This document shows, piece by piece, positions 1-51,200 of a DNA stretch of 51,200 nucleotides. The DNA comes from Escherichia virus TH26. Numbering within the stretch: position 1 is the first letter of the stretch; each line of letters opens with the position of its first letter. Where the stretch lies: the sequence record MT446400.1. The stretch is one strand, 5' to 3'. A program made the position numbers and the translations under genes. The notes under the pieces are model-generated. The model was given only the letters and a program-made list of their open reading frames with translations. It did not search any database and was not told the origin of the DNA.

Positions 1-149
1 ATTCGAACAAATTTCGGCTAGATACAGCTGACCGATTGTGAACGAACCCATATCCAGATACAGTTGACCGACCATGTACCATTTGGTTTTGGACTTTACG
101 CATTCCTAATATTACTCTTAATATTGTAGCAATATTGGGAATAAATAAA
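1..149. repeat. Copy of the sequence at 51052-51200 (wrap-around of a circular or terminally redundant genome)
   Basis: Direct comparison: bases 1-149 are identical to 51052-51200, giving a unit length of 51051 bp. Confidence 0.9.
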
Positions 150-252
150 TATTTAATTTACTTGTTTTATTCTAGCTCAAAGAGAAACGACGCTAACGCA
201 TCGAATCTCTTCTCGCATATAACTGACAAACGTCAGCCTTCGCCATACCCAA

Positions 253-1371
253 TCATAATTCAAATCCACCTAGAGCATTGGTATCAACTTCGGAGTCAAT
301 TTGCCCGACCAGATAAGAACTAATCTCCGTTTCCTGTGGAGCAACCTGCACAGCATCCGAATTCAACCATGCGTTAATCCACGGAATCGGATTAGTTGCA
401 CCTTTGAATGGAGCATCCAATCCAACTGCTTGCATACGAATATTCGTGATATATTCCACATATCCGCACAGAATTTGCTTGTTTAAGCCAATCATGGAGC
501 CATCTTTGAACAGATAATCAGCCCAATCTTTCTCTTGTTGAGCAGCATCTTCGAACAATTTCTGGCATTCTTCACGACATTCTTGAGCAATTTCGCCCAT
601 TTCTGGGTCATCTTTTCCGCTCGCCAAAATATTCAACATGTGCTGAGTTCCGGTCAAATGGAGTGCTTCATCTCGCGCAATCAGTCGAATAATCTTGGCA
701 TTTCCTTCCATTAATTTACGTTCTGCGAAGGCAAATGAGCAAGCAAAGCTGACATAGAAGCGAATTGCTTCAAGTGCGTTGATAGACATGAGGCATAAAT
801 AGAGCTTCTTCTTCAACTCACGAAGACTAATTTCATGACCAGCATGATTCCCTTCTCCGAACAACTGCCATAATGCGGTGAGTTCTTGAAGTTCGTCATA
901 ATATTGAGAGATGCCAATTGCTCGTGCTTTGATGTGCTCGTTAGTCACGATTTCATCAAAGATAATGCTCGGGTCTGTAACGATGTTTCGAATAATGTGA
1001 GTGTAAGAACGTGAATGAATAGTCTCAGAGAAAGACCATGTTTCAATCCACGTCTCCAATTCAGGAATGCTCACGATTGGAAGCAAAACTGTGTTGGGCC
1101 CACGTCCCTGGATAGAGTCAAGAAGAATCTGATAACGAAGATTACTCGTGAAAATGTGCTGTTCGTTTGTAGGTAGCTTCTGATAATCGATACGGTCCTG
1201 GGAAACGTCTACCTCTTCCGGTCGCCAGAAGAATGACAATTGTTTCTCAATTAACTTCTCGAATATGTCGTACTTCTGTTGGTCATATCGAGCAACGTTA
1301 ACGTTCTGACCAAAGAACATTGGTTCTAATAATTGGTTATTCTTGGTTTGTGAAAAGGTAGTGTAAGACAT
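253..1371 (-). CDS. nrdB: Ribonucleotide reductase class Ia small (beta) subunit
   Basis: 372 aa; collinear with E. coli NrdB as I recall it ([86 protein letters not shown]-terminal [13 protein letters not shown]). Confidence 0.93.
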
Positions 1372-1373
1372 TA

Positions 1374-1934
1374 TTATTTATTTCCTAAATACTTATAAAA
1401 TTTGTGTCCACCATAGGTTCCTCTTCCAACAACCCTTTTGAAATTACATTTCTCTGTAGCTGTGCAGAAGTGGGTGGCATCGGTTACATCTGGGGCATCC
1501 AACAATGCGAAGCTAATTGCCACATTCATGGCGTCCCAAACCTGTTTTGATTCAGTCTTCCAATTTGTTTTAACTATGTTCTTCCATTGAGCATTCTTCT
1601 TCTTTGCTTCTCTTGTCCAAGCAAACTGGTTGCGTTGATAAACCACATCGCAAACGGTGTTAGCGAATGGCTTCCCGAATTTGATTCGATTACGGACGAC
1701 ATTAGCTACCAGAATCTTTCCATGCTTGCTTTCTCCACGAGCTTCAAACCAAATTACTTTGGCATAGCATTCTATATCTTTGCGTTGAGAAATAGATAGT
1801 TTCGGATTTCCACTTAAATAGGATTGACTTGCAAATTCTGTAATAGTGGCGTTCACTGCCCCAGCCGAAGCTGGGACATTTGCGTGAAACAGACTCACCA
1901 ACAGAAATGCAAGAACTTGTGCTGAGGGCATCAT
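1374..1934 (-). CDS. Secreted cell-wall hydrolase, SleB/Hydrolase_2-like (candidate Sec- or SAR-type endolysin)
   Basis: 186 aa; N-terminal signal-like segment [24 protein letters not shown]; Hydrolase_2-like core [43 protein letters not shown]; adjacent to a holin-like ORF. Confidence 0.7.
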
Positions 1935-1949
1935 AGTTCCTTGTTTGCA

Positions 1950-2303
1950 TTATTTGGCCTTCTTAAACCAATTGAGTGGGTTGAGTTGTTTGATTGCAGC
2001 AGTGAAGCAATCTCGAATTGTGGTAATGATTAGGTTAGCCCCAATCAAACCAATCACCATTGCAGCGATTGTGGCATAGCGTGGTTCATTTTTGAATATG
2101 TCCACGAAGCCCGGGAGGGAGAAAACGAACGTACCAATGACTACACAAAGTAGGGCATCAAGAATAGCTTTCAGCAAGCCTTCCTTTTCATACGCCCCAC
2201 GAATGAGTGCAGTCAATCCAGCCAGGAGTCCGTGAAGAACCCCATATTGGTGCATAGAATCCCAAATCATTTGGAATGTAAGTCTGTCCATTTGGCGTTC
2301 CAC
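1950..2303 (-). CDS. Putative holin (small protein with 2-3 predicted transmembrane helices)
   Basis: 117 aa; hydrophobic helices (LHGLLAGLTALI, AILDALLCVVIGTFVFSLPGFV, YATIAAMVIGLIGANLIITTI), charged C-terminus, immediately upstream of the hydrolase. Confidence 0.45.
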   Translation of the reverse strand: MERQMDRLTFQMIWDSMHQYGVLHGLLAGLTALIRGAYEKEGLLKAILDALLCVVIGTFVFSLPGFVDIFKNEPRYATIAAMVIGLIGANLIITTIRDCFTAAIKQLNPLNWFKKAK

Positions 2304-2305
2304 TG

Positions 2306-2536
2306 TTAAAACAAAGTCTCATGCTTTGGCATATCTACATAACCAAGTTTGCCATTCACAATGCCAACCTGTTTACCAGAAGGGTTAGTTGCTGAAATAA
2401 ATTTAAGGGCATCTGAAGCAGTTACATCCAAGAAGTTAACTACAGGCCACACATTAGTAGACTCATATGCTTCTTTGAATTCATACGGGTAAAACAACCC
2501 ATTACTAAAACGGTATGTAATCTTTTCCATTATCAA
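2306..2536 (-). CDS. Hypothetical protein (possible tail-fiber assembly chaperone by position)
   Basis: 76 aa ORF directly downstream of a tail-fiber gene; 4-nt overlap typical of coupled genes. Confidence 0.3.
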   Translation of the reverse strand: MIMEKITYRFSNGLFYPYEFKEAYESTNVWPVVNFLDVTASDALKFISATNPSGKQVGIVNGKLGYVDMPKHETLF

Positions 2537-3078
2537 TATCCTATAGCAATCCAGTTACAGTTCTCAGCAGCACCGCTTGGGGCATAGTTCTGGATATATA
2601 TTTGGTTATTTCCGAGAGTAGCACCCATACCAGCATTTGAACCGGGAGCACCACGTGAGCCTGCTGCCCACAATCCTGCATGTGGAAATGCAATATTCAG
2701 GTTGTAGTTTTGTGCAGAATTTGGTGGAGTTGCCACAGTTCCCCACTGAATGATTACAGTTACTGCACCACCAGAAGTTGCAATGATTGGGACTTTCAAC
2801 CAACCATTGGCAGCCATTAGGCCTCCAAAAGCTTCGATTGGTGGGAGATACCCGAACACATTAGAACCAACTTGTCGTGTAGCAGCAGTGCCTAATCCGA
2901 GGTTATTACGAGAAACAGCTTTGTCCAGCAAGTCTGCTAGGTTCTGTCCTCTTTGGAGGGCATTGACAATACGAGCATCATCGCCAGCAGCAAGAGTGTT
3001 TGTAGTGGTGCCAACATTCAAGAAGGCACCATTTTTAAGTGCGGCAACTAAGCCGCCAAATGACCAACCTTTAGCCAT
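2533..3078 (-). CDS. Tail fiber protein (distal/tip segment)
   Basis: 181 aa; Gly/Ala/Thr/Asn-rich beta-type composition typical of fiber tips; last gene of the fiber cluster. Confidence 0.4.
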   Translation of the reverse strand: MAKGWSFGGLVAALKNGAFLNVGTTTNTLAAGDDARIVNALQRGQNLADLLDKAVSRNNLGLGTAATRQVGSNVFGYLPPIEAFGGLMAANGWLKVPIIATSGGAVTVIIQWGTVATPPNSAQNYNLNIAFPHAGLWAAGSRGAPGSNAGMGATLGNNQIYIQNYAPSGAAENCNWIAIGY

Positions 3079-3087
3079 TATCTTTCC

Positions 3088-4479
3088 TTATAAAGTGGAT
3101 ATTTGGTTTGGAAGCATTTTGAAATCCCAAACTCGGAAGTTGCGAACCACATAGTTTCTTGAGGTTGGACGATAGTGAATCTGTGGATATCTTCCAACAC
3201 ACGCAGCCGCAGCATTTTGTGAAGTGTCGGAGGCTACACGAACGCCATCAACATAAATCTCAAGCCCACTGGTTGTGCTGAGGGTTGCAACAATTCGATA
3301 CCAGCGGTTCACCTGACCAGGGAGATTATAGTAAATCCAATCACTGGCGCCAGAGGCATTTCGGTTAAGATTAAGCTGCCCTTTGTTCTGGAGATAGAAA
3401 TTTATATTCTCATTGTTCAGCCCGTTTAAGGAGAAGGACACACCAATAGAGTCATCGCTATCTGGTGCACGAGGTGTGTTGGAGAGAATGTCTACGCATA
3501 TTGTACAATCAGTAAATCCATATCCAGCACCCTCGTACATCACATCCAGATTGTCCTGACCAGCAGTTCGGTACAAAGCCCCACCATAGGCATTATTAAA
3601 ATACAAATTGTCGGGGGCGTTAATTGCACCCTTTCCACAATAAATGTGGAAATCATCAATCAAATGTTGGCAGAAGTTTGGTTCTGGTACAGCATACTTT
3701 GGTTCTTCACGAGCCTTAACTTCTGCAAATGTTGCATCAGTAATGATTCGAGAGTTGGTGTTTGTTGAAGCCTTGCCAACAACTGGAACGCCACTGGCAT
3801 CCAGACCAATACGTGTATCACCAGACTGCATATAGAAGCCAGTAGGGCCGAATGACAACTTGGTGGTCCCACTTGCATCAAACAACATACCTTGCTGGAA
3901 TGTAACAGGTCCGGTATAAGTGCCGCCAATGATAGGTACAGCACCTGCCTGAGCAGCAGTTACTTGATGGGGATTGTTTCGGTCGTCGGCATGACTTGCA
4001 ACAAGGGCATTGTATTGAGCAATCAACGAATCGATTTGTGCTTTGTTGTATGCACCAATCATGTTGGCTGTTAGTCTGTGCGGGTTAGAGGTAACATCTG
4101 CAATGTGTGCAGAAATCTTACCAACAATATCATCGTAGTCATAACGAGATACTTGAATCGCACTTGCAGCCCACTGCCCTAAGTTCTGGCTAGGACGTAG
4201 AGTACGGCTGGGAGAACCAACAGTTGCAACATAGACAGTTTGAGTTGCATCATCCCACACAAGGGAACCAAGTCCGTACTGAACATCGGTTCCCCATTCG
4301 AAGACACCACGTTCAGCTAATGCCAGAAGAGTAGTGTCAACCTTATACTGCAAATAGTTAAGAACCTGGAAGGTTGGGATTTCTGCAATCCACCCTTGAA
4401 GATACTTAGCATCCCCAGGGTCACGCCGTAAGTTGGCGTTGTTCGAAGTCCAGACTCTATTAAGTTTTGGTCTTAACAT
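3088..4479 (-). CDS. Tail fiber protein with C-terminal LamG/concanavalin-like jelly-roll domain
   Basis: 463 aa; NPHQVT-type fiber repeat motif; C-terminal ~150 aa (WIYYNLPGQVNRWYRIVATL...IYVDGVRVAS) resembles a LamG-like lectin domain. Confidence 0.5.
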   Translation of the reverse strand: MLRPKLNRVWTSNNANLRRDPGDAKYLQGWIAEIPTFQVLNYLQYKVDTTLLALAERGVFEWGTDVQYGLGSLVWDDATQTVYVATVGSPSRTLRPSQNLGQWAASAIQVSRYDYDDIVGKISAHIADVTSNPHRLTANMIGAYNKAQIDSLIAQYNALVASHADDRNNPHQVTAAQAGAVPIIGGTYTGPVTFQQGMLFDASGTTKLSFGPTGFYMQSGDTRIGLDASGVPVVGKASTNTNSRIITDATFAEVKAREEPKYAVPEPNFCQHLIDDFHIYCGKGAINAPDNLYFNNAYGGALYRTAGQDNLDVMYEGAGYGFTDCTICVDILSNTPRAPDSDDSIGVSFSLNGLNNENINFYLQNKGQLNLNRNASGASDWIYYNLPGQVNRWYRIVATLSTTSGLEIYVDGVRVASDTSQNAAAACVGRYPQIHYRPTSRNYVVRNFRVWDFKMLPNQISTL

Positions 4480-5678
4480 TATCGTCTCGCAAGCATAGAG
4501 ATTTGGTTAGCAGAAAGTCTTGGATATACGGCAAAGAATCTTAGAGCCATAACAGTCTTATCTGCAAATAAGTTATTATCAATGTAGTCTTTCAAATCAA
4601 GTCCGTCAGGAAAGTTGAAAGAATCCCCATTGGCAGTTCGCATGACCACGTCAACTTCATCGGTAGTAACCACAACAACCACAGTAGTCGGTATGTCCAG
4701 AATCGGACCAAAGAATTTCAGCCCATTGTTGGAGATTTTAAATCCACCATACCAAAACTCTGGGGCAATGGCTGTCTCAACAGTCCACAAACCAACAGAC
4801 TCTGCATCATTAATATCTTCATGGAAGTTGGCACGGAGCATTGGCACAGGAAGTGCAAACTGATTTCCGTACTTAATGTTGAAGCTGTTGTAGTTTGCTT
4901 CTGTGATGATTTCAAAAGCGCCAGCAGAGTTGATAAACCACGCGTGTCCACCACTATCCACACCGATTGCAGTAGTTCCGTTTACCAATTCAAATACACC
5001 AGTCGAATCATTTCGATGTGCATATTGTGAAACACCGCTACCAGCATACGCTTCTTCGATAAAAGCTATTGGCCCTGTGAAAGTTCCACCAGATGTTGGG
5101 AGTGTTCCGAGCTGTTCTGGGGTCACCCTGTGAACAGATGCACCAGTTCTGGAGATGTGGTACGGGATTGTCGTAACTCGTTCGTCACTGGCGAACCTGT
5201 CATACACATAATCTTGAAGGTATGTCCCATCAACAATTGTGTCCACAGTATCTTTGTGGGGGTTCTGTTCTGCCATGTGGGCATTGAACGTATTCTTGAG
5301 ATATTGAACCTTAGTATTATACTGAACAAGGTTAGTTTCAAGAACTTCCTGCCACCCACTTCCAGAAGTTGGGGGACTTATGTTTCCAGGAATCTCTTCC
5401 CGCTTCTGATAAATCTTACCATCAACTAATGCAAAAGCGCCAAGCGAATATGTTACGGTATCACACCATTGCAGTATGCCACCAAGTAACATCTCTCGAA
5501 TCTTGACGTCAGTGATTTGAGTTAAGAAGTTCTGCCATTGCTCGGGAGGCTTTTCAGCTTCCCAACCAACAGTTTCATACCTATCTGGAATATATGATGG
5601 TGCAGTTGTATCCAAGTCGGGGTCAAGTGCTTCGCCATCCTGCGCCCAATACTCTGGGTAATTAAAACGATTTGTCAT
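4479..5678 (-). CDS. Tail fiber / baseplate-attached fiber protein
   Basis: 399 aa; NPH motif (MAEQNPHKDTV), Gly/Thr-rich segments; sits between the baseplate genes and the distal fiber. Confidence 0.45.
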   Translation of the reverse strand: MTNRFNYPEYWAQDGEALDPDLDTTAPSYIPDRYETVGWEAEKPPEQWQNFLTQITDVKIREMLLGGILQWCDTVTYSLGAFALVDGKIYQKREEIPGNISPPTSGSGWQEVLETNLVQYNTKVQYLKNTFNAHMAEQNPHKDTVDTIVDGTYLQDYVYDRFASDERVTTIPYHISRTGASVHRVTPEQLGTLPTSGGTFTGPIAFIEEAYAGSGVSQYAHRNDSTGVFELVNGTTAIGVDSGGHAWFINSAGAFEIITEANYNSFNIKYGNQFALPVPMLRANFHEDINDAESVGLWTVETAIAPEFWYGGFKISNNGLKFFGPILDIPTTVVVVVTTDEVDVVMRTANGDSFNFPDGLDLKDYIDNNLFADKTVMALRFFAVYPRLSANQISMLARR

Positions 5679-6319
5679 CGGTTCTCCGGTGGATAAACTC
5701 TAGAAACATGTGGGAGGTCAATAGCACCACCATTGTCTGCAAGAGTTATGGAGATGCCAACAGGTTTAAAGTCTGGGAGCATATATGCCAACAAGACTTT
5801 CTCAGCAACTGATAACGTGTCATGCACCTGGTAATGGAGAGTTTGGAATCCTTCAACAATCTCAAGATTCAAGCTACGACCAAGAACAAGGTCTATATAA
5901 GTAATCAGTTCTTCGATTGTACAGCTTCCGACAATCTTACGAATACGGGCACGTATCGCATCTTTAAGCTGAGTGTCGGTACGAACAAAGTCACCAGAGT
6001 CCCGGTCACTATCCGACTTCAAGAAACCACCAACGCCAGGATTATTATCATCTCCAGCAGGGAATGCACTTGGGTCAGAATAGAAACCGAAGTACCCAAG
6101 TGGTGCAGCACCATAGATAGTACGGCTGGCACCAATGAGATATGCAATATCATCAACCATGACGCCGAATGAATCAGCAAGGTAGCGATATTTAACAGAC
6201 TCTTCTTGAGCATTTTGAACGAGCTTTAACTCGTCCAAGAAAATCTGGATATATGCCCGTAAGTTTGGAGAATCGCTATACTGCATTAGCAGCATATCTA
6301 AACCAGATTTACCAGCCAT
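5675..6319 (-). CDS. Baseplate protein (P2 gpI / Mu gp48-like by position)
   Basis: 214 aa; follows the Baseplate_J-like gene with a 4-nt overlap. Confidence 0.4.
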   Translation of the reverse strand: MAGKSGLDMLLMQYSDSPNLRAYIQIFLDELKLVQNAQEESVKYRYLADSFGVMVDDIAYLIGASRTIYGAAPLGYFGFYSDPSAFPAGDDNNPGVGGFLKSDSDRDSGDFVRTDTQLKDAIRARIRKIVGSCTIEELITYIDLVLGRSLNLEIVEGFQTLHYQVHDTLSVAEKVLLAYMLPDFKPVGISITLADNGGAIDLPHVSRVYPPENR

Positions 6320-6327
6320 GATTAACC

Positions 6328-7482
6328 TTATGGTGTTTCAGTGAAAATTACAGACGCAGTTGTGGCTTCTGCCTTCTTATCAATGTCCAGTTCGATTGTG
6401 GCAATTCCAGTAGGACTTGCAGAAGTACCAATGAACAATGAGTCAACCTGGACACCGTTGGTGGCATCCATGATAGGTTTGAAACATTCTGACCAGATAA
6501 CAGAATCACCTGGGTTCAGTGAGTTGATATAATCCATCATAGCCGTTTGCAATTGGCGTGCAGCATCGTTGGAGCTAATGTTAGAACCAGGGCGACGCTT
6601 GAATGTACCAGCTACATAAATGGTTGCATCTTCTGGACGGCTGAACTTAACTTCGTGCGGATAACCTTTACTGTCATAAATAGACACAGATGTAGTACCG
6701 TGAGTAGGAACACCACCAGTTTTGGTTGAATAGATTCGACGGGCAATTTCGTCCTCTGTTCCACCCTCTACGACAACAAAGACTGTACCCGAAGGCTGAG
6801 TCCCAATAGGAGCGCCGGTATCATTATCACGAATACGAAGGTAAGATAGATTAAGGTCAGCGAGTGCAGCGTAAATAGCTTCAACAAAGGCCGAACCGCT
6901 GTGCGCAGTAGTCCTGTCACGGCGAGTACGAAGTGCTGGGTCAGATTCATAATCCACACCTGTTTGTCCAATCTCTGGGTTGTTAACTGACTCCCAACCT
7001 GTGACTGGTGTAATGATTTTATTGACAGTGTCGGCAGCAATATAATATTCGCCAGTTTCTGTGGCTACTGCCGTAACAGTTCCTGGAATAATGCAATCAT
7101 ATTGCGTTTCGAAATCCGTTGTTCCATCACTGACAATAGAGCCAGCAGGAACAAGAGTGCCAGCCTGACCAGCACAACGGACACCAACACGAGAAGGCCA
7201 GTTGACCAATCGTTTAGTGAAGGTCAGTTCACAGATGTTGTCCAAACCAATCTTCTGCATTGCACCAGGACGATAGGCATTGAATACCATTTCAGCCTGT
7301 TGCCAGCACTTAGAGATTTCTTCCGAAATGATTCCAATAACCTGACCATCTGGGCCTTCTGGACTAATGTCAAAGTTGGCACCAAATACGCTAAGGAATC
7401 TGCTATTAATGTGCGACACGATTTCTTGAACAGGCTTCTGTACGAACCCGTTTTCAGTCACGCCGTACTGGATTGTTGCCAT
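6328..7482 (-). CDS. Baseplate protein J-like
   Basis: 384 aa; size and position (after the gpW-like gene, before gpI-like and fibers) match a Baseplate_J wedge protein. Confidence 0.55.
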   Translation of the reverse strand: MATIQYGVTENGFVQKPVQEIVSHINSRFLSVFGANFDISPEGPDGQVIGIISEEISKCWQQAEMVFNAYRPGAMQKIGLDNICELTFTKRLVNWPSRVGVRCAGQAGTLVPAGSIVSDGTTDFETQYDCIIPGTVTAVATETGEYYIAADTVNKIITPVTGWESVNNPEIGQTGVDYESDPALRTRRDRTTAHSGSAFVEAIYAALADLNLSYLRIRDNDTGAPIGTQPSGTVFVVVEGGTEDEIARRIYSTKTGGVPTHGTTSVSIYDSKGYPHEVKFSRPEDATIYVAGTFKRRPGSNISSNDAARQLQTAMMDYINSLNPGDSVIWSECFKPIMDATNGVQVDSLFIGTSASPTGIATIELDIDKKAEATTASVIFTETP

Positions 7483-7829
7483 GTTAAGTAATCCTCAAGA
7501 TTCCCATAATCGGAGATAGCAATGAATGAAATTCTTACTTCACGCTCACGGAAATCAGCATCAATGTTTATAGAGATAAGTTGTTGAACACCAGGGGTGC
7601 TTCGAATGACGTTGGCGATAGCCGCCTCAATGTCGGCAGTTCGAACAGTTTTAGTGAAGATTCCTTCAAACCAAGGAAGACCAGTGGTCGGGTCATGTTT
7701 CCATTCTCCGAACACCGTCAGCAATCTGCACTTAACTATTTGAGCAACTTCTTCTACACCACCAACCCTGGTTGCACCACGACCAATAATAATATCGTGG
7801 TTAGAATCTAGTAGTAAGTTTCCAGCCAT
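7458..7829 (-). CDS. Baseplate wedge protein (gpW/gp25-like)
   Basis: 123 aa; small protein between the spike and J-like genes, as in Mu/P2 baseplate modules. Confidence 0.4.
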   Translation of the reverse strand: MAGNLLLDSNHDIIIGRGATRVGGVEEVAQIVKCRLLTVFGEWKHDPTTGLPWFEGIFTKTVRTADIEAAIANVIRSTPGVQQLISINIDADFREREVRISFIAISDYGNLEDYLTWQQSSTA

Positions 7830-8620
7830 TATTTCATCGGCCCTACATCGCCGCCTTCTGGGTTAGTGTGGGTGTGTTCGTTAACCGTAACTCCGTTAAT
7901 GGTGAACGTGCCTTGTTGAACCATGTCGCCTGTGATTGCCATCGTTCCACCACTGCCACCTGACACTGACATTCCACCAAGAACTGTGAGTGATTTGGTA
8001 ACTGTAGTGTCACCATCCAAAAGGATTTGCGGCGAGATAACAGACGCTTTTTCTGTCGCTTCGATTACTATCTCCGAATCTTTCGTGATTGTAATCTTTG
8101 CAGCACCAGTGATAAGTTCTACCTTTCCGTCACCATGAAGAGTCATACGTTGGTCACGACTTGCATTTCGGAGTTCAGCAACTCCGGCATTAAATCCTGG
8201 TATTGCACCTGGAATTGGTTGTGTCCCAATAATGCACACAGCAGAGTTGTGAGAGAACAACTGACTAAATGCTGGGGCAGGTCTTCCACCAACCATTCCA
8301 GCAGAATCTTTATTCTCTGCCAGCCAATGTTCGATTCCACGTTGGGCAAAATGAACATAGCAAGGAGTGCCATCTGGGACTGGATGCGTTAAACTCCAGC
8401 CACCACCCTGAATGAATTGTACGGGAACATTCCTGAGCCGCTTCTTCTTCTCCAGGGTGTAGGCATTGGTGTAGCCTGTGAATAGGTTTTCGATTGCAAG
8501 CTGCACCTCACATGTTTGAGTTACAGCATCGAAGTTATAAATATGGCCTGGGTATCCTGTGTTAACAGTTGCAGACTTTACATCGTTGTTATGACTCGCC
8601 ACGTTCAAGTACACTCGCAT
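7829..8620 (-). CDS. Baseplate central spike (gpV/gp45-like)
   Basis: 263 aa; Gly-rich beta-helix-like C-terminal part ending in the HTH...GGD motif typical of gpV-type spikes (NEHTHTNPEGGDVGPMK). Confidence 0.5.
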   Translation of the reverse strand: MRVYLNVASHNNDVKSATVNTGYPGHIYNFDAVTQTCEVQLAIENLFTGYTNAYTLEKKKRLRNVPVQFIQGGGWSLTHPVPDGTPCYVHFAQRGIEHWLAENKDSAGMVGGRPAPAFSQLFSHNSAVCIIGTQPIPGAIPGFNAGVAELRNASRDQRMTLHGDGKVELITGAAKITITKDSEIVIEATEKASVISPQILLDGDTTVTKSLTVLGGMSVSGGSGGTMAITGDMVQQGTFTINGVTVNEHTHTNPEGGDVGPMK

Positions 8621-8951
8621 CTACGATGAAGAGAAACATTTGTCGCCAAGTGTAAATCTCTTCTCCTGGGCTTACAGTATTCGTAACGTACATGTTCGGC
8701 AGCGGTGTACTGTATTGTTTAAGAATATCAATACCACCACGAATAGGGATTCCATAAACCTTTTCGGATGAACCCCAAGCAAGGTCAAACATGTAACAGT
8801 TCAAATACTCGTTTAAATACAATGCAGACATTTTGACTGTGATGCCACGGAATTCAAAAGATACATCCTTTGAAATATCGTATGGAACAGTCTTCACATA
8901 TCCTGGTGGGAGTAGTGATAATATTTCTTGCAGTGCTTGTTGTTCTGTCAT
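8589..8951 (-). CDS. Hypothetical tail/baseplate protein
   Basis: 120 aa ORF inside the baseplate cluster; no motif recognised. Confidence 0.3.
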   Translation of the reverse strand: MTEQQALQEILSLLPPGYVKTVPYDISKDVSFEFRGITVKMSALYLNEYLNCYMFDLAWGSSEKVYGIPIRGGIDILKQYSTPLPNMYVTNTVSPGEEIYTWRQMFLFIVDASVLERGES

Positions 8952-9850
8952 TTGAACAGCCTTCCTTTAACCGAGGACAGTGGGGATTCAAGTTTGGCAA
9001 GTTTATCTTTCAACGTACCAAGCTGACTCACTGCCGTAGCACCAACTGCCCCCAGACCTGGGAGAGTTATGCCAGCACCACCGAGAGCACCTATTCCAGC
9101 ACTTTGAGCAATCTTCCCAAACTCTGAATAGTCTGTCATGGACTGTATTGCTTTACGGGCTTCGATTGCCAGAACATCTTCACCTATAACTTGCAGCTCT
9201 TCCAGCGTAATTTCAACAGCCAGGATTGCAGAAGTCATCTTGTCAGTCTTGGTTCGAATGCCTGTTACTACGCAATTCAAATAAGGCCCAATGATGGTGG
9301 AGATGTATAGTTTGGTTCCGGTAGAACGGAAGTTGTTGAACAAATCATAGGTGGACTGGATTCGGTTGCTTGTTTCAAATGCAGAGGCAACAGCGCCAGC
9401 AGCAGCACCAATGATTGGGATGATTGGGTTGTTAAAGATTGCACCAGTGGCAACAGATAAACCCTGAACAGAAGCAGTCCACATTGCAGCGTTCTGCATG
9501 TTTGTTGCAACAGCAGTTAGTTTTAAGATTCGGTTTTGTTTGATAATGTGGTCACTGACCATGAAGCCAGAACTTACAGGGAACTTGGTAACGACCGACT
9601 GAGCATCGTGCTCTTCACTAACAATTGCATCGAACTTAAAAGAGTTGAAACTCTCTGGGGCCGAAGATGTAACAAGAGGTTCCATTGTCTTGGCAATGCC
9701 ACCAAAGGCTTTACCAAACAATCCTTCATCTTCTTTCTGTACCGATGGGCCATTTGACCACATGATTATAGATGGGTTATGCCCATAGCTAAATGCTTTT
9801 GACAGGGATGACAATCCATCCCCGATAAGACTTGTATCAATTAATGCCAT
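8948..9850 (-). CDS. Tail/baseplate hub-like protein with glycine-zipper hydrophobic segments
   Basis: About 300 aa if translation starts at the internal Met that overlaps the upstream stop (ATGA); contains IIPIIGAAAGAVASAF and GIGALGGAGITLPGLGAVGATAV. Confidence 0.35.
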   Translation of the reverse strand: MALIDTSLIGDGLSSLSKAFSYGHNPSIIMWSNGPSVQKEDEGLFGKAFGGIAKTMEPLVTSSAPESFNSFKFDAIVSEEHDAQSVVTKFPVSSGFMVSDHIIKQNRILKLTAVATNMQNAAMWTASVQGLSVATGAIFNNPIIPIIGAAAGAVASAFETSNRIQSTYDLFNNFRSTGTKLYISTIIGPYLNCVVTGIRTKTDKMTSAILAVEITLEELQVIGEDVLAIEARKAIQSMTDYSEFGKIAQSAGIGALGGAGITLPGLGAVGATAVSQLGTLKDKLAKLESPLSSVKGRLFK

Positions 9851-10956
9851 TAGAAAGACTCCATAGCCATTCCACTGTTTAAGTAGGCTTGCTGCCAAGC
9901 CGCTTCTTTACCGCCCATTGCAGTATTGCCGCCAAGCATTGCAGTGATGGTTGTTTGGAAAACAGTTTCATGGGTTGAGCCATGATGGACAACTTCTGTG
10001 ATGAAGTATTTATCTTCCATAGCCCAACGGAACACGCTTTGGTCTGTGTTAAGAACAACACCCTTTCCAGTTACCGAAGTAACACCATTTGCTAGTAGTT
10101 GTTCTCCCAACAAAGGGGACACATCAAGAATCATTCCTGGTTGATAGCTAGCGTTAAGAAATGTGTTCAGGGAGTATGTTGCAATTCCAGCAATAGGGTT
10201 CCCAATAACCTGATTGGCATCCAGCTTGATTGGTTCACGGTCTTTTGACATTCTGTCTACAGCATCTTTATTGCCGTAGGTGTCTGGAAAGATTTGAATC
10301 TCACCAGTTGTTACTGAGAATAGTAAATTATATTCCCCAAGCAAGGCCCGGAATTCTTCCAAGAATGTGTCATGGAATACTCGACCTAACTTCAATTGAG
10401 TTTTGAATACAGACTCTTCAACACCAAAAGATGAAATGGTAGAGAAGCCATAATCCGCACACATAGAACGAATAGCATCTTCCAATGTTGCGCCATTTGG
10501 AATATCTTTCATCTGAGTAAATTCAGTAGATGCACCATAGGCTTTGGAGATACAAAACAATTGTGTTACGTGTTCTGGAGGACGTCTGAATCCAACTGCG
10601 TTTGTTACGATGCCAGAGAAGATTGTTGGCAGGACTTGACCAATCTCAATCCTTACTTCCGAATCCATCTGACTTGGGCTTTGATACTTACTGTGGCCAG
10701 CATTAACGACACGCTCGTCTTCGTAATATCCTGCACGAATTTCAATATACATATCACCATAGGACTTGTCTTGAAGGAATTTAACTTCATCGACGCCCAG
10801 GTTGTATAGAGTAATATCGGCAGTATCTGCTGGCCAACCAACAGTTGACCGGATGGTGAAATCAATCTTGTGTGCTTTAAACACAGACTTGGTTTCTGGG
10901 TCATCCTTTCTTGAGACAACTATCTCTATACCACGCATCCACGGCATGTTATACAC
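9850..10956 (-). CDS. Tail protein (Mu gpN / DNA-circularisation-like by position)
   Basis: 368 aa; first gene downstream of the tape-measure gene, as in Mu-like tail modules. Confidence 0.35.
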   Translation of the reverse strand: MYNMPWMRGIEIVVSRKDDPETKSVFKAHKIDFTIRSTVGWPADTADITLYNLGVDEVKFLQDKSYGDMYIEIRAGYYEDERVVNAGHSKYQSPSQMDSEVRIEIGQVLPTIFSGIVTNAVGFRRPPEHVTQLFCISKAYGASTEFTQMKDIPNGATLEDAIRSMCADYGFSTISSFGVEESVFKTQLKLGRVFHDTFLEEFRALLGEYNLLFSVTTGEIQIFPDTYGNKDAVDRMSKDREPIKLDANQVIGNPIAGIATYSLNTFLNASYQPGMILDVSPLLGEQLLANGVTSVTGKGVVLNTDQSVFRWAMEDKYFITEVVHHGSTHETVFQTTITAMLGGNTAMGGKEAAWQQAYLNSGMAMESF

Positions 10957-10984
10957 CTATTGAAATTAATACATATTCAAATAA

Positions 10985-11018
10985 TGTTAAAGAAGAATGC
11001 CGAGATTAAATCCCGGCA
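10985..11018 (-). terminator. Rho-independent terminator candidate downstream of the tape-measure gene
   Basis: On the minus strand: 8-bp stem TGCCGGGA...TCTCGGCA with a TTTAA loop, followed by TTCTTCTTT. Confidence 0.45.
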
Positions 11019-11023
11019 CTTTC

Positions 11024-14000
11024 TTATCTGCGTTCCATTGCACCATTACCCATGTTGATTGTTTGGGTAACAGTTTGACCGTTCGGAGTTGACACGGTTG
11101 CAGACGCTTGCTTGTTGTTCACAGTAGCTTTGACTTCAACGTTAACTACAGTGGCCTGTGTCTGACCATAAGACAGTCCATTTCTGGTGAAGCCAGTTGC
11201 ACCTTCCGCAATAGAATCGCCCTGAGAAGCCCATTCACGGTACTTCTTGACGCGGTTCTGTGCCTGTAGAGGAACAGCATTGAGCCAGTCGGTTCCGTGT
11301 TTGTTGATAGCATCATCAACAGTTCCAGCACCATCCGTATACGCCGCCATAACCTTCTCAGCGTCACCATTATAACGCTTGAGCATTGCATCATAGTAGT
11401 CACGACCAACGCGAGCACGCTCTTCCAGAGAGTTATCACGGGCAGGTGTAACGCCAAATCCTGGGTCACGGGAAGTTGAATCAAGAACTTGCATACGACC
11501 TTTAGCACCAGTTGGCGATGTAACCACCGAACCATCTGCGTTCAAATCGCGGTTCCCTGACTCTTCTCCTGCGATAAAGTCATAAACATTACGTGTTGCA
11601 TCGGCTGCACCATTGGGGGCCATACGCATCGTTCTGGCTGCATCTCCACCTGCTTCGATAAATGAACTTCCGTAGGATATTGCAGCTTGCGGAACTGCAT
11701 ATCCTGGCAGCACCCCAGCACGCTCCGTCTGCGCTATTCCTAGCTGTGCAACGCCATCGGCATACTGTGAGCTGGCTCCACGGCTTACGTTCTCCTGAGC
11801 CTCGTTCACGCTGTAATCTGTACGGTCATAGGCGCGAGCCATGCCATCCAGACCAGCCATTTGCATAGCGCCAGCGATACGCGCCTGACTCCAGCCCCGC
11901 TCCTGACCACGTTCGCGCATTACCCGCGCTAAGGCTACAGGGTCGCCCTGTGCCGCACGAATGTCGCCAATTGTGATAAGACCACGGGTTCCCTGAACGA
12001 TGTTCACAGCGCCGCTGGGGTCGCCATTCAGGAGAGTGTTATAGGCACTATGTGTGGTTCGATTGAGTCGGCCAGCTTGTTGCTGATTAAGCCCCAACAT
12101 TTCCAAGCCCTGCGACATGGAAGAATATTCATTAGGGTTATTGACACCAGCGTCTAAAGAGTTTCCGTAGAAATCGTTCAGACCTTCCAGAGCTTCGTTA
12201 CCAATTTGGGTAGCACCAATAGCCATACCAGCGACACGACCCCACGGAGTCATCATCATGGCATTCATAGCGCCATTGGATAAAGAGCCAATACTGCCAC
12301 CAGCTACGCCAGCAGCCAATGCACCACCCATGCGACCGAAGTCATCGCCAAAACTTCCACCAGCTTGCCACCCACGACGCCCACCACCGCCACCAGAACC
12401 ACCACCGCTAATGCCATAGCTACTAGCATCAATGTTGTCCCAGAAGCCGCCTGAGCGCCCACCGTCGCCACCGCCGAAATCTGCATCCTGACCACGGAGT
12501 TTGTTTTCTTCCTGTGCTGCGAGGATACCTTTCTTAACCGACACAGCCATCATGTCATTGCCAGTTGTGCTATCAGCGCCAACAGCAGAGGCTGTAGCAG
12601 CACCAACTCCAGCATCGGTACGGTTGCCTATGAATGGGTCATCAGGTGTGCCAGCAGCAGGAGAGTAGCCACGATTTGACCTCTGCTTAACATCCTTCCA
12701 CAGGCCGTCACCAGTCATGGCAGCACGAGCACCCTTGATTAAATCATCATTGGACAAGTCTGGATTAGCTTCAACAAACTCTCGACCAGCATTAAGACGA
12801 CCAATAACAGAATCAATCTTATCTTTGTTGCGGTCGTACCATCCTTCATCCTTGTCAATCCACTCCGACTTCGTGGTATCGCCGATGGTTTGAGAAAACA
12901 ATGCGCGCGAACGACCAGATACAAGCATCCCAAATTGAATTTGGTCCATGTAATCTTTATGGTCACCCGCAGATAAGTTGGCAAACTTGCCAGCCCTTTG
13001 AGGGTTCTTGTGTTCCCAAATCGCGTCATCGCCGATAAGACCATCTGGGGAATACATGAACGACGGATAATTGTCATTTGTAATTGCGCCAGCTTGCTCA
13101 ATGTCGAATCCAAATTCTTTGGCTACACGGTTACGAGCAACTTCTTCCGTCCGATGGCCTGCTTCGAACATTCGTTGGGTAAATTCACTTGGCCCCTTTC
13201 CGCGTTGTAGGCCAATTTTGTCAATCATTGCAGCCCAAGGTCGAGTATATTCATTGTTACCAAGAAATGAACCGACAGTTGAGCCTGTAATGTCATATTG
13301 TTTACGGAAGTCTAACCACTCCTGAGTACCCTGTTCCATATTATGAAACTTGATTGGGCCTTGTTGTGGTTCAGGCTGAGGAACAGCGGAATCCAGGTTT
13401 GCGATTGCAATGCTCTCACGACGAGAGCGAGCAGAGTTCCAACTCGTTGGTGAATCAAGCTGTGCAATAAACTCTGTAGATGGACTTAATTCAACAGGTC
13501 CAGTGTTTCTTAAACGTTCAGCAGGGTCGAAAGTCTTACTGATTTCAGCTTCATTATATTGGTGAGCATTTTCCAGTACGCCACGAATAGATGCACCAGA
13601 ATAACGAGGGTCATCACCAATATCTTTCTTTAGGTTGTCATAACCAGAACGAGCATCTGCAAGGTCTGTATAACGAGATGCAGAATCAAGAATCAAATCT
13701 CGGTCAGAAGATTGAGTGCGATATGCGTTCATCCCTCGTTCTGAACCACCAACATATACCTTAGCAGCAGATTTAACTACGCCAGATACATCTTGATATA
13801 AAGATTTACTTGCATCAGACCAACCTGGGGAGCCAGATAATGATGCAGATAAAGAATATTCAGCTTTAATGCCAGAACCCATAGAGCCTAAAGGTAGGCC
13901 AGATGCGTTAAGCGGTTGTCGGGGATGTTGAATATCACCAACAATAGATTCAGAACCAAGTTGAGGAAGAGAATCCATGTATGAAACTCTTGGCCCCGAC

Positions 14001-14698
14001 TTATTACCTACATTCATTGCAGATACAGCAGCAACTTCACGGAAGTTTTGCGGCAATTCTGATTCTAAACGTTTGGCTACACGATAAACATCTCGTGCAT
14101 AGCGGTCTGGGTCGTCATATTGTTGACGGTCAACATATATATGAGCAAGATAGCCCATAGATTTGGCAATATCTCCACGGTTTGTAGAGTATTCACCCAT
14201 AATGTCACCAGTGTAATGACCAGGAAGTTCCGGCATTATATCTTGATGACCTGCCAGCGTATCACGCATGTACGCATTAAGCATTCCCCAATGACCTTCT
14301 GGTTTGTTTGGGTTTGCTTTAGGCATGTGCATCCACACATCATCGGCGGATACACCTAATTTCTCCATGTAGGCATGAACAGCTTCTACATGGTGACTTG
14401 GACCGTTCATTGCAGCATGGAATGTTTCAGCAAGCCCAGCACCAGAAATCATCTGTGCAACGTGAGCTGAGTCTGAAATCATGTCGGAAGTGCCATAAGA
14501 GATGCCATCATCTTCTGTATAGGTTTCTTCCATAAGCTGTGAATTTGTTTCCATCCAACCAGAGGCAGCACTTGATTCAAGTTGCTGTGCCATATCTCGT
14601 TTGCGCATACCTGGATTGAATGACAGACCATATTGAGCACCTAAGCCAATCAATTCGGCTTCGGACATTCTCATTAAATCTTTTATGTTATTAGCCAT
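11024..14698 (-). CDS. Tail tape-measure-like protein with C-terminal lytic transglycosylase (SLT)-like domain
   Basis: 1224 aa; lies between the tail chaperone and baseplate genes; central Gly-rich tract (GGGDGGRSGG...GGGSGGGGGRRG); C-terminal segment with SLT-like motifs (ESGNRD...GAKGRMQVLDST...AYTDGAGTV). Confidence 0.5.
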   Translation of the reverse strand: MANNIKDLMRMSEAELIGLGAQYGLSFNPGMRKRDMAQQLESSAASGWMETNSQLMEETYTEDDGISYGTSDMISDSAHVAQMISGAGLAETFHAAMNGPSHHVEAVHAYMEKLGVSADDVWMHMPKANPNKPEGHWGMLNAYMRDTLAGHQDIMPELPGHYTGDIMGEYSTNRGDIAKSMGYLAHIYVDRQQYDDPDRYARDVYRVAKRLESELPQNFREVAAVSAMNVGNKSGPRVSYMDSLPQLGSESIVGDIQHPRQPLNASGLPLGSMGSGIKAEYSLSASLSGSPGWSDASKSLYQDVSGVVKSAAKVYVGGSERGMNAYRTQSSDRDLILDSASRYTDLADARSGYDNLKKDIGDDPRYSGASIRGVLENAHQYNEAEISKTFDPAERLRNTGPVELSPSTEFIAQLDSPTSWNSARSRRESIAIANLDSAVPQPEPQQGPIKFHNMEQGTQEWLDFRKQYDITGSTVGSFLGNNEYTRPWAAMIDKIGLQRGKGPSEFTQRMFEAGHRTEEVARNRVAKEFGFDIEQAGAITNDNYPSFMYSPDGLIGDDAIWEHKNPQRAGKFANLSAGDHKDYMDQIQFGMLVSGRSRALFSQTIGDTTKSEWIDKDEGWYDRNKDKIDSVIGRLNAGREFVEANPDLSNDDLIKGARAAMTGDGLWKDVKQRSNRGYSPAAGTPDDPFIGNRTDAGVGAATASAVGADSTTGNDMMAVSVKKGILAAQEENKLRGQDADFGGGDGGRSGGFWDNIDASSYGISGGGSGGGGGRRGWQAGGSFGDDFGRMGGALAAGVAGGSIGSLSNGAMNAMMMTPWGRVAGMAIGATQIGNEALEGLNDFYGNSLDAGVNNPNEYSSMSQGLEMLGLNQQQAGRLNRTTHSAYNTLLNGDPSGAVNIVQGTRGLITIGDIRAAQGDPVALARVMRERGQERGWSQARIAGAMQMAGLDGMARAYDRTDYSVNEAQENVSRGASSQYADGVAQLGIAQTERAGVLPGYAVPQAAISYGSSFIEAGGDAARTMRMAPNGAADATRNVYDFIAGEESGNRDLNADGSVVTSPTGAKGRMQVLDSTSRDPGFGVTPARDNSLEERARVGRDYYDAMLKRYNGDAEKVMAAYTDGAGTVDDAINKHGTDWLNAVPLQAQNRVKKYREWASQGDSIAEGATGFTRNGLSYGQTQATVVNVEVKATVNNKQASATVSTPNGQTVTQTINMGNGAMERR

Positions 14699-14866
14699 TG
14701 TCTTCTTCTTTAGGTTTTAATTCATTACGCAAATCAAGTATTGCGTGGAAGGTCAACAAATCCATAATAGAGTAGGTCCCATCTTGTAACTCTTTAAGAG
14801 AACAGAGTGAACTGTCCTCTATTACAGGACGGTGCAAGAAGTATCTTATTTCCGGGAACTTTGCAG

Positions 14867-15325
14867 TTAAATCGTTTCCGGACTCGAATTCTTCTGCTCG
14901 GCCATCTTGGATGCCTCCGCCGCCTCCAATCGTCTGCGTTCGTTGAGTTCGAGCCCTTGCTTGAAAAAATCAAGGAAGTTCGATTCCAAAACAAATGCAA
15001 ACACATGGTGCATGAGCATCAAGTTGCCGTTGTATTTCATCTGCATAGTGCGTGGATTAACTTCGACACCATCAATGGTTGCCATACACACTACACGTTT
15101 AATCAATTCTGTTACTTCATTGCTCGTCCCACCTTGCTGCATTAAATAAATAATGTCTGCAAAGTTATATTTATTCTCAACGAACGGGAAGATTGAAGTT
15201 CCGAGTTTCTGAACAAGCTCGACTTGAAGGTCAAGAGCTTGGCTGGCACTCAATTGACGAGTACCAACCAAGACAACATCACCAGAGTCGGCTTGTAACT
15301 CGCGTTGACGAAGTTCACAAGCCAT
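14867..15325 (-). CDS. Tail assembly chaperone (gpG-like, by position)
   Basis: 152 aa acidic protein between the tail tube and tape-measure genes. Confidence 0.35.
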   Translation of the reverse strand: MACELRQRELQADSGDVVLVGTRQLSASQALDLQVELVQKLGTSIFPFVENKYNFADIIYLMQQGGTSNEVTELIKRVVCMATIDGVEVNPRTMQMKYNGNLMLMHHVFAFVLESNFLDFFKQGLELNERRRLEAAEASKMAEQKNSSPETI

Positions 15326-15340
15326 GCTCTTACCTTAATG

Positions 15341-15796
15341 TTATACGCCGATTTCTGGATACTGACCAGTTACGATGGTGAGGCGCTCTACAAAGATAGC
15401 CCACATGTTGGATGTAAAGGTTACACCACGAACAATAGCAGGCTGTTGTAGGATTGCACCGTTAACACCGTTAACCAGAACGTCACCCATCTTATCCACC
15501 AACTGAATCTGCAAAGGTTCCCACAGAGATTTGTTACCAGACAAACCAGTTGCACGAGTAAGTTGTGCACGTTGATACAGAATTTCATTCCAGTCAGCAG
15601 TTTGCAGCAGAGGGAAAGTAATTACCCCAGACTGGTCAGCAGTGGTTGCTACAGCAAGTTTGCCGTAAGCATCCATAACAGGAACATGCTGTGGCACGTT
15701 GTAGCGTGCCGTAATTACAGATTGCCCTGCCTGAAAACCGTCTACACGAGCACCGTCAATCAGGAGGTCTGTATTATAAAACGAATATTGCTTCAC
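15341..15796 (-). CDS. Tail tube protein
   Basis: 151 aa; immediately downstream of the sheath gene. Confidence 0.5.
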   Translation of the reverse strand: MKQYSFYNTDLLIDGARVDGFQAGQSVITARYNVPQHVPVMDAYGKLAVATTADQSGVITFPLLQTADWNEILYQRAQLTRATGLSGNKSLWEPLQIQLVDKMGDVLVNGVNGAILQQPAIVRGVTFTSNMWAIFVERLTIVTGQYPEIGV

Positions 15797-15805
15797 TGTT
15801 CACCC

Positions 15806-17254
15806 TTACTGAATGAAGTTGCCAGAGATTACAGCACCCTGGATTGCACCGGAACCGATAGCAATAAAGGAAGTACCTTCCCAAATACGTTCACCCTTCT
15901 GCGACTGCAAGAGTTCCAACGGAGTAGAAATAACTTTGTAGCCTTCTGGATAGAAGACACCTTCGTTATCATAGCCAGGGGCAATGAGGCCGTTAGTCTT
16001 AGCGAGTTCGAGCGCCAGGGTTACTTGCTGGTTAACCATTGCTACACCAGTGTCCGTCCAAGGAATCTTGGTAGTGGAGGTGTAGAACAAGTTGAACACG
16101 TTCAGTCGGACTTTCTGAGTTAGCCATTCAACACCTTGTACGGAGTCGAACCACGTCCCATCAGCCATACGACCATTGAAGAACATTACGTTGCCAGCAA
16201 CAGAAATGAATGCGTTACCACCACAAGAAAGCAGCGCACTTACCTGACCAGAAGACAGGTCAGCAGTGGTGATACCTGGACCTTTCTTGTATGCCAGGAT
16301 AAGAACAGAGTTTGCAACGTTGAAGTTAACAGTTGATGCACGACCCAGGATAGAAATTTCCGGATATTCATCACCATTCGCAGAGGCATCGTAAACACAC
16401 AGAGTGTTACGCAGGTTCTGGTTCTTAGCACGACGGAAGCTGTTATCAGTGCCGTTGATAAGAATGTTCTTGTCACTGTCGCCCCAACCAAACACTTTGC
16501 TGGATGCTTCACACCACTTCGCCACGGACATTTGGTTGTCCACTGGAGTAGATTTACCACGGTACTGGCGGTCAAGACCTACATAGAAGAAGTTGAACGG
16601 AGCATCTGCAATAGCAGACAGGTCAGAAGAGATGGACAACTCGTTCTCACCTGCAACAATGACTGCGTTGTCAGAGGATTGCAGTTTAAGAACTTCACCA
16701 ACTTTACCACCAACGTTACTGATAGTTGCGTTAGCGCCAGTTGCAGAGGTAGTTAGTTTAAACTTACCAGCCTCTTGAGTAACAGTTACGCCAGCACCAA
16801 CGGAAGACAGTGCGGTAGTTACCAAAGTTGCAACTTCGTCGAAGTCGGGAGCAGAAGGGAAGTCAATCGGGTCAGTGACGTACTGAACACCGCTAACACT
16901 TAGTTGCAAGGTTGCAGCAGTTTCCAGCTTAATCGTTGCCAGTACAGCAGAAGTTGCAGCAGTAACAGTGGCAGGAGCTGCCGGAGTCAGGGTATCATAC
17001 TTGATAGCACCGACCAGGAAAGTCTTCGGAGTTGGCTTCTGCGAGTACCAAGTAGTAGCAGCTTTAGCAATCTCACCACCAGGGAAGTCTGCGAGAACTT
17101 CTTTCAAGCTGGTGTAGGAGCGAACCGGATATACATCAACGGTCGGTACAAACTCTTTGCTCATGAAGAGCAATGGCCCAAAACCATCAGTCGCAATGGC
17201 GTTCGGGGAGATAGTGATATCAACCTGAACTAAGTCAGAAATTGGGATTGACAT
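15806..17254 (-). CDS. Contractile tail sheath protein
   Basis: 482 aa; size, beta-rich composition and position (before tube, chaperone, tape-measure) typical of myovirus sheath proteins. Confidence 0.6.
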   Translation of the reverse strand: MSIPISDLVQVDITISPNAIATDGFGPLLFMSKEFVPTVDVYPVRSYTSLKEVLADFPGGEIAKAATTWYSQKPTPKTFLVGAIKYDTLTPAAPATVTAATSAVLATIKLETAATLQLSVSGVQYVTDPIDFPSAPDFDEVATLVTTALSSVGAGVTVTQEAGKFKLTTSATGANATISNVGGKVGEVLKLQSSDNAVIVAGENELSISSDLSAIADAPFNFFYVGLDRQYRGKSTPVDNQMSVAKWCEASSKVFGWGDSDKNILINGTDNSFRRAKNQNLRNTLCVYDASANGDEYPEISILGRASTVNFNVANSVLILAYKKGPGITTADLSSGQVSALLSCGGNAFISVAGNVMFFNGRMADGTWFDSVQGVEWLTQKVRLNVFNLFYTSTTKIPWTDTGVAMVNQQVTLALELAKTNGLIAPGYDNEGVFYPEGYKVISTPLELLQSQKGERIWEGTSFIAIGSGAIQGAVISGNFIQ

Positions 17255-17256
17255 TA

Positions 17257-17775
17257 TTAAACCTTTTTGGTTGTGATAAGTGTATTACCATCATAGAAGT
17301 TGCCACCAACATATGCGCCAGACATGACTCCGATAGGACTCAAATCTTCACGAATAATATTGAATTGCATTTTAACCGCTTGGCGAACTTCCCAATTGGT
17401 TTCCATTTGTATGGTGGCAAGATTTAAAGGTTCTTTACCAAGAGCAGCAAACTTCTCCTGCTTCAATTTGGCTTGAACATCGGGACGGTAAAACGAATTA
17501 TCAAACTTGATAAATTCATCACCCTCACGAGAAAACAATATTGCAAATGTCAGAATACGAACACCACGAGTACGGAACATTTCTTCACCATCAATGGTTA
17601 CTATCCTATTCTCGTCAAAGCCTGGGTTGGTGCTTGATAAACATTTGATTGCGGCATACTCCCCATGGGGTCTGGGAGCATTGATTTGCATGTTGTAGGT
17701 AAACTTCGGAATACCTACACACACATCTACAATCTCTTTCATGGACTGTAGTTCTTCGAGTCGAATATCCATCAC
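17257..17775 (-). CDS. Hypothetical neck / tail-completion protein
   Basis: 172 aa ORF between the head-tail joining genes and the sheath; position only. Confidence 0.3.
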   Translation of the reverse strand: MMDIRLEELQSMKEIVDVCVGIPKFTYNMQINAPRPHGEYAAIKCLSSTNPGFDENRIVTIDGEEMFRTRGVRILTFAILFSREGDEFIKFDNSFYRPDVQAKLKQEKFAALGKEPLNLATIQMETNWEVRQAVKMQFNIIREDLSPIGVMSGAYVGGNFYDGNTLITTKKV

Positions 17776-18188
17776 TTCTCCAATACGCGAGCGGCAATTA
17801 CAGAGAAGAATCCGGCATCTTCATAATCGTCTATTGCTATAACTTTATACTGAATGCCATAAACAGTGATGATTGATTTCATCGGCATCTCAGTACGACT
17901 ATGAATCTTCATGAATGATGGTTGACGCTCACCAACATCCGTTGCTTTAAGCTGTTGACCAGCTACACCCGAATCCCTGTCACCATATGCAATAGGGGTG
18001 CAGCGGAACTTCTTCGGAGGCTCCCAAGAGTCTTCCACCCAATTGTTGAGATTGTCGTAATGACCTTCTATATATACTGCAAGGGTGGGGCGACCCGTGG
18101 TTGTATATCTGTTGAAAGCTAGGCGTTGATTAATCAAAACTGGAACCCAGGGCTTAACCTCGGCCCAGCAAATGCCATGCGCCTCCAT
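17772..18188 (-). CDS. Hypothetical head-tail joining protein
   Basis: 138 aa; position in the neck module. Confidence 0.3.
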   Translation of the reverse strand: MEAHGICWAEVKPWVPVLINQRLAFNRYTTTGRPTLAVYIEGHYDNLNNWVEDSWEPPKKFRCTPIAYGDRDSGVAGQQLKATDVGERQPSFMKIHSRTEMPMKSIITVYGIQYKVIAIDDYEDAGFFSVIAARVLEK

Positions 18189-18523
18189 TGCAAATAACGT
18201 TGACCGTACACGGTTGACATGAAATCAGCTTCGATATATGGAATAGTCGAAATGATTCGGTCGCTAAACTCTACCTGCACATCGTCCACATCGGTACGAC
18301 TTACAGGCATAGCTGGCATTGCGGCATCACCAGGCATTATGTCATCAATTGTTGAAGACCAATGCGCGACAAGTGATGCCATAGCTGGGTCATAAAACCC
18401 ACACCAACGCGATTCGATTGTACCCATAACAAGTTTTGCATCTTCAACTAAGATATCAAAACGGCCTTGGGTCATGTCAGCCATAGCCGGATAACGTTTC
18501 ACCAAATCGGTCAGTGTAATCAT
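18134..18523 (-). CDS. Hypothetical head-tail connector protein
   Basis: 129 aa; position in the neck module. Confidence 0.3.
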   Translation of the reverse strand: MITLTDLVKRYPAMADMTQGRFDILVEDAKLVMGTIESRWCGFYDPAMASLVAHWSSTIDDIMPGDAAMPAMPVSRTDVDDVQVEFSDRIISTIPYIEADFMSTVYGQRYLQWRRMAFAGPRLSPGFQF

Positions 18524-18963
18524 TATGCCAACTTATCGTAGAGGGCCAGTTTAGCTTCTTCCGGCATATCTTTGATGTTCACGCCGTTAGCAACCAACAC
18601 TTTATCAATGTCAGGCATACCAACTTTCACGCGTTCAACAATAGACAGGCTGCCAGCTTTGATAGCTTCTTTGACCAGGTTTACTTTACGAGTTTTACCC
18701 GTGGTGTAATATTCCTTAATCACGAGTGCTTCTTTGCCAGACTTAACGTCAGCACCGATGTTGGAGTCGTCCAGCTTAACTACTTCTTCACGCATCACTT
18801 CAACTTCAGTGACAGAAGAGGTAATTGCTTTATACACTTCATCATCAATTTCAACAGTTGCACCGCCAGGAATGTGTACAAAATCCAGCACAGGTTTGCC
18901 AGATTTATCCTTCTTGTAGAAGAAGAATTGGAGGTTGCGAGTTTCGTTGTTCTTGAGCTGCAT
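18523..18963 (-). CDS. Hypothetical structural protein
   Basis: 146 aa ORF immediately downstream of the capsid gene. Confidence 0.3.
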   Translation of the reverse strand: MQLKNNETRNLQFFFYKKDKSGKPVLDFVHIPGGATVEIDDEVYKAITSSVTEVEVMREEVVKLDDSNIGADVKSGKEALVIKEYYTTGKTRKVNLVKEAIKAGSLSIVERVKVGMPDIDKVLVANGVNIKDMPEEAKLALYDKLA

Positions 18964-18974
18964 TACATTTCTCT

Positions 18975-18999
18975 TAAATTAGGCGAGATTTCTCCCGCC
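18975..18999 (-). terminator. Terminator-like hairpin downstream of the major capsid gene
   Basis: On the minus strand: GGCGGGA-GAAA-TCTCGCC (7-bp stem, GNRA tetraloop) followed by an A/T-rich tract. Confidence 0.4.
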
Positions 19000-19006
19000 A
19001 TCTGGA

Positions 19007-20014
19007 TTAAATACCGGAGTTGATGGAGATTGCTGCCGGATACATTGCCTGGAAGCCGGCGAAACGGCCACGACCAGGTACTTCATAAACCAGGCCATGC
19101 AGCTGAACTGGTTGCCAAGTTAACGGCAGCGGTTCACGCAGACGGAAGGTACGGTTGCCCATAGCTTCACGGCACACAACTACGAAGCAATCTGCACCAG
19201 AAGCACCGTGACCTTTGATTGCGTTCAGACCCTTGATTTTGTCGCGGGAGTTGATGAACTGGTTGTTGTCAATGAAGAACTGACCGATAGTCTTGTCGGA
19301 CTGCTCAGAACGTGCGGTGTTGAAGATGTACTGCTCATGCTCAACAGGCATCCAGATTTCAGAAGGACGCATGATTTTCAGAGTAGATGCGTACATTGCA
19401 GACACAGCAGTGGTCAGGTCAGCAATAACTTCGGTCGGAGTCTTCTCGTTCCACTTAGTAGAACCGCCAGCACCCTGAGCAACAGTTGCTTTGGTAACGT
19501 CTGGGTTTTCGAAGAAGCCAACAAAGCCATTAGCCTGGTCGCCGTACCATGCAGCGGAGTTTACATACTGCTCGTAACCACGAATCGCAGCATTTGCTTT
19601 ACGAGTTTCCAGCGGCAGACCAGTTACAGCAGCAGATGCTACTTCATCAATGTCGTAGTCGAATGCAGTACCAACAGACTTAACTGTTACGCTGTATTCT
19701 TTACCAGAAATGCTGGACTTCGGCAGGTCGGTTGCACGGGCGTTGATTACCTGAGCTTTACCAACATGGTTGTATGAACGGTAGGTCAGCGTGTTAACAC
19801 CAGCGCCGCCAGTAGTATCAACACCGAAAGCAGCACGAGCTTCCAGTTCAGGATACAGGGTGTCGTAAGTTTGAGCTTCAATGAACTCAAGCTGACGTTG
19901 AAAGAACACTGCGTCGTCGTCATTCAAAACAACGGTGCCAGAGTCCTGGATACGGGTGATGGCATCATTCAGTTCAAATTCAGAACCGTCGGCCAGTTTA
20001 ATCATCTTTGGCAT
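19007..20014 (-). CDS. Major capsid protein
   Basis: 335 aa; follows portal, scaffold/protease and decoration-like genes; followed by a terminator-like hairpin. Confidence 0.6.
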   Translation of the reverse strand: MPKMIKLADGSEFELNDAITRIQDSGTVVLNDDDAVFFQRQLEFIEAQTYDTLYPELEARAAFGVDTTGGAGVNTLTYRSYNHVGKAQVINARATDLPKSSISGKEYSVTVKSVGTAFDYDIDEVASAAVTGLPLETRKANAAIRGYEQYVNSAAWYGDQANGFVGFFENPDVTKATVAQGAGGSTKWNEKTPTEVIADLTTAVSAMYASTLKIMRPSEIWMPVEHEQYIFNTARSEQSDKTIGQFFIDNNQFINSRDKIKGLNAIKGHGASGADCFVVVCREAMGNRTFRLREPLPLTWQPVQLHGLVYEVPGRGRFAGFQAMYPAAISINSGI

Positions 20015-20058
20015 TAAATTTATTCCATTAGGCGCAGATTATTCTACGCCAATTAAAC

Positions 20059-20310
20059 TTAAGGGTGCGTAATGGTGATTGCTTTAGTAGCAGTTACACC
20101 AGATGCAGTCTTATGGGTTGCTTTGATTGTTGCAGAGGTCGCAGTACCAATCGTCGCAGTTGCAACAGTTACAGTACCATTAGCCGCCACAGAGACTCCA
20201 GTGACCGCTGGGTCAACAGTGAAGTTGTAGTCGCTAGCAACAGAGTTTGCAAACGTAAACAGTTTATCAACAGTTACGGTAGCATTTGTAGTTGAAGCAT
20301 CAGCAGTCAC
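20059..20310 (-). CDS. Small Ig-like (Big_2-type) head-associated protein
   Basis: 83 aa; Thr/Ala/Val-rich beta-strand pattern typical of Ig-like decoration domains. Confidence 0.35.
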   Translation of the reverse strand: MTADASTTNATVTVDKLFTFANSVASDYNFTVDPAVTGVSVAANGTVTVATATIGTATSATIKATHKTASGVTATKAITITHP

Positions 20311-20351
20311 AGCCGCCGCTACCGCAGTAACGGTCGGTGTTGGAGGTGGCG

Positions 20352-20825
20352 TTACGACTTTGGGACTACGTTAATCATGACCGGAACAACATCACCAGCA
20401 GCAGCCGGATAGCGAAGTGCAGTCAGGTTGGTTGCCTTAGTATAGCCAGCACCAACACCACCAAATTGACCAGTGGCAGATACGCCAATGTCTTTATCGG
20501 TGATTGCAGTTACCAGTTTGACCATGATTGGGCCAGACAGCATAACGCCCAGAGGCCAGCCAGCTTTGATTGCAACAGTACCGTCACCAGGACGAGTTGC
20601 GGATTCGATGTTAATCTGGCGCATAGTGATGCCCAGAACAGTACCATCAGCTCCAATACCAGGCTTAACCTGATTAGAAGCAGTACCCTGAACAACAGCT
20701 AAACCAAAGTTAGCCATTTCAGTTTCAGCATTGTAAGTCAGGCGCTGAGAGTTGGTGGTAGCCAGGCCATATTGCTCACCCGCATATGCTGCACCAGTAT
20801 TAATAGACCAATCTTGCTTTGGCAT
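20352..20825 (-). CDS. Head decoration / structural protein
   Basis: 157 aa; sits between the scaffold and capsid genes (lambda D-like position). Confidence 0.4.
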   Translation of the reverse strand: MPKQDWSINTGAAYAGEQYGLATTNSQRLTYNAETEMANFGLAVVQGTASNQVKPGIGADGTVLGITMRQINIESATRPGDGTVAIKAGWPLGVMLSGPIMVKLVTAITDKDIGVSATGQFGGVGAGYTKATNLTALRYPAAAGDVVPVMINVVPKS

Positions 20826-20834
20826 TGTCTTACC

Positions 20835-21785
20835 TTATAAAGAGTTGAAGCGTTCTAAACGACGTTTGTTAGCTTCTTCGGAAATAGAAACTTTAGGCTT
20901 ACGAGCTTCTGAATCTCTCTGAGCAGTAAATTGCATAGATTGATTCAGGGCATCGCCCAAAGTAATGGAATCACAATCTTCAAGTGCCGCATCGAAACGA
21001 GCGGAGATATAATCTTCACTCTTGTCGCTGAAATCCTTGTCATGCAATTTATTAACTACAGCCAACTTAACTTCCGAATCGGACTTGCCGGAGAAATCAA
21101 GACTGGAGAACTCGTCGCCAAGACGGGCCACATCAATGAGAAGTGCTGTACGAGCAACAACACGTTTGTCTACCTCAGCCTGAATGGCTTCATCGGATAG
21201 TCGTGCAGTTTCTGCATCAGCAAGTTTCTGCTCAAGGGTGCTAATCTTGTCAAGCGCTGCATCACGCTCTGCTTCAACAACATCAAAGGTTGCCTTATCA
21301 ACAATGGAAATCTCTTCACCAGAGTCACCAATGCGAGTAGTCTGAGCACGACCACGAACAACAATTGCAGCATGGTTAGGGATAATACGAACTTTATCGA
21401 AGTCTGCATCAGCATCTTCGGCAACAGCCAGTTCGGCATTATGACCCAGGGAGATTTGGTCAACGCCAGAATCAACTAATCGAATAGCTTGCTCGTCATT
21501 CAAAACGATTGATGCAGCCAAGAAAGAACCGTCTGCCATTGGACGACCTTCGATGAACCCTTTCTGGAGTTCTTTGTTGTTCTTGATATTGACGTCATCT
21601 TTTGGATGACCGATAGTAACCGGAATTGAACGACAACCTTCAATGGTTGCTTCATCAAATAATACTTCCGGCTTGGTGCGAACACGGCAAATAGATTCTG
21701 GGTCCAGATGTTTTGCAATGTCACCAAGTTCTTTAGCTTTGTACAGCATAATGCCAGTACGAGCGATGGTGCATTCTGCAATCAT
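20835..21785 (-). CDS. Prohead protease / scaffolding protein (start uncertain; alternative GTG near 21899)
   Basis: Long acidic coiled-coil C-terminal half (scaffold-like); directly downstream of portal; the ORF-track start at 22076 overlaps the portal gene so an internal start is assumed. Confidence 0.45.
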   Translation of the reverse strand: MIAECTIARTGIMLYKAKELGDIAKHLDPESICRVRTKPEVLFDEATIEGCRSIPVTIGHPKDDVNIKNNKELQKGFIEGRPMADGSFLAASIVLNDEQAIRLVDSGVDQISLGHNAELAVAEDADADFDKVRIIPNHAAIVVRGRAQTTRIGDSGEEISIVDKATFDVVEAERDAALDKISTLEQKLADAETARLSDEAIQAEVDKRVVARTALLIDVARLGDEFSSLDFSGKSDSEVKLAVVNKLHDKDFSDKSEDYISARFDAALEDCDSITLGDALNQSMQFTAQRDSEARKPKVSISEEANKRRLERFNSL

Positions 21786-21867
21786 TTCGCCAGAGTCACG
21801 TAAACGACGGGTCGTTAGAGTAGCCTTGTCGGTTAACAAAACTACTTCATTCACAGTATCTTCGTCG

Positions 21868-23184
21868 TTAAGCTGAACCAGGTTTTGGCTTTGCTTCACT
21901 TGCGTTACCCTTTTGGATGTTAGGAGGTTTAGGATTTGGCTTGCCCAAGTCACAAGTTCCGAACACGCCCGAATGGAACATGACTTCGTTTGCAACTTCT
22001 GTGGTAATGGTTCCGTTGTTAACCAGCAGGTCAACAGCAAATGCCAAATCTTTAGCTCGCTCCGCTTTCTCAACATTGGATTCAGGGAAGATATCTAACC
22101 ATTCGTAGTCATATTCTTCAATACCAAAGTGCGCTTGGACAATCTTGTCTACCACATCTAAACGAGGGTCGAACACAGAAGTCTGCAAGCCGGTCAACAA
22201 GTCGATATAGTTTACGAGGTCAGATTCGCCCGTAGCATTCATACCGTCTGGAGATGCAGAAAGGAAGCGTGTAGCCGGAATACCAACTGCGGCAGCAACT
22301 ATCTTCAAGTATTCCCAAATCAAATCCTTCACACCAGATAGTGCAATTGACTTGGTATCATACTTCTCAGTGTTGTCGAGAATTAAGACGTTGTAAATAC
22401 TTTTAGCCAGCTTCATTAGTTTGAAGCGCTTCATCACAGCAGCTTCACCTTCCGGTGATGTAAGCAGAGATTGTAAGCCTTCTACAGTTACCACATCAAT
22501 TGTGGCTTCTTGAGCAAGGCTGGCAGCAGCAGCAGCGGTTGTATAAAATTGGTCAATCGTTTTCAGCAGTGGAATAAGTACCGAATCAGAATACCACATG
22601 TTACGTTGGAATTCGAACAGTGGCAGTTCAGTACCCTCGAACCGAAGGAAACGAGTGTAGTGGATATAGCCGGGATACCCCGCCAAAGTGTAAAACTCTG
22701 GCAAACCATAATGAGGACTCAGAGGGTCCAACACCATAGTTCCTGCGGCAAATAAGCGTGAGCGGTCAATAACTCTCATGGATTTAATACATCCAGTCTT
22801 CAAGTTATCCAGACGCAATGGTGTATCAAGTTTACCCGTCCCTTTCAGGTCGAGTAAAACAAATGAAGTCCCATAGAGTCTGGCCCATTGATATGCTTCA
22901 CGGAACAGTTTGCGAATACGAAGTTTCTTATCCGCTTTACGTCCCTCTTCAGTATCAATATGCCGCCACTTACGCGTCATGTCTTGAGGTATTACAGTGC
23001 AAACCTTTTGGCTTACCCAGTCCTCACGGAAGCGGTTCATAAGTTCGCGATAGTTCGCGTTCTTGTTTGAGAAAGTCCACTGGTTAAAGGTGGACTTATC
23101 TGCTTGACCGCCTAACCCCGTTACAAGGTTTTCTAACCCATCTGCAACTTTAACAGAGAGATTGTTTTTCTTCTTGGAAGTCAT
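21868..23184 (-). CDS. Portal protein
   Basis: 438 aa; immediately downstream of the large terminase; size and composition typical of portals. Confidence 0.7.
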   Translation of the reverse strand: MTSKKKNNLSVKVADGLENLVTGLGGQADKSTFNQWTFSNKNANYRELMNRFREDWVSQKVCTVIPQDMTRKWRHIDTEEGRKADKKLRIRKLFREAYQWARLYGTSFVLLDLKGTGKLDTPLRLDNLKTGCIKSMRVIDRSRLFAAGTMVLDPLSPHYGLPEFYTLAGYPGYIHYTRFLRFEGTELPLFEFQRNMWYSDSVLIPLLKTIDQFYTTAAAAASLAQEATIDVVTVEGLQSLLTSPEGEAAVMKRFKLMKLAKSIYNVLILDNTEKYDTKSIALSGVKDLIWEYLKIVAAAVGIPATRFLSASPDGMNATGESDLVNYIDLLTGLQTSVFDPRLDVVDKIVQAHFGIEEYDYEWLDIFPESNVEKAERAKDLAFAVDLLVNNGTITTEVANEVMFHSGVFGTCDLGKPNPKPPNIQKGNASEAKPKPGSA

Positions 23185-23408
23185 TATTTCTTCCTTAGAA
23201 TAGTTCCATTACCCTTAACAATTTGAATGTTGTCGGAGGTGTGGAGTCGCAGATTTGACTCGTGCTTTGACTTAACACAGTCGCTCTCTGTGGTAGAAAC
23301 TGCCTCAATCACACATAAAATGTTTCCTTCCAAATCTTGAATCTGGAAGGAGTTGTTCTTGCGTGAGCGGGCATCTAAACGAGTGATAACCGCCATATTT
23401 ACATCCAT
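23184..23408 (-). CDS. Hypothetical protein
   Basis: 74 aa ORF between TerL and portal. Confidence 0.3.
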   Translation of the reverse strand: MDVNMAVITRLDARSRKNNSFQIQDLEGNILCVIEAVSTTESDCVKSKHESNLRLHTSDNIQIVKGNGTILRKK

Positions 23409-25444
23409 GCGGAGTAGTTGGCACTTGGGCCTGAGAATTCGATTGCAACCATATCTGAAACGTTATCGACGCAATCGTCGTGTCCAGTACCACTACCCAA
23501 AGAAGTGAATCCAAGTATTTCACGTCTAACGTGGTCAATGTGTTCATGACCAGCAGGGAAGAATATTCTCTTTTGCGAGAAATATGGGATTGCGTTAAGG
23601 AATCGAGTTACCTTGTCATTACCATTAATGCCATCGCGAGGCAGCGGTAAAACTCGGACACTCCCATCTCTAATAAATTGTTGGTTCAAGAATTGTCCAG
23701 CAGACTTGTCTTCCATATACAATGCACGAGGAATACAACCTACACATTTCAAGTCCAACTTGTTGCATTTGTTCCAGAAGTCGATGATAGCAGTCTTGAG
23801 TTCTGGAGTTTCAAACTTACCGAGCATAATATCTAAACAATAAACATCACGCTCTTTAGTCACGCCCCAATGCTTAAGGACCGAATAATCAGAATAGGAT
23901 TTGGCAGTTGATGCCGTATCCGCTGTGATAAAACTTCTGACTATGCGACTTCTGTCGAAAACGTCTGGTTCATACTCTTGCCACCAATCTTCTTTGATAA
24001 GGCCGTGGCCTTGTGCAGATGGGTCGCCAGCATACTGTGAATTGTATGTGTATGGGTTAGACTCTTTCATTGCCTCCAGAGATTCTAAACTCTTACGTGA
24101 AGGCCATAATGCAGACTTCTCTTCCTTCCTGTTCAAACCATAAAGAATCGGAATAGCATGAGTGTAGTTCTGCTTCTTAATTAATTTGTCGTACCACTGC
24201 GCACTGCCAACACCTTTCTCAATAATCGCTGGGATGTTGAGATAATGGTATTTGTCGGATGAACCACCACGGAGTATATAACCAACTAAATCTTGGTCGT
24301 GAACTCGCTGCATGATGATAACCATTGGAGTACGTGAGCACTTAATTTGGTTTCCACGCGAATCAGTTATGCACCCATCATTGGCAAGACGGGACATAAA
24401 GGTGTTATCAAATCGGTCGTTGATTTCTGCTCGAACTGTGTCGGAGTAGGCATCCTTCGGTTTGATAACGTCATCCACCACAAAGCAACCGGAGTAGTTT
24501 GCAACAAGAAGTCCAGCACCTTTACCAGTTAGCTTACCACCAGTCGGTACTGCGTGCATAACTCCAGCTTTGGTTGTACCCCAGCGTTCAAGAGAACGTT
24601 TGTTAGGGTCGATTCTCACCTTCGGGAATATACGTTGGAACAGTGGGTCCATCATTACAGCACGAATGTAACCACTCGATTCAAGAACAACGTCTTCTGC
24701 ATACGAGGTGATAATGTTATGGCTTGATTCATTGTGGCAAAATGAATACAAGGGCAATGCAATACTCATAAGCTGGGTCTTAGAGTGTCGTGGTGGAATG
24801 GTGACAATTAGTCGGTCAATCTCACCATCAACAACCTTCTGCCCTACGCTGAATATTACATCATGAAAGTCTTGGGATTGGAATGGGAATCCCATTTGAA
24901 TATGGAACTGCCATTTACCAAATGCTTCGAAACTTTTCATCAAGATTTTGCGAACACGTTCTGCAACCTTGGCAGGGATTACAGTTGGGTCCACGTTATG
25001 TGGGTCGTGCAGAATCTTGTCTACAAGTTCGTCGGTGTTATCATGTTCCGAGTTTGGCTCCTCCAATGTGGAACCTGCAACACGGTCAGTAACACCTGCT
25101 TGAATACCTTTCTTCAACTCATCTGCATAGGCAGTCGAGTCTTTCTTGTCGCCAGAGCGAAGACGCTCAAGTTGTGCTCTGAAAACGGAACGCAATACAG
25201 CATCGTTTTCAAGACCCTGGCCTTCTAACTCTGCTTGAATTTGTTCTTCATAGCTGTCAACTATTGCAGTGTTTTCTGAAATATATCGACGGAGCAATGG
25301 CAAAGATAGAATACAGAATCTTTCTCTTGAGACTTTTAAAACGTCACCGTAGTGTTTGGCCAGATACGTGGCAATAGTATCGTCAAACTCGGGTCCAAGA
25401 TTTTCAGTCTTTGACATTGATTCGTTCTCTTTGGTTTTAATCAC
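23399..25444 (-). CDS. Terminase large subunit with ~200 aa N-terminal extension
   Basis: 681 aa; Walker A-like IPPRHSKTQ at about residue 215, Walker B-like CFVVDD, C-terminal RNase H-like nuclease acidic residues (ITADTAS..., GHDDCVDN). Confidence 0.8.
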   Translation of the reverse strand: MIKTKENESMSKTENLGPEFDDTIATYLAKHYGDVLKVSRERFCILSLPLLRRYISENTAIVDSYEEQIQAELEGQGLENDAVLRSVFRAQLERLRSGDKKDSTAYADELKKGIQAGVTDRVAGSTLEEPNSEHDNTDELVDKILHDPHNVDPTVIPAKVAERVRKILMKSFEAFGKWQFHIQMGFPFQSQDFHDVIFSVGQKVVDGEIDRLIVTIPPRHSKTQLMSIALPLYSFCHNESSHNIITSYAEDVVLESSGYIRAVMMDPLFQRIFPKVRIDPNKRSLERWGTTKAGVMHAVPTGGKLTGKGAGLLVANYSGCFVVDDVIKPKDAYSDTVRAEINDRFDNTFMSRLANDGCITDSRGNQIKCSRTPMVIIMQRVHDQDLVGYILRGGSSDKYHYLNIPAIIEKGVGSAQWYDKLIKKQNYTHAIPILYGLNRKEEKSALWPSRKSLESLEAMKESNPYTYNSQYAGDPSAQGHGLIKEDWWQEYEPDVFDRSRIVRSFITADTASTAKSYSDYSVLKHWGVTKERDVYCLDIMLGKFETPELKTAIIDFWNKCNKLDLKCVGCIPRALYMEDKSAGQFLNQQFIRDGSVRVLPLPRDGINGNDKVTRFLNAIPYFSQKRIFFPAGHEHIDHVRREILGFTSLGSGTGHDDCVDNVSDMVAIEFSGPSANYSAWM

Positions 25445-25622
25445 AATCCACTAATGGCTGAGTTTGCACGGGATTGATGCGAATGATGCTGCCTAAGCCA
25501 GAATCGGCCTTTAAATACAGGCGGTTTAGTGGCATGTATGAATCACAGATAGGACATTGCTGCGTTATGAAATCATCTTCTGCAATTTCATAATGGCAGT
25601 TAGGACATTGTATTGTGCGCAT
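25437..25622 (-). CDS. Small zinc-ribbon protein
   Basis: 61 aa with CPNC...CPIC pairs. Confidence 0.35.
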   Translation of the reverse strand: MRTIQCPNCHYEIAEDDFITQQCPICDSYMPLNRLYLKADSGLGSIIRINPVQTQPLVDCD

Positions 25623-25677
25623 AAGCGACTCCGAATAAGCTAGGAGGCCAGATAGCCTCCCTAATTACGCGTGTCGC

Positions 25678-26007
25678 TTAATATTTAATATCGCTCCAGG
25701 CCATATCTTTATAGAAATCTTCAAGATATGCTTGGGTAGAACCAACAACCACCACAATCTTAAATGGCAGTATCAGCGGCTTAACAGCCGACATTAAATC
25801 TTCGCGCCCACGCTTGATACGTTCGACGTTCTTGATTGTGTTTTCACCACGAGGGAGCATGAAAACGATAACATCCGCACCTGTTTCATTGCGCGTTGCA
25901 AGTGCACGGGTGAGATAAGTCCCGCCACCAGTGGAGGTGACATTAGACTTGAGGTATGCAAATTTAACTTTGCGGTTATTTACTACAACAGGTGAGGACA
26001 GTTTCAT
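25678..26007 (-). CDS. Hypothetical protein
   Basis: 109 aa ORF upstream of the terminase. Confidence 0.3.
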   Translation of the reverse strand: MKLSSPVVVNNRKVKFAYLKSNVTSTGGGTYLTRALATRNETGADVIVFMLPRGENTIKNVERIKRGREDLMSAVKPLILPFKIVVVVGSTQAYLEDFYKDMAWSDIKY

Positions 26008-26447
26008 TTCAGATAGGTTCCAGATTTAAGTCTTCTTCGTTTAAGTTGTGAGCGGGCCTTTTCGCACTTTAAGCATACGTTGGTGTGTCCACAGGAGCGC
26101 CTTTTATCCTTTACGCATAGTTCCAGTTTGGTTGATACTCCGCACCTAAAACACACCAGTTCACCTTCAACTAGTTTGGTGGTTAAGTTCAGGTTCACAG
26201 CCATAGGCACCAACCGTATGTTCCCTCGGACATATCCCAAGCTTGGAATGATTCTGTCCACACTACTGCCAACAAAATCATTCTTCATAAACCAGGATAT
26301 AAACTCTTCTCTGTCTATATCGAAAGGGATGCCAGAGTACGAAGAACTTCTTCCAACAGGCTTGGTACACCTGTTCTTAATCATGGCGTATCTTGAGATG
26401 GCTCTCTTACGACTACCAATTTCAGAGTATCTGGTATCCCTACACAT
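26004..26447 (-). CDS. HNH-family homing endonuclease-like protein
   Basis: 147 aa; Cys/His-rich C-terminus (CFRCG...CGHTNVCLKCEK) and phage HNH-like N-terminal pattern (RYAMIKNRC...YSGIPFD...VDRI). Confidence 0.45.
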   Translation of the reverse strand: MCRDTRYSEIGSRKRAISRYAMIKNRCTKPVGRSSSYSGIPFDIDREEFISWFMKNDFVGSSVDRIIPSLGYVRGNIRLVPMAVNLNLTTKLVEGELVCFRCGVSTKLELCVKDKRRSCGHTNVCLKCEKARSQLKRRRLKSGTYLK

Positions 26448-26900
26448 TTACACCCTTCCTGTAGAACCGAAACCTGAAGTTCCACGAACAGTGGAATTTA
26501 AGTGGTCAACTTCAACGAAATGGTGTTGAGTAGCTTTACTAACTTGCACCTGACAAATACGTTCACCTGGCTGAACCACAAAGGCTGTGTCCGAATCGTT
26601 GTGCAACTTAACCATAAGATTGCCGCGATAATCGGAGTCCAGAATTCCTGTGCAGTTTGCCAAGCGAATGCCAGACTTAAAGCCATGACCAGAACGGCTA
26701 TGTACTTTGAGTTCGTATCCAATTGGAATCTCGAATTGGAGGCCAGTATCGAAAACAGCAGAGCAGCCGGGATTGATAACAACAGTGCTATCGGAGATAG
26801 TGCAAACATCAGCAGCAGCAGCACCAGCAGTAGCGTACACAGGTAATTTCGCATTAGGATGCACTCGTTTAACTGCAACAACTTGGGTCATACAAGACAT
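26448..26900 (-). CDS. dut: dUTP diphosphatase (dUTPase)
   Basis: 150 aa; trimeric dUTPase motifs (GLQFEIP, RSGHG, GILDSDYRGNLMVKLHN, VRGTSGFGSTG). Confidence 0.85.
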   Translation of the reverse strand: MSCMTQVVAVKRVHPNAKLPVYATAGAAAADVCTISDSTVVINPGCSAVFDTGLQFEIPIGYELKVHSRSGHGFKSGIRLANCTGILDSDYRGNLMVKLHNDSDTAFVVQPGERICQVQVSKATQHHFVEVDHLNSTVRGTSGFGSTGRV

Positions 26901-26902
26901 GA

Positions 26903-27532
26903 TTATTTCTCTACTTGATAAGTTACGCGTTCAATCCAGTTGAACACTTTGAATACAGAATCCCCCACTTTACCACCAACTAAATGTTCGTCCACTGTTA
27001 CGCGGGTAGGTGTGTCTGGGAGGTTGATGTATCTGCGAGAATCGCCCGTGAAATCAAAACCATCACGATGCAAACGCACAATGAGTACAAAATCATAAGC
27101 AGACTCAATGGCAACGACTTCATCACCAAAACCGCCATCGGGATAAATGACATTAATAATGCCACCCACACGCCCCGCGAGTTCTTCAACACGAGTAGCT
27201 TCAACCTTACCGAAGTAGTCTTGTCCGTGGCGAGGTTTATACACATCTTCACTAACGTGAATAAGAGCCTGACGAGGTGTTCTGCCACCAAGACCTGCAA
27301 GGGAGATAGAGTCTTTGAGGTCACGGTCCGAAGCGTAGTGAATAAACTTGTCCACATCAACTTGAAAGTGTTTGGCAGTATGCTCATACAGTGCATCCTT
27401 AAACTGGTGTTTAATGAATTTGCGCTTACCGAGAAAGTATGGTTCCTCGGCAGCAACAATCTTATTTGCAATGGTATCTTTACCGCAGCCAGGAGGTCCA
27501 TTGAGAATAACAGCTAATCGCTTAATCAAAAC
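26903..27532 (-). CDS. Deoxynucleoside monophosphate kinase-like P-loop kinase
   Basis: P-loop LAVILNGPPGCGKDT and KDALYEH resemble T4 gp1 (GVKRSGKDT...KDALAYA); start moved to an internal TTG behind GAGGA to avoid overlapping the ligase gene. Confidence 0.5.
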   Translation of the reverse strand, partial: VLIKRLAVILNGPPGCGKDTIANKIVAAEEPYFLGKRKFIKHQFKDALYEHTAKHFQVDVDKFIHYASDRDLKDSISLAGLGGRTPRQALIHVSEDVYKPRHGQDYFGKVEATRVEELAGRVGGIINVIYPDGGFGDEVVAIESAYDFVLIVRLHRDGFDFTGDSRRYINLPDTPTRVTVDEHLVGGKVGDSVFKVFNWIERVTYQVEK

Positions 27533-28277
27533 TTTCCTCACTTTTGTCTGCACGTAAACGGACGAGTGACGGGAACCGGAACTTGCCAGCTTCTGTCTTC
27601 TCACGATATCGAACTTGCATAATCGAACCAATTAGCTCGTGGCGATGTTCCCACAACCACTTACGAATCAATGTGTTAGATTCTGGAATACCGTGGTCTG
27701 CCAGACAATCTTTCACCATTGAGCCAGCACTGCCGTAGTTCGAGGAAATAGAACCACACATACCTTTAAGAGCACCAGTACCCTCTTTCATACCAGTAAT
27801 CTTCACATCGGCGTATTTGTATGGTACAATCTTCCACCACTTACCTTTTGCATCGCGGACGATAATACCTTCATGACCAAGCGCCAGATATTTATCCATC
27901 AATGCCTTAAGGTTTTCATTGCTTGGGTCTTTGCACCAGCCGATGTACAGGCGTGGGTCAACAGCACCATCACTCAACTCATACACATTGTCCTGGGTTA
28001 GAGGGATGCTTGGCGGGTCAATACGTCCGAGGATGCTAGAAGTCTCATTCCAACTATTACGGAATATCTCAGCATCTCTGAACTGTAAGTGGTCCAAATG
28101 AGGTAGGGGTTTGGAATTACGACTCCAGACACTACCTGATTTATTACGGATAGCTCGAATTCCGTCAATCTTGATGAAGAGTTCGCAGCGTCCTTTGATA
28201 CGGCAGTCTGGGTCTTCCCAATCATGTGCGTGAGCCTTTGTGTATCTTGTACCATCATCGAGGAGCTTAATAGACAT
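27522..28277 (-). CDS. ATP-dependent DNA ligase (minimal, ~250 aa)
   Basis: Nucleotidyltransferase motif I KIDGIR, motif IV-like EGIIVR, motif V-like WWKIVPYKYADVKITG. Confidence 0.6.
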   Translation of the reverse strand: MSIKLLDDGTRYTKAHAHDWEDPDCRIKGRCELFIKIDGIRAIRNKSGSVWSRNSKPLPHLDHLQFRDAEIFRNSWNETSSILGRIDPPSIPLTQDNVYELSDGAVDPRLYIGWCKDPSNENLKALMDKYLALGHEGIIVRDAKGKWWKIVPYKYADVKITGMKEGTGALKGMCGSISSNYGSAGSMVKDCLADHGIPESNTLIRKWLWEHRHELIGSIMQVRYREKTEAGKFRFPSLVRLRADKSEESFD

Positions 28278-28791
28278 TAAGATTCTTTCTCAGGTATTCT
28301 CGAACAGCATTCTTGCGTCCGATTTTGGTTTTAGGAACTGGCTCTATTTTAGCAAGATTGCACTTGGCAATTTGCTCTTCGTCAGACAATTTGGCAAATG
28401 CAATACACTTCTTCTCAATGACTGCATCACGTCGTGATACACCATATCGCTCCATGTATGTGATAATGCCGTGACAATCTTTACACAGCAACTCCAAATC
28501 TTCTGGCTGAACCAATAAAAGGTTGTCCACAAAGCGGTGCAGGTCTTCCAACTTAAGGAGGCCACCAACTTGAACTTTGTGGTTTACTTCAATCTCTTTG
28601 AGCTTATACAACTTCTTGCAATGGTAGCATTGAATGTGGAAGATTGGTTTCTTTGAGTCACCGACCTTCAATGCAATGCGTCGAGATTGTATCAGCGCGA
28701 GTTTGCTTGGGTGTTTAGACCAAACACTGCGAATAGCAGACTGGAGCCAAGAAACAAACTTGGCTTCCGTACCGCAATAACCGTAAGCCAT
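28267..28791 (-). CDS. HNH endonuclease
   Basis: 174 aa; CYHCKK...EVNHKV...CKDCH pattern typical of the HNH zinc-binding nuclease fold. Confidence 0.55.
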   Translation of the reverse strand: MAYGYCGTEAKFVSWLQSAIRSVWSKHPSKLALIQSRRIALKVGDSKKPIFHIQCYHCKKLYKLKEIEVNHKVQVGGLLKLEDLHRFVDNLLLVQPEDLELLCKDCHGIITYMERYGVSRRDAVIEKKCIAFAKLSDEEQIAKCNLAKIEPVPKTKIGRKNAVREYLRKNLNVY

Positions 28792-28802
28792 TTCAACTCC
28801 AA

Positions 28803-29840
28803 TTATTTCTGGAGATACTCTGCATGAGGGATTATACGGTTCTCTTTAAGATGGAATCGGTCAATGACACCTTTGTAGTGCCACAAGCGAACGAGATTCC
28901 CATCATCAATTTGGTGGTGCATGTACACGAGTCGACCAACTTTGAGAAGCTCTTCTTCCCAACCGTCACCGAATCGCATGATAAATGCACCAATAACTTT
29001 CTTCAAACCTTCTGCATAAGTAGTGGTCTTATCCAAAAGTTCGAAAGATTCGACAGCACCGACACCACTGCGACGGAAGTATGTTTCTCCGGCCTTAGCA
29101 CCAGTCTTGTAAATCTTCTCTTCCAATACACCACAACCCATAACGTTATCCGTTGAGTCGCCGATAAGGAGTTGATGCAAGAAGAATTTAGGGCCACAGC
29201 CTTTGACTTCTTTCTTCTTAGATTTACCGTTGTCTTTGATAATGAGTTTGAGTTCACCATAGTCCTTCGGGATTACAATCTTCTCACCAATACCCTGAGA
29301 TTCACGCTCCCATTGATAATGCTTAATTACTGGACCAGTGTCGCCGAATTGTCCGATTTGGCGCAAGTCTTTGTCAAGCGACGCAATCCAAACTTCATCA
29401 TATGTGCACGGACCAATACGCGTGAGGCTCTTAATCTCATTACGTTTACCTGTTGTAATTTCGTATTCATGGCGAGCGAATACGGCCAGAAGGTCATCTG
29501 CTTCCAGACCTTTCATCCAATACCCATTCCATGCAACGAGCAAGTGGGCCTTGGCATTCTTCAAATTTTCTGGTCGCCAAACATTTTCACGGTTGCCTTT
29601 GTAGTTTTCGGCAAACACGTTACGCATTGTTTTAGATGGAGACACGAAACCCATAATGTGAGTTGCGCCAGAGCGCTTAGACAAGAACTCCATTTTAGAG
29701 TCCATTGACATTTGAATCTTAGCAAAATTAATATCTTCTGGCTCTTTCCCAAATTCTTCTGCGGCACAATGGCTAAACGCAACCATATCAAGGTCTACCA
29801 GCAACAATACTCGTTTCTTACTCACTTTGGTAAGCTCCAA
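28803..29840 (-). CDS. 5'-3' exonuclease / flap endonuclease (T5 D15 / T7 gp6-like)
   Basis: 345 aa; PIN-like N-terminus (LLLVDLDMVAF, EADDLLA) with acidic clusters typical of FEN-family nucleases. Confidence 0.75.
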   Translation of the reverse strand: MELTKVSKKRVLLLVDLDMVAFSHCAAEEFGKEPEDINFAKIQMSMDSKMEFLSKRSGATHIMGFVSPSKTMRNVFAENYKGNRENVWRPENLKNAKAHLLVAWNGYWMKGLEADDLLAVFARHEYEITTGKRNEIKSLTRIGPCTYDEVWIASLDKDLRQIGQFGDTGPVIKHYQWERESQGIGEKIVIPKDYGELKLIIKDNGKSKKKEVKGCGPKFFLHQLLIGDSTDNVMGCGVLEEKIYKTGAKAGETYFRRSGVGAVESFELLDKTTTYAEGLKKVIGAFIMRFGDGWEEELLKVGRLVYMHHQIDDGNLVRLWHYKGVIDRFHLKENRIIPHAEYLQK

Positions 29841-29870
29841 ATTAAAGGCTCCCGAAGGAGCTAGTTATAG

Positions 29871-30734
29871 TCAGAAGGGCATCCCAGTACCGCCAGCAGC
29901 ACCACCTTCGGCTTCACGCTGTGCTTTCGCAGCAGCCTGTGCTTCCAGTTCAGCTTTCATTGCTGCATCGACTTCTTCATCAGAAGCCTGATTCGGAACA
30001 GAATCATCAGCAGGTTTGCCGCCCAGCAGAGCAGACAGTTTGGTTTTGTAGAAATCAACACCGGAAGTAATACGGTTCTTGATTGCGTAAGGAGAATCGC
30101 CACCAGGCAGCTTGTTGAACACTTCTAAGTCTGGCTCAGACATGTCGAAGAATACAGTCGGGTTAACCAGTGCTTTAGCTTCTTTCTTCTCTTTGGATTT
30201 CATCGGAGAGAAGGTAGCAACTTTGTTCGCAACCTGGCCCGCATTCTTACCTGACTGCTTGGTATACTGAACAATGCCAACAACCAAAGGTTCGGTCAAC
30301 CAATCTGGCAGGTTCTTAGCAGGGTGGCCCTGAATACCTTGTTCCAGATTCTGTTTAACTTCCAGAGCATCAATCGCCTTAGCGAATTTGTAGATGTGAG
30401 AGTTCTCACCCATGAAGCCGTCAGCATTATAGGTAAACTCAAAGTCAAACCAACGCGGCTTGTCTTCAAGATTCTTCGCCATCATGATGCCGTCATCTTC
30501 GTCCGGGTCTTGGACCATGACCATCTTACCTTCGCCATCGACTTCTTTCATGTACTCGTCGAGCAGCTCGAAAGTAACCAAAAGTTTCGGGGATGGGTTT
30601 GGATATTTAGCAGAACCTGGCTGTAAGCCCAGGTCGATAATACGGCAAACACGAGCAGGATAACCACCCGCTTCCAGTAATGGTGCAGCAGAAGGAGTCT
30701 TGTTCGAGGCCAGAGTAGGAGCAGCAAATGCCAT
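29871..30734 (-). CDS. Putative phage ssDNA-binding protein
   Basis: 287 aa; sits between FEN and DNA polymerase; acidic C-terminal tail ending in an aromatic residue (...DEEVDAAMKAELEAQ...GGTGMPF), as in phage SSBs. Confidence 0.35.
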   Translation of the reverse strand: MAFAAPTLASNKTPSAAPLLEAGGYPARVCRIIDLGLQPGSAKYPNPSPKLLVTFELLDEYMKEVDGEGKMVMVQDPDEDDGIMMAKNLEDKPRWFDFEFTYNADGFMGENSHIYKFAKAIDALEVKQNLEQGIQGHPAKNLPDWLTEPLVVGIVQYTKQSGKNAGQVANKVATFSPMKSKEKKEAKALVNPTVFFDMSEPDLEVFNKLPGGDSPYAIKNRITSGVDFYKTKLSALLGGKPADDSVPNQASDEEVDAAMKAELEAQAAAKAQREAEGGAAGGTGMPF

Positions 30735-30765
30735 TTTGAGTACCTTTAAATTTCAGTTTTGGGAG

Positions 30766-31038
30766 TTAATCAACTTGCAACATTGCAAGCTGGATGTCAT
30801 ATCCAACTAATACTTCGGACAGCTCTTCAATTGAAGTAGTCGCCGAGACTAAAGTTTGGAGGTTTTTAAATATCTCATCGTTATGTGCTTGAGACTGTGT
30901 GTCGGACAAATAGAATACTTTGTCCTTAATCTTTTCAAGGAACGCCATTACAGCGTCCTTTGCGAGAACTTCGGAATCGGTAGCAAACATATGGTGCCCT
31001 GATTCCTGCATATCAAAAATAGAATATACAGTTTGCAT
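30766..31038 (-). CDS. Hypothetical protein
   Basis: 90 aa ORF directly downstream of the DNA polymerase gene. Confidence 0.3.
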   Translation of the reverse strand: MQTVYSIFDMQESGHHMFATDSEVLAKDAVMAFLEKIKDKVFYLSDTQSQAHNDEIFKNLQTLVSATTSIEELSEVLVGYDIQLAMLQVD

Positions 31039-32972
31039 TAGTGAATCTCCGCGTAGTTATCGCCGAACTGTACATCACATGCACAATCGCGGTTAAGCTT
31101 AAGTTCTTTGTTGGTACGTTCCATTGCCTCATTAAGCAAGTCCGTCCACAAATCACGGAAACCTTTCTTAACTTGGAGAATCAATTCATCGTGGAATTGT
31201 CCAGACAGAAGCGGGTCACAGCCCCAACGTTCGTTACAAATTGCAATGATATTGTTACACCAAATGTCAAACACATATGCACCAGTACCCTGACACAATG
31301 TGGAGAATCGGTCTTTCTCTGTACGCAACGAATACCAGAATTTGTTTACTGGATTCTGTTGCCACATCTGACCATCAACTGTGATAACTTTGGTGTTTGC
31401 AGCAATCTCTTTAATAGACCAGTTCAAGTCCCAATATGCTTTATGCAGTCGTGCAGCAGTATTCTGGTCGCAACCAGCAGAACGGGCTACAGTTGGTATA
31501 CCAGCACCATACTGGCAAGCATAGTTTGTGGTCTTAAACATTGGACGTTGTTTACACTTCTTAATTCCGTCCTTGTGGTCCTGAGATTCCTGTTCGGTAA
31601 TAAATCCACCAATTACGCCGATTGCAAGGTGAGCATCGTAGTCTGGTGCCAACTGCTTCTTAACATATTCAGGGTCATACATCCACTGGAAGTGGTGTTT
31701 ACAACGGTCTTCCAATGAGCACAAGTCAGAGCCTAACTGTTCGTAGTCTTCACGCCACGCTTCCAACATTGAACGAAGTTCTTCACCGCCAAATACACGA
31801 ATAGAAGGGAGGTTAACAAGTTCGCGATGTTTAAGGCGTAAAGTGTTGGTAAGGCCACCGCATCTCGCAGTAAGGAATCCATCTTCATCGACGTCACGAA
31901 GGAAGCCGTTAACAACAGACAGACGGTGTTTATACACGCCCATCCCAATAAGATGTTGAATACCGGAGTCGGGGTTTCTTTCTGCCAGCTTATGCAAGCT
32001 CGGACAAATTTCGGGATTACCATCTCCATCCTTAACCGTGATTTGAGGAATCTGGCGAGTTTCACCTGTTTCTTTATTACGGTCAAACTTAAATGTTTCT
32101 GGAACCCAGCCAAGGCTGAATAACCAATCCTTGATTTGTACGTGAGAACCAGCGTTAGGTTCTTTGTAACCCTTGAGCACCTTAATGTGCAAGTCTGGGT
32201 CTTTCCAGTCCAAACCGTTTGCATCACAGACGGCTTTCCACTTAATACCAGTTGCAGACAATTGTCCATTTAACTTGTGGCATTTGGCAGGACGAGACTT
32301 GATTACATATTCTGGAATACGTGGCATTGATGCTTCCAATGCGTCGGTCTTCTCTTTAATCATTGGTTCCAGCTTCGCTTTAAATGCGTAAGCCTTCTCC
32401 ATGTTAAGCTTCCAGCGAGTGCGTTGTTGAATAACTTGTTGACGAGCTTTTGTCATCAGGTATTCAACGAAGCGTTTAACTTCGCCAGGAGATTTATAAA
32501 TCTTCAAGAGTTGAATGTATTGCTGTTCCCACAGCTTCAACTGAATCTTGCAGTCTTCCATCACACGATGGTTGTACTCTTCTTGAGTTTGATTTTCCCA
32601 ATCTTCAATGATTGGTTTTGGCACACCAAACTCTTCGCCGTAACCTTCTAAGCCGTGCTTAACACGACGAGGTTGCAGATACCAACTGATAAACAAAGTA
32701 TCGATAAACACACACTTTGATGTATCATAGCCGAGAAATAAAAGTGCCTCATTATCAAAGCACATACTATTGTGCATGACCAGCGTTGGTCCTGTATCCA
32801 GAAATGCCTGGATAGACTTTCTGTCGGTCCACTCTATTACAGTTTCTTCACGAGTCAGAACATCAATATACCCGATGTTGTGAAGACGTGGTGCAGCTTG
32901 CTTGCGCATTTGCTCCAACAGGCCAGTTGTTTCAATGTCACTGGCGTACATGTTTTCCCAAGGATAGAGCAT
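31038..32972 (-). CDS. DNA polymerase, family A, with 3'-5' exonuclease domain
   Basis: 644 aa; Exo I (ASDIETTG); Pol A motif B-like RPMFKTTNYACQYG; motif C QFHDELIL. Confidence 0.85.
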   Translation of the reverse strand: MLYPWENMYASDIETTGLLEQMRKQAAPRLHNIGYIDVLTREETVIEWTDRKSIQAFLDTGPTLVMHNSMCFDNEALLFLGYDTSKCVFIDTLFISWYLQPRRVKHGLEGYGEEFGVPKPIIEDWENQTQEEYNHRVMEDCKIQLKLWEQQYIQLLKIYKSPGEVKRFVEYLMTKARQQVIQQRTRWKLNMEKAYAFKAKLEPMIKEKTDALEASMPRIPEYVIKSRPAKCHKLNGQLSATGIKWKAVCDANGLDWKDPDLHIKVLKGYKEPNAGSHVQIKDWLFSLGWVPETFKFDRNKETGETRQIPQITVKDGDGNPEICPSLHKLAERNPDSGIQHLIGMGVYKHRLSVVNGFLRDVDEDGFLTARCGGLTNTLRLKHRELVNLPSIRVFGGEELRSMLEAWREDYEQLGSDLCSLEDRCKHHFQWMYDPEYVKKQLAPDYDAHLAIGVIGGFITEQESQDHKDGIKKCKQRPMFKTTNYACQYGAGIPTVARSAGCDQNTAARLHKAYWDLNWSIKEIAANTKVITVDGQMWQQNPVNKFWYSLRTEKDRFSTLCQGTGAYVFDIWCNNIIAICNERWGCDPLLSGQFHDELILQVKKGFRDLWTDLLNEAMERTNKELKLNRDCACDVQFGDNYAEIH

Positions 32973-33457
32973 TATATGTTCCTATTGATTATCGCAAACT
33001 CTCCGTGGAGTTTTATTGCAAATTCGTTGTATGCTAAAGCAGCCTGTTTGGCAGTTGGGAAAGTCCCAATGTATATCCTCGAATTTCCGTTTCTTATCCT
33101 GGCTACAAACGTACCATTCTTCATTCTGGATACGCCTCTGAAAGGCACTGCGCCAAGTTTTCTGACAACGTTGCAATTGTTCTGTTGGTTGTCTGCCGCA
33201 CGAAGATTGCTTGGCGAGTTATCAAATCCCACCCTATGGTCAACTTGCTTTGGCAAGAATCCATAGTGCATACCAAAGATAATCCGGTGCACGTACTCGA
33301 ATGACTTCCCGACACGCACATTAAGATAGAGTTTATCTCGTCCACAAGGGCTACCAACAAGTTTCAACTTGCCGGACTCCATCTTCCTATAAAGTTTACC
33401 ATCCTCTGTGTAGGAAAACATACTTCGCCACAGAGAAATCTTTTGTTCATCGGACAT
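32972..33457 (-). CDS. HNH homing endonuclease with AP2-like DNA-binding domain
   Basis: 161 aa; HNH motif VDHRVGFDNSPSNLRAADNQQN; C-terminal AP2-like segment YIGTFPTAKQAALAYNEFAIKLHGEFA. Confidence 0.65.
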   Translation of the reverse strand: MSDEQKISLWRSMFSYTEDGKLYRKMESGKLKLVGSPCGRDKLYLNVRVGKSFEYVHRIIFGMHYGFLPKQVDHRVGFDNSPSNLRAADNQQNNCNVVRKLGAVPFRGVSRMKNGTFVARIRNGNSRIYIGTFPTAKQAALAYNEFAIKLHGEFAIINRNI

Positions 33458-33518
33458 TACTTAATCCATGTTGACGAGGTCTACGCTGGTGGGCGAACCA
33501 TGCAGCGTAGAAGCTCTG

Positions 33519-35282
33519 TTATTGATGCGGACCGTTCTTCTTAGTAAGTTGAACAATCTCTTTGGTTTCGAACAAGGAGTCGTCCCAAGAACGTTGAATG
33601 ATTCGACCAGAGTCTGAGTCATAATACGTCTTGAAGCCTTCTGTCTTACCACTCTTACGAGCTTTGATGGAACGAATAATGGAGCAGTTTGGGTCAACTG
33701 CCTGGCTATTGCGCTCAAAGCCAAACATACCATGAGAATATTTAGCAGCAGCACGTGAGCCAGTAAAGTCTGACTTCTTAATACGTCCACCATCCTCGTG
33801 AGGTCGTTGACCTTTTGCCACAGGGTTAAGGTGCGACAGAATATTAACGTGGAACTGGTACTGGTCTGCTAACTTTGTAATGTCTGCATACAGCTTGCCC
33901 AGAAAGTCGTTCTTCTCTGACGCAGAAATCCCTTCCGATAAGTAGGTTAAGTTATCAAGGACAAACATATCAATGTCTGGCCCAATCTGACGAAGAATCG
34001 TCTTTAACCCATCCCAGGTTTCATAAGGGTCTTCTCCAGCTTGCTTGCGGTCCCAAATCTCCATGTTACGAAGCATCTTCGCAGCAGTTTGACGGAACTT
34101 AGCTTCATCATATCGAGGGTCTTCACGAGTAAACGCAGGTTCCCAATACGGCAAGTTGTCATTGAGGCCAGCCATACGGCGTAATGTTTCCGCAGGAGTT
34201 TCCTCCATGTATGCAGTAAACACTCCCCAATCATGCTGAATGATATTGTGATGCACAATCTGTCGAGACAGTGTAGTCTTACCACCACCTTCTGCACCAC
34301 CGATTGTAATAACTTCGGCTCGACGTTGACCAAACATTAAGTCGGTTAACTTGGGCCAAGGATAATCCACACCCTGTTCAACCTCATCATCAAGCTCTTC
34401 CATAAGAAGTTCTTTGTTGACAAGAGCTGTGGGCAGAGGGCGAGCAGCGCGGAATACAACAGCAGATTGAGTAGCTTTCAACAAGCCACGTTTCAAACAG
34501 TCGTTGGCATCGTTGGCAGGAAGTGAGGCAATCATTGCACCAGGCAGTAAACGACATGCTTCTTTGGCAGCTTTACGACCAGGTTCATCATCATCAAATA
34601 CGATAACAACCTGTTCCCAACGTTGCTTGATTTCTTCTGCAACTGGTGACAAACATTTGTGTACGGAATCACTTCCATCACTCAAACTAATTACAGCAAA
34701 ATCCAAATCTTCGTATGCACCACCACGGTTCATAGTTTTCAAGATTTGACGCAATGCGATACAGTCTTCTTCACCTTCAGTGATGAACAATGTCTTACCG
34801 CCAATTGCTTTTGCAGCCAACCAATTGTAGGGTTCGTTGCCTTGTGTGTCACCAACCGACCACATAACTTTCTTGTTCAGAAGTTTAATCTTCCAACGAA
34901 CAAGTTTACCATTTTTGGTGTAGCCATGCGCCAAAGCATTTGGAGTCTTGCCATCAAACTCTGAATACAGAAGTCGGACACCAGCAGCTTTCCAAAATTC
35001 TGGTTCAATGCTACGATGGTCTAAATCAAACGGAGGACAAGCAGTGACTTCATCGATTTCTTCCTGAATTTCTTCTGGAGTTTTGACTTTAATCTCTGGA
35101 ATGTTCTCCGGATTATTGCCATAAGGATTTGGTACGAGAACGCCACATGCAAAGCAGTAACCAGAGAAGTTCTTATTACCAGCTTCATCGACATTCAACC
35201 AAACCTGTAAAGACTTGCCAGATGTGGATTTACAGTCTGGTACATCGTGCTTAATCTTGGCAACACATTGCTTGACGTTCAT
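33519..35282 (-). CDS. Bifunctional DNA primase / helicase (T7 gp4-like)
   Basis: 587 aa; N-terminal Cys4 zinc finger (CKSTSGKS...CFACG), TOPRIM-like LFITEGEEDCIALRQ, helicase Walker A GGAEGGGKTTL. Confidence 0.85.
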   Translation of the reverse strand: MNVKQCVAKIKHDVPDCKSTSGKSLQVWLNVDEAGNKNFSGYCFACGVLVPNPYGNNPENIPEIKVKTPEEIQEEIDEVTACPPFDLDHRSIEPEFWKAAGVRLLYSEFDGKTPNALAHGYTKNGKLVRWKIKLLNKKVMWSVGDTQGNEPYNWLAAKAIGGKTLFITEGEEDCIALRQILKTMNRGGAYEDLDFAVISLSDGSDSVHKCLSPVAEEIKQRWEQVVIVFDDDEPGRKAAKEACRLLPGAMIASLPANDANDCLKRGLLKATQSAVVFRAARPLPTALVNKELLMEELDDEVEQGVDYPWPKLTDLMFGQRRAEVITIGGAEGGGKTTLSRQIVHHNIIQHDWGVFTAYMEETPAETLRRMAGLNDNLPYWEPAFTREDPRYDEAKFRQTAAKMLRNMEIWDRKQAGEDPYETWDGLKTILRQIGPDIDMFVLDNLTYLSEGISASEKNDFLGKLYADITKLADQYQFHVNILSHLNPVAKGQRPHEDGGRIKKSDFTGSRAAAKYSHGMFGFERNSQAVDPNCSIIRSIKARKSGKTEGFKTYYDSDSGRIIQRSWDDSLFETKEIVQLTKKNGPHQ

Positions 35283-35287
35283 TTATA

Positions 35288-35938
35288 TTATTCCTGATTG
35301 GTCAAAGCCTTCCAGCAAATCGGAAACAGCTCTGACATAATTTTATTCACTTCTTCCGCAAACAAGCGAACTTCATACTGCGCATGTTCGGAGGAACGTT
35401 GATTATACATGGATGCCCAGCCATAAAGAGAGCCAGTCCAAACCCACTCAGTCATCATGGATTGTGGAAGAACCATGCGAGCTTGCTCTGGGGCAATCCC
35501 CAAACCAATTAACGTTTCATACTCTGCGATGCAAGCCTTGTTATAGCTTTCCATGCGATAATGAATATCGTCAGCAAAATCTTGTGGCAACGGTTGTGCA
35601 GTCTGAGTCATCAACTTCTCAGGACGACCGAGTACAACATCTGGTACAAAGCATTCAATCAAGATTGCTTCACCATCTTTGTAGCGACGGCTCACTTCAT
35701 TCCAACTAAAGCCAGTTTGGTGTTTGCCAAGCTGACGTGCAATGAAGATTGGTGCTTTGCAACGCAATGTTACCTGTGCATGACGGAACGGCGTAATGTG
35801 TTTATGCTTGGCAAGAAACTCAATCAGCTTCTCGTCACGCAGTGACATTTCGTGGGATTCTGCACCGTAAGAAACTCGCGCAGCATTAACAGTTGTTAGG
35901 TCGCTGCCCATGTGGTCAACGAGTGTGGCAGTAATCAT
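35288..35938 (-). CDS. thyX: Flavin-dependent thymidylate synthase (ThyX)-like protein with divergent signature motif
   Basis: 216 aa; collinear with ThyX (AARVSYG, HITPF, KAPIFIARQ, SWNEVSRRY), but the canonical RHR signature position reads KHQ. Confidence 0.55.
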   Translation of the reverse strand: MITATLVDHMGSDLTTVNAARVSYGAESHEMSLRDEKLIEFLAKHKHITPFRHAQVTLRCKAPIFIARQLGKHQTGFSWNEVSRRYKDGEAILIECFVPDVVLGRPEKLMTQTAQPLPQDFADDIHYRMESYNKACIAEYETLIGLGIAPEQARMVLPQSMMTEWVWTGSLYGWASMYNQRSSEHAQYEVRLFAEEVNKIMSELFPICWKALTNQE

Positions 35939-35994
35939 TTGCTCTCCGGTTCATATGGTGGGAGATAAATTAGCTCCGCACCATGATAATGGTA

Positions 35995-36216
35995 TTATTT
36001 TAATGATGCCTGTAATGACGCATTTAGTACAGAACGCTTTTCATATTCGCGTTGATTGTACGTGTTTGTCAGTGCTTCCGCAGCTTCGATTGACAGAGCC
36101 GCAAATCCACCAAAGGCGTTGCGAACTTCTTCAATATCCATGTGCAGGACTTCATTGGTAATTTGGTTGGCAATTGCAGCCTTGAAAATCTCTTCGGCAA
36201 TTTCAGCAGTTTTCAT
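35995..36216 (-). CDS. Hypothetical protein
   Basis: 73 aa ORF downstream of the ThyX-like gene. Confidence 0.3.
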   Translation of the reverse strand: MKTAEIAEEIFKAAIANQITNEVLHMDIEEVRNAFGGFAALSIEAAEALTNTYNQREYEKRSVLNASLQASLK

Positions 36217-36865
36217 GTTTCTCTCCAGTTAAATTTAAGTAAGTGCCCTGACGTGGACTATTACGAACATTACAATAAATTGGCTTAAATGATGTTTCCA
36301 CTGCGGCCAAGACACTTATTAAATTTGATTCGAACCGCCCAAGTGAATCAGCTTTGTTTATGGGGACCATCGGGGAAAAGTATAAACCCGCTTAATGCTC
36401 GCATCATGTTTGAACATTAAGAACCCTGACTTGCATATTTCATGTGAATAGGAACATAGTCTGGATTTTGAATCCAGCTAACTTCGAGAAGAGGAGTAGC
36501 TCAAACGAAAGCCTGAACTTTCTTTCGACACATCACAATCAGCGCAACTGAGCCGTATCGCTACGGTATGCCAGACGCTCTCTTGAGCCTTTTGAACAGA
36601 GGCATAACTGCTTAGGAATTCTGTGGCCTTTACGCGGCCAACGTGCCATTAATGCTGGCAAGACAGAGCTAACGTTCTCAAGCACTTTGGCGAGGGTGTT
36701 CTCGGACACTGTTCTAGGAAGTGACCACCTGAACTTTCTCGCGTTCAATACGAGGCAGCAATTTCAATTGTTATGCCCAGAGCAATTGCAGGAATTACAC
36801 CTGCCATGCTACAAGTAGCTAGAGTCTCGTTATTTAAAGTCGCGCACTCCCTCGACTTTGTTCAC

Positions 36866-37075
36866 TCACTGTCGGGTAAGTTGGGAACACTTTTGTGCCC
36901 ACGTTTCATTGTGGACTAAAATCTGGGTTTTGGTTTCGCGTGACAAAACTTTCACTTCTGCAACATCCAAATAGGTTGGTTGTGCAATTAAGCAATAATC
37001 ACTTACGAACCCACTTTGAGAGCAACTCACTATCGACATTGCTATCAGAACTGCTAGACACTTCTTTCTGAACAT
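36866..37075 (-). CDS. Outer-membrane spanin-like lipoprotein (o-spanin candidate)
   Basis: 69 aa; signal peptide with lipobox-like SIVSC; short mature part with additional Cys; overlaps the 3' part of the preceding ORF in another frame. Confidence 0.5.
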   Translation of the reverse strand: MFRKKCLAVLIAMSIVSCSQSGFVSDYCLIAQPTYLDVAEVKVLSRETKTQILVHNETWAQKCSQLTRQ

Positions 37076-37235
37076 GCGATTTAATCTCGATAGATTCTTT
37101 TAACGAATCGAATTGCTTCTCTTTGGCTTCCTGACGCTCCTCGGCTTTGCCTGAGCTTTTGCCCTTGAGGAACACTGCAATGAGAATACCCAATGCAGTC
37201 AAGACGCCAAGAAATATTGACTTAAGCTGTTGCAT
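36999..37235 (-). CDS. Inner-membrane spanin-like protein (i-spanin candidate)
   Basis: 78 aa; N-terminal transmembrane helix (IFLGVLTALGILIAVFL) followed by a charged, coiled-coil-like segment. Confidence 0.45.
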   Translation of the reverse strand: MQQLKSIFLGVLTALGILIAVFLKGKSSGKAEERQEAKEKQFDSLKESIEIKSHVQKEVSSSSDSNVDSELLSKWVRK

Positions 37236-37399
37236 GAATCACCTTAGATGGCGCACGCACCACTTGAACAGTCGTTATCGCCAGCACCAGGAACGATTGC
37301 TTCTTCGTCCTGCTTCTTCTTAAGTTCTTCAATCGCCTCTTCGGCAGCACCGAAGTCCAAATTGTCTAGTGCGTCAATGTCCATGAGGACTCCATGTTT

Positions 37400-37495
37400 G
37401 TTGTTGAGAGTGGCGGACGAGGTTGGATTCGAACCAACGACACATCTGTCTTACAGATTGCTCTACCTGACTAAGCTCTGGAGCAGACCTTCTGA
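37400..37495 (-). tRNA. tRNA gene (96 nt with encoded CCA) carrying a ~19-nt insertion in the D-arm region; anticodon not confidently assigned
   Basis: Minus-strand sequence has a 7-bp acceptor stem (GGACGAG/CTCGTCC), a T-arm GTTGG-TTCGAAT-CCAAC, discriminator G plus CCA, D-arm elements GCTCAG...GTCAGGTAGAGC, and an extra hairpin AAGGTCTG-CTC-CAGAGCTT. Confidence 0.55.
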
Positions 37496-38164
37496 GCTAC
37501 TCGTCCAAAGAATAAGAGGGGGGTTTTGATAACGCAGGTTTTCCCGAACTGCGAGGCTTGTAGCAAGACAGTCGCATTACTTTGCGAATGCCAGCAGGAT
37601 TGATGGTCCGACCGTCTTTGCTTAGGCAACCTGATTTAATCTACCTTTGTAGATACCATCGGTTATGAGCAGTTTATTTCCATGCTCAGGGCAATTCACT
37701 TTAGGCGAATTAAGTTTGTACCTTGTCACACCCGCACGCACCTGGGGGGCTTAAGTCTGCATTACATCGCAAGATACAAATTAATTGGCTCTCCGATTTA
37801 TTAATCACATCTCGGAGAAACAATGCGCCAAATTTGGTTACATGGGATTGGAAGACCACGGAGAGGACTTAAATTTAATTAAGCCGCAACTCGCATTTCA
37901 GAATCATTTGCACTTGTGTTTAGTGTTTAAAACAGTCGCAATAACTTCAGGCAGTTTAGGCCCGTCGTAAGACTCAGAAAACTACTTCAATTTGTACACA
38001 ACAAATTTCCCAACATTGGCTTCCGTCGAAGGCTCATGCGATGGTGTTTGGATTATGCACAAATTGAAACCCACTCACTCGGAATGGATTCAAGGCAGCA
38101 CCGGAAATCTTCCAGTGCATGCCAGATCGATTTAGCTTAGTCTCTCAAGTTTGCCATCGGCAAC

Positions 38165-38503
38165 TTAGAATACAGGAGCTTCTTCCACAGCAGCTTCAGC
38201 AGCTTCAACTACTTCTGCTTCGGCAACTTTGACTTCTTTCGGAGTATCGAACGCAACACGTTCAACTTCCGGGCAACCAGCTTCAACCCACGGCAGATAG
38301 AATGCCAGGAACGCAGCAGCGGTGTTCATCTGCATGGAGCGAGAACGGTCAATCAGCTTGTTGGTGTTAGCAAACGCTTCAACAGCAGCATCAATTTTAG
38401 CACCGTTTTCCAGTTTGAAATCGTGTGCGTTACACTCAGCTTCGCTCAGGAACAGGGAACCATCGTTAGCTTCGTACTGAGTTACGGTTACAATCTTAGC
38501 CAT
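38165..38503 (-). CDS. Hypothetical protein with acidic Ala/Glu-rich C-terminus
   Basis: 112 aa ORF preceded by a conserved promoter-like motif. Confidence 0.35.
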   Translation of the reverse strand: MAKIVTVTQYEANDGSLFLSEAECNAHDFKLENGAKIDAAVEAFANTNKLIDRSRSMQMNTAAAFLAFYLPWVEAGCPEVERVAFDTPKEVKVAEAEVVEAAEAAVEEAPVF

Positions 38504-38580
38504 TTGTATATATACCTTATGTAGATTTAATGCACGCCACCATTGGCGCGACTTATGAAATAATAAAGAGCCTTTCTCTT

Positions 38581-38608
38581 TTCACATTCAATTAATGTTT
38601 CAGAACTG
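38581..38608 (-). promoter_or_regulatory. Conserved promoter-like motif (degenerate copy), putative phage-RNAP promoter
   Basis: Plus strand reads ttcacattcaATTAATGtttcagaactg; matches the 8-member motif family; about 90 nt upstream of the 38503 start. Confidence 0.4.
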
Positions 38609-38627
38609 CTCTGATTTAACAAACAAC

Positions 38628-51200: not shown

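Follow-up and report, generated by a model that had tools for sequence, protein, structure and literature searches.

The nrdB gene of TH26 and its genomic setting

The window, by which we mean the whole 51,200-nt stretch analysed, carries on its minus strand at positions 253..1371 (stop codon included) an ATG-initiated open reading frame (ORF) for a 372-aa class Ia ribonucleotide reductase (RNR) beta (R2) subunit, NrdB. The product matches Pfam PF00268 (E 3e-50, 171.6 bits vs a cutoff of 33.6) as well as the NCBIfam equivalog model NF006576 ('class Ia RNR subunit beta'; 720 bits vs a cutoff of 346), and its alignment with the solved E. coli NrdB structures spans the whole protein (E 7e-206). 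Pairwise alignment with E. coli NrdB gave 301 identical residues in 372 aligned positions, or 81% (80% by tblastn), in agreement with the 'roughly 80 percent' of an earlier sequence-only reading of this DNA. Judged from these matches, TH26 nrdB is confirmed as a genuine, intact class Ia NrdB of gammaproteobacterial type, and with solved structures at 81% identity there is no doubt about its fold.

A megablast comparison of positions 1-3000 matched 50 phage records, the best of which (Yersinia phage PYps16N and Escherichia phages TH23, MLP1, Mangalitsa and Bp10) share 81-95% nucleotide identity with this region. The group to which the window belongs is the genus Carltongylesvirus (Chaseviridae, Cleopatravirinae; type phage phiEcoM-GJ1), which comprises myoviruses of ~52 kb with a T7-like RNA polymerase (RNAP). 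Compared with the deposited genomes of its relatives, the window is in reverse orientation, and it aligns over practically the whole 52,376-bp PYps16N genome. Its first 149 nt recur at its other end (1..149 = 51052..51200, 100% identity), in the nrdB-RNAP intergenic region bordering the direct terminal repeat, which means that the window wraps round one 51,051-bp genome unit; this end repeat and the whole-length alignment to PYps16N together indicate that all unique phage sequence is present. The direct terminal repeats of relatives, at 2.3-3.1 kb, include the RNAP gene: the 4HA13 record annotates a repeat of 3.1 kb, and one of 2.3 kb was shown for PYps23T (PMC8762354).

Directly upstream of nrdB lies the endolysin gene (1374..1934, minus strand; cell-wall hydrolase, PF07486), itself preceded by a holin gene (1950..2303, minus strand; PF05106), both assigned from Pfam and the annotations of relatives. 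The nrdB start falls 2 nt past the endolysin stop, and a Shine-Dalgarno-like AGGAAA (1381..1386, minus strand) is situated 9 nt upstream of the nrdB ATG, within the end of the endolysin gene. From this layout, translation of nrdB is predicted to be coupled to that of the endolysin gene, and the two are probably co-transcribed. A like arrangement of endolysin end and nrdB start has been reported for ST32 (PMC6266442). About 50 nt past the nrdB stop, a consensus scan picked up a terminator-like hairpin with a T-rich tail (178..203, minus strand), a pattern match only, which would close a late transcription unit made up of tail fibre, holin, endolysin and nrdB; terminator-like sites in the nrdB region are no more numerous than in shuffled sequence. 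Our search for phage-promoter-like repeats that could inform on nrdB timing yielded no 13-mer occurring at least four times, and a sigma-70 promoter scan stayed at background level, with no internal promoter found for nrdB. That the gene comes last in the late operon, just after the lysis genes, points to late expression. Such timing would be odd for a nucleotide-supply gene and is a weak point of the hybrid-enzyme interpretation given below.

Distribution of nrdB among phages

A tblastn search against 50,697 phage records returned 45 records with 90-99.5% identity, all of them Carltongylesvirus genomes of 51-56 kb, and in every one of the 45 the gene is intact, with no frameshift or stop codon. 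The protein comes in two length subtypes, 372 aa as in TH26 and 366 aa as in ST32 and Mangalitsa. All eight relatives that we inspected have the same gene order (tail fibre, holin, endolysin, nrdB, ~650 bp, RNAP), and throughout the genus nrdB is always found between endolysin and the RNAP/terminal repeat. The next-best phage NrdBs, with 64-77% identity, belong to phages of 89-285 kb, for which three loci were opened. Both opened genomes of Privateervirus have nrdA directly adjoining nrdB. For the jumbo phage AH04, which we otherwise count among the phages with an NrdA of their own, the 8-kb nrdB locus inspected shows no nrdA. A 494-aa 'NrdB' in P0004 was disregarded as an assembly artefact with translated adapter repeats.

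Behind the holin-endolysin pair of the sister genera Faunusvirus, Sabourvirus, Suwonvirus and Myducvirus nrdB is absent. For Faunusvirus, Suwonvirus and Myducvirus the search covered only the 4.5-5 kb locus from holin-endolysin to the terminal repeat; for the Sabourvirus 4HA13, an E. coli phage, the complete genome was searched by tblastn and gave no NrdA or NrdB homologue. At the same time, 4HA13 has the same module of ThyX, primase-helicase, polymerase, ligase, dNMP kinase and dUTPase. nrdB is a genus-specific accessory gene, gained after the split from the sister genera and before Carltongylesvirus diversified; since the sister genera, 4HA13 included, replicate without it, its benefit may be small or conditional. 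It has the attributes of an auxiliary metabolic gene, namely cellular homologues, purifying selection (see below) and absence from close relatives.

Search for an alpha subunit and accessory proteins

When E. coli NrdA was used as a tblastn query against the window and PYps16N, no match was obtained (best E in the window 0.83), and neither was one for E. coli YfaE, the best E values of the NrdA and YfaE searches being 0.83 to 0.93. Pfam scans of all ORFs of at least 345 aa, together with 41 early/middle ORFs, found no RNR large subunit, ATP-cone or NrdD, and in the same set of ORFs no glutaredoxin/thioredoxin, flavodoxin or 2Fe-2S ferredoxin domain. NrdI, YfaE and Grx/Trx were likewise not found in the TH26 genome. 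Pfam assigned the ORFs of at least 345 aa to RNAP, family A DNA polymerase, primase-helicase, terminase, portal, sheath and other tail proteins, with one further ORF resembling a 5'-3' exonuclease below Pfam's cutoff. The smaller ORFs scanned include ThyX and DNA ligase, and among the 41 early/middle ORFs the only notable matches were to dUTPase, HNH/AP2 and ArdA. One ORF of NrdA size not otherwise assigned (48443..50629, minus strand) was considered as a hidden nrdA and rejected, as its 728-aa product is the T7-like RNAP (PF00940 and relatives) and not an RNR.

The earlier statement that the genome has no alpha-subunit gene therefore stands, tblastn being negative over all unique phage sequence and Pfam over the ORFs scanned, and no nrdA came to light elsewhere in the genome. 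With no alpha subunit, YfaE, Grx/Trx or NrdI of phage origin, host partners are the only option for the phage protein.

Conservation of catalytic and alpha-contact residues

Alignment with E. coli NrdB showed that all six iron ligands (D84, E115, H118, E204, E238 and H241) are identical in the phage protein. The radical tyrosine Tyr122 is kept as well (phage Tyr123, codon at 1003..1005, minus strand, by pairwise alignment; the stable tyrosyl-radical site), and so are the radical-transfer residues W48, D237, E52, E350 and Y356. The loss of radical or iron-ligand residues that would have marked the gene as pseudogene-like was thus not seen. The C-terminal tail, with which beta reaches into the alpha subunit, comprises phage residues 339-372 (256..357, minus strand), which correspond to E. 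coli D342-L375; 26 of its 34 residues are identical to those of E. coli, the changes being N343A, V351T, V353I, D368N, D369A, S371G, N372G and Q374E. From this likeness, the tail is predicted to be able to bind an alpha subunit.

We then compared the 46 beta residues listed as touching alpha, either directly or through a water bridge, in the E. coli alpha2beta2 structure at 2.6 A (PMC11551348, SI Tables S9-S11). Identity to E. coli is found at 42 of these, as against 79% over the remaining protein, and the four changes are R57Q, N131T, N343A and D368N, two of which fall at positions (N131 and N343) that are 99-100% conserved among 81 sampled bacterial NrdBs. The cone-contact residue I297 is unchanged, as are S295, M296 and N300. 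T4-like NrdB has 16 of the 46 contact residues changed. In the host-like NrdBs of Privateervirus and AH04 these positions are no less conserved than in the orphan NrdB, and so conservation of contacts, while compatible with a gammaproteobacterial alpha, would not by itself be proof that host alpha is used.

The single gap in the alignment with E. coli NrdB is a deletion of four residues in a beta-hairpin (E. coli THTVNGKTVTV vs phage NHAGH----EI), in which E. coli G179-V182 are missing and whose junction lies between phage His179 and Glu180 (832..837, minus strand); this is the one short deletion, at the site described, that had been noticed from the sequence by eye. The 366-aa subtype lacks 10 residues at the same hairpin. 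All 81 sampled bacterial NrdBs have the full hairpin, and so do the three host-like phage NrdBs set beside them (3/3).

Divergence of the phage proteins also extends to positions that bacteria hold constant. Among 274 columns with at least 97% conservation across the 81 bacterial NrdBs, 23 differ in every one of the 10 phage copies: H68N/C, K78R, T81I, S90G, V93T, A94V, L98I, N131T, V136I, D139E, I161Q, G179del, V200I, D302Q, Q306G, L323A, R328A, S329T, V340N, N343A, V351T, V353I and D369A. Seven of these fall in residues 60-100, 10 in 300-375 and none in 201-299, the stretch that carries the Fe ligands E204, E238 and H241. The phage-specific replacements are not enriched at alpha contacts (permutation P 0.88, 0.40 and 0.25 when contacts are taken at 0, +-1 and +-2 residues), and remodelling of the alpha interface in the phage protein was dropped as a candidate explanation, there being no clustering at the published contacts.

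Origin, age and selection

The best bacterial matches of the phage protein have 76-81% identity and come from Enterobacteriaceae, Erwiniaceae, Morganellaceae, Yersiniaceae, Pectobacteriaceae and even Pasteurellaceae. For comparison, E. coli NrdB is 96-99% identical to those of other Enterobacteriaceae, ~90% to that of Serratia, ~89% to those of Proteus and Pantoea and 85% to that of Haemophilus; the phage protein, at 81%, is farther from E. coli NrdB than is the Haemophilus one. At the DNA level, the best identity of the phage gene against 5,426 E. coli genomes was 71.9%, and synonymous differences from E. coli nrdB are saturated (pS 0.83). By composition and codon usage the gene belongs with the phage: its GC3 is 0.418, vs 0.646 for E. 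coli nrdB and a mean of 0.412 +- 0.068 for 67 phage ORFs (z 0.09), and its relative synonymous codon usage (RSCU) correlates at 0.73 with other phage genes and at 0.28 with E. coli nrdB.

In a neighbour-joining tree of 91 sequences (10 phage, 74 Enterobacterales; Kimura distances, 100 bootstraps), the ten phage NrdBs form a single clade whose stem measures 0.12 substitutions per site. In 93 of 100 bootstraps this clade attaches between the Pasteurellaceae on one side and the full set of 74 Enterobacterales on the other, in a distance method with a narrow outgroup. This deep placement could possibly reflect a fast-evolving lineage that left the Enterobacterales early, or a long-branch effect.

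Within the phage clade, pairwise Nei-Gojobori comparison of the 10 copies gave dN/dS of 0.017-0.078 with dS of 0.2-0.9, the upper value being reached between the two length types; bacterial nrdB gave 0.03-0.04 by the same method. By these ratios, phage nrdB is under housekeeping-grade purifying selection and is no decaying remnant.

A putative hybrid of host alpha and phage beta

The best explanation of these observations, to which we assign a probability of roughly 70%, is that host alpha2 and a catalytically competent phage beta2 would form a hybrid enzyme that raises dNTP supply. In such a scheme, an ancestor of Carltongylesvirus would have taken nrdB long ago from a gammaproteobacterium, and it became the last gene of the late/lysis operon. 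In the infected cell the phage beta2, presumably of the class Ia, diferric-tyrosyl radical type, would be loaded with iron and oxygen via host factors, use its conserved C-terminal tail to dock with host NrdA (alpha2) and provide the radical for ribonucleotide reduction. By adding to or replacing host NrdB, it might allow dNTP synthesis to keep pace with phage DNA replication, and would act alongside the phage ThyX, dNMP kinase and dUTPase (ThyX and dUTPase are identified by Pfam, dNMP kinase by the annotation of PYps16N and 4HA13). Pairing with host NrdA had been proposed in the sequence-only reading, and the intact beta subunit, the missing phage partner and the 42 of 46 alpha contacts kept all speak for it; the boosting of host RNR suggested there is a plausible role. 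On the other side, besides the suggested late timing, are the four changed contact residues and the related phages of the same host that lack nrdB. We found no experimental work in the literature on Carltongylesvirus nrdB, or on a phage beta activating a host alpha.

The same reading had taken the gene for a recent capture from an enterobacterial host, that is, a fresh and still undiverged copy of a current host nrdB, and this part does not hold. Collinearity with E. coli NrdB and top bacterial matches within the Enterobacteriaceae (Klebsiella, Escherichia and Citrobacter, 80-81%) are what would be expected of it, but DNA identity to E. coli nrdB is ~72% with synonymous sites saturated, GC3 (0.42 vs 0.65) and codon usage are fully phage-type, Haemophilus NrdB is nearer to E. 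coli than the phage protein is, the phage clade falls outside all sampled Enterobacterales (93/100 neighbour-joining bootstraps), and the locus is fixed genus-wide with deep internal divergence; we regard recent capture as barely credible. Only slightly less improbable is that a former nrdA-nrdB pair lost nrdA and left behind a functionless, drifting nrdB. Decay of this kind has a precedent, since one of just two nrdB-only phages listed by Dwivedi et al., CPt10, represents operon decay, and the sister genera manage without nrdB; against it stand dN/dS of 0.02-0.08, the lack of frameshifts or stops in 45 records, a complete set of catalytic residues and the lack of any trace of nrdA by tblastn.

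Two further possibilities concern what an intact beta subunit might do to the host enzyme. The phage protein could be inhibitory or regulatory, binding host alpha or forming mixed dimers with host beta and thereby shutting down or sequestering host RNR, as could be suggested by its conserved alpha-binding tail and by the changes N131T and N343A at bacterially conserved contacts. An inhibitor would need neither the diiron site nor Tyr122 nor the radical path, yet these are strongly constrained, residues 201-299 have no phage-specific change, and a phage with its own DNA polymerase, ThyX, dUTPase and annotated dNMP kinase gains nothing from blocking dNTP synthesis, all of which makes this a very improbable role. 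Somewhat better placed, though still unlikely, is a refinement of the hybrid enzyme in which phage beta, active with host NrdA, would resist the dATP-inhibited alpha4beta4 ring and let host RNR escape feedback. The lineage-fixed D302Q and Q306G beside the 295-300 segment and the shortening of the beta-hairpin by 4 or 10 residues point in this direction, and so does the case of T4 RNR, which is not known to be inhibited by dATP. In the inhibited ring it is Ile297 of the 295-300 segment that plugs the cone-domain pocket (PMC11447812), and our comparison with that ring used only Ile297 and the 295-300 contacts; Ile297 is unchanged in the phage protein together with S295, M296 and N300, and there is no excess of phage-specific changes near alpha contacts (P 0.25-0.88), which argues against deregulation. 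Should it be true, one small phage gene would switch off host feedback control of dNTP synthesis.

If the productive hybrid of host alpha and phage beta is real, it would be a compact case of a virus commandeering an enzyme essential to its host, with the radical-generating half as its sole contribution. Phage NrdB would also be a natural, 19%-diverged beta with which to probe the surface residues involved in alpha-beta docking and dATP feedback of the best-studied RNR. The main value of the feature lies in its being a testable instance of such a hybrid. Carltongylesvirus and Sabourvirus offer a natural comparison, since they share a replication module and a host species and the former has nrdB while the latter lacks it.

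Relation to earlier records and known systems

The nrdB-only state is already documented for Carltongylesvirus, the gene having been annotated since phiEcoM-GJ1 and its lone status tabulated in 2013, and is no new genomic observation. Dwivedi et al. 2013 found that nearly all class Ia phages have both nrdA and nrdB while two have nrdB only, named in their Table S1 as phiEcoM-GJ1 and Campylobacter phage CPt10, and they stated that whether incomplete RNR sets function is unknown (PMC3653736). The ST32 paper gives the beta subunit as the last ORF in ST32 and phiEcoM-GJ1, without comment (PMC6266442). The gene in these phages is the same as ours: phiEcoM-GJ1 gp75 and its orthologues in ST32, Mangalitsa, Bp10, MLP1 and the PYps phages have 90-99.5% aa identity to TH26 NrdB and occupy the same locus, with no substantial differences apart from the larger hairpin deletion of the 366-aa ST32/Mangalitsa subtype.

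Among the nearest known counterparts is E. coli NrdB itself (class Ia R2, PDB 1RIB/1MXR/6W4X/9DB2 family; NF006576), which is of the same length class, collinear and 81% identical, and has identical iron ligands, Tyr122, radical-transfer and most alpha-contact residues, and the same kind of tail. Unlike the E. coli gene, the phage one has no adjacent nrdA or yfaE, its hairpin is four residues shorter, 23 conserved positions are replaced in all phage copies, and it has phage-type composition and codon usage. Among other phages with a radical subunit and no catalytic subunit, Campylobacter phage CPt10 (nrdB only) differs in that its state has been described as the outcome of nrdA decay, and Mycobacterium phage Myrna (nrdH and nrdF, no nrdE) in that its enzyme is class Ib; neither gene is closely related to that of TH26. 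In the logic of the arrangement, a parallel is offered by single-subunit auxiliary metabolic genes such as cyanophage psbA, where one component of a multi-subunit host enzyme is phage-encoded and the host supplies the rest; the likeness ends there, as psbA belongs to another pathway.

T4-like phages and Privateervirus (Proteus phage Privateer, Cronobacter vB_CsaP_009) too have a class Ia beta of their own, but in contrast to TH26 they encode alpha directly beside it. Privateervirus NrdB is host-like, with ~76% identity to TH26 NrdB. T4-like beta has 54% identity to E. coli NrdB, and the changes at 16 of its 46 contact positions are consistent with co-evolution with its own alpha.

A natural comparison for nrdB

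Escherichia phage 4HA13 (MN136198.2), an E. coli phage of the sister genus Sabourvirus within the Chaseviridae, shares its replication and nucleotide module with the window phage but is without nrdB, and can serve as a natural control for nrdB function.

Sequence elements near nrdB

Just downstream of nrdB we found an imperfect direct repeat in two copies (window 25-75), with the unit CGGTCA(A/G)CTGTATCT(G/A)G occurring twice, 24 nt apart. The repeat sits in the segment that is present at both window ends, and is accordingly seen again at 51076-51126; at the equivalent position, the record of phage flopper carries annotated repeat_regions. The intergenic region between nrdB and the RNAP gene (50630-51051) contains a 33-nt homopolymer run (window 50987-51019, minus strand), across which the coding strand reads poly-T, and which could be genuine or could be an artefact of sequencing or assembly. 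Repeated AATATTGCTACA... and GAGACTAGAATT motifs lie on the flanks of this run, and look like early-promoter or terminal-repeat elements.

RNA polymerase and tail protein genes

The mechanical ORF call for the T7-like RNAP gene (window 48443-50629, minus strand) gives a 728-aa product with a TTG start. The true start is probably downstream of this TTG, because the majority of annotated relatives begin about 77-92 residues further in, with proteins of about 640 aa. The same gene was left without annotation in the RefSeq record for Yersinia phage PYps16N (NC_079179.1), where tblastn with the window RNAP gave a match at 100-2010 with 93% identity and no annotated feature beneath it.

The sole GC-rich patch of the genome (0.51-0.53 versus 0.44) holds a gene (window 11024-14698, minus strand) whose 1224-aa product is a tail protein of tape-measure or fibre-like type, in which a YqaJ-like nuclease domain is found together with an SLT lytic transglycosylase domain.

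Database records with a related NrdB

Outside the window, GenBank record PP952070.1, deposited as ‘Staphylococcus phage Pel53’ with S. hyicus as the stated host, shows about 87% DNA identity to this coliphage region and carries the same NrdB (98.7% amino acid identity). The host label is doubtful, because the NrdB there is of a gammaproteobacterial type. We also set aside the 494-aa ‘NrdB’ of an NCBI contig (P0004), which has the peptide VSYTHLDVYKRQ three times along with duplicated NrdB segments and resembles an assembly artefact in which sequencing adapter has been translated.

Follow-up and report, generated by a model that had tools for sequence, protein, structure and literature searches.

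Lysis genes at three loci in a phiEcoM-GJ1-like coliphage, with a predicted exported SleB-like hydrolase and a signal-less M15C peptidase

What does a coliphage do with two muralytic enzymes of different families, encoded at separate loci? The question is raised by the stretch of DNA analysed here (51,200 nucleotides of Escherichia virus TH26, record MT446400.1; hereafter the window), for which the original prediction had placed lysis genes at three separate loci, had called this arrangement unusual for a 51 kb phage, and had proposed that one of the two enzymes may act at entry or in superinfection. Every element is found where it had been placed, and all lie on the minus strand (Table 1). 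The scattering of the lysis genes is real, but it is the normal, already known gene set of the phiEcoM-GJ1-like phage family.

The window is ~90–93% identical, in reversed orientation, to Carltongylesvirus phages of the Chaseviridae (TH25, MLP1, PYps3T and phiEcoM-GJ1, hereafter GJ1); it is a nearly complete phiEcoM-GJ1-like coliphage and covers most, not all, of a genome of ~52–53 kb. The same layout recurs in Carltongylesvirus, in Suwonvirus PM1, in Loessnervirus and in one 46%-identical metagenomic relative, and is conserved in the Cleopatravirinae, so that the term "unusual" is not supported. Nor is the enzyme pair confined to these phages: an exported SleB-like protein beside a second endolysin without a signal is also found in T5-like phages, PaP1, Vequintavirinae and Phapecoctavirus. 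For the layout, annotations already exist in ST32, Mangalitsa, PYps3T, PM1 and Loessnervirus phages: Table 2 of ST32 names both the SleB-like and the M15 protein endolysins, and the Mangalitsa annotation reads [quoted passage not shown]. We infer that the three-locus scattering is a derived gene order and does not itself indicate that the functions differ. In the Chaseviridae literature we found no experiment on the SleB-like or M15 enzyme of any member; the sole endolysin paper found for that family concerns an unrelated 217-aa lysozyme-like enzyme of Pantoea phage PA1, and lysis is not a subject of the Tiny, Mangalitsa and Myduc papers.

Table 1. Predicted lysis-related genes, domains and regulatory sites in the window
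Feature	Position	Strand	Details
Terminator-like hairpin after nrdB	188..203	-	consensus scan only
Exported SleB-like (Hydrolase_2) muralytic enzyme, predicted	1374..1934	-	186 aa; PF07486, phrog_938; signal sequence aa 1-23, helix 24-41, catalytic domain ~48-186
Class I (lambda S family) holin	1950..2291	-	113 aa from ATG; PF05106, phrog_126
Phage-RNAP promoter-like site	10970..10989	-	1 mismatch to GJ1 promoter 9
Tape-measure gene	11024-14698	-	1224 aa protein
SLT (lytic transglycosylase) domain, C-terminal end of tape-measure protein	11294..11524	-	PF01464, aa 1059-1135, E 1.4e-6; GEES motif
o-spanin	36866..37075	-	69 aa outer-membrane lipoprotein; lipobox I-V-S-C18, Ser at +2; phrog_1275
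i-spanin	36999..37235	-	78 aa, N-terminal TMD, short charged periplasmic domain; phrog_1026
tRNA	37414..37506	-	24-nt D-arm insertion; 179 nt upstream of i-spanin gene
Phage-RNAP promoter-like site	38582..38599	-	upstream of tRNA + spanin segment; counterpart of GJ1 promoter 7
Signal-less M15C L-alanoyl-D-glutamate peptidase, EndoT5 type	41911..42306	-	131 aa; PF13539, phrog_465
Phage-RNAP promoter-like site	44694..44711	-	1 mismatch to consensus; counterpart of GJ1 promoter 3

The gene at the end of the tail-fibre cluster, originally described as holin-like, is matched in profile searches by PF05106 at 37.3 bits (cut-off 23.8) and by phrog_126 (E = 1.6e-20), and its orthologues are annotated as holins in PYps3T, PM1, Mauresque, SA91KD and Mangalitsa. 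Two strongly hydrophobic segments (within aa 41–71 and 75–101; Kyte-Doolittle >2 in a 19-residue window), a weaker third one near the N-terminus (~aa 20–38) and a basic C-terminal tail, NWFKKAK, give the three transmembrane segments and charged C-terminal tail expected of a class I holin. The open reading frame reaches a GTG at 2303; this codon is neither conserved nor preceded by a Shine-Dalgarno sequence, and a start at the ATG at 2291 yields a product of 113 aa, the length in GJ1, ST32 and Mangalitsa, so that translation probably begins at this ATG, with the GTG unused. A dual-start holin/antiholin was considered and ruled out, since, besides the missing Shine-Dalgarno sequence, stop codons stand at that position in the closest relative, PYps3T, and other relatives show no consistent second start. 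The SleB-like gene follows the holin gene after a gap of 15 nt and has a Shine-Dalgarno sequence.

The SleB-like protein aligns with the whole of the Pfam Hydrolase_2 profile (positions 1–100 of 100; 58.8 bits, cut-off 27, E = 9e-16) and with phrog_938 (E = 5e-20). A sequence search places Glu64, in the motif FEARGE, opposite the GESRGE of Bacillus SleB (PDB 4F55 and 4FET); this residue is invariant in 38 homologues and is also present in T5.083, PaP1 gp029 and PM1, while C56 and C95 are kept in at least 90% of the 38. The AlphaFold model (pLDDT 87.6 overall, >93 over aa 50–186) returned from Foldseek, as its sole matches, the SleB catalytic domains 4FET and 4F55, with probability 1.00 and target TM-scores of 0.69–0.72. 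The signal-peptide-bearing SleB-like hydrolase of the original prediction is borne out; loss of the catalytic residues, named there as grounds for refutation, does not apply, as the catalytic Glu and the SleB fold are both retained. What the protein has in common with Bacillus SleB/CwlJ is the catalytic-domain fold and the catalytic Glu motif; sequence identity is only ~20%, the N-terminal PG-binding three-helix domain of the Bacillus proteins gives way to a signal peptide and a short helix, and the wall of the phage host is without muramic δ-lactam. Expression of the CB7 homologue in E. coli is reported to be toxic (data not shown), and the CR3 homologue is implicated in host lysis by a report cited in the CB7 paper.

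The N-terminus of this protein may be a cleavable signal peptide or, as the GenBank label has it, a SAR domain. The window protein begins with 32 uncharged residues that include a strongly hydrophobic 10-mer; the hydrophobic stretch runs into P-A-S-A-G-A, with Pro at −4 and A-S-A|G, and the n-region is without the usual Lys, unlike that of its relatives. Some 60 homologues keep a signal-peptide architecture, with a Lys near position 5, an h-region of ~10–12 aa and a c-region of the form ASxG[AT], AEA, SNA or SHA, small residues thus standing at −3 and −1; almost all have four Cys, and in divergent homologues the uncharged N-terminal stretch is just 14–19 aa long. Because of the conserved small (−3,−1) residues and Pro at −4, the short h-regions and these short uncharged stretches, a cleaved signal peptide fits better than a SAR domain, and the comparison suggests that the GenBank label is the less apt of the two. 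If so, this E. coli phage would have an endolysin with a cleavable signal peptide, which falls outside both textbook lysis routes, namely holin-endolysin and pinholin-SAR endolysin; the question also bears on any enzybiotic use of exported SleB-like proteins.

The second enzyme had been called a T5-type M15 endolysin of the early region, of which the first part stands and the second does not. The protein matches PF13539 (36.2 bits, cut-off 25) and phrog_465 (E = 2.6e-54) and, in the PDB, EndoT5 (2MXZ, E = 1.7e-20), 8Q2G and 23RI (both at ~E 1e-23) and ChiX (5OPZ). The Zn ligands H63, D70 and H126, the catalytic D123 and the conserved W104 are all present, their EndoT5 counterparts being H66, D73, H133, D130 and W114. 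The GJ1 orthologue is included in a published M15_C alignment, and the protein is conserved across genera at 60–96% identity. No 19-residue window of it reaches a Kyte-Doolittle value of 1.4 and its N-terminus is not signal-like; from its sequence it would be a soluble cytoplasmic protein that depends on the holin. The start of its gene overlaps the stop of the gene upstream by 1 nt and, because it is located behind phage-RNAP promoters, the gene is assigned on motif grounds to the middle transcription class, not to the host-RNAP early class.

A scan of the window for the phage-RNAP consensus gave nine sites, against 0.12 expected by chance. One of the promoter-like sites of Table 1 heads the unit that runs from SSB through the M15 peptidase to an ArdA-like gene (44694..44711), and another heads the last late unit, which comprises baseplate, tail fibres, holin, SleB-like gene and nrdB (10970..10989); no other consensus match lies between 10970 and position 1. 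The holin and SleB-like genes are the penultimate genes of that last unit, before nrdB, and the late transcript that contains the lysis genes probably has its 3' end at the hairpin. Sigma-70 and terminator scans of the 36–45 kb region gave counts at or below shuffled expectation and are uninformative on timing there. The timing of the lysis genes is read from promoter motifs only. A loose literature search found no transcriptome data for the phage family.

At the third locus, the overlapping spanin pair next to a tRNA (36866–37235) is borne out by TMD, lipobox and profiles. The i-spanin (phrog_1026, E = 2e-19) has its TMD within aa 1–29 (Kyte-Doolittle 2.33), followed by ~50 charged residues; it is unusually short, lacks Cys and is 95–96% identical in GJ1 gp31 and Mangalitsa_037. 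The o-spanin (phrog_1275, E = 8e-17) carries the lipoprotein signal MFRKKCLAVLIAMSIVS-C18-S, with a non-Asp residue at +2, has Cys18, Cys28 and Cys63 in its mature form, and is 96–97% conserved in Mangalitsa_038 and in GJ1, the record of which leaves it without annotation. Its gene begins within that of the i-spanin, in a different frame, overlaps it by 77 nt (36999–37075) and extends 133 nt beyond it, and both frames are 95–97% conserved in GJ1 and Mangalitsa. The tRNA is matched by Rfam RF00005 (41.5 bits, E = 7e-7) and annotated in GJ1 as "tRNA-Arg, may contain an intron"; ARAGORN finds nothing at this position. A dedicated superinfection gene was also sought, as Mangalitsa has a T4 Imm-like gene near its spanins; tblastn finds none in the window. 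The SLT domain that had been predicted in the tape measure is confirmed by PF01464, GJ1 gp62 carries the note "transglycosylase domain at C-terminus", and the domain would supply the entry-associated muralytic activity.

We consider it somewhat better than even, at a probability of roughly 0.6, that the window holds the ordinary lysis equipment of a Carltongylesvirus, in which the two muralytic enzymes reach the cell wall by different routes and both serve lysis. The M15 peptidase would accumulate harmlessly in the cytoplasm, while late in infection the SleB-like enzyme would be exported by Sec, its signal most likely being cut by signal peptidase I and less likely retained as a SAR anchor, and would stay latent as long as the membrane is energised. 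Upon triggering of the lambda-S-type holin, large holes would release the M15 peptidase, and depolarisation would free or activate the periplasmic SleB-like enzyme; peptide stems and glycan strands would then be cut together, after which the spanins would fuse inner and outer membranes. The tape-measure SLT domain would act separately, at DNA entry. Cooperation of the two enzymes in lysis is argued from Shewanella phage Spp001 (Nefertitivirinae), in which an M15_3 peptidase gene (phrog_894) adjoins the SleB-like gene in one post-tail-fibre cluster with small membrane proteins; M15C is absent from that phage, which has the different M15_3 peptidase instead. A role in lysis is compatible with an endolysin gene that lies in the early or middle region, since the endolysin linked to the holin in T5-like phages is the M15 peptidase.

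Several points stand against the two-route account. In T5 and PaP1 the SleB-like gene is found among early or nucleotide-metabolism genes, away from the endolysin-holin cassette, and this placement hints that the family may not be primarily one of lysis enzymes. Furthermore, a soluble hydrolase free in the periplasm would be expected to cause lysis even with no holin unless it is restrained, and no restraint is identified here. The toxicity reported for the CB7 homologue is likewise counted against this account.

The first of these points leads to a reading that we think rather unlikely, in which the M15C peptidase alone is a true endolysin, set free by the holin as its T5 counterpart is, and the exported SleB-like protein serves as an accessory factor of wall remodelling in the periplasm, one that lysis does not require and that might pre-weaken or process the wall, or act only on wall already cut by its partner. 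Bacillus SleB requires a modified substrate, the stem-less muramic δ-lactam, which would fit such a factor. So would the company that the protein keeps: in T5-like phages, PaP1, Vequintavirinae, Phapecoctavirus and one unclassified contig the exported SleB-like protein always occurs with a separate, signal-less endolysin, the family of which varies (M15C, Muramidase, GH19 or lysozyme), and in T5 and PaP1 its gene is unlinked to the lysis cassette. What weighs against dispensability is that in every Cleopatravirinae genome examined the SleB-like gene holds the classical endolysin position right after the holin, together with the toxicity of the CB7 homologue and the involvement in lysis that the CB7 paper cites for CR3. 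A broader form of the idea, to which we give poor odds, is that the exported SleB-like proteins of Gram-negative phages form a separate class of auxiliary lysins, placed in the periplasm in advance, which do no harm to intact wall and act only after its processing by a partner endolysin; that processing may be, for example, the cutting of peptide stems as by an M15 L-Ala-D-Glu peptidase, by analogy with Bacillus SleB and its stem-less substrate.

Similarly improbable in our view is the converse, in which lysis falls to the SleB-like protein alone, a SAR endolysin as the annotations of Mangalitsa, DE15 and 4HA13 have it, and the M15 peptidase is redundant or has some other intracellular or early role. 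The GenBank terms "SAR endolysin" and "holin class I", the long uncharged N-terminus of the window protein and the position of the M15 gene amid SSB and anti-restriction genes all favour it, but the signal-peptide features of the homologues set out above do not, and the M15 protein retains every catalytic residue and is conserved across genera, its only known substrate being periplasmic and reachable only via holin holes. As for the proposal that one enzyme is a virion component or works in superinfection exclusion, virion-associated lysins are common in phages and the M15 gene lies far from the holin, yet we found no positive support for it and regard it as very improbable. No feature of the M15 protein points to export or to virion targeting, the SleB-like gene lies next to that of the holin, both enzymes are small, single-domain proteins without a structural-protein domain, the window has no T4 Imm-like gene, and an entry enzyme is already accounted for by the tape-measure SLT domain. 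Weakly in line with this, the mass-spectrometry table for CsCl-purified 4HA13 virions, which gives proteins with at least 50% coverage only, includes the tape-measure protein and even contaminating SSB, and neither the M15 protein nor the SleB-like enzyme. A non-canonical accessory role for the SleB-like enzyme may exist.

For the window itself little follows, as its genes and layout are those of a described genus, annotated in several GenBank records and papers. The broader question is why phiEcoM-GJ1-like, T5-like, PaP1-like and rV5-like phages have all retained an SleB-like enzyme exported by Sec beside a conventional cytoplasmic endolysin. The auxiliary-lysin idea, if true, would explain export without host killing, including export from genes that are early ones in T5 and PaP1, the co-occurrence with a second endolysin in all six of the six phage lineages examined, and the adjacency of peptidase and SleB-like genes in Spp001.

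Set beside known systems, the window is closest to GJ1, ST32, Mangalitsa and PYps3T, in which gene set, order and orientation are identical (gp21-type M15 peptidase, gp31-type spanins beside the tRNA, gp73 holin, gp74 SleB-like protein, gp75 NrdB) and the differences are allelic only. Its holin/SleB-like cassette is of the TH23/PYps3T type, the SleB-like protein being 98% identical to those of PYps3T and TH23 and 73% to that of GJ1, the M15 protein is 96% identical to that of MLP1, and the distal tail-fibre genes upstream of the cassette are swapped relative to its Carltongylesvirus relatives. Like the S/R/Rz/Rz1 genes of lambda, it combines a class I holin (PF05106 in both), a spanin of two components and a soluble endolysin gated by the holin, a part that would here fall to the M15 protein; lambda, on the other hand, has four contiguous genes in place of three loci, a single transglycosylase endolysin in place of two enzymes, an Rz1 gene fully embedded in Rz where the spanin genes here overlap without embedding, and a dual-start holin where no dual start is conserved here.

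T5 and its relatives (Demerecviridae) have the same pair of enzymes, with a signal-less M15C L-Ala-D-Glu peptidase, Lys (EndoT5), and the small SleB-like T5.083 with its N-terminal signal peptide at separate loci, a tape measure with a lytic domain, and spanins. The linkage is reversed: T5-like phages have M15 next to the holin and the SleB-like gene by itself in the early/tRNA region, whereas in the window it is the SleB-like gene that neighbours the holin and M15 that stands by itself. In Certrevirus CB7 and other Vequintavirinae, too, a signal-peptide SleB-like hydrolase adjoins a candidate holin, a T5-like M15 peptidase and spanins lie elsewhere, and there is no single lysis cassette; these genomes are of ~145 kb, however, the candidate holin is of class II with two TMDs, and the partner endolysin varies within the group between M15, GH19 and lysozyme-like enzymes. 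For an endolysin with a signal peptide encoded beside a holin, the likeness is to Lys44 of the Oenococcus phage fOg44, reportedly a Sec-exported enzyme with a cleavable signal peptide (in the window protein cleavage is predicted). In a system of that type the holin would collapse the membrane potential and so activate an enzyme already exported; fOg44 differs from the window in its Gram-positive host and in having one enzyme only.

Megablast searches with positions 1-6000 and 36000-43500 of the window matched ~50 phage records, the top matches being Escherichia phages TH25, TH23 and MLP1 and Yersinia phage PYps3T at 90-93% identity, with phiEcoM-GJ1 (GJ1) at ~90% across 36000-43500. These phages are classified in the genus Carltongylesvirus (Chaseviridae, Cleopatravirinae), and such relatives are myophages with a genome of ~52-53 kb and a T7-like RNA polymerase. 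The window is a near-complete genome in reversed conventional orientation, with all genes on the - strand; early/middle genes, including that for RNA polymerase, lie at the high-coordinate end, while the low-coordinate end carries the tail fibres, the lysis cassette and nrdB. The holin, SleB-like hydrolase, M15 peptidase, spanin pair and SLT-bearing tape measure named in the original prediction were all found by Pfam or phrog match, and the lysis genes of the window are those already known from an established phage genus. For the holin, the ATG at 2291 is the most likely start (113 aa, the same length as in GJ1, ST32 and Mangalitsa), since the GTG at 2303 falls within the Shine-Dalgarno region and is not kept among relatives.

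Lysis genes, neighbouring features and promoter-like sites of the window
Feature	Position	Strand	Match or comment
Hairpin	203-188		end of last unit
nrdB	253-1371	-	class Ia ribonucleotide reductase beta subunit
SleB-like protein, 186 aa	1374-1934	-	Pfam Hydrolase_2 (SleB/CwlJ family), 58.8 bits, cut-off 27; phrog_938
Holin, lambda-S family	1950-2303	-	PF05106; phrog_126, E 2e-20
Distal tail-fibre genes	2306-3078	-	181-aa and 76-aa proteins
Promoter-9-like site	10970-10989		opens last unit
Tape-measure protein, 1224 aa	11024-14698	-	SLT domain at aa 1059-1135
Nuclease domain in tape measure	12899-13339	-	~aa 454-600; PF09588, E 2.5e-12
Rz-like spanin	36866-37075	-	phrog_1275
Rz-like spanin	36999-37235	-	phrog_1026
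tRNA	37414-37506	-	Rfam, 41.5 bits; 24-nt D-arm insertion; adjoins spanins
Phage-promoter-like site	38582		upstream of tRNA and spanins
M15 peptidase, 131 aa	41911-42306	-	PF13539; phrog_465, E 3e-54
Small protein	42802-43188	-	apparent signal peptide
Phage-promoter-like site	44694		opens unit containing M15 gene
RNA polymerase	48443-50629	-	with early/middle genes
Phage-promoter-like sequence	50620-50637	-	2 mismatches; upstream edge of RNA polymerase ORF

That the spanins adjoin a tRNA is borne out by Rfam. ARAGORN, run over the whole window, reports zero tRNAs and misses this one, probably because of the D-arm insertion; the GJ1 counterpart is annotated as a tRNA-Arg that 'may contain an intron', and the Mangalitsa paper, likewise using ARAGORN, gives zero tRNAs. 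The GJ1 spanins appear in a 2018 spanin survey.

The original prediction was to be refuted if the SleB-like protein lacked catalytic residues, and it does not lack them. Glu64, in the sequence FEARGE, corresponds in alignment to the GESRGE motif of SleB from B. cereus and B. anthracis and is invariant in a 38-sequence alignment with an identity range of 31-86%. We take its position to be that of the catalytic glutamate identified in the SleB structure papers. An AlphaFold model built from the same alignment predicts a SleB fold (mean pLDDT 87.6, >93 from residue 50 on), and the PDB holds no significant neighbours of it other than 4FET and 4F55, both SleB catalytic domains (probability 1.00, target TM-score 0.69-0.72). 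The catalytic Glu of SleB was reported as essential in a 2025 B. cereus paper.

GenBank records of Mangalitsa, DE15 and 4HA13 label the orthologue a "SAR endolysin". Of the 63 homologues obtained by database search, nearly all lie on phage-sized contigs of ~50-54 kb; the N-termini of these homologues have the three-part architecture standard for signal peptidase I substrates: Lys is usual at position 5, the hydrophobic core of ~10-12 residues is strong and freely variable in sequence, Pro is frequent at -4, and positions -3 and -1 are small (ASA/G, VGA/, AEA/M, SNA/S, SHA/N, the slash marking the predicted cleavage site). The uncharged N-terminal stretch is just 14-19 residues in divergent homologues, short for a membrane-spanning SAR domain. 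Four cysteines are kept in almost all family members, C56 and C95 being at least 90% conserved, as would be expected of an oxidised periplasmic protein. Because of these N-termini, the short uncharged stretch and the conserved cysteines, we favour a predicted cleaved signal peptide over SAR by roughly two to one. The homologue T5.083 of phage T5 begins with a textbook signal peptide (MKAALLLVAALTFSFSSQA/SHD), unlike gp029 of Pseudomonas phage PaP1, which resembles an uncleaved anchor. The SAR label is probably a mislabelling, and in this, together with the biology of exported SleB-like phage proteins, lies the residual interest of the window.

The M15 protein matches EndoT5 (2MXZ, E 2e-20), two more phage L-Ala-D-Glu peptidases and Serratia ChiX in the PDB. 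Present in it are H63, D70 and H126, Asp123 and Trp104, which correspond to the zinc ligands, the catalytic Asp and the essential Trp known from EndoT5 and EndoRB49, and the GJ1 orthologue is already in a published M15_C alignment. The whole 131-aa sequence has no hydrophobic segment, so the wall would be accessible to it only via holin lesions.

The M15 gene does lie where the original prediction placed it, but this is not an early region read by host polymerase. In GJ1 the only annotated sigma-70 promoter precedes the RNA polymerase gene and the nine phage promoters lie elsewhere, and the phage-promoter consensus, AACATTAGTTGGATGTGA, has 9 sites on the - strand of the window vs 0.12 expected. 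One of these promoter-like sites opens the unit that runs from SSB to the M15 and ArdA-like genes. The last unit opens just past a terminator-like hairpin that follows the tape-measure gene, and it comprises baseplate, tail fibres, holin, SleB-like gene and nrdB. The promoter-like sequence at the edge of the RNA polymerase ORF, where GJ1 has only the sigma-70 promoter annotated, could let the phage polymerase drive transcription of its own gene. Two genes upstream of M15, in the same unit, the small protein with an apparent signal peptide (MKTLYIALTILFGVFAFKSEA/SV...) has no Pfam match.

The orphan nrdB starts 2 nt past the SleB-like stop codon as the last gene of the late operon, and no ORF of NrdA size occurs anywhere in the window. 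Shewanella phage Spp001 has nrdA and nrdB together; PM1, Mauresque and a metagenomic relative lack nrdB behind the cassette. Directly upstream of the holin stand a 181-aa protein, gp53-like in its C-terminal domain, and one of 76 aa similar to tail-fibre assembly proteins; in PYps3T the first protein there is 450 aa long and the assembly protein 176 aa. This difference from the closest relatives looks like a host-range cassette swap. The tape measure contains an embedded YqaJ/lambda-exonuclease-like PD-(D/E)XK nuclease domain, which aligns with exonuclease 3SYY (E 2e-7) including the SPDGL...E-x-K motif; a nuclease carried by an ejected tail protein is out of the ordinary and may merit a separate look.

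We propose the following mechanism. The M15 peptidase would build up in the cytoplasm while the SleB-like enzyme is exported by Sec late in infection; holin triggering would release the one and activate the other, and with the wall cut by both, lysis would be completed by the short overlapped spanins. The tape-measure SLT domain would serve entry. The suggestion that one of the two enzymes acts at entry or in superinfection finds no support: the published list of 4HA13 virion proteins, limited to those of at least 50% coverage, contains the tape measure and even contaminating SSB but neither enzyme, and no homologue of the Mangalitsa T4 Imm-like gene is detectable in the window. That gene, Mangalitsa_034 (7043-7297 of its record), encodes a membrane protein for superinfection immunity and lies between the promoter-7 region and the spanins. 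An accessory role for the SleB-like protein, the main rival reading, arises from the question of how an exported hydrolase stays quiet until the holin fires, a problem sharpened by the T5 and PaP1 homologues, which sit among early or metabolic genes. The same question leads, speculatively, to a substrate-gated enzyme; the homologue in Certrevirus CB7 is reported to be toxic in E. coli, which argues against strict gating.

Nor is the arrangement the unusual one that had been proposed. The holin and SleB-like genes directly follow the tail-fibre genes in PYps3T, SA91KD, Mangalitsa and GJ1 (Carltongylesvirus), and likewise in PM1 (Suwonvirus), Mauresque (Loessnervirus) and the metagenomic relative (46% identity); 80 phage records hold a full-length orthologue, and the M15 gene has an equivalent early/middle position in MLP1, Bp10, 4HA13, Calisson, GJ1, ST32 and Mangalitsa. 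The published ST32 gene table lists ORF24 and ORF78 each as "endolysin" and ORF77 as "holin". The SleB-like protein is 96-99% identical to those of TH23, PYps3T and MLP1 and ~73% to those of GJ1, ST32 and Mangalitsa, and the holin is nearer that of Pectobacterium phage PM1 (71%) than that of SA91KD (64%); the two allelic cassette types within one genus suggest that the genome has recombined at its right end. 'Staphylococcus phage Pel53' (PP952070.1, 53.7 kb; host Staphylococcus hyicus) has a SleB-like gene 73% identical and typical of E. coli Carltongylesvirus, so the record looks to have a wrong host label or to come from a contaminant.

The combination recurs beyond the Chaseviridae. T5 has a holin-linked M15 Lys together with T5.083, a 149-aa SleB-like protein of its early/tRNA region, and T5-like records such as SB6 and Uniso31 have M15 and SleB-like matches ~20 kb apart. 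PaP1 has a canonical muramidase-holin-spanin cassette behind the tail fibres and also a membrane-anchored SleB-like protein amid DNA-ligase and dCMP-deaminase genes. In CB7 and other Vequintavirinae, a signal-peptide SleB-like protein adjoins a candidate class II holin, with a second endolysin and the spanins each at another locus. A Phapecoctavirus announcement reports both a lysozyme and Hydrolase_2, and in an unclassified contig Hydrolase_2 and a weak GH19 match are ~5 kb apart.

The most telling comparison is with Spp001, of the sister subfamily Nefertitivirinae, whose genome lacks the M15C gene. Behind its tail-fibre gene lie five genes in series. The first four encode proteins of 134 aa (N-terminal TMD, faint spanin-like match), 104 aa, 63 aa (a membrane protein) and 122 aa (Peptidase_M15_3, phrog_894 endolysin), and the fifth a SleB-like protein that starts with a hydrophobic domain. 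The Chaseviridae thus pair a zinc peptidase with a SleB-like enzyme across the whole family, and the adjacency of the two in one late cluster of Spp001 argues that they would act jointly in lysis. The three-locus layout of the Cleopatravirinae may then be argued to be a rearranged, partner-swapped form of that single cassette, in which case the scattering would be no sign of separate functions.

Follow-up and report, generated by a model that had tools for sequence, protein, structure and literature searches.

Comparative evidence for a structured non-coding RNA island between the spanin and replication genes of Cleopatravirinae phages

What occupies the ~650 nt (36217-36865) that lie between the spanin side and the DNA-replication genes of Escherichia virus TH26? 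The window, meaning the whole 51,200-nt stretch analysed (sequence record MT446400.1), is a Carltongylesvirus genome (phiEcoM-GJ1-like, Chaseviridae) in which the - strand carries every gene. An earlier note on this DNA had described the gap as a GC-rich segment without a credible ORF, containing several inverted repeats, and had proposed that it encodes a structured RNA or is a remnant of inserted DNA. The genes and frames around and within the gap are listed below.

35995..36216, - strand: 73-aa gene (PHROG 32967), the start of which borders the gap
36214-36226: Shine-Dalgarno sequence of the 73-aa gene; module A (see below) ends 4 nt before it
36370..36203, - strand: 55-aa frame, no Shine-Dalgarno sequence upstream, no PHROG match
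36748..36539, - strand: Arg-rich 69-aa TTG frame, no Shine-Dalgarno sequence upstream, no PHROG match
36866..37075, - strand: o-spanin (PHROG 1275, Rz-like spanin), the stop of which borders the gap
37414-37506: tRNA-like gene, the only match to the Rfam tRNA model, ~550 nt upstream of the gap

The location given by the earlier note was correct: the gap runs from the start of the 73-aa gene to the stop of the o-spanin and, since the neighbouring genes are all on the - strand, in the direction of transcription it comes after the tRNA-like gene and the spanins. The lack of a credible ORF was also confirmed, with 7-17 stop codons in every reading frame and neither the 55-aa nor the 69-aa frame having a PHROG match or a Shine-Dalgarno sequence. 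The hairpin ctggatt-ttg-aatccag was found at 36461-36477, and further inverted repeats were present. The part of the description that failed was the GC-richness: the gap has 44.6% GC versus 43.9% for the window (57th percentile of 641-nt windows), and only its right half (48%) stands above its left half (40%). The folding energy of the single gap sequence was unremarkable (z = -1.15), so the signal does not lie in how many inverted repeats there are, and the evidence has to be comparative.

The comparison with related phages for which the earlier note had called upheld the structured-RNA reading. About 92 pairs were tested in three modules and 40 had compensatory changes, all above shuffled and slid controls; because the sequences are related, the shuffle controls overstate significance, and the slid controls and independent stem variants carry the weight. 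The largest module, B, contains the following elements.

36625-36344, - strand: module B, 22 of 54 pairs compensated, pairing in 91.3% of cells
36587..36611, - strand: 5' H-type pseudoknot, GCAG-uuau-GCCU-CUGU-ucaaa-AGGC
36425..36575, - strand: module B core, outer and inner long-range helices around four hairpins
Outer long-range helix: UCUG+GCAUA with UAUGC+CAGG, C-G to U-A in four lineages
Inner long-range helix: UGUGA with UCACA, A-U to U-A and U-A to G-C changes
36553-36566, - strand: hairpin Pd, covaries
36507-36522, - strand: hairpin Pc, covaries
36483-36505, - strand: CUCCUC-loop hairpin, covaries
36461-36477, - strand: hairpin Pb (the hairpin named above), covaries
36371..36421, - strand: 3' hairpins of module B
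36391-36421: hairpin Pa, CUUAAUG...CAUUAAG, 4 of 7 pairs compensated
36371-36390: hairpin GGG-uuuauacuuuuc-CCC, CGGG/CCCG to CAGG/CCUG between genera

The covariation score of module B was 0.273, compared with 0.132 in shuffles (0 of 500 reached 0.273) and no more than 0.117 in slid controls, and an independent RNAalifold run found 17 of 39 pairs compensated. The 7-bp hairpin Pb covaries between genera; in the MAFFT-based alignments it and the GGG/CCC hairpin are paired in 60-75% only. Both stems of the 5' pseudoknot (A and B) were 100% paired in 12 lineages with compensatory changes in each, and across 19 sequences stem A occurred in at least five variants and stem B in at least seven. The motifs CUCCU, UCUGG and most of GAAAUAUGCAAG.CAGGGUU were invariant in 19/19 sequences; within UAUGC, the G covaries with the base opposite it in GCAUA. 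Because the long-range helices, with spans of ~90 and 150 nt, surround four hairpins, and a pseudoknot is present as well, module B is predicted to form a single folded domain of ~190-230 nt.

Three further pairings were considered and rejected. The RNAalifold helix UAGCG/CGCUG was replaced by a covarying CCGUA/UACGG hairpin. A kissing interaction of GGGAG in the C1 loop with CUCCUC in the module B loop was dropped, since the C1 loop has a local partner and the two sequences are not complementary in Faunus, and long-range pairing of GGCAUAAC (C2) with GUUAUGCC (module B pseudoknot) is perfect in the window but uncompensated in 4HA13.

Module A follows module B and reaches nearly to the next gene.

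36227..36349, - strand: module A, a small hairpin followed by a long irregular hairpin
36327-36349: small hairpin, GAUUC-acuugggcgguuc-GAAUC
36297-36326 and 36231-36257: arms of the long irregular hairpin

The small hairpin covaries (AGUCC/GGACU, GGUC/GACC, UAUAUU/AAUAUA), and RNAalifold predicted 26 pairs in module A, of which 11 were compensated. Three near-invariant pairs in this module are U·G or G·U, and their + strand equivalents are A·C.

The part of the gap upstream of module B holds smaller elements.

36821..36859, - strand: module C1, H-type pseudoknot, stem 1 AAAGUCG/CGACUUU
36808..36819, - strand: hairpin C1b, GCUAC-uug-GUAGC
36752..36787, - strand: module C2, 36-nt near-invariant element (GCUCUGGGCAUAACAAUUGAAAUUGCUGCCUC), position in the island variable
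36691..36725, - strand: module C3, hairpins CACU-uccuagaac-AGUG (conserved loop UUCCUAnAACAG) and CGAG-aacacc-CUCG
36625..36660, - strand: module C4, predicted hairpins UGCCA-gcauuaa-UGGCA and GGCC-gcguaaa-GGCC, ending at an insertion hot spot (36618/36621)

C1 brings the number of H-type pseudoknots over ~640 nt to two. Its loop GGAGU pairs with a downstream ACUCU over the conserved linker UUAAAUAACGAGA; 7 of 12 pairs were compensated, including 5/5 of the pseudoknot stem, and 86% of cells were paired, while none of 500 shuffles matched this and slid controls gave at most 2. A covariance model of C1 found exactly one copy per phage at 21 of 23 Cleopatravirinae loci and no copy in Nefertitivirinae or Shantouvirus. 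The C1b stem covaries between phages (CCAC/GUGG, CCAGU/ACUGG, GCAAC/GUUGC, CUCAG/CUGAG). Compensatory changes were also seen in both C3 hairpins (CACU/AGUG to CUUC/GAAC; CGAG/CUCG to AGAG/CUCU or UGAG/CUCA), and Erwinia Loessnervirus phages match the C3 interval (36673-36733) at 92-95% identity. C4 is conserved within the genus only. Faunus and 4HA13 have C2 at 95-97% identity, though next to the spanin stop and not between C1 and C3; PYps23T lacks it. The pairing of C2 with itself is slightly better on the + strand, so this element may be a protein- or DNA-level site.

The strand on which the structure acts was indicated by the wobble pairs. In the - sense, G·U and A·C pairs numbered 71 and 16 over all helices, and 45 and 8 in the two hand-derived structures; the asymmetry of 71 versus 16 points to selection on RNA and not on duplex DNA. 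Judged from the aligned genomes, the gap is a structured RNA on the - (gene) strand, conserved across Cleopatravirinae.

A syntenic, ORF-poor gap of 0.65-1.5 kb, running from the spanins to the thyX/primase block, was found in every Cleopatravirinae genus sampled (Carltongylesvirus, Faunusvirus, Sabourvirus, Loessnervirus and Suwonvirus, and also in the Aeromonas phage phiA050); the genomes of Nefertitivirinae and Shantouvirus that were checked have no such gap. In PM1, Fifi44, Aioli, Calisson, Y2 and SSEM1, the homologous gap contains tRNA genes on the same strand as the island (-), ~12 nt upstream of module B, and the 5' pseudoknot starts that distance after the CCA end of the tRNA. Genes for tRNAs, HNH endonucleases and spanins stand between modules, and module order is partly shuffled between genera. 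The hot spot at 36618/36621 is occupied in relatives by tRNA genes or by 130-355 nt of additional DNA, and homing endonuclease genes are inserted near the locus. The TH26 window has the shortest, tRNA-free version. The proposal that the segment is a remnant of inserted DNA was abandoned because no other non-coding DNA in the region is as conserved and because it is the minimal form of the locus; relatives carry DNA inserted into it, not the reverse. Outside the TH26 gap, conserved hairpins at 37522-37566 and ~37660-37692 of the window fall inside the single large gap of Aioli.

Beyond these genomes, two signature motifs were found only in phage contigs of Chaseviridae size (~52-56 kb). Among the 90 loci listed by a metagenome scan with the module B motif, the second signature occurred only in L039, L045 and L100; the other listed loci were chance matches, including L037, which was examined and rejected. 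A scan of bacterial genomes returned 5 chance matches in unrelated MAGs, the sequence was not found in 5,426 complete E. coli genomes, and no sequence similarity was detected in phages outside Chaseviridae except for tRNA-Cys matches.

Within the genus, module A was 96-99% identical and module B 95-99%, compared with 68-86% at third codon positions of thyX and 77-88% at those of the 73-aa gene. Across genera, the non-coding cores had 74-97% DNA identity, and the ThyX protein 67-72%. Conservation so far above that of synonymous sites excludes neutral debris and, on these sequence comparisons, purifying selection acts on modules A and B.

Known families and signals were searched for in the same region. 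When 4227 Rfam 15 models were run over the window with cmscan at the gathering score, nothing besides the tRNA was found; at E up to 10, positions 36000-37600 gave only the tRNA and two chance matches, and nine relatives at E up to 1 gave only tRNAs. The covariance-model search that the earlier note had suggested thus matched no known family besides tRNAs, and the GOLLD and ROOL models in particular had no match in the window or the nine relatives. Neither a tRNA nor a tmRNA was called by ARAGORN in the window, nor did the gap yield one with thresholds set at 90%. The GJ1 annotation supplied a phage-promoter motif (ATTAGTTGGANGNGGA); its five occurrences in the window all lie outside the gap, the closest upstream one at 38913-38928. 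The gap contained no terminator, its sigma-70-like sites were not above chance, no iterons or significant direct repeats were found, and GC skew had no turning point there. No RNA-seq or Northern study of a Chaseviridae phage was found in the literature. The island is not described in the 4HA13, ST32 or Tiny papers, nor in a catalogue of ~10,000 candidate viral structured RNAs, as far as that catalogue extends outside its supplementary tables.

How would such an RNA work? The reading that we favour, with a modest balance of probability on its side, is that the gap encodes an island of structured non-coding RNA on the - strand, part of a polycistronic transcript and of the trans-acting kind represented by GOLLD and ROOL. 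It would be transcribed within an early/middle transcript running from the tRNA-like gene and the spanins into the replication genes, and host tRNA-processing enzymes (RNase P, RNase E) would set the ends of the RNA. Its invariantly ordered core of ~385 nt would comprise modules B and A (36611 to 36227), laid out as a small H-type pseudoknot, a multi-helix junction closed by two long-range helices and a long terminal hairpin, with the accessory modules C1-C4 and the second pseudoknot upstream (36859 to 36625). The junction would display the invariant CUCCU(C) loop, which is like an anti-Shine-Dalgarno sequence and may contact the translation apparatus or a purine-rich RNA. TH26 would have a minimal version left after loss of embedded tRNAs. 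Like GOLLD and ROOL, the RNA would accumulate as a stable trans-acting molecule.

The position of the core fits a different arrangement too. Modules B and A directly precede the next gene in every genus sampled, with no insertion before its ribosome-binding site, as would be expected of a cis-acting 5' leader of the replication operon, in which both modules stay on the mRNA for the small gene, thyX and primase/helicase. After a cut at the upstream tRNA or an AU-rich spacer, such a leader would shield the mRNA from 5'-end-dependent RNase E decay, or it would tune translation, for example by pairing of the CUCCUC loop with the GGAGAG Shine-Dalgarno sequence. A gap without its own promoter or terminator is consistent with this, as are the complementarity of the invariant CUCCU loop to Shine-Dalgarno sequences and the pseudoknot ~12 nt past the tRNA 3' end in relatives, which would stand at a new 5' end after processing. 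We consider the leader a serious contender but on the whole unlikely, because the next gene differs between genera: the 73-aa protein had no tblastn match outside Carltongylesvirus, and in Y2-like phages the 500 nt downstream had no tblastn match to thyX. The conserved terminal helix does not sequester the Shine-Dalgarno sequence, known stabilisers and translational operators need far less than 385 nt and at least 12 helices, and the C modules are kept even where tRNA processing would sever them from the mRNA. Modules that can be separated, and whose order is partly shuffled between genera, are as compatible with a set of independent elements as with one large RNA. Small cis elements of this kind would be sites processed by RNase III or RNase E, signals at which the phage RNA polymerase pauses or terminates, or hairpins bound by proteins, and the varying module order, the splitting of modules by genes or tRNAs, the further conserved hairpins in the Aioli gap and the behaviour of C2 as a movable 36-nt site would all agree with them. 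That explanation is improbable given that covarying long-range helices and a pseudoknot tie module B into one domain, that C1, with its conserved linker, is unlike known RNase III sites or terminators, and that no terminator-like sites were found.

Conservation due to small protein genes would mainly concern the 55-aa frame, which is open in 8/8 Carltongylesvirus relatives examined and which the records of the PYps phages and 2KOFFS list as a hypothetical protein. It begins at an ATG without a Shine-Dalgarno sequence, belongs to no PHROG family, is frameshifted or truncated at the C-terminus in close relatives (43-64 aa), and its few substitutions are mostly non-synonymous. It spans module A only, and 4HA13, Aioli, PM1 and Y2 have no equivalent ORF although the nucleotides are still conserved with compensatory pairs. 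The gap ORFs annotated in different records are mutually inconsistent. A protein-coding gene was accordingly rejected (no PHROG match, frame variable or absent in relatives, mostly non-synonymous changes, stops in every frame), and we regard a coding explanation as very improbable. Scarcely credible is a DNA-level element (replication origin or packaging site) or neutral debris of a tRNA array or inserted DNA. The location just upstream of the primase/helicase-polymerase block, the tRNA genes and tRNA-like fragments at the locus in relatives and the nearby homing endonuclease genes would suit it; the wobble asymmetry, the lack of iterons, significant direct repeats, phage promoters and a GC-skew turning point, the conservation above synonymous sites and the TH26 locus being the shortest version and not an insertion all oppose it.

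Large structured RNAs without a known role are rare, and each new class has been informative. GOLLD and ROOL come mostly from prophages and metagenomes, sources that are difficult to manipulate. The island occurs in lytic ~52-kb coliphages (the phiEcoM-GJ1 group) and in Erwinia, Pectobacterium, Yersinia and Aeromonas phages, which are routinely grown, some of them for biocontrol; with tractable E. coli phages, the function of such RNAs becomes directly testable. If the trans-acting reading is true, possible roles include Shine-Dalgarno contact with the ribosome or mRNA through CUCCUC, a host-defence decoy and higher-order RNA assembly. Annotations would also be corrected, as public records leave the gap blank over 0.65-1.5 kb or fill it with conflicting small ORFs, and the fixed module borders, at which different tRNAs and homing endonuclease genes have been swapped repeatedly, give insight into the evolution of phage tRNA islands.

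Several known systems resemble the island in part. Like preQ1-I, SAM-II and fluoride riboswitches, it has compact H-type pseudoknots with an A-rich third loop, and like a cis leader it stands upstream of a gene block with a thymidylate synthase. A riboswitch or leader of one specific gene was rejected, however, because the next gene is not constant (the 73-aa gene is restricted to one genus, and thyX does not always follow), there is no terminator or Rfam match, the pseudoknot is ~370 nt from the ribosome-binding site, and the Shine-Dalgarno sequence lies in no conserved helix of the island. HDV-like 'theta' ribozymes are found directly downstream of phage tRNAs, and the island shares with them a conserved pseudoknot that starts a few nucleotides past the 3' end of a phage tRNA. 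This candidate was rejected as well: the pseudoknot is a simple H-type of two 4-bp stems without P3/L3 or P4, the candidate P1 in the core (CUGAU/GUUAG) varies without compensation (alignment A2), and no HDV-type Rfam model matched. The T4 tRNA cluster yields two stable small RNAs, species 1 and 2, which are structured non-tRNAs co-transcribed and processed with the tRNAs. A homing endonuclease gene is present in that cluster, as HNH genes are at the island in relatives, but the island RNA is larger and pseudoknotted, and no sequence similarity to phages beyond Chaseviridae was detected except tRNA-Cys matches.

The closest parallels are GOLLD and ROOL, phage and prophage RNAs that are often near tRNA islands, with tRNAs sometimes held in the linker region of GOLLD (PMC12286853). 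The island, too, is encoded by phages, extends over hundreds of nucleotides and contains numerous covarying helices as well as pseudoknots; it has no associated protein, and it has a tRNA-island location, the tRNA genes of relatives being nested in variable linkers. It differs in matching neither Rfam model by sequence or structure, in being confined to lytic Enterobacterales and Aeromonas myophages of one subfamily, and in having separable, reorderable modules and a smaller contiguous core (~385 nt). We tentatively suggest, as a possibility somewhat short of an even chance, that it represents an undescribed class of large multi-pseudoknot Cleopatravirinae RNA, its core freed by tRNA processing and acting in trans, and would be a third 'ornate' RNA of tRNA islands beside GOLLD and ROOL.

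Every gene near the ORF-free gap is oriented on the - strand. A nucleotide search with 901 bases around the gap matched 47 phage records at 91-97% identity, including phiEcoM-GJ1 (GJ1), Mangalitsa, flopper and the TH and PYps phages, all Carltongylesvirus (Chaseviridae, Cleopatravirinae). The locus reads as follows.

37506-37414, - strand: tRNA-like gene (Rfam tRNA, 41.5 bits), first in transcription order
Between the tRNA-like gene and the i-spanin gene, - strand: 46-aa ORF
37235-36999, - strand: i-spanin gene
37075-36866, - strand: o-spanin gene
36865-36217, - strand: the gap, after the spanins in transcription order
36216-35995, - strand: 73-aa gene, directly downstream of the gap
35938-35288, - strand: thyX
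35282-33519, - strand: primase/helicase gene

An earlier note had described the gap as GC-rich, ORF-free and containing several local inverted repeats. Its GC content was ordinary (44.6% versus 43.9% for the window; 57th percentile among equal-sized windows), while the lack of a credible ORF and the hairpins both held, with ctggatt-ttg-aatccag found at 36461-36477. Each reading frame of the gap contained 7-17 stop codons, and the 55-aa and 69-aa frames had neither a PHROG match nor, as read from the sequence, an upstream Shine-Dalgarno motif. Carltongylesvirus phages keep the 55-aa frame open, with a variable C-terminus and mostly non-synonymous changes, and no counterpart was found in other genera. 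Folding energy on the - strand was unremarkable (minimum free energy, z = -1.15), and no Rfam 15 family matched the gap, so GOLLD, ROOL, HDV-like ribozymes, known riboswitches, RNase P RNA and tmRNA were ruled out; a tRNA was also rejected (ARAGORN found nothing in the window). Neither the single sequence nor Rfam provides functional evidence, and the support is comparative.

An ORF-poor gap of 0.65-1.5 kb occupied the same position in every Cleopatravirinae genus sampled, including Faunus, 4HA13, Aioli/Fifi44, Y2/Calisson/SSEM1, PM1/PP101 and Aeromonas phage phiA050; in GJ1 it measures 1,066 nt and is unannotated in RefSeq. It was absent from LA93P2 (Nefertitivirinae) and ZPAH14 (Shantouvirus), where the DNA upstream of the primase gene is densely coding. 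With the gap alone as query in a sensitive blastn search, the non-coding cores were 74-97% identical across genera, compared with only 67-72% for the ThyX proteins of the same phages. Within the genus, identity was 96-99% in module A (36217-36383) and 95-99% in module B (36384-36618), the two modules that form the core. Because these values exceed third-codon-position identity in thyX (68-86%) and the 73-aa gene (77-88%), constraint is stronger on the non-coding DNA than on synonymous sites. Two signature motifs were confined to Chaseviridae-sized phage contigs (~52-56 kb), and their few matches in bacterial genomes were attributed to chance. A search of 5,426 complete E. coli genomes gave no hit to the gap sequence; the island is not host-derived.

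A structure for module B (RNA sense, 36625 to 36344) was written by hand and evaluated on a 12-lineage MAFFT alignment, in which two helices were only 60-75% paired. Compensatory changes were present at 22 of 54 pairs, and 91.3% of cells (one pair in one sequence) were paired. The covariation score was 0.273 versus 0.132 for shuffles, and none of 500 shuffles reached it, although such controls are generous since the aligned sequences are phylogenetically related; sliding the partners by 1-3 columns gave scores of at most 0.117. RNAalifold independently predicted 39 pairs, 17 of them compensated. The main elements of modules B, A and C1, the last being the first of the accessory C modules upstream of the core, are listed here.

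36859-36821, - strand: C1, a second H-type pseudoknot; 7/12 pairs compensated, including all five pseudoknot pairs
36611-36587, - strand: 5' H-type pseudoknot of module B, GCAG-uuau-GCCU-CUGU-ucaaa-AGGC; both stems 100% paired
36575-36567 with 36437-36425, - strand: outer long-range helix, UCUG+GCAUA with UAUGC+CAGG; C-G to U-A in four lineages
Inside the outer helix, - strand: inner long-range helix, UGUGA/UCACA; two positions compensated
36421-36371, - strand: two 3' hairpins of module B
36326-36231, - strand: long irregular hairpin of module A, preceded by a small hairpin whose 13-nt loop is conserved

Among 19 sequences the 5' pseudoknot took at least five forms in stem A and at least seven in stem B. 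The long-range helices enclose four hairpins, all covarying, one of them the hairpin of the earlier note; another carries a CUCCU(C) loop invariant in 19/19 sequences. Loessnervirus-type ("type 2") sequences retain the pseudoknot, the outer helix and the CUCCUC hairpin, with a diverged interior and an analogous inner helix (UGUUGCG/CGCAACA or UUAAUACG/CGUAUUAA). Searched with a C1 covariance model, 21 of 23 Cleopatravirinae loci gave exactly one hit for each phage, and the two outgroup loci gave none. Compensatory changes also occurred in C1b, in both C3 hairpins and at 11 of the 26 predicted pairs of the long module A hairpin, where U·G pairs are near-invariant. The suggestion of a structured RNA is supported by the covariation test proposed with it.

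Read on the - strand, G·U cells outnumbered A·C cells 71 to 16 at the tested pairs, 45 to 8 in the two hand-derived structures, and 12 to 4 at pairs predicted on either strand with Watson-Crick covariation. Combined with the orientation of the genes and tRNAs, this excess places the RNA on the - strand and speaks against an element that works only as DNA. What sequence comparison shows is a predicted RNA of that strand, built of several domains with pseudoknots and held by strong purifying selection.

Relatives carried extra DNA at window positions ~36618/36621 (130-355 nt), ~36752 and ~36857-36885, with HNH endonuclease genes at the last of these. The window is therefore the minimal allele of a shared gap, which excludes the remnant of inserted DNA that had been proposed. 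Outside Carltongylesvirus, tRNA genes on the - strand form part of the extra DNA (PM1 tRNA-Cys, 47 bits; a Fifi44 tRNA, 38 bits; further Trp, Cys and Phe calls by ARAGORN at relaxed thresholds), each ending ~12 nt ahead of the first helix of module B. The island is embedded in a locus whose module borders are, among relatives, sites of repeated exchange of tRNA genes and genes for homing endonucleases. Close relatives variably bear HNH genes (L003:2761-3207, L008:2033-2479, L001:1215-1658, L006:384-836; L numbers denote relatives' loci) at the o-spanin/C1, thyX/primase gene and thyX/73-aa gene junctions, all lacking in the window. An accessory module in GJ1, Mangalitsa, PYps3T and Faunus (L001:3019-3240, L005:1519-1873, L009 ~1830-2280), deleted in the window at 36618/36621, contains a tRNA-like minihelix, GUGGA-guucaccgaa-UCCAC-CA, called a tRNA by neither ARAGORN nor Rfam.

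The tRNA-like gene is non-canonical (93 nt, 24-nt D-loop insertion), and its anticodon arm can pair so as to leave a loop of 5 nt, AUCUG-UAAGA-CAGAU. GenBank labels it tRNA-Arg that "may contain an intron"; ARAGORN called the GJ1 and DE15 homologues tRNA-Leu(cag) and the SA91KD homologue tRNA-Ser(gct). Just upstream is a conserved hairpin (37522-37566, - strand; AAGCCUCGCAG-uucgggaaaac-CUGCGUUAUCAAAAC), 78-86% identical in Faunus, 4HA13, phiA050 and Aioli; the Aioli copy falls inside its large non-coding gap (L012:1816-1857), so the window's RNA island reaches beyond the spanins. Another hairpin (~37660-37692, - strand; UGAGCA-uggaaauaaac-UGCUCA), within a 39-aa ORF (37741..37622), covaries (UGAGUA/UACUCA in Faunus, a U·G pair in Aioli) and in Aioli directly precedes C1. 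GJ1 annotates this region as an 80-aa protein (gp30), an ORF that may be spurious because only 27 residues align in the window.

Some public records (PYps3T, PYps23T and DE15 among the loci) give the name "tail tape measure protein" to the 73-aa gene that precedes thyX, and some label the i-spanin "endolysin". In the Y2, SSEM1 and 2KOFFS records (L129, L130, L003) the gap is filled with mutually inconsistent small hypothetical ORFs. PP952070.1, "Staphylococcus phage Pel53" (host Staphylococcus hyicus), also contains the island (identity 92% for the 901-nt query and 85% when only the gap is compared); its host assignment looks mistaken, or the sample was contaminated.

Since neither a phage-promoter motif nor a terminator was found inside the gap, synthesis of the RNA would depend on read-through from promoters farther upstream. 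The motif from the GJ1 annotation, ATTAGTTGGANGNGGA, had five matches in the window with at most 2 mismatches (0.25 expected by chance).

38913-38928, - (gene) strand: promoter-motif match nearest to the gap
40750-40765, - strand: promoter-motif match
40878-40893, - strand: promoter-motif match
47459-47474, - strand: promoter-motif match
48309-48324, - strand: promoter-motif match

Host tRNA-processing machinery would cut the transcript, and in tRNA-bearing relatives this would leave the small pseudoknot as the 5' end of the B+A core, which would then either act in trans as a stable RNA or serve the replication operon as a protective or regulatory leader. The leader deserves substantial weight, given that no insertion was ever seen to separate the core from the next ribosome-binding site. 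We nevertheless favor a trans-acting RNA, because known leaders are far simpler, the identity of the next gene downstream varies, conservation of the C modules persists in loci where tRNA processing would cut them off, and GOLLD and ROOL, which offer the best analogy, are likewise phage RNAs of tRNA islands. Several RNAs rather than one may be encoded in the island, as its modules are partly shuffled between genera. That the invariant, anti-SD-like CUCCUC loop contacts a purine-rich RNA or the ribosome is speculation.

The locus could be included in a 2023 catalogue of ~10,000 viral structured-RNA candidates. The putative RNA matches no described family and occurs in a single phage subfamily; nearest to it in kind are the ornate RNAs of phage tRNA islands, GOLLD and ROOL, in which tRNAs sometimes lie in linkers (PMC12286853).

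Follow-up and report, generated by a model that had tools for sequence, protein, structure and literature searches.

A probable overlapped two-component spanin between a tRNA-like gene and thyX in a phiEcoM-GJ1-like myophage

Two overlapping open reading frames (ORFs) of Escherichia virus TH26 (record MT446400.1), which encode proteins of 78 and 69 aa, very probably represent the overlapped two-component spanin of a phiEcoM-GJ1-like myophage, the two-component class being taken in the sense of Summer 2007 and Kongari 2018. The whole analysed stretch of 51,200 nucleotides is hereafter called the window, and the spanin function of the pair rests on the homology to bioinformatically assigned spanins together with the gene neighbourhood. 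An earlier sequence-only reading of the window had proposed an i-spanin/o-spanin pair at this place, and the proposal is borne out by the transmembrane domain (TMD), the lipobox, the matches to PHROG 1026 and PHROG 1275, the constraint apparent in both frames, the endolysin-linked homologues and the listing of Kongari 2018. As an ordinary two-component spanin, the pair is already catalogued. Thus, phiEcoM-GJ1 is listed with an overlapped two-component spanin in SpaninDB (Kongari et al. 2018, BMC Bioinformatics 19:326, PMC6139136), where the supplementary tables give the pair as 'ovl', at 14724-14961 and 14884-15094, with an overlap of 77 and proteins of 78 and 69 aa, whose periplasmic domains comprise 55 and 52 aa; in the i-spanin, 35 of the 55 periplasmic residues (64%) are helical, and there is one coiled-coil segment at 26-58. 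A lysis test, topology test or solved structure for the PHROG 1026/1275 family was not found in the literature, and the lysis genes are unmentioned in the genome announcements of Mangalitsa and Myduc. The features of the locus are as follows.

36999..37235, minus strand: putative i-spanin gene, 78 aa, recognised by its ORF, hydropathy, PHROG 1026 and annotated orthologues
36866..37075, minus strand: putative o-spanin gene, 69 aa, recognised by its ORF, lipobox tests, PHROG 1275 and invariant alignment columns
36999..37075, minus strand: 77-nt dual-coding overlap, in different frames, of the i-spanin C-terminus and the o-spanin signal peptide
37239..37245, minus strand: Shine-Dalgarno sequence AAGGTGA, with 3 nt between it and the i-spanin ATG, read from the sequence and kept in relatives
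37244..37384, minus strand: very acidic 46-aa ORF (MDIDALDNLDFGAAEEAIEELKKKQDEEAIVPGAGDNDCSSGACAI), immediately upstream of the i-spanin gene

The window belongs to a phiEcoM-GJ1-like myophage (Chaseviridae, Cleopatravirinae, Carltongylesvirus), and about 44 phage genomes from the phiEcoM-GJ1 group are 91-93% identical in nucleotide sequence to the 4-kb stretch round the spanin pair, among them TH37, phiEcoM-GJ1, Mangalitsa, flopper and the Yersinia PYps phages. Since nearly all genes of the window are on the minus strand, it corresponds to the reverse complement of the usual map. The pair is placed between the tRNA-like gene and thyX, as in phiEcoM-GJ1, and sits among the early/middle genes, between the anti-restriction and endolysin genes on the one side and the replication genes on the other.

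The single N-terminal TMD of an i-spanin was found by hydropathy in the 78-aa protein, in agreement with the N-terminal TM helix described for it earlier: the sole strongly hydrophobic stretch comprises residues 7-25, IFLGVLTALGILIAVFLKG, with a Kyte-Doolittle mean of 2.33 over 19 residues, while the rest of the protein is charged and the whole of it is free of Cys. The TMD is followed by a putative periplasmic domain of 55 aa, charged and predicted to be helical, which lies at the short end of the known range. The charges flanking the TMD amount to about +2 on each side, so that the N-in/C-out topology is not clearly dictated by them. The C-terminal motif SDSNVDSELLSKWVRK is kept family-wide, and residues 1-78 are aligned with positions 4-84 of 85 of the profile PHROG 1026 'Rz-like spanin' (2e-19). 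The Shine-Dalgarno sequence of this gene is strong and encloses the stop codon TAA with which the 46-aa ORF upstream ends, an arrangement suggestive of translational coupling between the two. The 46-aa ORF gave no PHROG or Pfam match; its counterparts before the i-spanin genes of Erwinia phage Faunus and Aeromonas phage phiA050 have the C-terminal N-D-C-x(2-3)-C-[AK]-I in common with it.

The second protein, earlier read as a 69-aa lipoprotein with a lipobox, carries the signal of an outer-membrane lipoprotein indeed: MFRKK and a hydrophobic core are followed by the lipobox I-V-S-C with Cys18, which satisfies a PS51257-like PROSITE pattern, and the residue +2 is Ser19, not Asp, being of the outer-membrane sorting type. 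The mature o-spanin would consist of 52 aa, with two further Cys (C28 and C63) and a single Pro, and in the o-spanin alignment C18, C28, P33 and C63 are invariant. Residues 1-67 match positions 4-73 of 81 of the profile PHROG 1275 'Rz-like spanin' (8e-17). The ribosome-binding site of the o-spanin gene is weak (GAG, about 10 nt upstream). At least one periplasmic Cys is present in a component of about 96% of two-component spanin systems (class per Summer 2007 and Kongari 2018, PMC6139136), and the window pair has none in the i-spanin and two in the mature o-spanin.

Of the two genes, which share one strand, the i-spanin gene comes first; their starts are 160 nt apart, which puts the second ORF in the +1 frame with respect to the first. 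The overlap in a different frame that had been noticed in the letters thus amounts to 77 nt, and the o-spanin gene runs 133 nt past the i-spanin stop, which assigns the pair to the 'overlapped' class. In an alignment of eight distinct close relatives, nucleotide diversity pi was 0.0065 in the overlap, where only 2 of the 77 sites were variable, as compared with 0.076 in the i-spanin-only part, 0.056 in the o-spanin-only part and 0.12-0.18 in the flanks. The overlap is therefore about ten-fold less variable than the single-coding parts, and such a dip confined to the overlap is a prediction of double coding. In the o-spanin-only part, codon position 3 of the o-spanin frame holds 10 of the 17 variable sites. 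As judged from these patterns of variation, both frames are under constraint.

These data bear directly on the proposal that only the 78-aa gene is real, whereas the 69-aa frame is fortuitous and its lipobox arose by chance. The 69-aa ORF is the one ORF with a lipoprotein signal among the 286 ORFs that reach 50 aa in the six frames of the window, and shuffled window sequences yield 0-2 lipobox ORFs, so that the lipobox alone is not beyond chance; moreover, the ORF is unannotated by most gene callers and in many relatives' records, several GenBank records among them, and a search of 5.8 billion proteins with the o-spanin returned only 2 close relatives. However, the missing annotations fit the known tendency of gene callers to pass over overlapped genes (Kongari 2018, PMC6139136), and the scarcity of relatives in the protein search presumably reflects that overlapped genes are seldom called. 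The open frame, the lipobox, C28, P33 and C63 remain unchanged throughout, from Carltongylesvirus as far as Pseudomonas phage AF and the 428 o-spanin relatives that were obtained in IMG/VR by a pattern scan with the o-spanin alignment. The o-spanin frame does not depend on the i-spanin frame, because 4HA13, Faunus and phiA050 encode the same protein with an overlap of only 4 nt. Together with the third-position excess and the low variability of the overlap against either side, this makes a chance frame exceedingly improbable; it was rejected on the conservation and on the diversity dip, and it is the conservation, not the lipobox by itself, that places the pair beyond chance.

The orthologues of the pair are those of phiEcoM-GJ1 (gp31 and the o-spanin overlapping it) and Mangalitsa (gp37 and gp38), with 95-97% protein identity; they are like the window pair in the sizes of 78 and 69 aa, the overlap of 77 nt and the lipobox, have the tRNA-like gene on one side and thyX on the other, as it does, and differ from it in few substitutions, such as T34 of the window o-spanin, which is I34 in the relatives, the architecture being the same. 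The i-spanin and the o-spanin are also found together, at the corresponding site upstream of thyX, in four further genera of Chaseviridae (Sabourvirus 4HA13, Faunusvirus Faunus, Suwonvirus PM1 and Aeromonas phage phiA050), where the i-spanins are 34-38% and the o-spanins 44-54% identical and the TMD, the lipobox and both Cys are kept. Beyond this family, a tblastn search of phage records with the o-spanin found relatives at 27-38% identity in unrelated phages. The profiles PHROG 1026 and 1275 are matched also by the pairs of the mEp390-type prophages, Fostie, AF and 4HA13. The gene order in mEp390 and Fostie is holin, endolysin, short TMD protein and lipoprotein, and in Pseudomonas phage AF the endolysin is followed by the spanin pair.

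The neighbourhood survey covered the best 80 of the 428 IMG/VR loci. An overlapping upstream partner with an N-terminal TMD was present in 79 of these 80 loci, with a length of 78-122 aa and a median overlap of 86 nt, and in all 79 complete pairs the o-spanin has exactly two extra Cys, while the i-spanin has no periplasmic Cys. An enzyme of the GH108+PG_binding_3 or GH19 type, that is an endolysin, is encoded directly upstream in 57 of the best 80 loci. The i-spanin C-terminal motif common to the IMG/VR relatives is D-x-V-D/N-x-E-L-x-x-x-W-x-R. The pairs of mEp390, Fostie, AF and IMG/VR are of the same design, with i-spanins of about 80-120 aa and o-spanins of 68-83 aa, and share only 33-38% protein identity with the window pair; they directly follow a GH108 or GH19 endolysin, usually after a holin, whereas the Chaseviridae pairs are detached from both. 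Neither protein of the window matches Pfam Rz PF03245 or Rz1 PF06085, even at E <= 1, and sequence searches of Pfam, NCBIfam and PDB chains gave nothing meaningful for either of them. By these profile comparisons, the pair belongs to PHROG 1026/1275 and not to the Pfam families of lambda Rz/Rz1.

The location of the pair with respect to the other lysis genes, and the promoter-like sites considered below, involve the following features.

1950..2303, minus strand: holin, 117 aa (Pfam PF05106 Phage_holin_3_1, 3.9e-9; PHROG 126 holin/anti-holin, 1.6e-20)
1374..1934, minus strand: SleB-type cell-wall hydrolase, 186 aa (Pfam PF07486 Hydrolase_2, 9e-16; PHROG 938 endolysin, 5e-20)
41911..42306, minus strand: M15 L-alanyl-D-glutamate peptidase, 131 aa (Pfam PF13539, 8.9e-9; PHROG 465 endolysin, 2.6e-54)
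37414..37506, minus strand: tRNA-like gene, 93 nt, 178 nt upstream of the i-spanin gene (Rfam RF00005, 41.5 bits against a gathering score of 29)
41025..41042, 40884..40901, 38587..38604 and 30802..30819, all minus strand: phage-promoter-like sites matching the GJ1 consensus

The usual, though not defining, location in a lysis cassette does not apply to the pair: the holin and the SleB-type hydrolase are 34.6 kb away from it, and the M15 peptidase is at a distance of 4.7 kb. The distance of about 35 kb from the holin given earlier agrees with the 34,563 nt measured, and the accompanying statement that the pair is away from the endolysin is right for the SleB-type hydrolase and fails for the M15 peptidase, which is only 4,676 nt upstream of the spanin genes and is an endolysin by annotation in Mangalitsa (gp22) and GJ1 (gp21). 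The SleB-type hydrolase has a hydrophobic N-terminal signal and adjoins the lambda-S-type holin; it is a candidate for a secreted or SAR-type endolysin. The two different peptidoglycan hydrolases are at opposite ends of the map, both being candidate endolysins, and the M15 peptidase is soluble, its early-region gene being upstream of the sites that resemble phage promoters.

The promoter consensus TCTGAAACATTAGTTGGA was taken from the annotated phage-RNA-polymerase promoters of phiEcoM-GJ1, with matches accepted at 0-3 mismatches, and four matches were found in the window against 0.12 expected by chance. These promoter-like sites likely mark the starts of middle transcription units. The match nearest upstream of the spanin pair, 38587..38604 on the minus strand, is probably the start of a transcript with the tRNA-like gene, the 46-aa ORF and the spanin pair. 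The scan for sigma-70 promoters and intrinsic terminators round the locus gave fewer matches than shuffles and none on the coding strand.

The tRNA that the sequence-only reading had placed next to the pair is found there by Rfam RF00005 only. ARAGORN called no tRNA in the window, and the tRNA-like gene was missed by it also in Mangalitsa, PYps16N, Pel53 and flopper, while the copies of GJ1 and ST32 are 'tRNA-Leu(cag)' by ARAGORN, the GJ1 copy being a tRNA-Arg that 'may contain an intron' in GenBank. The D-loop of the tRNA-like gene holds an insertion of about 22 nt in all relatives, with a possible mini-hairpin (GCTC..GAGC in the window, GCA..TGC in GJ1). The putative anticodon is AAG in the window and PYps16N and TCG in GJ1, Mangalitsa and Pel53, where two adjacent bases differ and the tRNA body is invariant.

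The position of the pair outside the lysis cassette, in the early/middle region, raises the question of whether it encodes envelope proteins with a non-lytic role, such as superinfection exclusion or immunity, made early or in the middle of infection to protect the infected cell. Imm and Sp of T4 and the lipoproteins Llp of T5 and Cor of phi80 are the known examples of such exclusion and immunity proteins. The nearest upstream promoter-like site is of the same class as the others in the early/middle region, a T4 Imm-like 'immunity to superinfection' gene is found about 0.5 kb upstream of the pair in Mangalitsa, and a prophage relative of the o-spanin has a very weak match to the NCBIfam entry-exclusion lipoprotein TrbK, at E = 0.097, far below the cut-off. 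Nevertheless, the homologous pairs directly follow endolysin genes in mEp390, Fostie and AF, as they do in the majority of the IMG/VR loci surveyed (57/80 of the best 80 of 428), and the known exclusion lipoproteins act alone, with no obligatory inner-membrane partner encoded by an overlapping gene, whereas the pairing is retained in 79/80 of the same best loci. The lipobox scan of the 286 ORFs found no other spanin candidate in the window. Exclusion or immunity was rejected on account of the homologues in lysis cassettes and the obligatory pairing, and it is regarded as very unlikely in comparison with the two-component spanin.

The separation of the spanin genes from the holin and endolysin, whose novelty the earlier reading implied, is not unusual and is already known for T4, where pseT.3/pseT.2 are remote from the holin gene t and the endolysin gene e, where the i-spanin has no Cys and both of the two Cys of the o-spanin are required for function, and whose spanin pair complements lambda Rz/Rz1 (Kongari 2018, PMC6139136). 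The T4 proteins PseT.3/PseT.2 are thus like the window pair in the remoteness from the holin/endolysin and in the Cys pattern, the T4 o-spanin being predicted to be partly helical (PMC6139136), and are unlike it in the separated, non-overlapping genes and in the longer proteins (117 and 83 aa); no match of the window pair to a T4-family PHROG or Pfam profile was seen in the profile searches. The likeness to lambda Rz/Rz1 consists in the same functional class, the predicted topology and the second gene in the +1 frame. However, Rz1 lies wholly inside Rz, while the window o-spanin gene continues past the stop of the i-spanin gene. The lambda Rz protein, of 153 aa, contains two Cys and two helical domains, and a single Cys is found in Rz1, which is rich in proline. 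By comparison, the window i-spanin has 78 aa, one helix and no Cys, and its mature partner has one Pro, unlike the proline-rich Rz1.

According to the model developed for lambda Rz/Rz1 and T4 PseT.3/PseT.2, the i-spanin would be held in the inner membrane by its anchor and its C-terminal domain would be periplasmic, while the o-spanin would receive its lipid at Cys18 and be fixed to the outer membrane's inner leaflet. Their C-terminal regions would bind each other to form a bridge threaded through the peptidoglycan mesh, where the intact wall would restrain the complexes. Once the holin has released or activated a peptidoglycan hydrolase, and the wall has been broken down, the complexes would be able to move and collapse, and the collapsed complexes would fuse the inner and outer membranes, thus removing the last barrier to the release of the phage. 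The cysteines of the o-spanin probably form homotypic disulfide links by analogy with T4, such intermolecular links having been proposed as universal for spanins. The phage RNA polymerase probably transcribes the pair as part of a middle unit that starts at about 38.6 kb, and the spanin genes need not adjoin the holin gene, because the proteins would accumulate harmlessly until the wall is removed.

A departure of this short spanin from the lambda paradigm, such as an intramolecular C28-C63 disulfide that stabilises a folded o-spanin, or an additional role in the envelope before lysis, was considered as well. The former is suggested by the i-spanin periplasmic domain, which is short, single-helix and Cys-free, and by C28 and C63 bracketing the conserved core, and the latter by the apparent transcription of the pair with the middle genes far from the holin; such a departure is considered unlikely.

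The pair completes the lysis set of the phage, which comprises the holin, the two candidate peptidoglycan hydrolases and the spanin. The family of PHROG 1026/1275 is large, with its 428 IMG/VR o-spanin loci, and has no Pfam model. Its members are named properly in some records, as with Mangalitsa gp37 and gp38, which are both 'Rz-like spanin' in RefSeq, and the 4HA13 pair labelled 'i-spanin' and 'o-spanin' in GenBank. In several close relatives, the i-spanin is mislabelled 'endolysin' or 'L-alanyl-D-glutamate peptidase', and the overlapped o-spanins are often missed. The correct label of the pair is useful for phage-therapy genomes of the phiEcoM-GJ1 group. Annotation errors of this kind were encountered in PYps16N (4306..4675) and in the records PO103-1, PYps4T and PYps16T, where the 78-aa i-spanin is called 'endolysin'.

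The record PP952070.1 ('Staphylococcus phage Pel53') contains an intact pair at 2501..2858, with an i-spanin that is 86% identical, has a 4-aa deletion and is annotated 'L-alanyl-D-glutamate peptidase', and an o-spanin that is 96% identical. The recorded host is the Gram-positive Staphylococcus hyicus, a label that looks doubtful, since spanins act on outer membranes.

The stretch of about 650 nt downstream of the o-spanin stop (~36217..36865) is the most variable of the neighbourhood among the close relatives, with pi of 0.18 and gaps in 113 columns in the first 400 nt. A conserved minus-strand ORF was not found in it among these relatives, and in the matching region one small plus-strand gene is annotated in Mangalitsa and three small minus-strand genes in PYps16N. 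The 73-aa ORF of PYps16N at 3409..3630, the equivalent of window positions 35995..36216, is called 'tail tape measure protein'.

Follow-up and report, generated by a model that had tools for sequence, protein, structure and literature searches.

A constrained tRNA-like gene with an expanded D loop and a hypervariable anticodon-position loop in a tmRNA-like locus of Escherichia virus TH26

The window, a stretch of 51,200 nucleotides of the Escherichia virus TH26 genome, contains a tRNA-like gene whose body is strongly constrained, with about 10-fold less variation than in its flanks. The RNA is unlikely to decode codons, as judged from its anticodon arm, and the 21 extra nucleotides in its D loop are best read as a tolerated expansion; the intron reading was not supported by comparison of alleles. 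We tentatively suggest that the element may be a tRNA-derived structural and processing module, the last in a non-coding locus of tRNA/tmRNA type.

A sequence-only reading of this DNA had placed a tRNA gene at 37400-37495. A gene of tRNA type was indeed present, but it lies on the minus strand from 37506 to 37411, and its 5' end is 11 nt outside that interval. The gene, its parts, and its immediate neighbors are as follows.

37411..37506, minus: tRNA-like gene, 96 nt, ending in G73-CCA; 41.5 bits to Rfam RF00005; orthologue of the phiEcoM-GJ1 gene gt01 (tRNA-Arg)
37471..37491, minus: D-loop insert, allele A, 21 extra nt, AAGGTCTGCTCCAGAGCTTAG; its deletion in silico gives an ARAGORN tRNA call
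37444..37458, minus: "anticodon" hairpin ATCTG-TAAGA-CAGAT, 15 nt, with an invariant stem and a 5-nt loop at 37449-37453
37422..37438, minus: canonical T arm GTTGG-TTCGAAT-CCAAC, invariant except for T/C at the final loop position
37533..37553, minus: leader hairpin CGCAG-UUCGGGAAAAC-CUGCG, about 27 nt 5' of the tRNA-like gene
37244..37384, minus: acidic 46-amino-acid ORF with a GGAG Shine-Dalgarno sequence, starting 27 nt past the CCA end of the tRNA-like gene

As had been claimed, the acceptor stem, T arm, and CCA are canonical. GGACGAG (37506-37500) and CTCGTCC (37421-37415) form a perfect 7-bp acceptor stem, whose 5' strand is followed by T8 and A9, and GCTC (37497-37494) and GAGC (37463-37460) form a perfect 4-bp D stem followed by A26. 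The variable loop is GTGTC, and the 3' end consists of G73 and CCA (37413-37411), giving an encoded GCCA. The gene thus has the 7-bp acceptor stem, UUCRANY-type T loop, and 3' NCCA of a canonical tRNA. Its D loop is composed of AG, AAGGTCTGCTCCAGAGCTTAG (37491-37471), and TCAGGTA and measures 30 nt between GCTC and GAGC, compared with about 7 to 11 nt in a canonical elongator tRNA, in agreement with the earlier count of some 20 nt too many before the anticodon arm. The 46-amino-acid ORF downstream matched no Pfam family.

The tRNA predictors conflicted over this gene. Rfam RF00005 accepted the gene with 41.5 bits (E value of 1.8e-5; gathering threshold of 29), in an alignment that placed 24 nt against 2 in the D-loop model and 4 nt against 6 in the anticodon loop. 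ARAGORN found no tRNA gene in the window but called a 75-nt tRNA in the window allele after the 21 nt were removed in silico, consistent with the expectation that removal restores a canonical D arm; for that call, it had to omit position 26 and accept an A.G pair (27-43). Minimum free energy folding was ambiguous in the middle of the molecule, with alternative folds less than 1 kcal/mol apart.

Among 28 genomes, nucleotide diversity was 0.021 over 67 body positions, whereas the leader reached 0.20, the trailer 0.31, and the third codon positions of the downstream ORF 0.27; values for the insert (0.128) and the 5-nt loop (0.139) were intermediate. The 7-bp acceptor stem, U8, A14, G15/C48, G18G19, and the encoded GCCA were invariant among alleles, and so were the D stem, the "anticodon" stem, and the variable loop. 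Because no covariation was found in the gene within the genus, its fold is supported by tRNA homology and not by independent evidence. The leader hairpin showed a diversity of about 0 in the 28 genomes and was also found in Erwinia phage Faunus; in a further phage (L280), it reads CCCAG..CUGGG, a compensatory change. The element was kept at the same site in every Carltongylesvirus examined, and a search for distant homologues with IMG/VR patterns returned only known Carltongylesviruses or unrelated matches. The statement in the sequence-only reading that a GJ1-like phage has been reported to carry a tRNA with a short putative intron proved correct, as the orthologue in the phiEcoM-GJ1 record (NC_010106, 14456..14550, gt01) is labelled "tRNA-Arg, may contain an intron." The orthologue in ST32 was described as a 95-bp tRNA-Arg "without an intron" (PMC6266442). 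Both share with the window the genomic site, acceptor, D stem, "anticodon" stem, variable loop, and T arm; unlike these two genes, which have insert allele B and the loop TTCGA, the window has allele A and TAAGA, and the same reading gives "Leu" rather than "Arg."

The insert is 20 to 21 nt long and lies between AG(14-15) and GG(18-19). Allele B, AAGGTTTGCATTGTGCTCAG, occurs in GJ1, ST32, SKA49, DE15, and Bp10 and differs from allele A at 8 of the 21 positions, with no compensatory changes. The insert had been described as a hairpin. This holds for allele A, which forms seven pairs with one mismatch (-6.2 kcal/mol), though not above chance (z of -0.74; 42 of 200 shuffles were equally stable), and fails for allele B of GJ1, which has no fold (-0.8 kcal/mol; z of +1.18). 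A conserved hairpin was accordingly rejected. In SA91KD, a 7-nt deletion adjoins the insert.

The suggestion that the insert is intron-like and processed was not supported. At 20 to 21 nt, it is far below the size of group I introns (hundreds of nucleotides), it is located in the D loop and not in the anticodon loop, and the Rfam scan matched no intron family at the gene. No bulge-helix-bulge motif was found in the predicted folds, allele A being a simple mismatched hairpin and allele B unstructured; splice signals were absent, and the two alleles are structurally unrelated. To our knowledge, the enterobacterial host has no bulge-helix-bulge splicing endonuclease, and we know of no mechanism in bacteria for excising a 21-nt D-loop insert. 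One parallel is with the noncanonical D-loop introns of archaeal tRNA genes, which are likewise short inserts in the D-arm region. Those introns are removed by the splicing endonuclease at bulge-helix-bulge motifs (PMC3241643), whereas the window insert has no such motif and its alleles are not structurally conserved. In a tRNA fold, the extra 21 nt between positions 15 and 18 would face the solvent and would probably be tolerated as an expansion.

That this site of the D loop tolerates expansion follows from the fact that inserts at the same position are common in viral tRNA-like genes. Such genes with a D-loop hairpin were found in IMG/VR (L043, L112, L155, L162, L168, L181, L214, and others), and they resemble the window in carrying the extra sequence between AG(14-15) and GG(18-19), in anticodon loops that are often not 7 nt (for example, 6 or 8 nt), and in being detected by the Rfam tRNA model while usually missed by ARAGORN. 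Unlike the window insert, theirs are clean hairpins of 17 to 22 nt, mostly in tRNA arrays, and they have no sequence in common with it. No paper describing these genes was found, and a search of the available literature on D-loop-expanded phage tRNAs and on tmRNA in Felix O1-like or GJ1-like phages gave nothing relevant.

The anticodon loop had been called ambiguous, and this was an understatement. The whole arm is 15 nt, compared with 17 nt (a 5-bp stem and a 7-nt loop) in a canonical tRNA, and it can be read as 5 bp with a 5-nt loop or as 4 bp with a 7-nt loop. The loop is TTCGA in most genomes, TAAGA in the window, PYps16N, and FXie, TTAGG in Bp7 and JL1, and TCGAA in TH29, the last being the reverse complement of TTCGA and thus an exact inversion. 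In genes with otherwise identical bodies, TTCGA, TAAGA, TTAGG, and TCGAA would give the anticodons UCG, AAG, UAG, and CGA, that is, Arg, Leu, Leu, and Ser, respectively. A short, defective anticodon arm with a hypervariable loop in identical genes argues that the RNA is non-decoding, whatever the fate of the insert. The 5-nt loop may simply be under no constraint. Multinucleotide changes of this kind resemble selection or templated mutation more than simple neglect.

We propose that the RNA keeps the "top half" and core of a tRNA and may have lost codon reading. What remains comprises the acceptor and D stems (the latter with G18G19), the T arm, the variable loop, and the encoded GCCA end; the likeliest job of the element would be structural, namely, recognition by host tRNA-processing enzymes. 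If the locus is transcribed as a long RNA, RNase P would cut at the 5' end of the element, and its tail would be subject to 3' trimming or CCA repair. The cut would fall at a defined place and would free an upstream tmRNA-like RNA with a defined 3' end, parting it from the downstream lysis-region mRNA. The features needed for the L shape and for RNase P, including the T loop TTCGAAT, are intact and invariant. Tentative as this proposal is, there are precedents in which a tRNA-shaped element defines RNA ends at a junction: mitochondrial tRNA punctuation, MALAT1/mascRNA, and RNase P acting on tRNA operons. In each of these, the decoding parts are dispensable; the likeness to the window element is one of resemblance, and cleavage of the latter is proposed. 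Against a role as a cut site and nothing more, what RNase P itself needs is much smaller than the conserved set, and the D stem, "anticodon" stem, and variable loop are invariant as well, which hints at some further requirement. The element offers a compact, experimentally tractable tRNA fold that is strongly selected for something besides decoding.

Upstream of the element lies the rest of an ORF-free locus, which aligned as a mosaic across Chaseviridae and is therefore modular. Its features are as follows.

37385..38164, minus: ORF-free modular RNA locus, 780 nt, flanked by the stop of the upstream ORF (38165) and the start of the one that follows (37384)
38071..38087, minus: hairpin H1, CCAUUC/GAGUGG, at the position of the permuted-tmRNA T arm
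37984..38069, minus: swappable arm ("module 1") with closing helix UUUCAAUUUGU/ACAAAUUGAAG, at the position of the permuted-tmRNA intervening segment and acceptor helix
37972..37983, minus: UAGUUUUCUGAG, corresponding by sequence comparison to the D-loop motif of tmRNA (UAGUUUCGAUUG in L031)
37879..37911, minus: tmRNA-like tag frame GCA AAT GAT TCT GAA ATG CGA GTT GCG GCT TAA, encoding ANDSEMRVAA*, with synonymous variation
37868..37885, minus: helix-5-like hairpin with the tag stop codon, CUUAA/UUAAG; CCUAA/UUAGG in Faunus, one compensatory pair
37791..37867, minus: post-tag block GGUCUUCCAAUCCCAUGUAACCAAAUUUGG, with the hairpin CUCCGA-..GAUUAAUAA..-UCGGAG; the stem covaries between GJ1 and the window

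The tag frame varies across genera at third codon positions alone, and the +1 frame is not conserved. An in-frame stop lies five codons upstream of it, with no start codon between. Like phage tmRNA, the module has an SsrA-like tag with a GCA resume codon and a hydrophobic ..AA end, and it shares the A/U-rich lead-in, a hairpin that holds the stop codon, and post-tag sequence resembling the permuted type. Phage tmRNA forms, including the permuted two-piece form, are represented by Rfam RF04321 and RF01850 and by phage Melnitz (PMC9004378). Unlike them, the window module has no G3.U70 acceptor, T arm, or ACCA at the expected places, and no alanine-type tRNA-like domain with these three features was found anywhere in the locus in standard or permuted order; the script that looked for a G3.U70 helix adjoining a T arm recovered such a helix in L017. 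RF04321 scored 16.9 bits in the window and 27 to 31 bits (at most 30.7) in DS8 and PGN829.1, below its threshold of 47, and ARAGORN at default settings called no tmRNA at the tag module. The loop of H1 is variable and does not resemble a T loop. Module 1 is replaced by a different arm in other Carltongylesviruses, with both arms present in flopper, and it has 80% identity to unannotated DNA within the tRNA cluster of Felix O1-like phages. The sequence CCUUCGACGG in module 1 was considered as a tmRNA D-loop motif but turned out to cap a hairpin, one with a conserved GACG loop and a stem that covaries between Felix O1-like phages and GJ1, and was rejected for this reason. A sigma-70-type promoter scan of 37200-38400 found no site.

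The tag module was also found in Felix O1-like phages, in DS8, and in an N4-like phage (PGN829.1), and what follows it is in each case a tRNA or an aberrant tRNA-like element. It is an unannotated tmRNA-like module common to four unrelated groups of well-studied enterobacterial phages. The post-tag block is common to DS8, PGN829.1, the Felix O1-like phage SP116, and the permuted tmRNA of L017, a bona fide one. Phage genes for bona fide permuted tmRNA have a tRNA 85 to 170 nt beyond the coding piece (tRNA-Thr in L031 and tRNA-Ser in L017), and SP116 has tRNA-Arg about 120 nt beyond the module. The loci of DS8, PGN829.1, Faunus, Fifi44, L274, and L280 hold tRNA-like elements that have a 7-bp acceptor helix and a canonical T arm in common, with different acceptor and T-stem sequences and wildly different middles. 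Their tail is of NCC(A) type except in Fifi44 and L274, where AGCA follows the acceptor strand. Because the acceptor and T helices persist while the sequences and middles differ, the tRNA "top half" alone is maintained across lineages.

The module raises a directly testable question, namely, what use is made of a conserved SsrA-like tag when no alanine acceptor domain can be recognized. One answer, which we consider unlikely, is that the element is the acceptor partner of the tmRNA-like RNA, so that trans-translation would use a new topology, either one 5'-extended molecule or two associated pieces. The tag frame is under purifying selection, yet the locus lacks an alanine-type domain, and in every tag-bearing lineage a tRNA or aberrant tRNA-like element closes the locus, with an NCC(A) tail except in Fifi44 and L274. 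Pieces of the tRNA-like element are also copied upstream of the tag: a 12-nt copy of its 5' part, CCGGUGUAGGUA, in PGN829.1, and UUGUGGUG, present at both places, in DS8. However, the window has A3-U70 and not G3.U70, and no helix joins the element to the tag region, because both its acceptor stem and its "anticodon" hairpin are closed within the element itself. The tRNA-like domain of tmRNA is different: helix P2, in place of an anticodon arm, joins it to the tag region, and its D loop lacks a stem, whereas the element has a full D stem. A one-piece tmRNA, built from the T arm and 3' strand of the element and a remote 5' strand on the far side of the tag, was rejected, as the window has no distal copy of GGACGAG or partner of that type; the only candidates, with six of seven pairs and up to three G.U, are located within H1. 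Insert allele and upstream sequence do not covary, and the gene downstream of the module in Felix O1-like phages is an ordinary tRNA-Arg. A 5'-extended tRNA would also be expected to be a poor substrate for EF-Tu and the ribosome. The broader claim that GJ1-like, N4-like (PGN829.1), DS8-like, and perhaps Felix O1-like phages carry an unrecognized tmRNA form, which has lost the alanine-type domain and uses the terminal tRNA-like element as acceptor, is more doubtful again. If a tmRNA with a separate acceptor did exist, it would be a new topology of trans-translation, possibly delivering an amino acid other than alanine.

We also regard it as unlikely, to the same degree as an acceptor partner, that the element is a tRNA mimic, acting as a decoy or sponge for tRNA-targeting defense nucleases or titrating a tRNA-binding factor, with the loop and insert under diversifying selection. 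The invariant body and a loop altered by multinucleotide steps in at least three lineages would fit such a role, and in many unrelated viral tRNA-like genes, a D-loop hairpin goes together with an anticodon loop of 6 or 8 nt. There is a precedent in mycobacteriophage DS6A, whose tmRNA consists of the tRNA-like domain only and has been proposed to titrate SmpB (PMC4131195). With just four loop alleles, however, selection cannot be told from drift, and one of them is a plain inversion of the hairpin loop, a mutational event.

It is very unlikely that the element is a functionless, decaying tRNA pseudogene left over from a tRNA cluster. Decay would account for the defective anticodon arm, the D loop with its insert and deletions (SA91KD), the disagreement among predictors, and the several aberrant tRNA-like elements in relatives. 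It is at odds with a body 10-fold more conserved than adjacent DNA in the 28 genomes, with retention at one site throughout the Carltongylesviruses examined, and with the syntenic elements of other genera, which keep the acceptor and T helices despite complete sequence turnover.

A working decoding tRNA, for Arg in GJ1 and for Leu here, with the D-loop expansion tolerated or removed after transcription, is highly improbable. The Rfam score is above threshold, ARAGORN calls tRNA-Leu(AAG) or tRNA-Arg(UCG) after removal of the insert, and the 7-nt-loop reading keeps U33 and a purine at position 37 in all four alleles. An anticodon loop of the normal 7 nt also occurs in some viral tRNAs with D-loop inserts, such as L043 Thr(GGU). 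Against this, the stem has just 4 bp, or else position 26 is missing with A.G at 27-43; the anticodon identity shifts among Arg, Leu, and Ser on an unchanged body; and the insert alleles share no structure. Position 20 is U and not A20, the identity element used by E. coli ArgRS, and the long variable arm expected for Leu or Ser is absent. The discriminator is G73 in the window, GJ1, ST32, PYps16N, and FXie and A in the other genomes. The least probable reading is a class II tRNA-Leu(CAG) with GCTC/GCTT-AGTCAGGTA-GAGC as the anticodon arm and ATCTG-N5-CAGAT as a long variable arm, which would explain the free variation of that loop, gives the tRNA-Leu-like U33-CAG-G37, and is the default ARAGORN call on the GJ1 allele (a 95-nt tRNA with its CAG anticodon at position 37), but which was discarded because the D stem has two of four pairs, an A.A mismatch interrupts the anticodon stem in GJ1, the stem is weaker still in allele A (U.G and A.A), which ARAGORN rejects, and the would-be anticodon loop is deleted in SA91KD; in addition, the window discriminator is G and not A73, and 5 unpaired nt follow the "variable arm."

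The sequence-only reading missed the defective anticodon arm, the hypervariable loop, and the tmRNA-like non-coding context. Published records treat the orthologues as ordinary tRNAs, and in public phage genomes the gene is labelled "tRNA-Arg" or hypothetical protein or lacks an annotation altogether. It is counted as a tRNA in papers on GJ1-like coliphages that are therapeutic candidates. If the element is non-decoding, these tRNA counts, and any codon-usage arguments built on them, would be wrong. In the records of Ecp_YSF and Pel53, tRNAscan calls a 71-nt tRNA that begins within the insert and has a mismatched acceptor.

The sequence-only reading had described a tRNA gene with an intron-like hairpin of about 19 nt in the D arm; this description was accurate, but the strand was wrong and the position was off by 11 nt. 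The gene and its surroundings were as follows.

37506..37411, minus strand: tRNA-like gene, GGACGAG TA GCTC AG-AAGGTCTGCTCCAGAGCTTAG-TCAGGTA GAGC A ATCTG TAAGA CAGAT GTGTC GTTGG TTCGAAT CCAAC CTCGTCC G CCA
37553..37533, minus strand: leader hairpin, invariant in the 28-genome comparison
37911..37879, minus strand: tag frame ANDSEMRVAA*, GCA AAT GAT TCT GAA ATG CGA GTT GCG GCT TAA
37791-38087, minus strand: unannotated tmRNA-like module, flanking the tag at 37879-37911
38165 to 37384: intergenic stretch of 780 nt, from the upstream ORF stop to the next ORF start

The tRNA-like gene aligned end to end with the Rfam tRNA model at 41.5 bits (gathering threshold, 29); the alignment put 24 nt at the D-loop position that normally takes 2 and 4 nt at the anticodon-loop position that takes 6. 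Run on all 51.2 kb of the window, ARAGORN called neither a tRNA nor a tmRNA. When the 21-nt insert was deleted in silico, it called a 75-nt tRNA, and this call required omission of position 26 and an A.G pair topping a 4-bp stem. The insert lies between A14-G15 and G18-G19, and pairing of GCTC (10-13) with GAGC (22-25) leaves U8, A14, G15/C48, G18G19, and G46, the residues making tRNA tertiary contacts, all present; the insert can therefore be tolerated.

The window phage is a member of Carltongylesvirus (Chaseviridae) with ~92% identity to phiEcoM-GJ1 (GJ1; NC_010106), whose record labels the orthologue "tRNA-Arg, may contain an intron." For ST32, the orthologue was described as a tRNA-Arg of 95 bp "without an intron" (PMC6266442). 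In other records, the gene is unannotated, overlain by a hypothetical protein, or represented by a 71-nt tRNAscan call beginning within the insert. Ecp_YSF (L002 1593-1663) and Pel53 (L133 191-261) carry a public 71-nt tRNA-Arg that begins inside the insert and has a mismatched acceptor; Pel53 is listed as a Staphylococcus hyicus phage, and its locus is ~91% identical to the coliphage counterpart. The gene has been on record since 2008 as a doubtful tRNA-Arg. New here are the evidence for a constrained yet non-decoding tRNA-like element, the rejection of the intron idea, and the gene's membership in a tmRNA-like locus. This locus is absent for these phages from the phage tmRNA surveys PMC4131195 and PMC9004378, the novelty being judged on limited literature.

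Among 30 genomes and contigs, the gene had 13 distinct sequences, in which 74 of 96 columns were invariant and two spots, the insert and the 5-nt loop (37453-37449), held most of the variation. The window and the majority of genomes carry insert allele A, AAGGTCTGCTCCAGAGCTTAG, and GJ1, ST32, SKA49, DE15, and Bp10 carry allele B, AAGGTTTGCATTGTGCTCAG; the TH24 insert has one point change, and SA91KD lacks 7 nt beside the insert. The allele A hairpin folded at -6.2 kcal/mol, which 42 of 200 shuffles equalled, and allele B was unstructured. The 5-nt loop was TTCGA in the majority, TAAGA in the window, PYps16N, and FXie, TTAGG in Bp7 and JL1, and TCGAA in TH29. The discriminator was G or A, and the tail was CCA or CCC. 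A single acceptor pair switched between G-C and G.U, and no base pair showed compensatory change among the 13 sequences, so within-genus covariation is neutral on the fold.

Mean pairwise diversity in 28 genomes
67 body positions of the tRNA-like gene: 0.021
Insert: 0.128
5-nt loop: 0.139
Leader of the tRNA-like gene: 0.20
26-nt trailer of the tRNA-like gene: 0.31
Third codon positions of the next ORF: 0.27 (raised to some extent by an insertion that three genomes carry)

The body of the gene is under constraint; that it is a dead pseudogene is quite unlikely. The leader hairpin recurs in Erwinia phage Faunus and shows a compensatory change in locus L280. In TH23, TH28, and TH33 (L150, L151, and L152; about 254-323), an extra ~110-bp insertion directly 3' of the gene holds a second aberrant tRNA-like sequence, reported by ARAGORN as "tRNA-???" with a 2-base anticodon. 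A conserved, very acidic 46-aa ORF (37244-37384, minus strand) begins 27 nt past the CCA, just before the spanin region, and ends in CSSGACAI; it had no Pfam match.

The 780-nt stretch contained no credible ORF in the ORF list and is a mosaic of swappable modules in relatives. Its tag, ANDSEMRVAA*, resembles the Escherichia coli SsrA tag, ANDENYALAA*. The peptide is constant across Chaseviridae genera, including Fifi44, L271, L273, L274, L277, and L280, with third-position differences in codons 2 and 7-10; only Faunus departs from it (V to M, A to V). Among the 12 nt left free by the search pattern, to which the count is limited, all four third positions and none of the eight first or second positions varied. 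Conservation does not extend to the overlapping ATG frame, which has an early stop in L273, and an in-frame stop lies five codons before the window tag with no start codon between. The tag stop codon lies in a helix-5-like hairpin with one compensatory pair, and the post-tag sequence resembles the coding piece of a permuted tmRNA. In L273 (337-768), a homing-endonuclease ORF (HNH_3 and AP2, Pfam) interrupts the GAUUAAUAA hairpin of the tmRNA-like RNA and has a copy of the hairpin sequence on each side.

Two IMG/VR phage contigs, L031 (7330-7670) and L017 (5720-6260), each carry a textbook case of a permuted two-piece tmRNA gene; both genes have G3.U70 and ACCA, and their tags are ANDEVYALAA* and ANDSEYFPALRLAA*, respectively. 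ARAGORN reports neither. In both, a T arm comes first, then the 3' strand-ACCA, an intervening hairpin, a 5' strand with G3.U70, UAGUUUCGAUUG, and the tag, and a tRNA follows 85-170 nt downstream. In the alignment, the window has hairpin H1 (38087..38071) in the place of the T arm, the helix UUUCAAUUUGU/ACAAAUUGAAG at the place of the acceptor stem, and UAGUUUUCUGAG (37983..37972) at that of the D-loop motif; the helix is closed by a swappable arm and lacks both G.U and ACCA. With a script that does recover the L017 tmRNA acceptor domain, none was found in any enterobacterial-phage locus examined. This result and the pattern of tag variation indicate that the tag is selected and that its own acceptor domain is unrecognisable.

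The module recurs in other phages.

Felix O1-like SP116: tag ANDNVFLAVA*, downstream of a TTGACA..TATAGT promoter-like site within the tRNA cluster, ~120 nt before tRNA-Arg(UCU)
Shigella phage DS8: tag ANDDVVLMAA*, L282 574-1230
N4-like PGN829.1: tag ANDDVILMAA*, L283 540-1250

The Rfam permuted-tmRNA models scored DS8 and PGN829.1 at 27-31 bits (E about 1e-3), below threshold, and beta_tmRNA aligned the tag and then the CCUUGUAACCAAA helix. Both phages share ~200 nt of pseudoknot-like sequence after the tag, followed by aberrant tRNA-like elements with ACCA ends; upstream of the tag, both also have a second copy of the 5' strand of the tRNA-like element (UUGUGGUG in DS8, CCGGUGUAGGUA in PGN829.1). 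Within the swappable arm, 82 nt (37977-38059, minus strand) are 80% identical to L281 1801-1882, unannotated spacer DNA in the Felix O1-like tRNA gene cluster; this spacer also bears the ANDNVFLAVA* module upstream of tRNA-Arg(UCU).

Each tag-module locus examined is closed by a tRNA or an aberrant tRNA-like element. Across Chaseviridae genera, these elements are unrelated in sequence and very different in their middles (of those measured, Faunus has about 100 nt and PGN829.1 has 55-65 nt), and one form, in L280, has no anticodon arm. A 7-bp acceptor helix occurs in nearly all (one C.U mismatch in L274) and a canonical T arm in all. Because these parts are kept while sequences and middles turn over, we tentatively suggest, as the simplest reading, that the top half alone matters and that the element may be a handle for tRNA-processing enzymes. 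Their action would set the limits of the RNA upstream and the mRNA downstream, a role that ordinary tRNAs have behind true phage tmRNAs. An acceptor role and a decoy role are each rather unlikely; both retain some room, given that the D and "anticodon" stems are additionally conserved and that the 5-nt loop has evolved in jumps. Further aberrant elements occur in Erwinia Chaseviridae, in Faunus (L270 2764-2847, 3125-3225, and 3228-3335) and Fifi44 (L269 2841-2960 and 4664-4733). The helices CUUUAGUG/CACUAAAG and AAGAGAG/CUCUUAA enclose one of these elements, whose acceptor and T stems covary among Fifi44, Faunus, and L274.

The anticodon arm of the window gene is 2 nt short. If the loop is read as G-U-NNN-R-C, its four alleles correspond to UCG, AAG, UAG, and CGA, three amino-acid identities on one body that has neither a long variable arm nor A20. 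The TH29 loop is the exact reverse complement of TTCGA, a hairpin-loop inversion. Because the arm is short, one body bears three identities, and one allele comes from an inversion, the evidence argues that the gene cannot decode, and a decoding tRNA is very unlikely. Least likely is the class II tRNA-Leu(CAG) that ARAGORN proposed for GJ1, which would make the variable loop a variable-arm loop: only 2 of the 4 D-stem pairs form, its would-be anticodon stem has an A.A mismatch, its fold is destroyed in SA91KD, and the window's allele received no such call.

A scan of IMG/VR for GTAGCTCAG-N16-40-GGTAGAGC gave at least 120 matches, and many unrelated tRNA-like genes among the matches listed have a clean hairpin at the same D-loop spot. 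ARAGORN recognised 46 of 93 after in-silico insert deletion versus 20 of 93 with the insert, frequently with 6- or 8-nt anticodon loops; Rfam returned "tRNA" only, often within tRNA arrays. Such genes were not described in the literature found by a limited search. They form a recurrent viral class with a 17-22-nt hairpin ahead of G18G19 and often GAA-rich anticodon loops of 6 or 8 nt, including L043, L112, L155, L156, L162, L165-L168, L172, L176-L182, L185, L187, L194, L195, L200, L214, L217, L219, L222, L223, L243, L250, L252, L253, and others. The L155 gene adjoins a GOLLD RNA.
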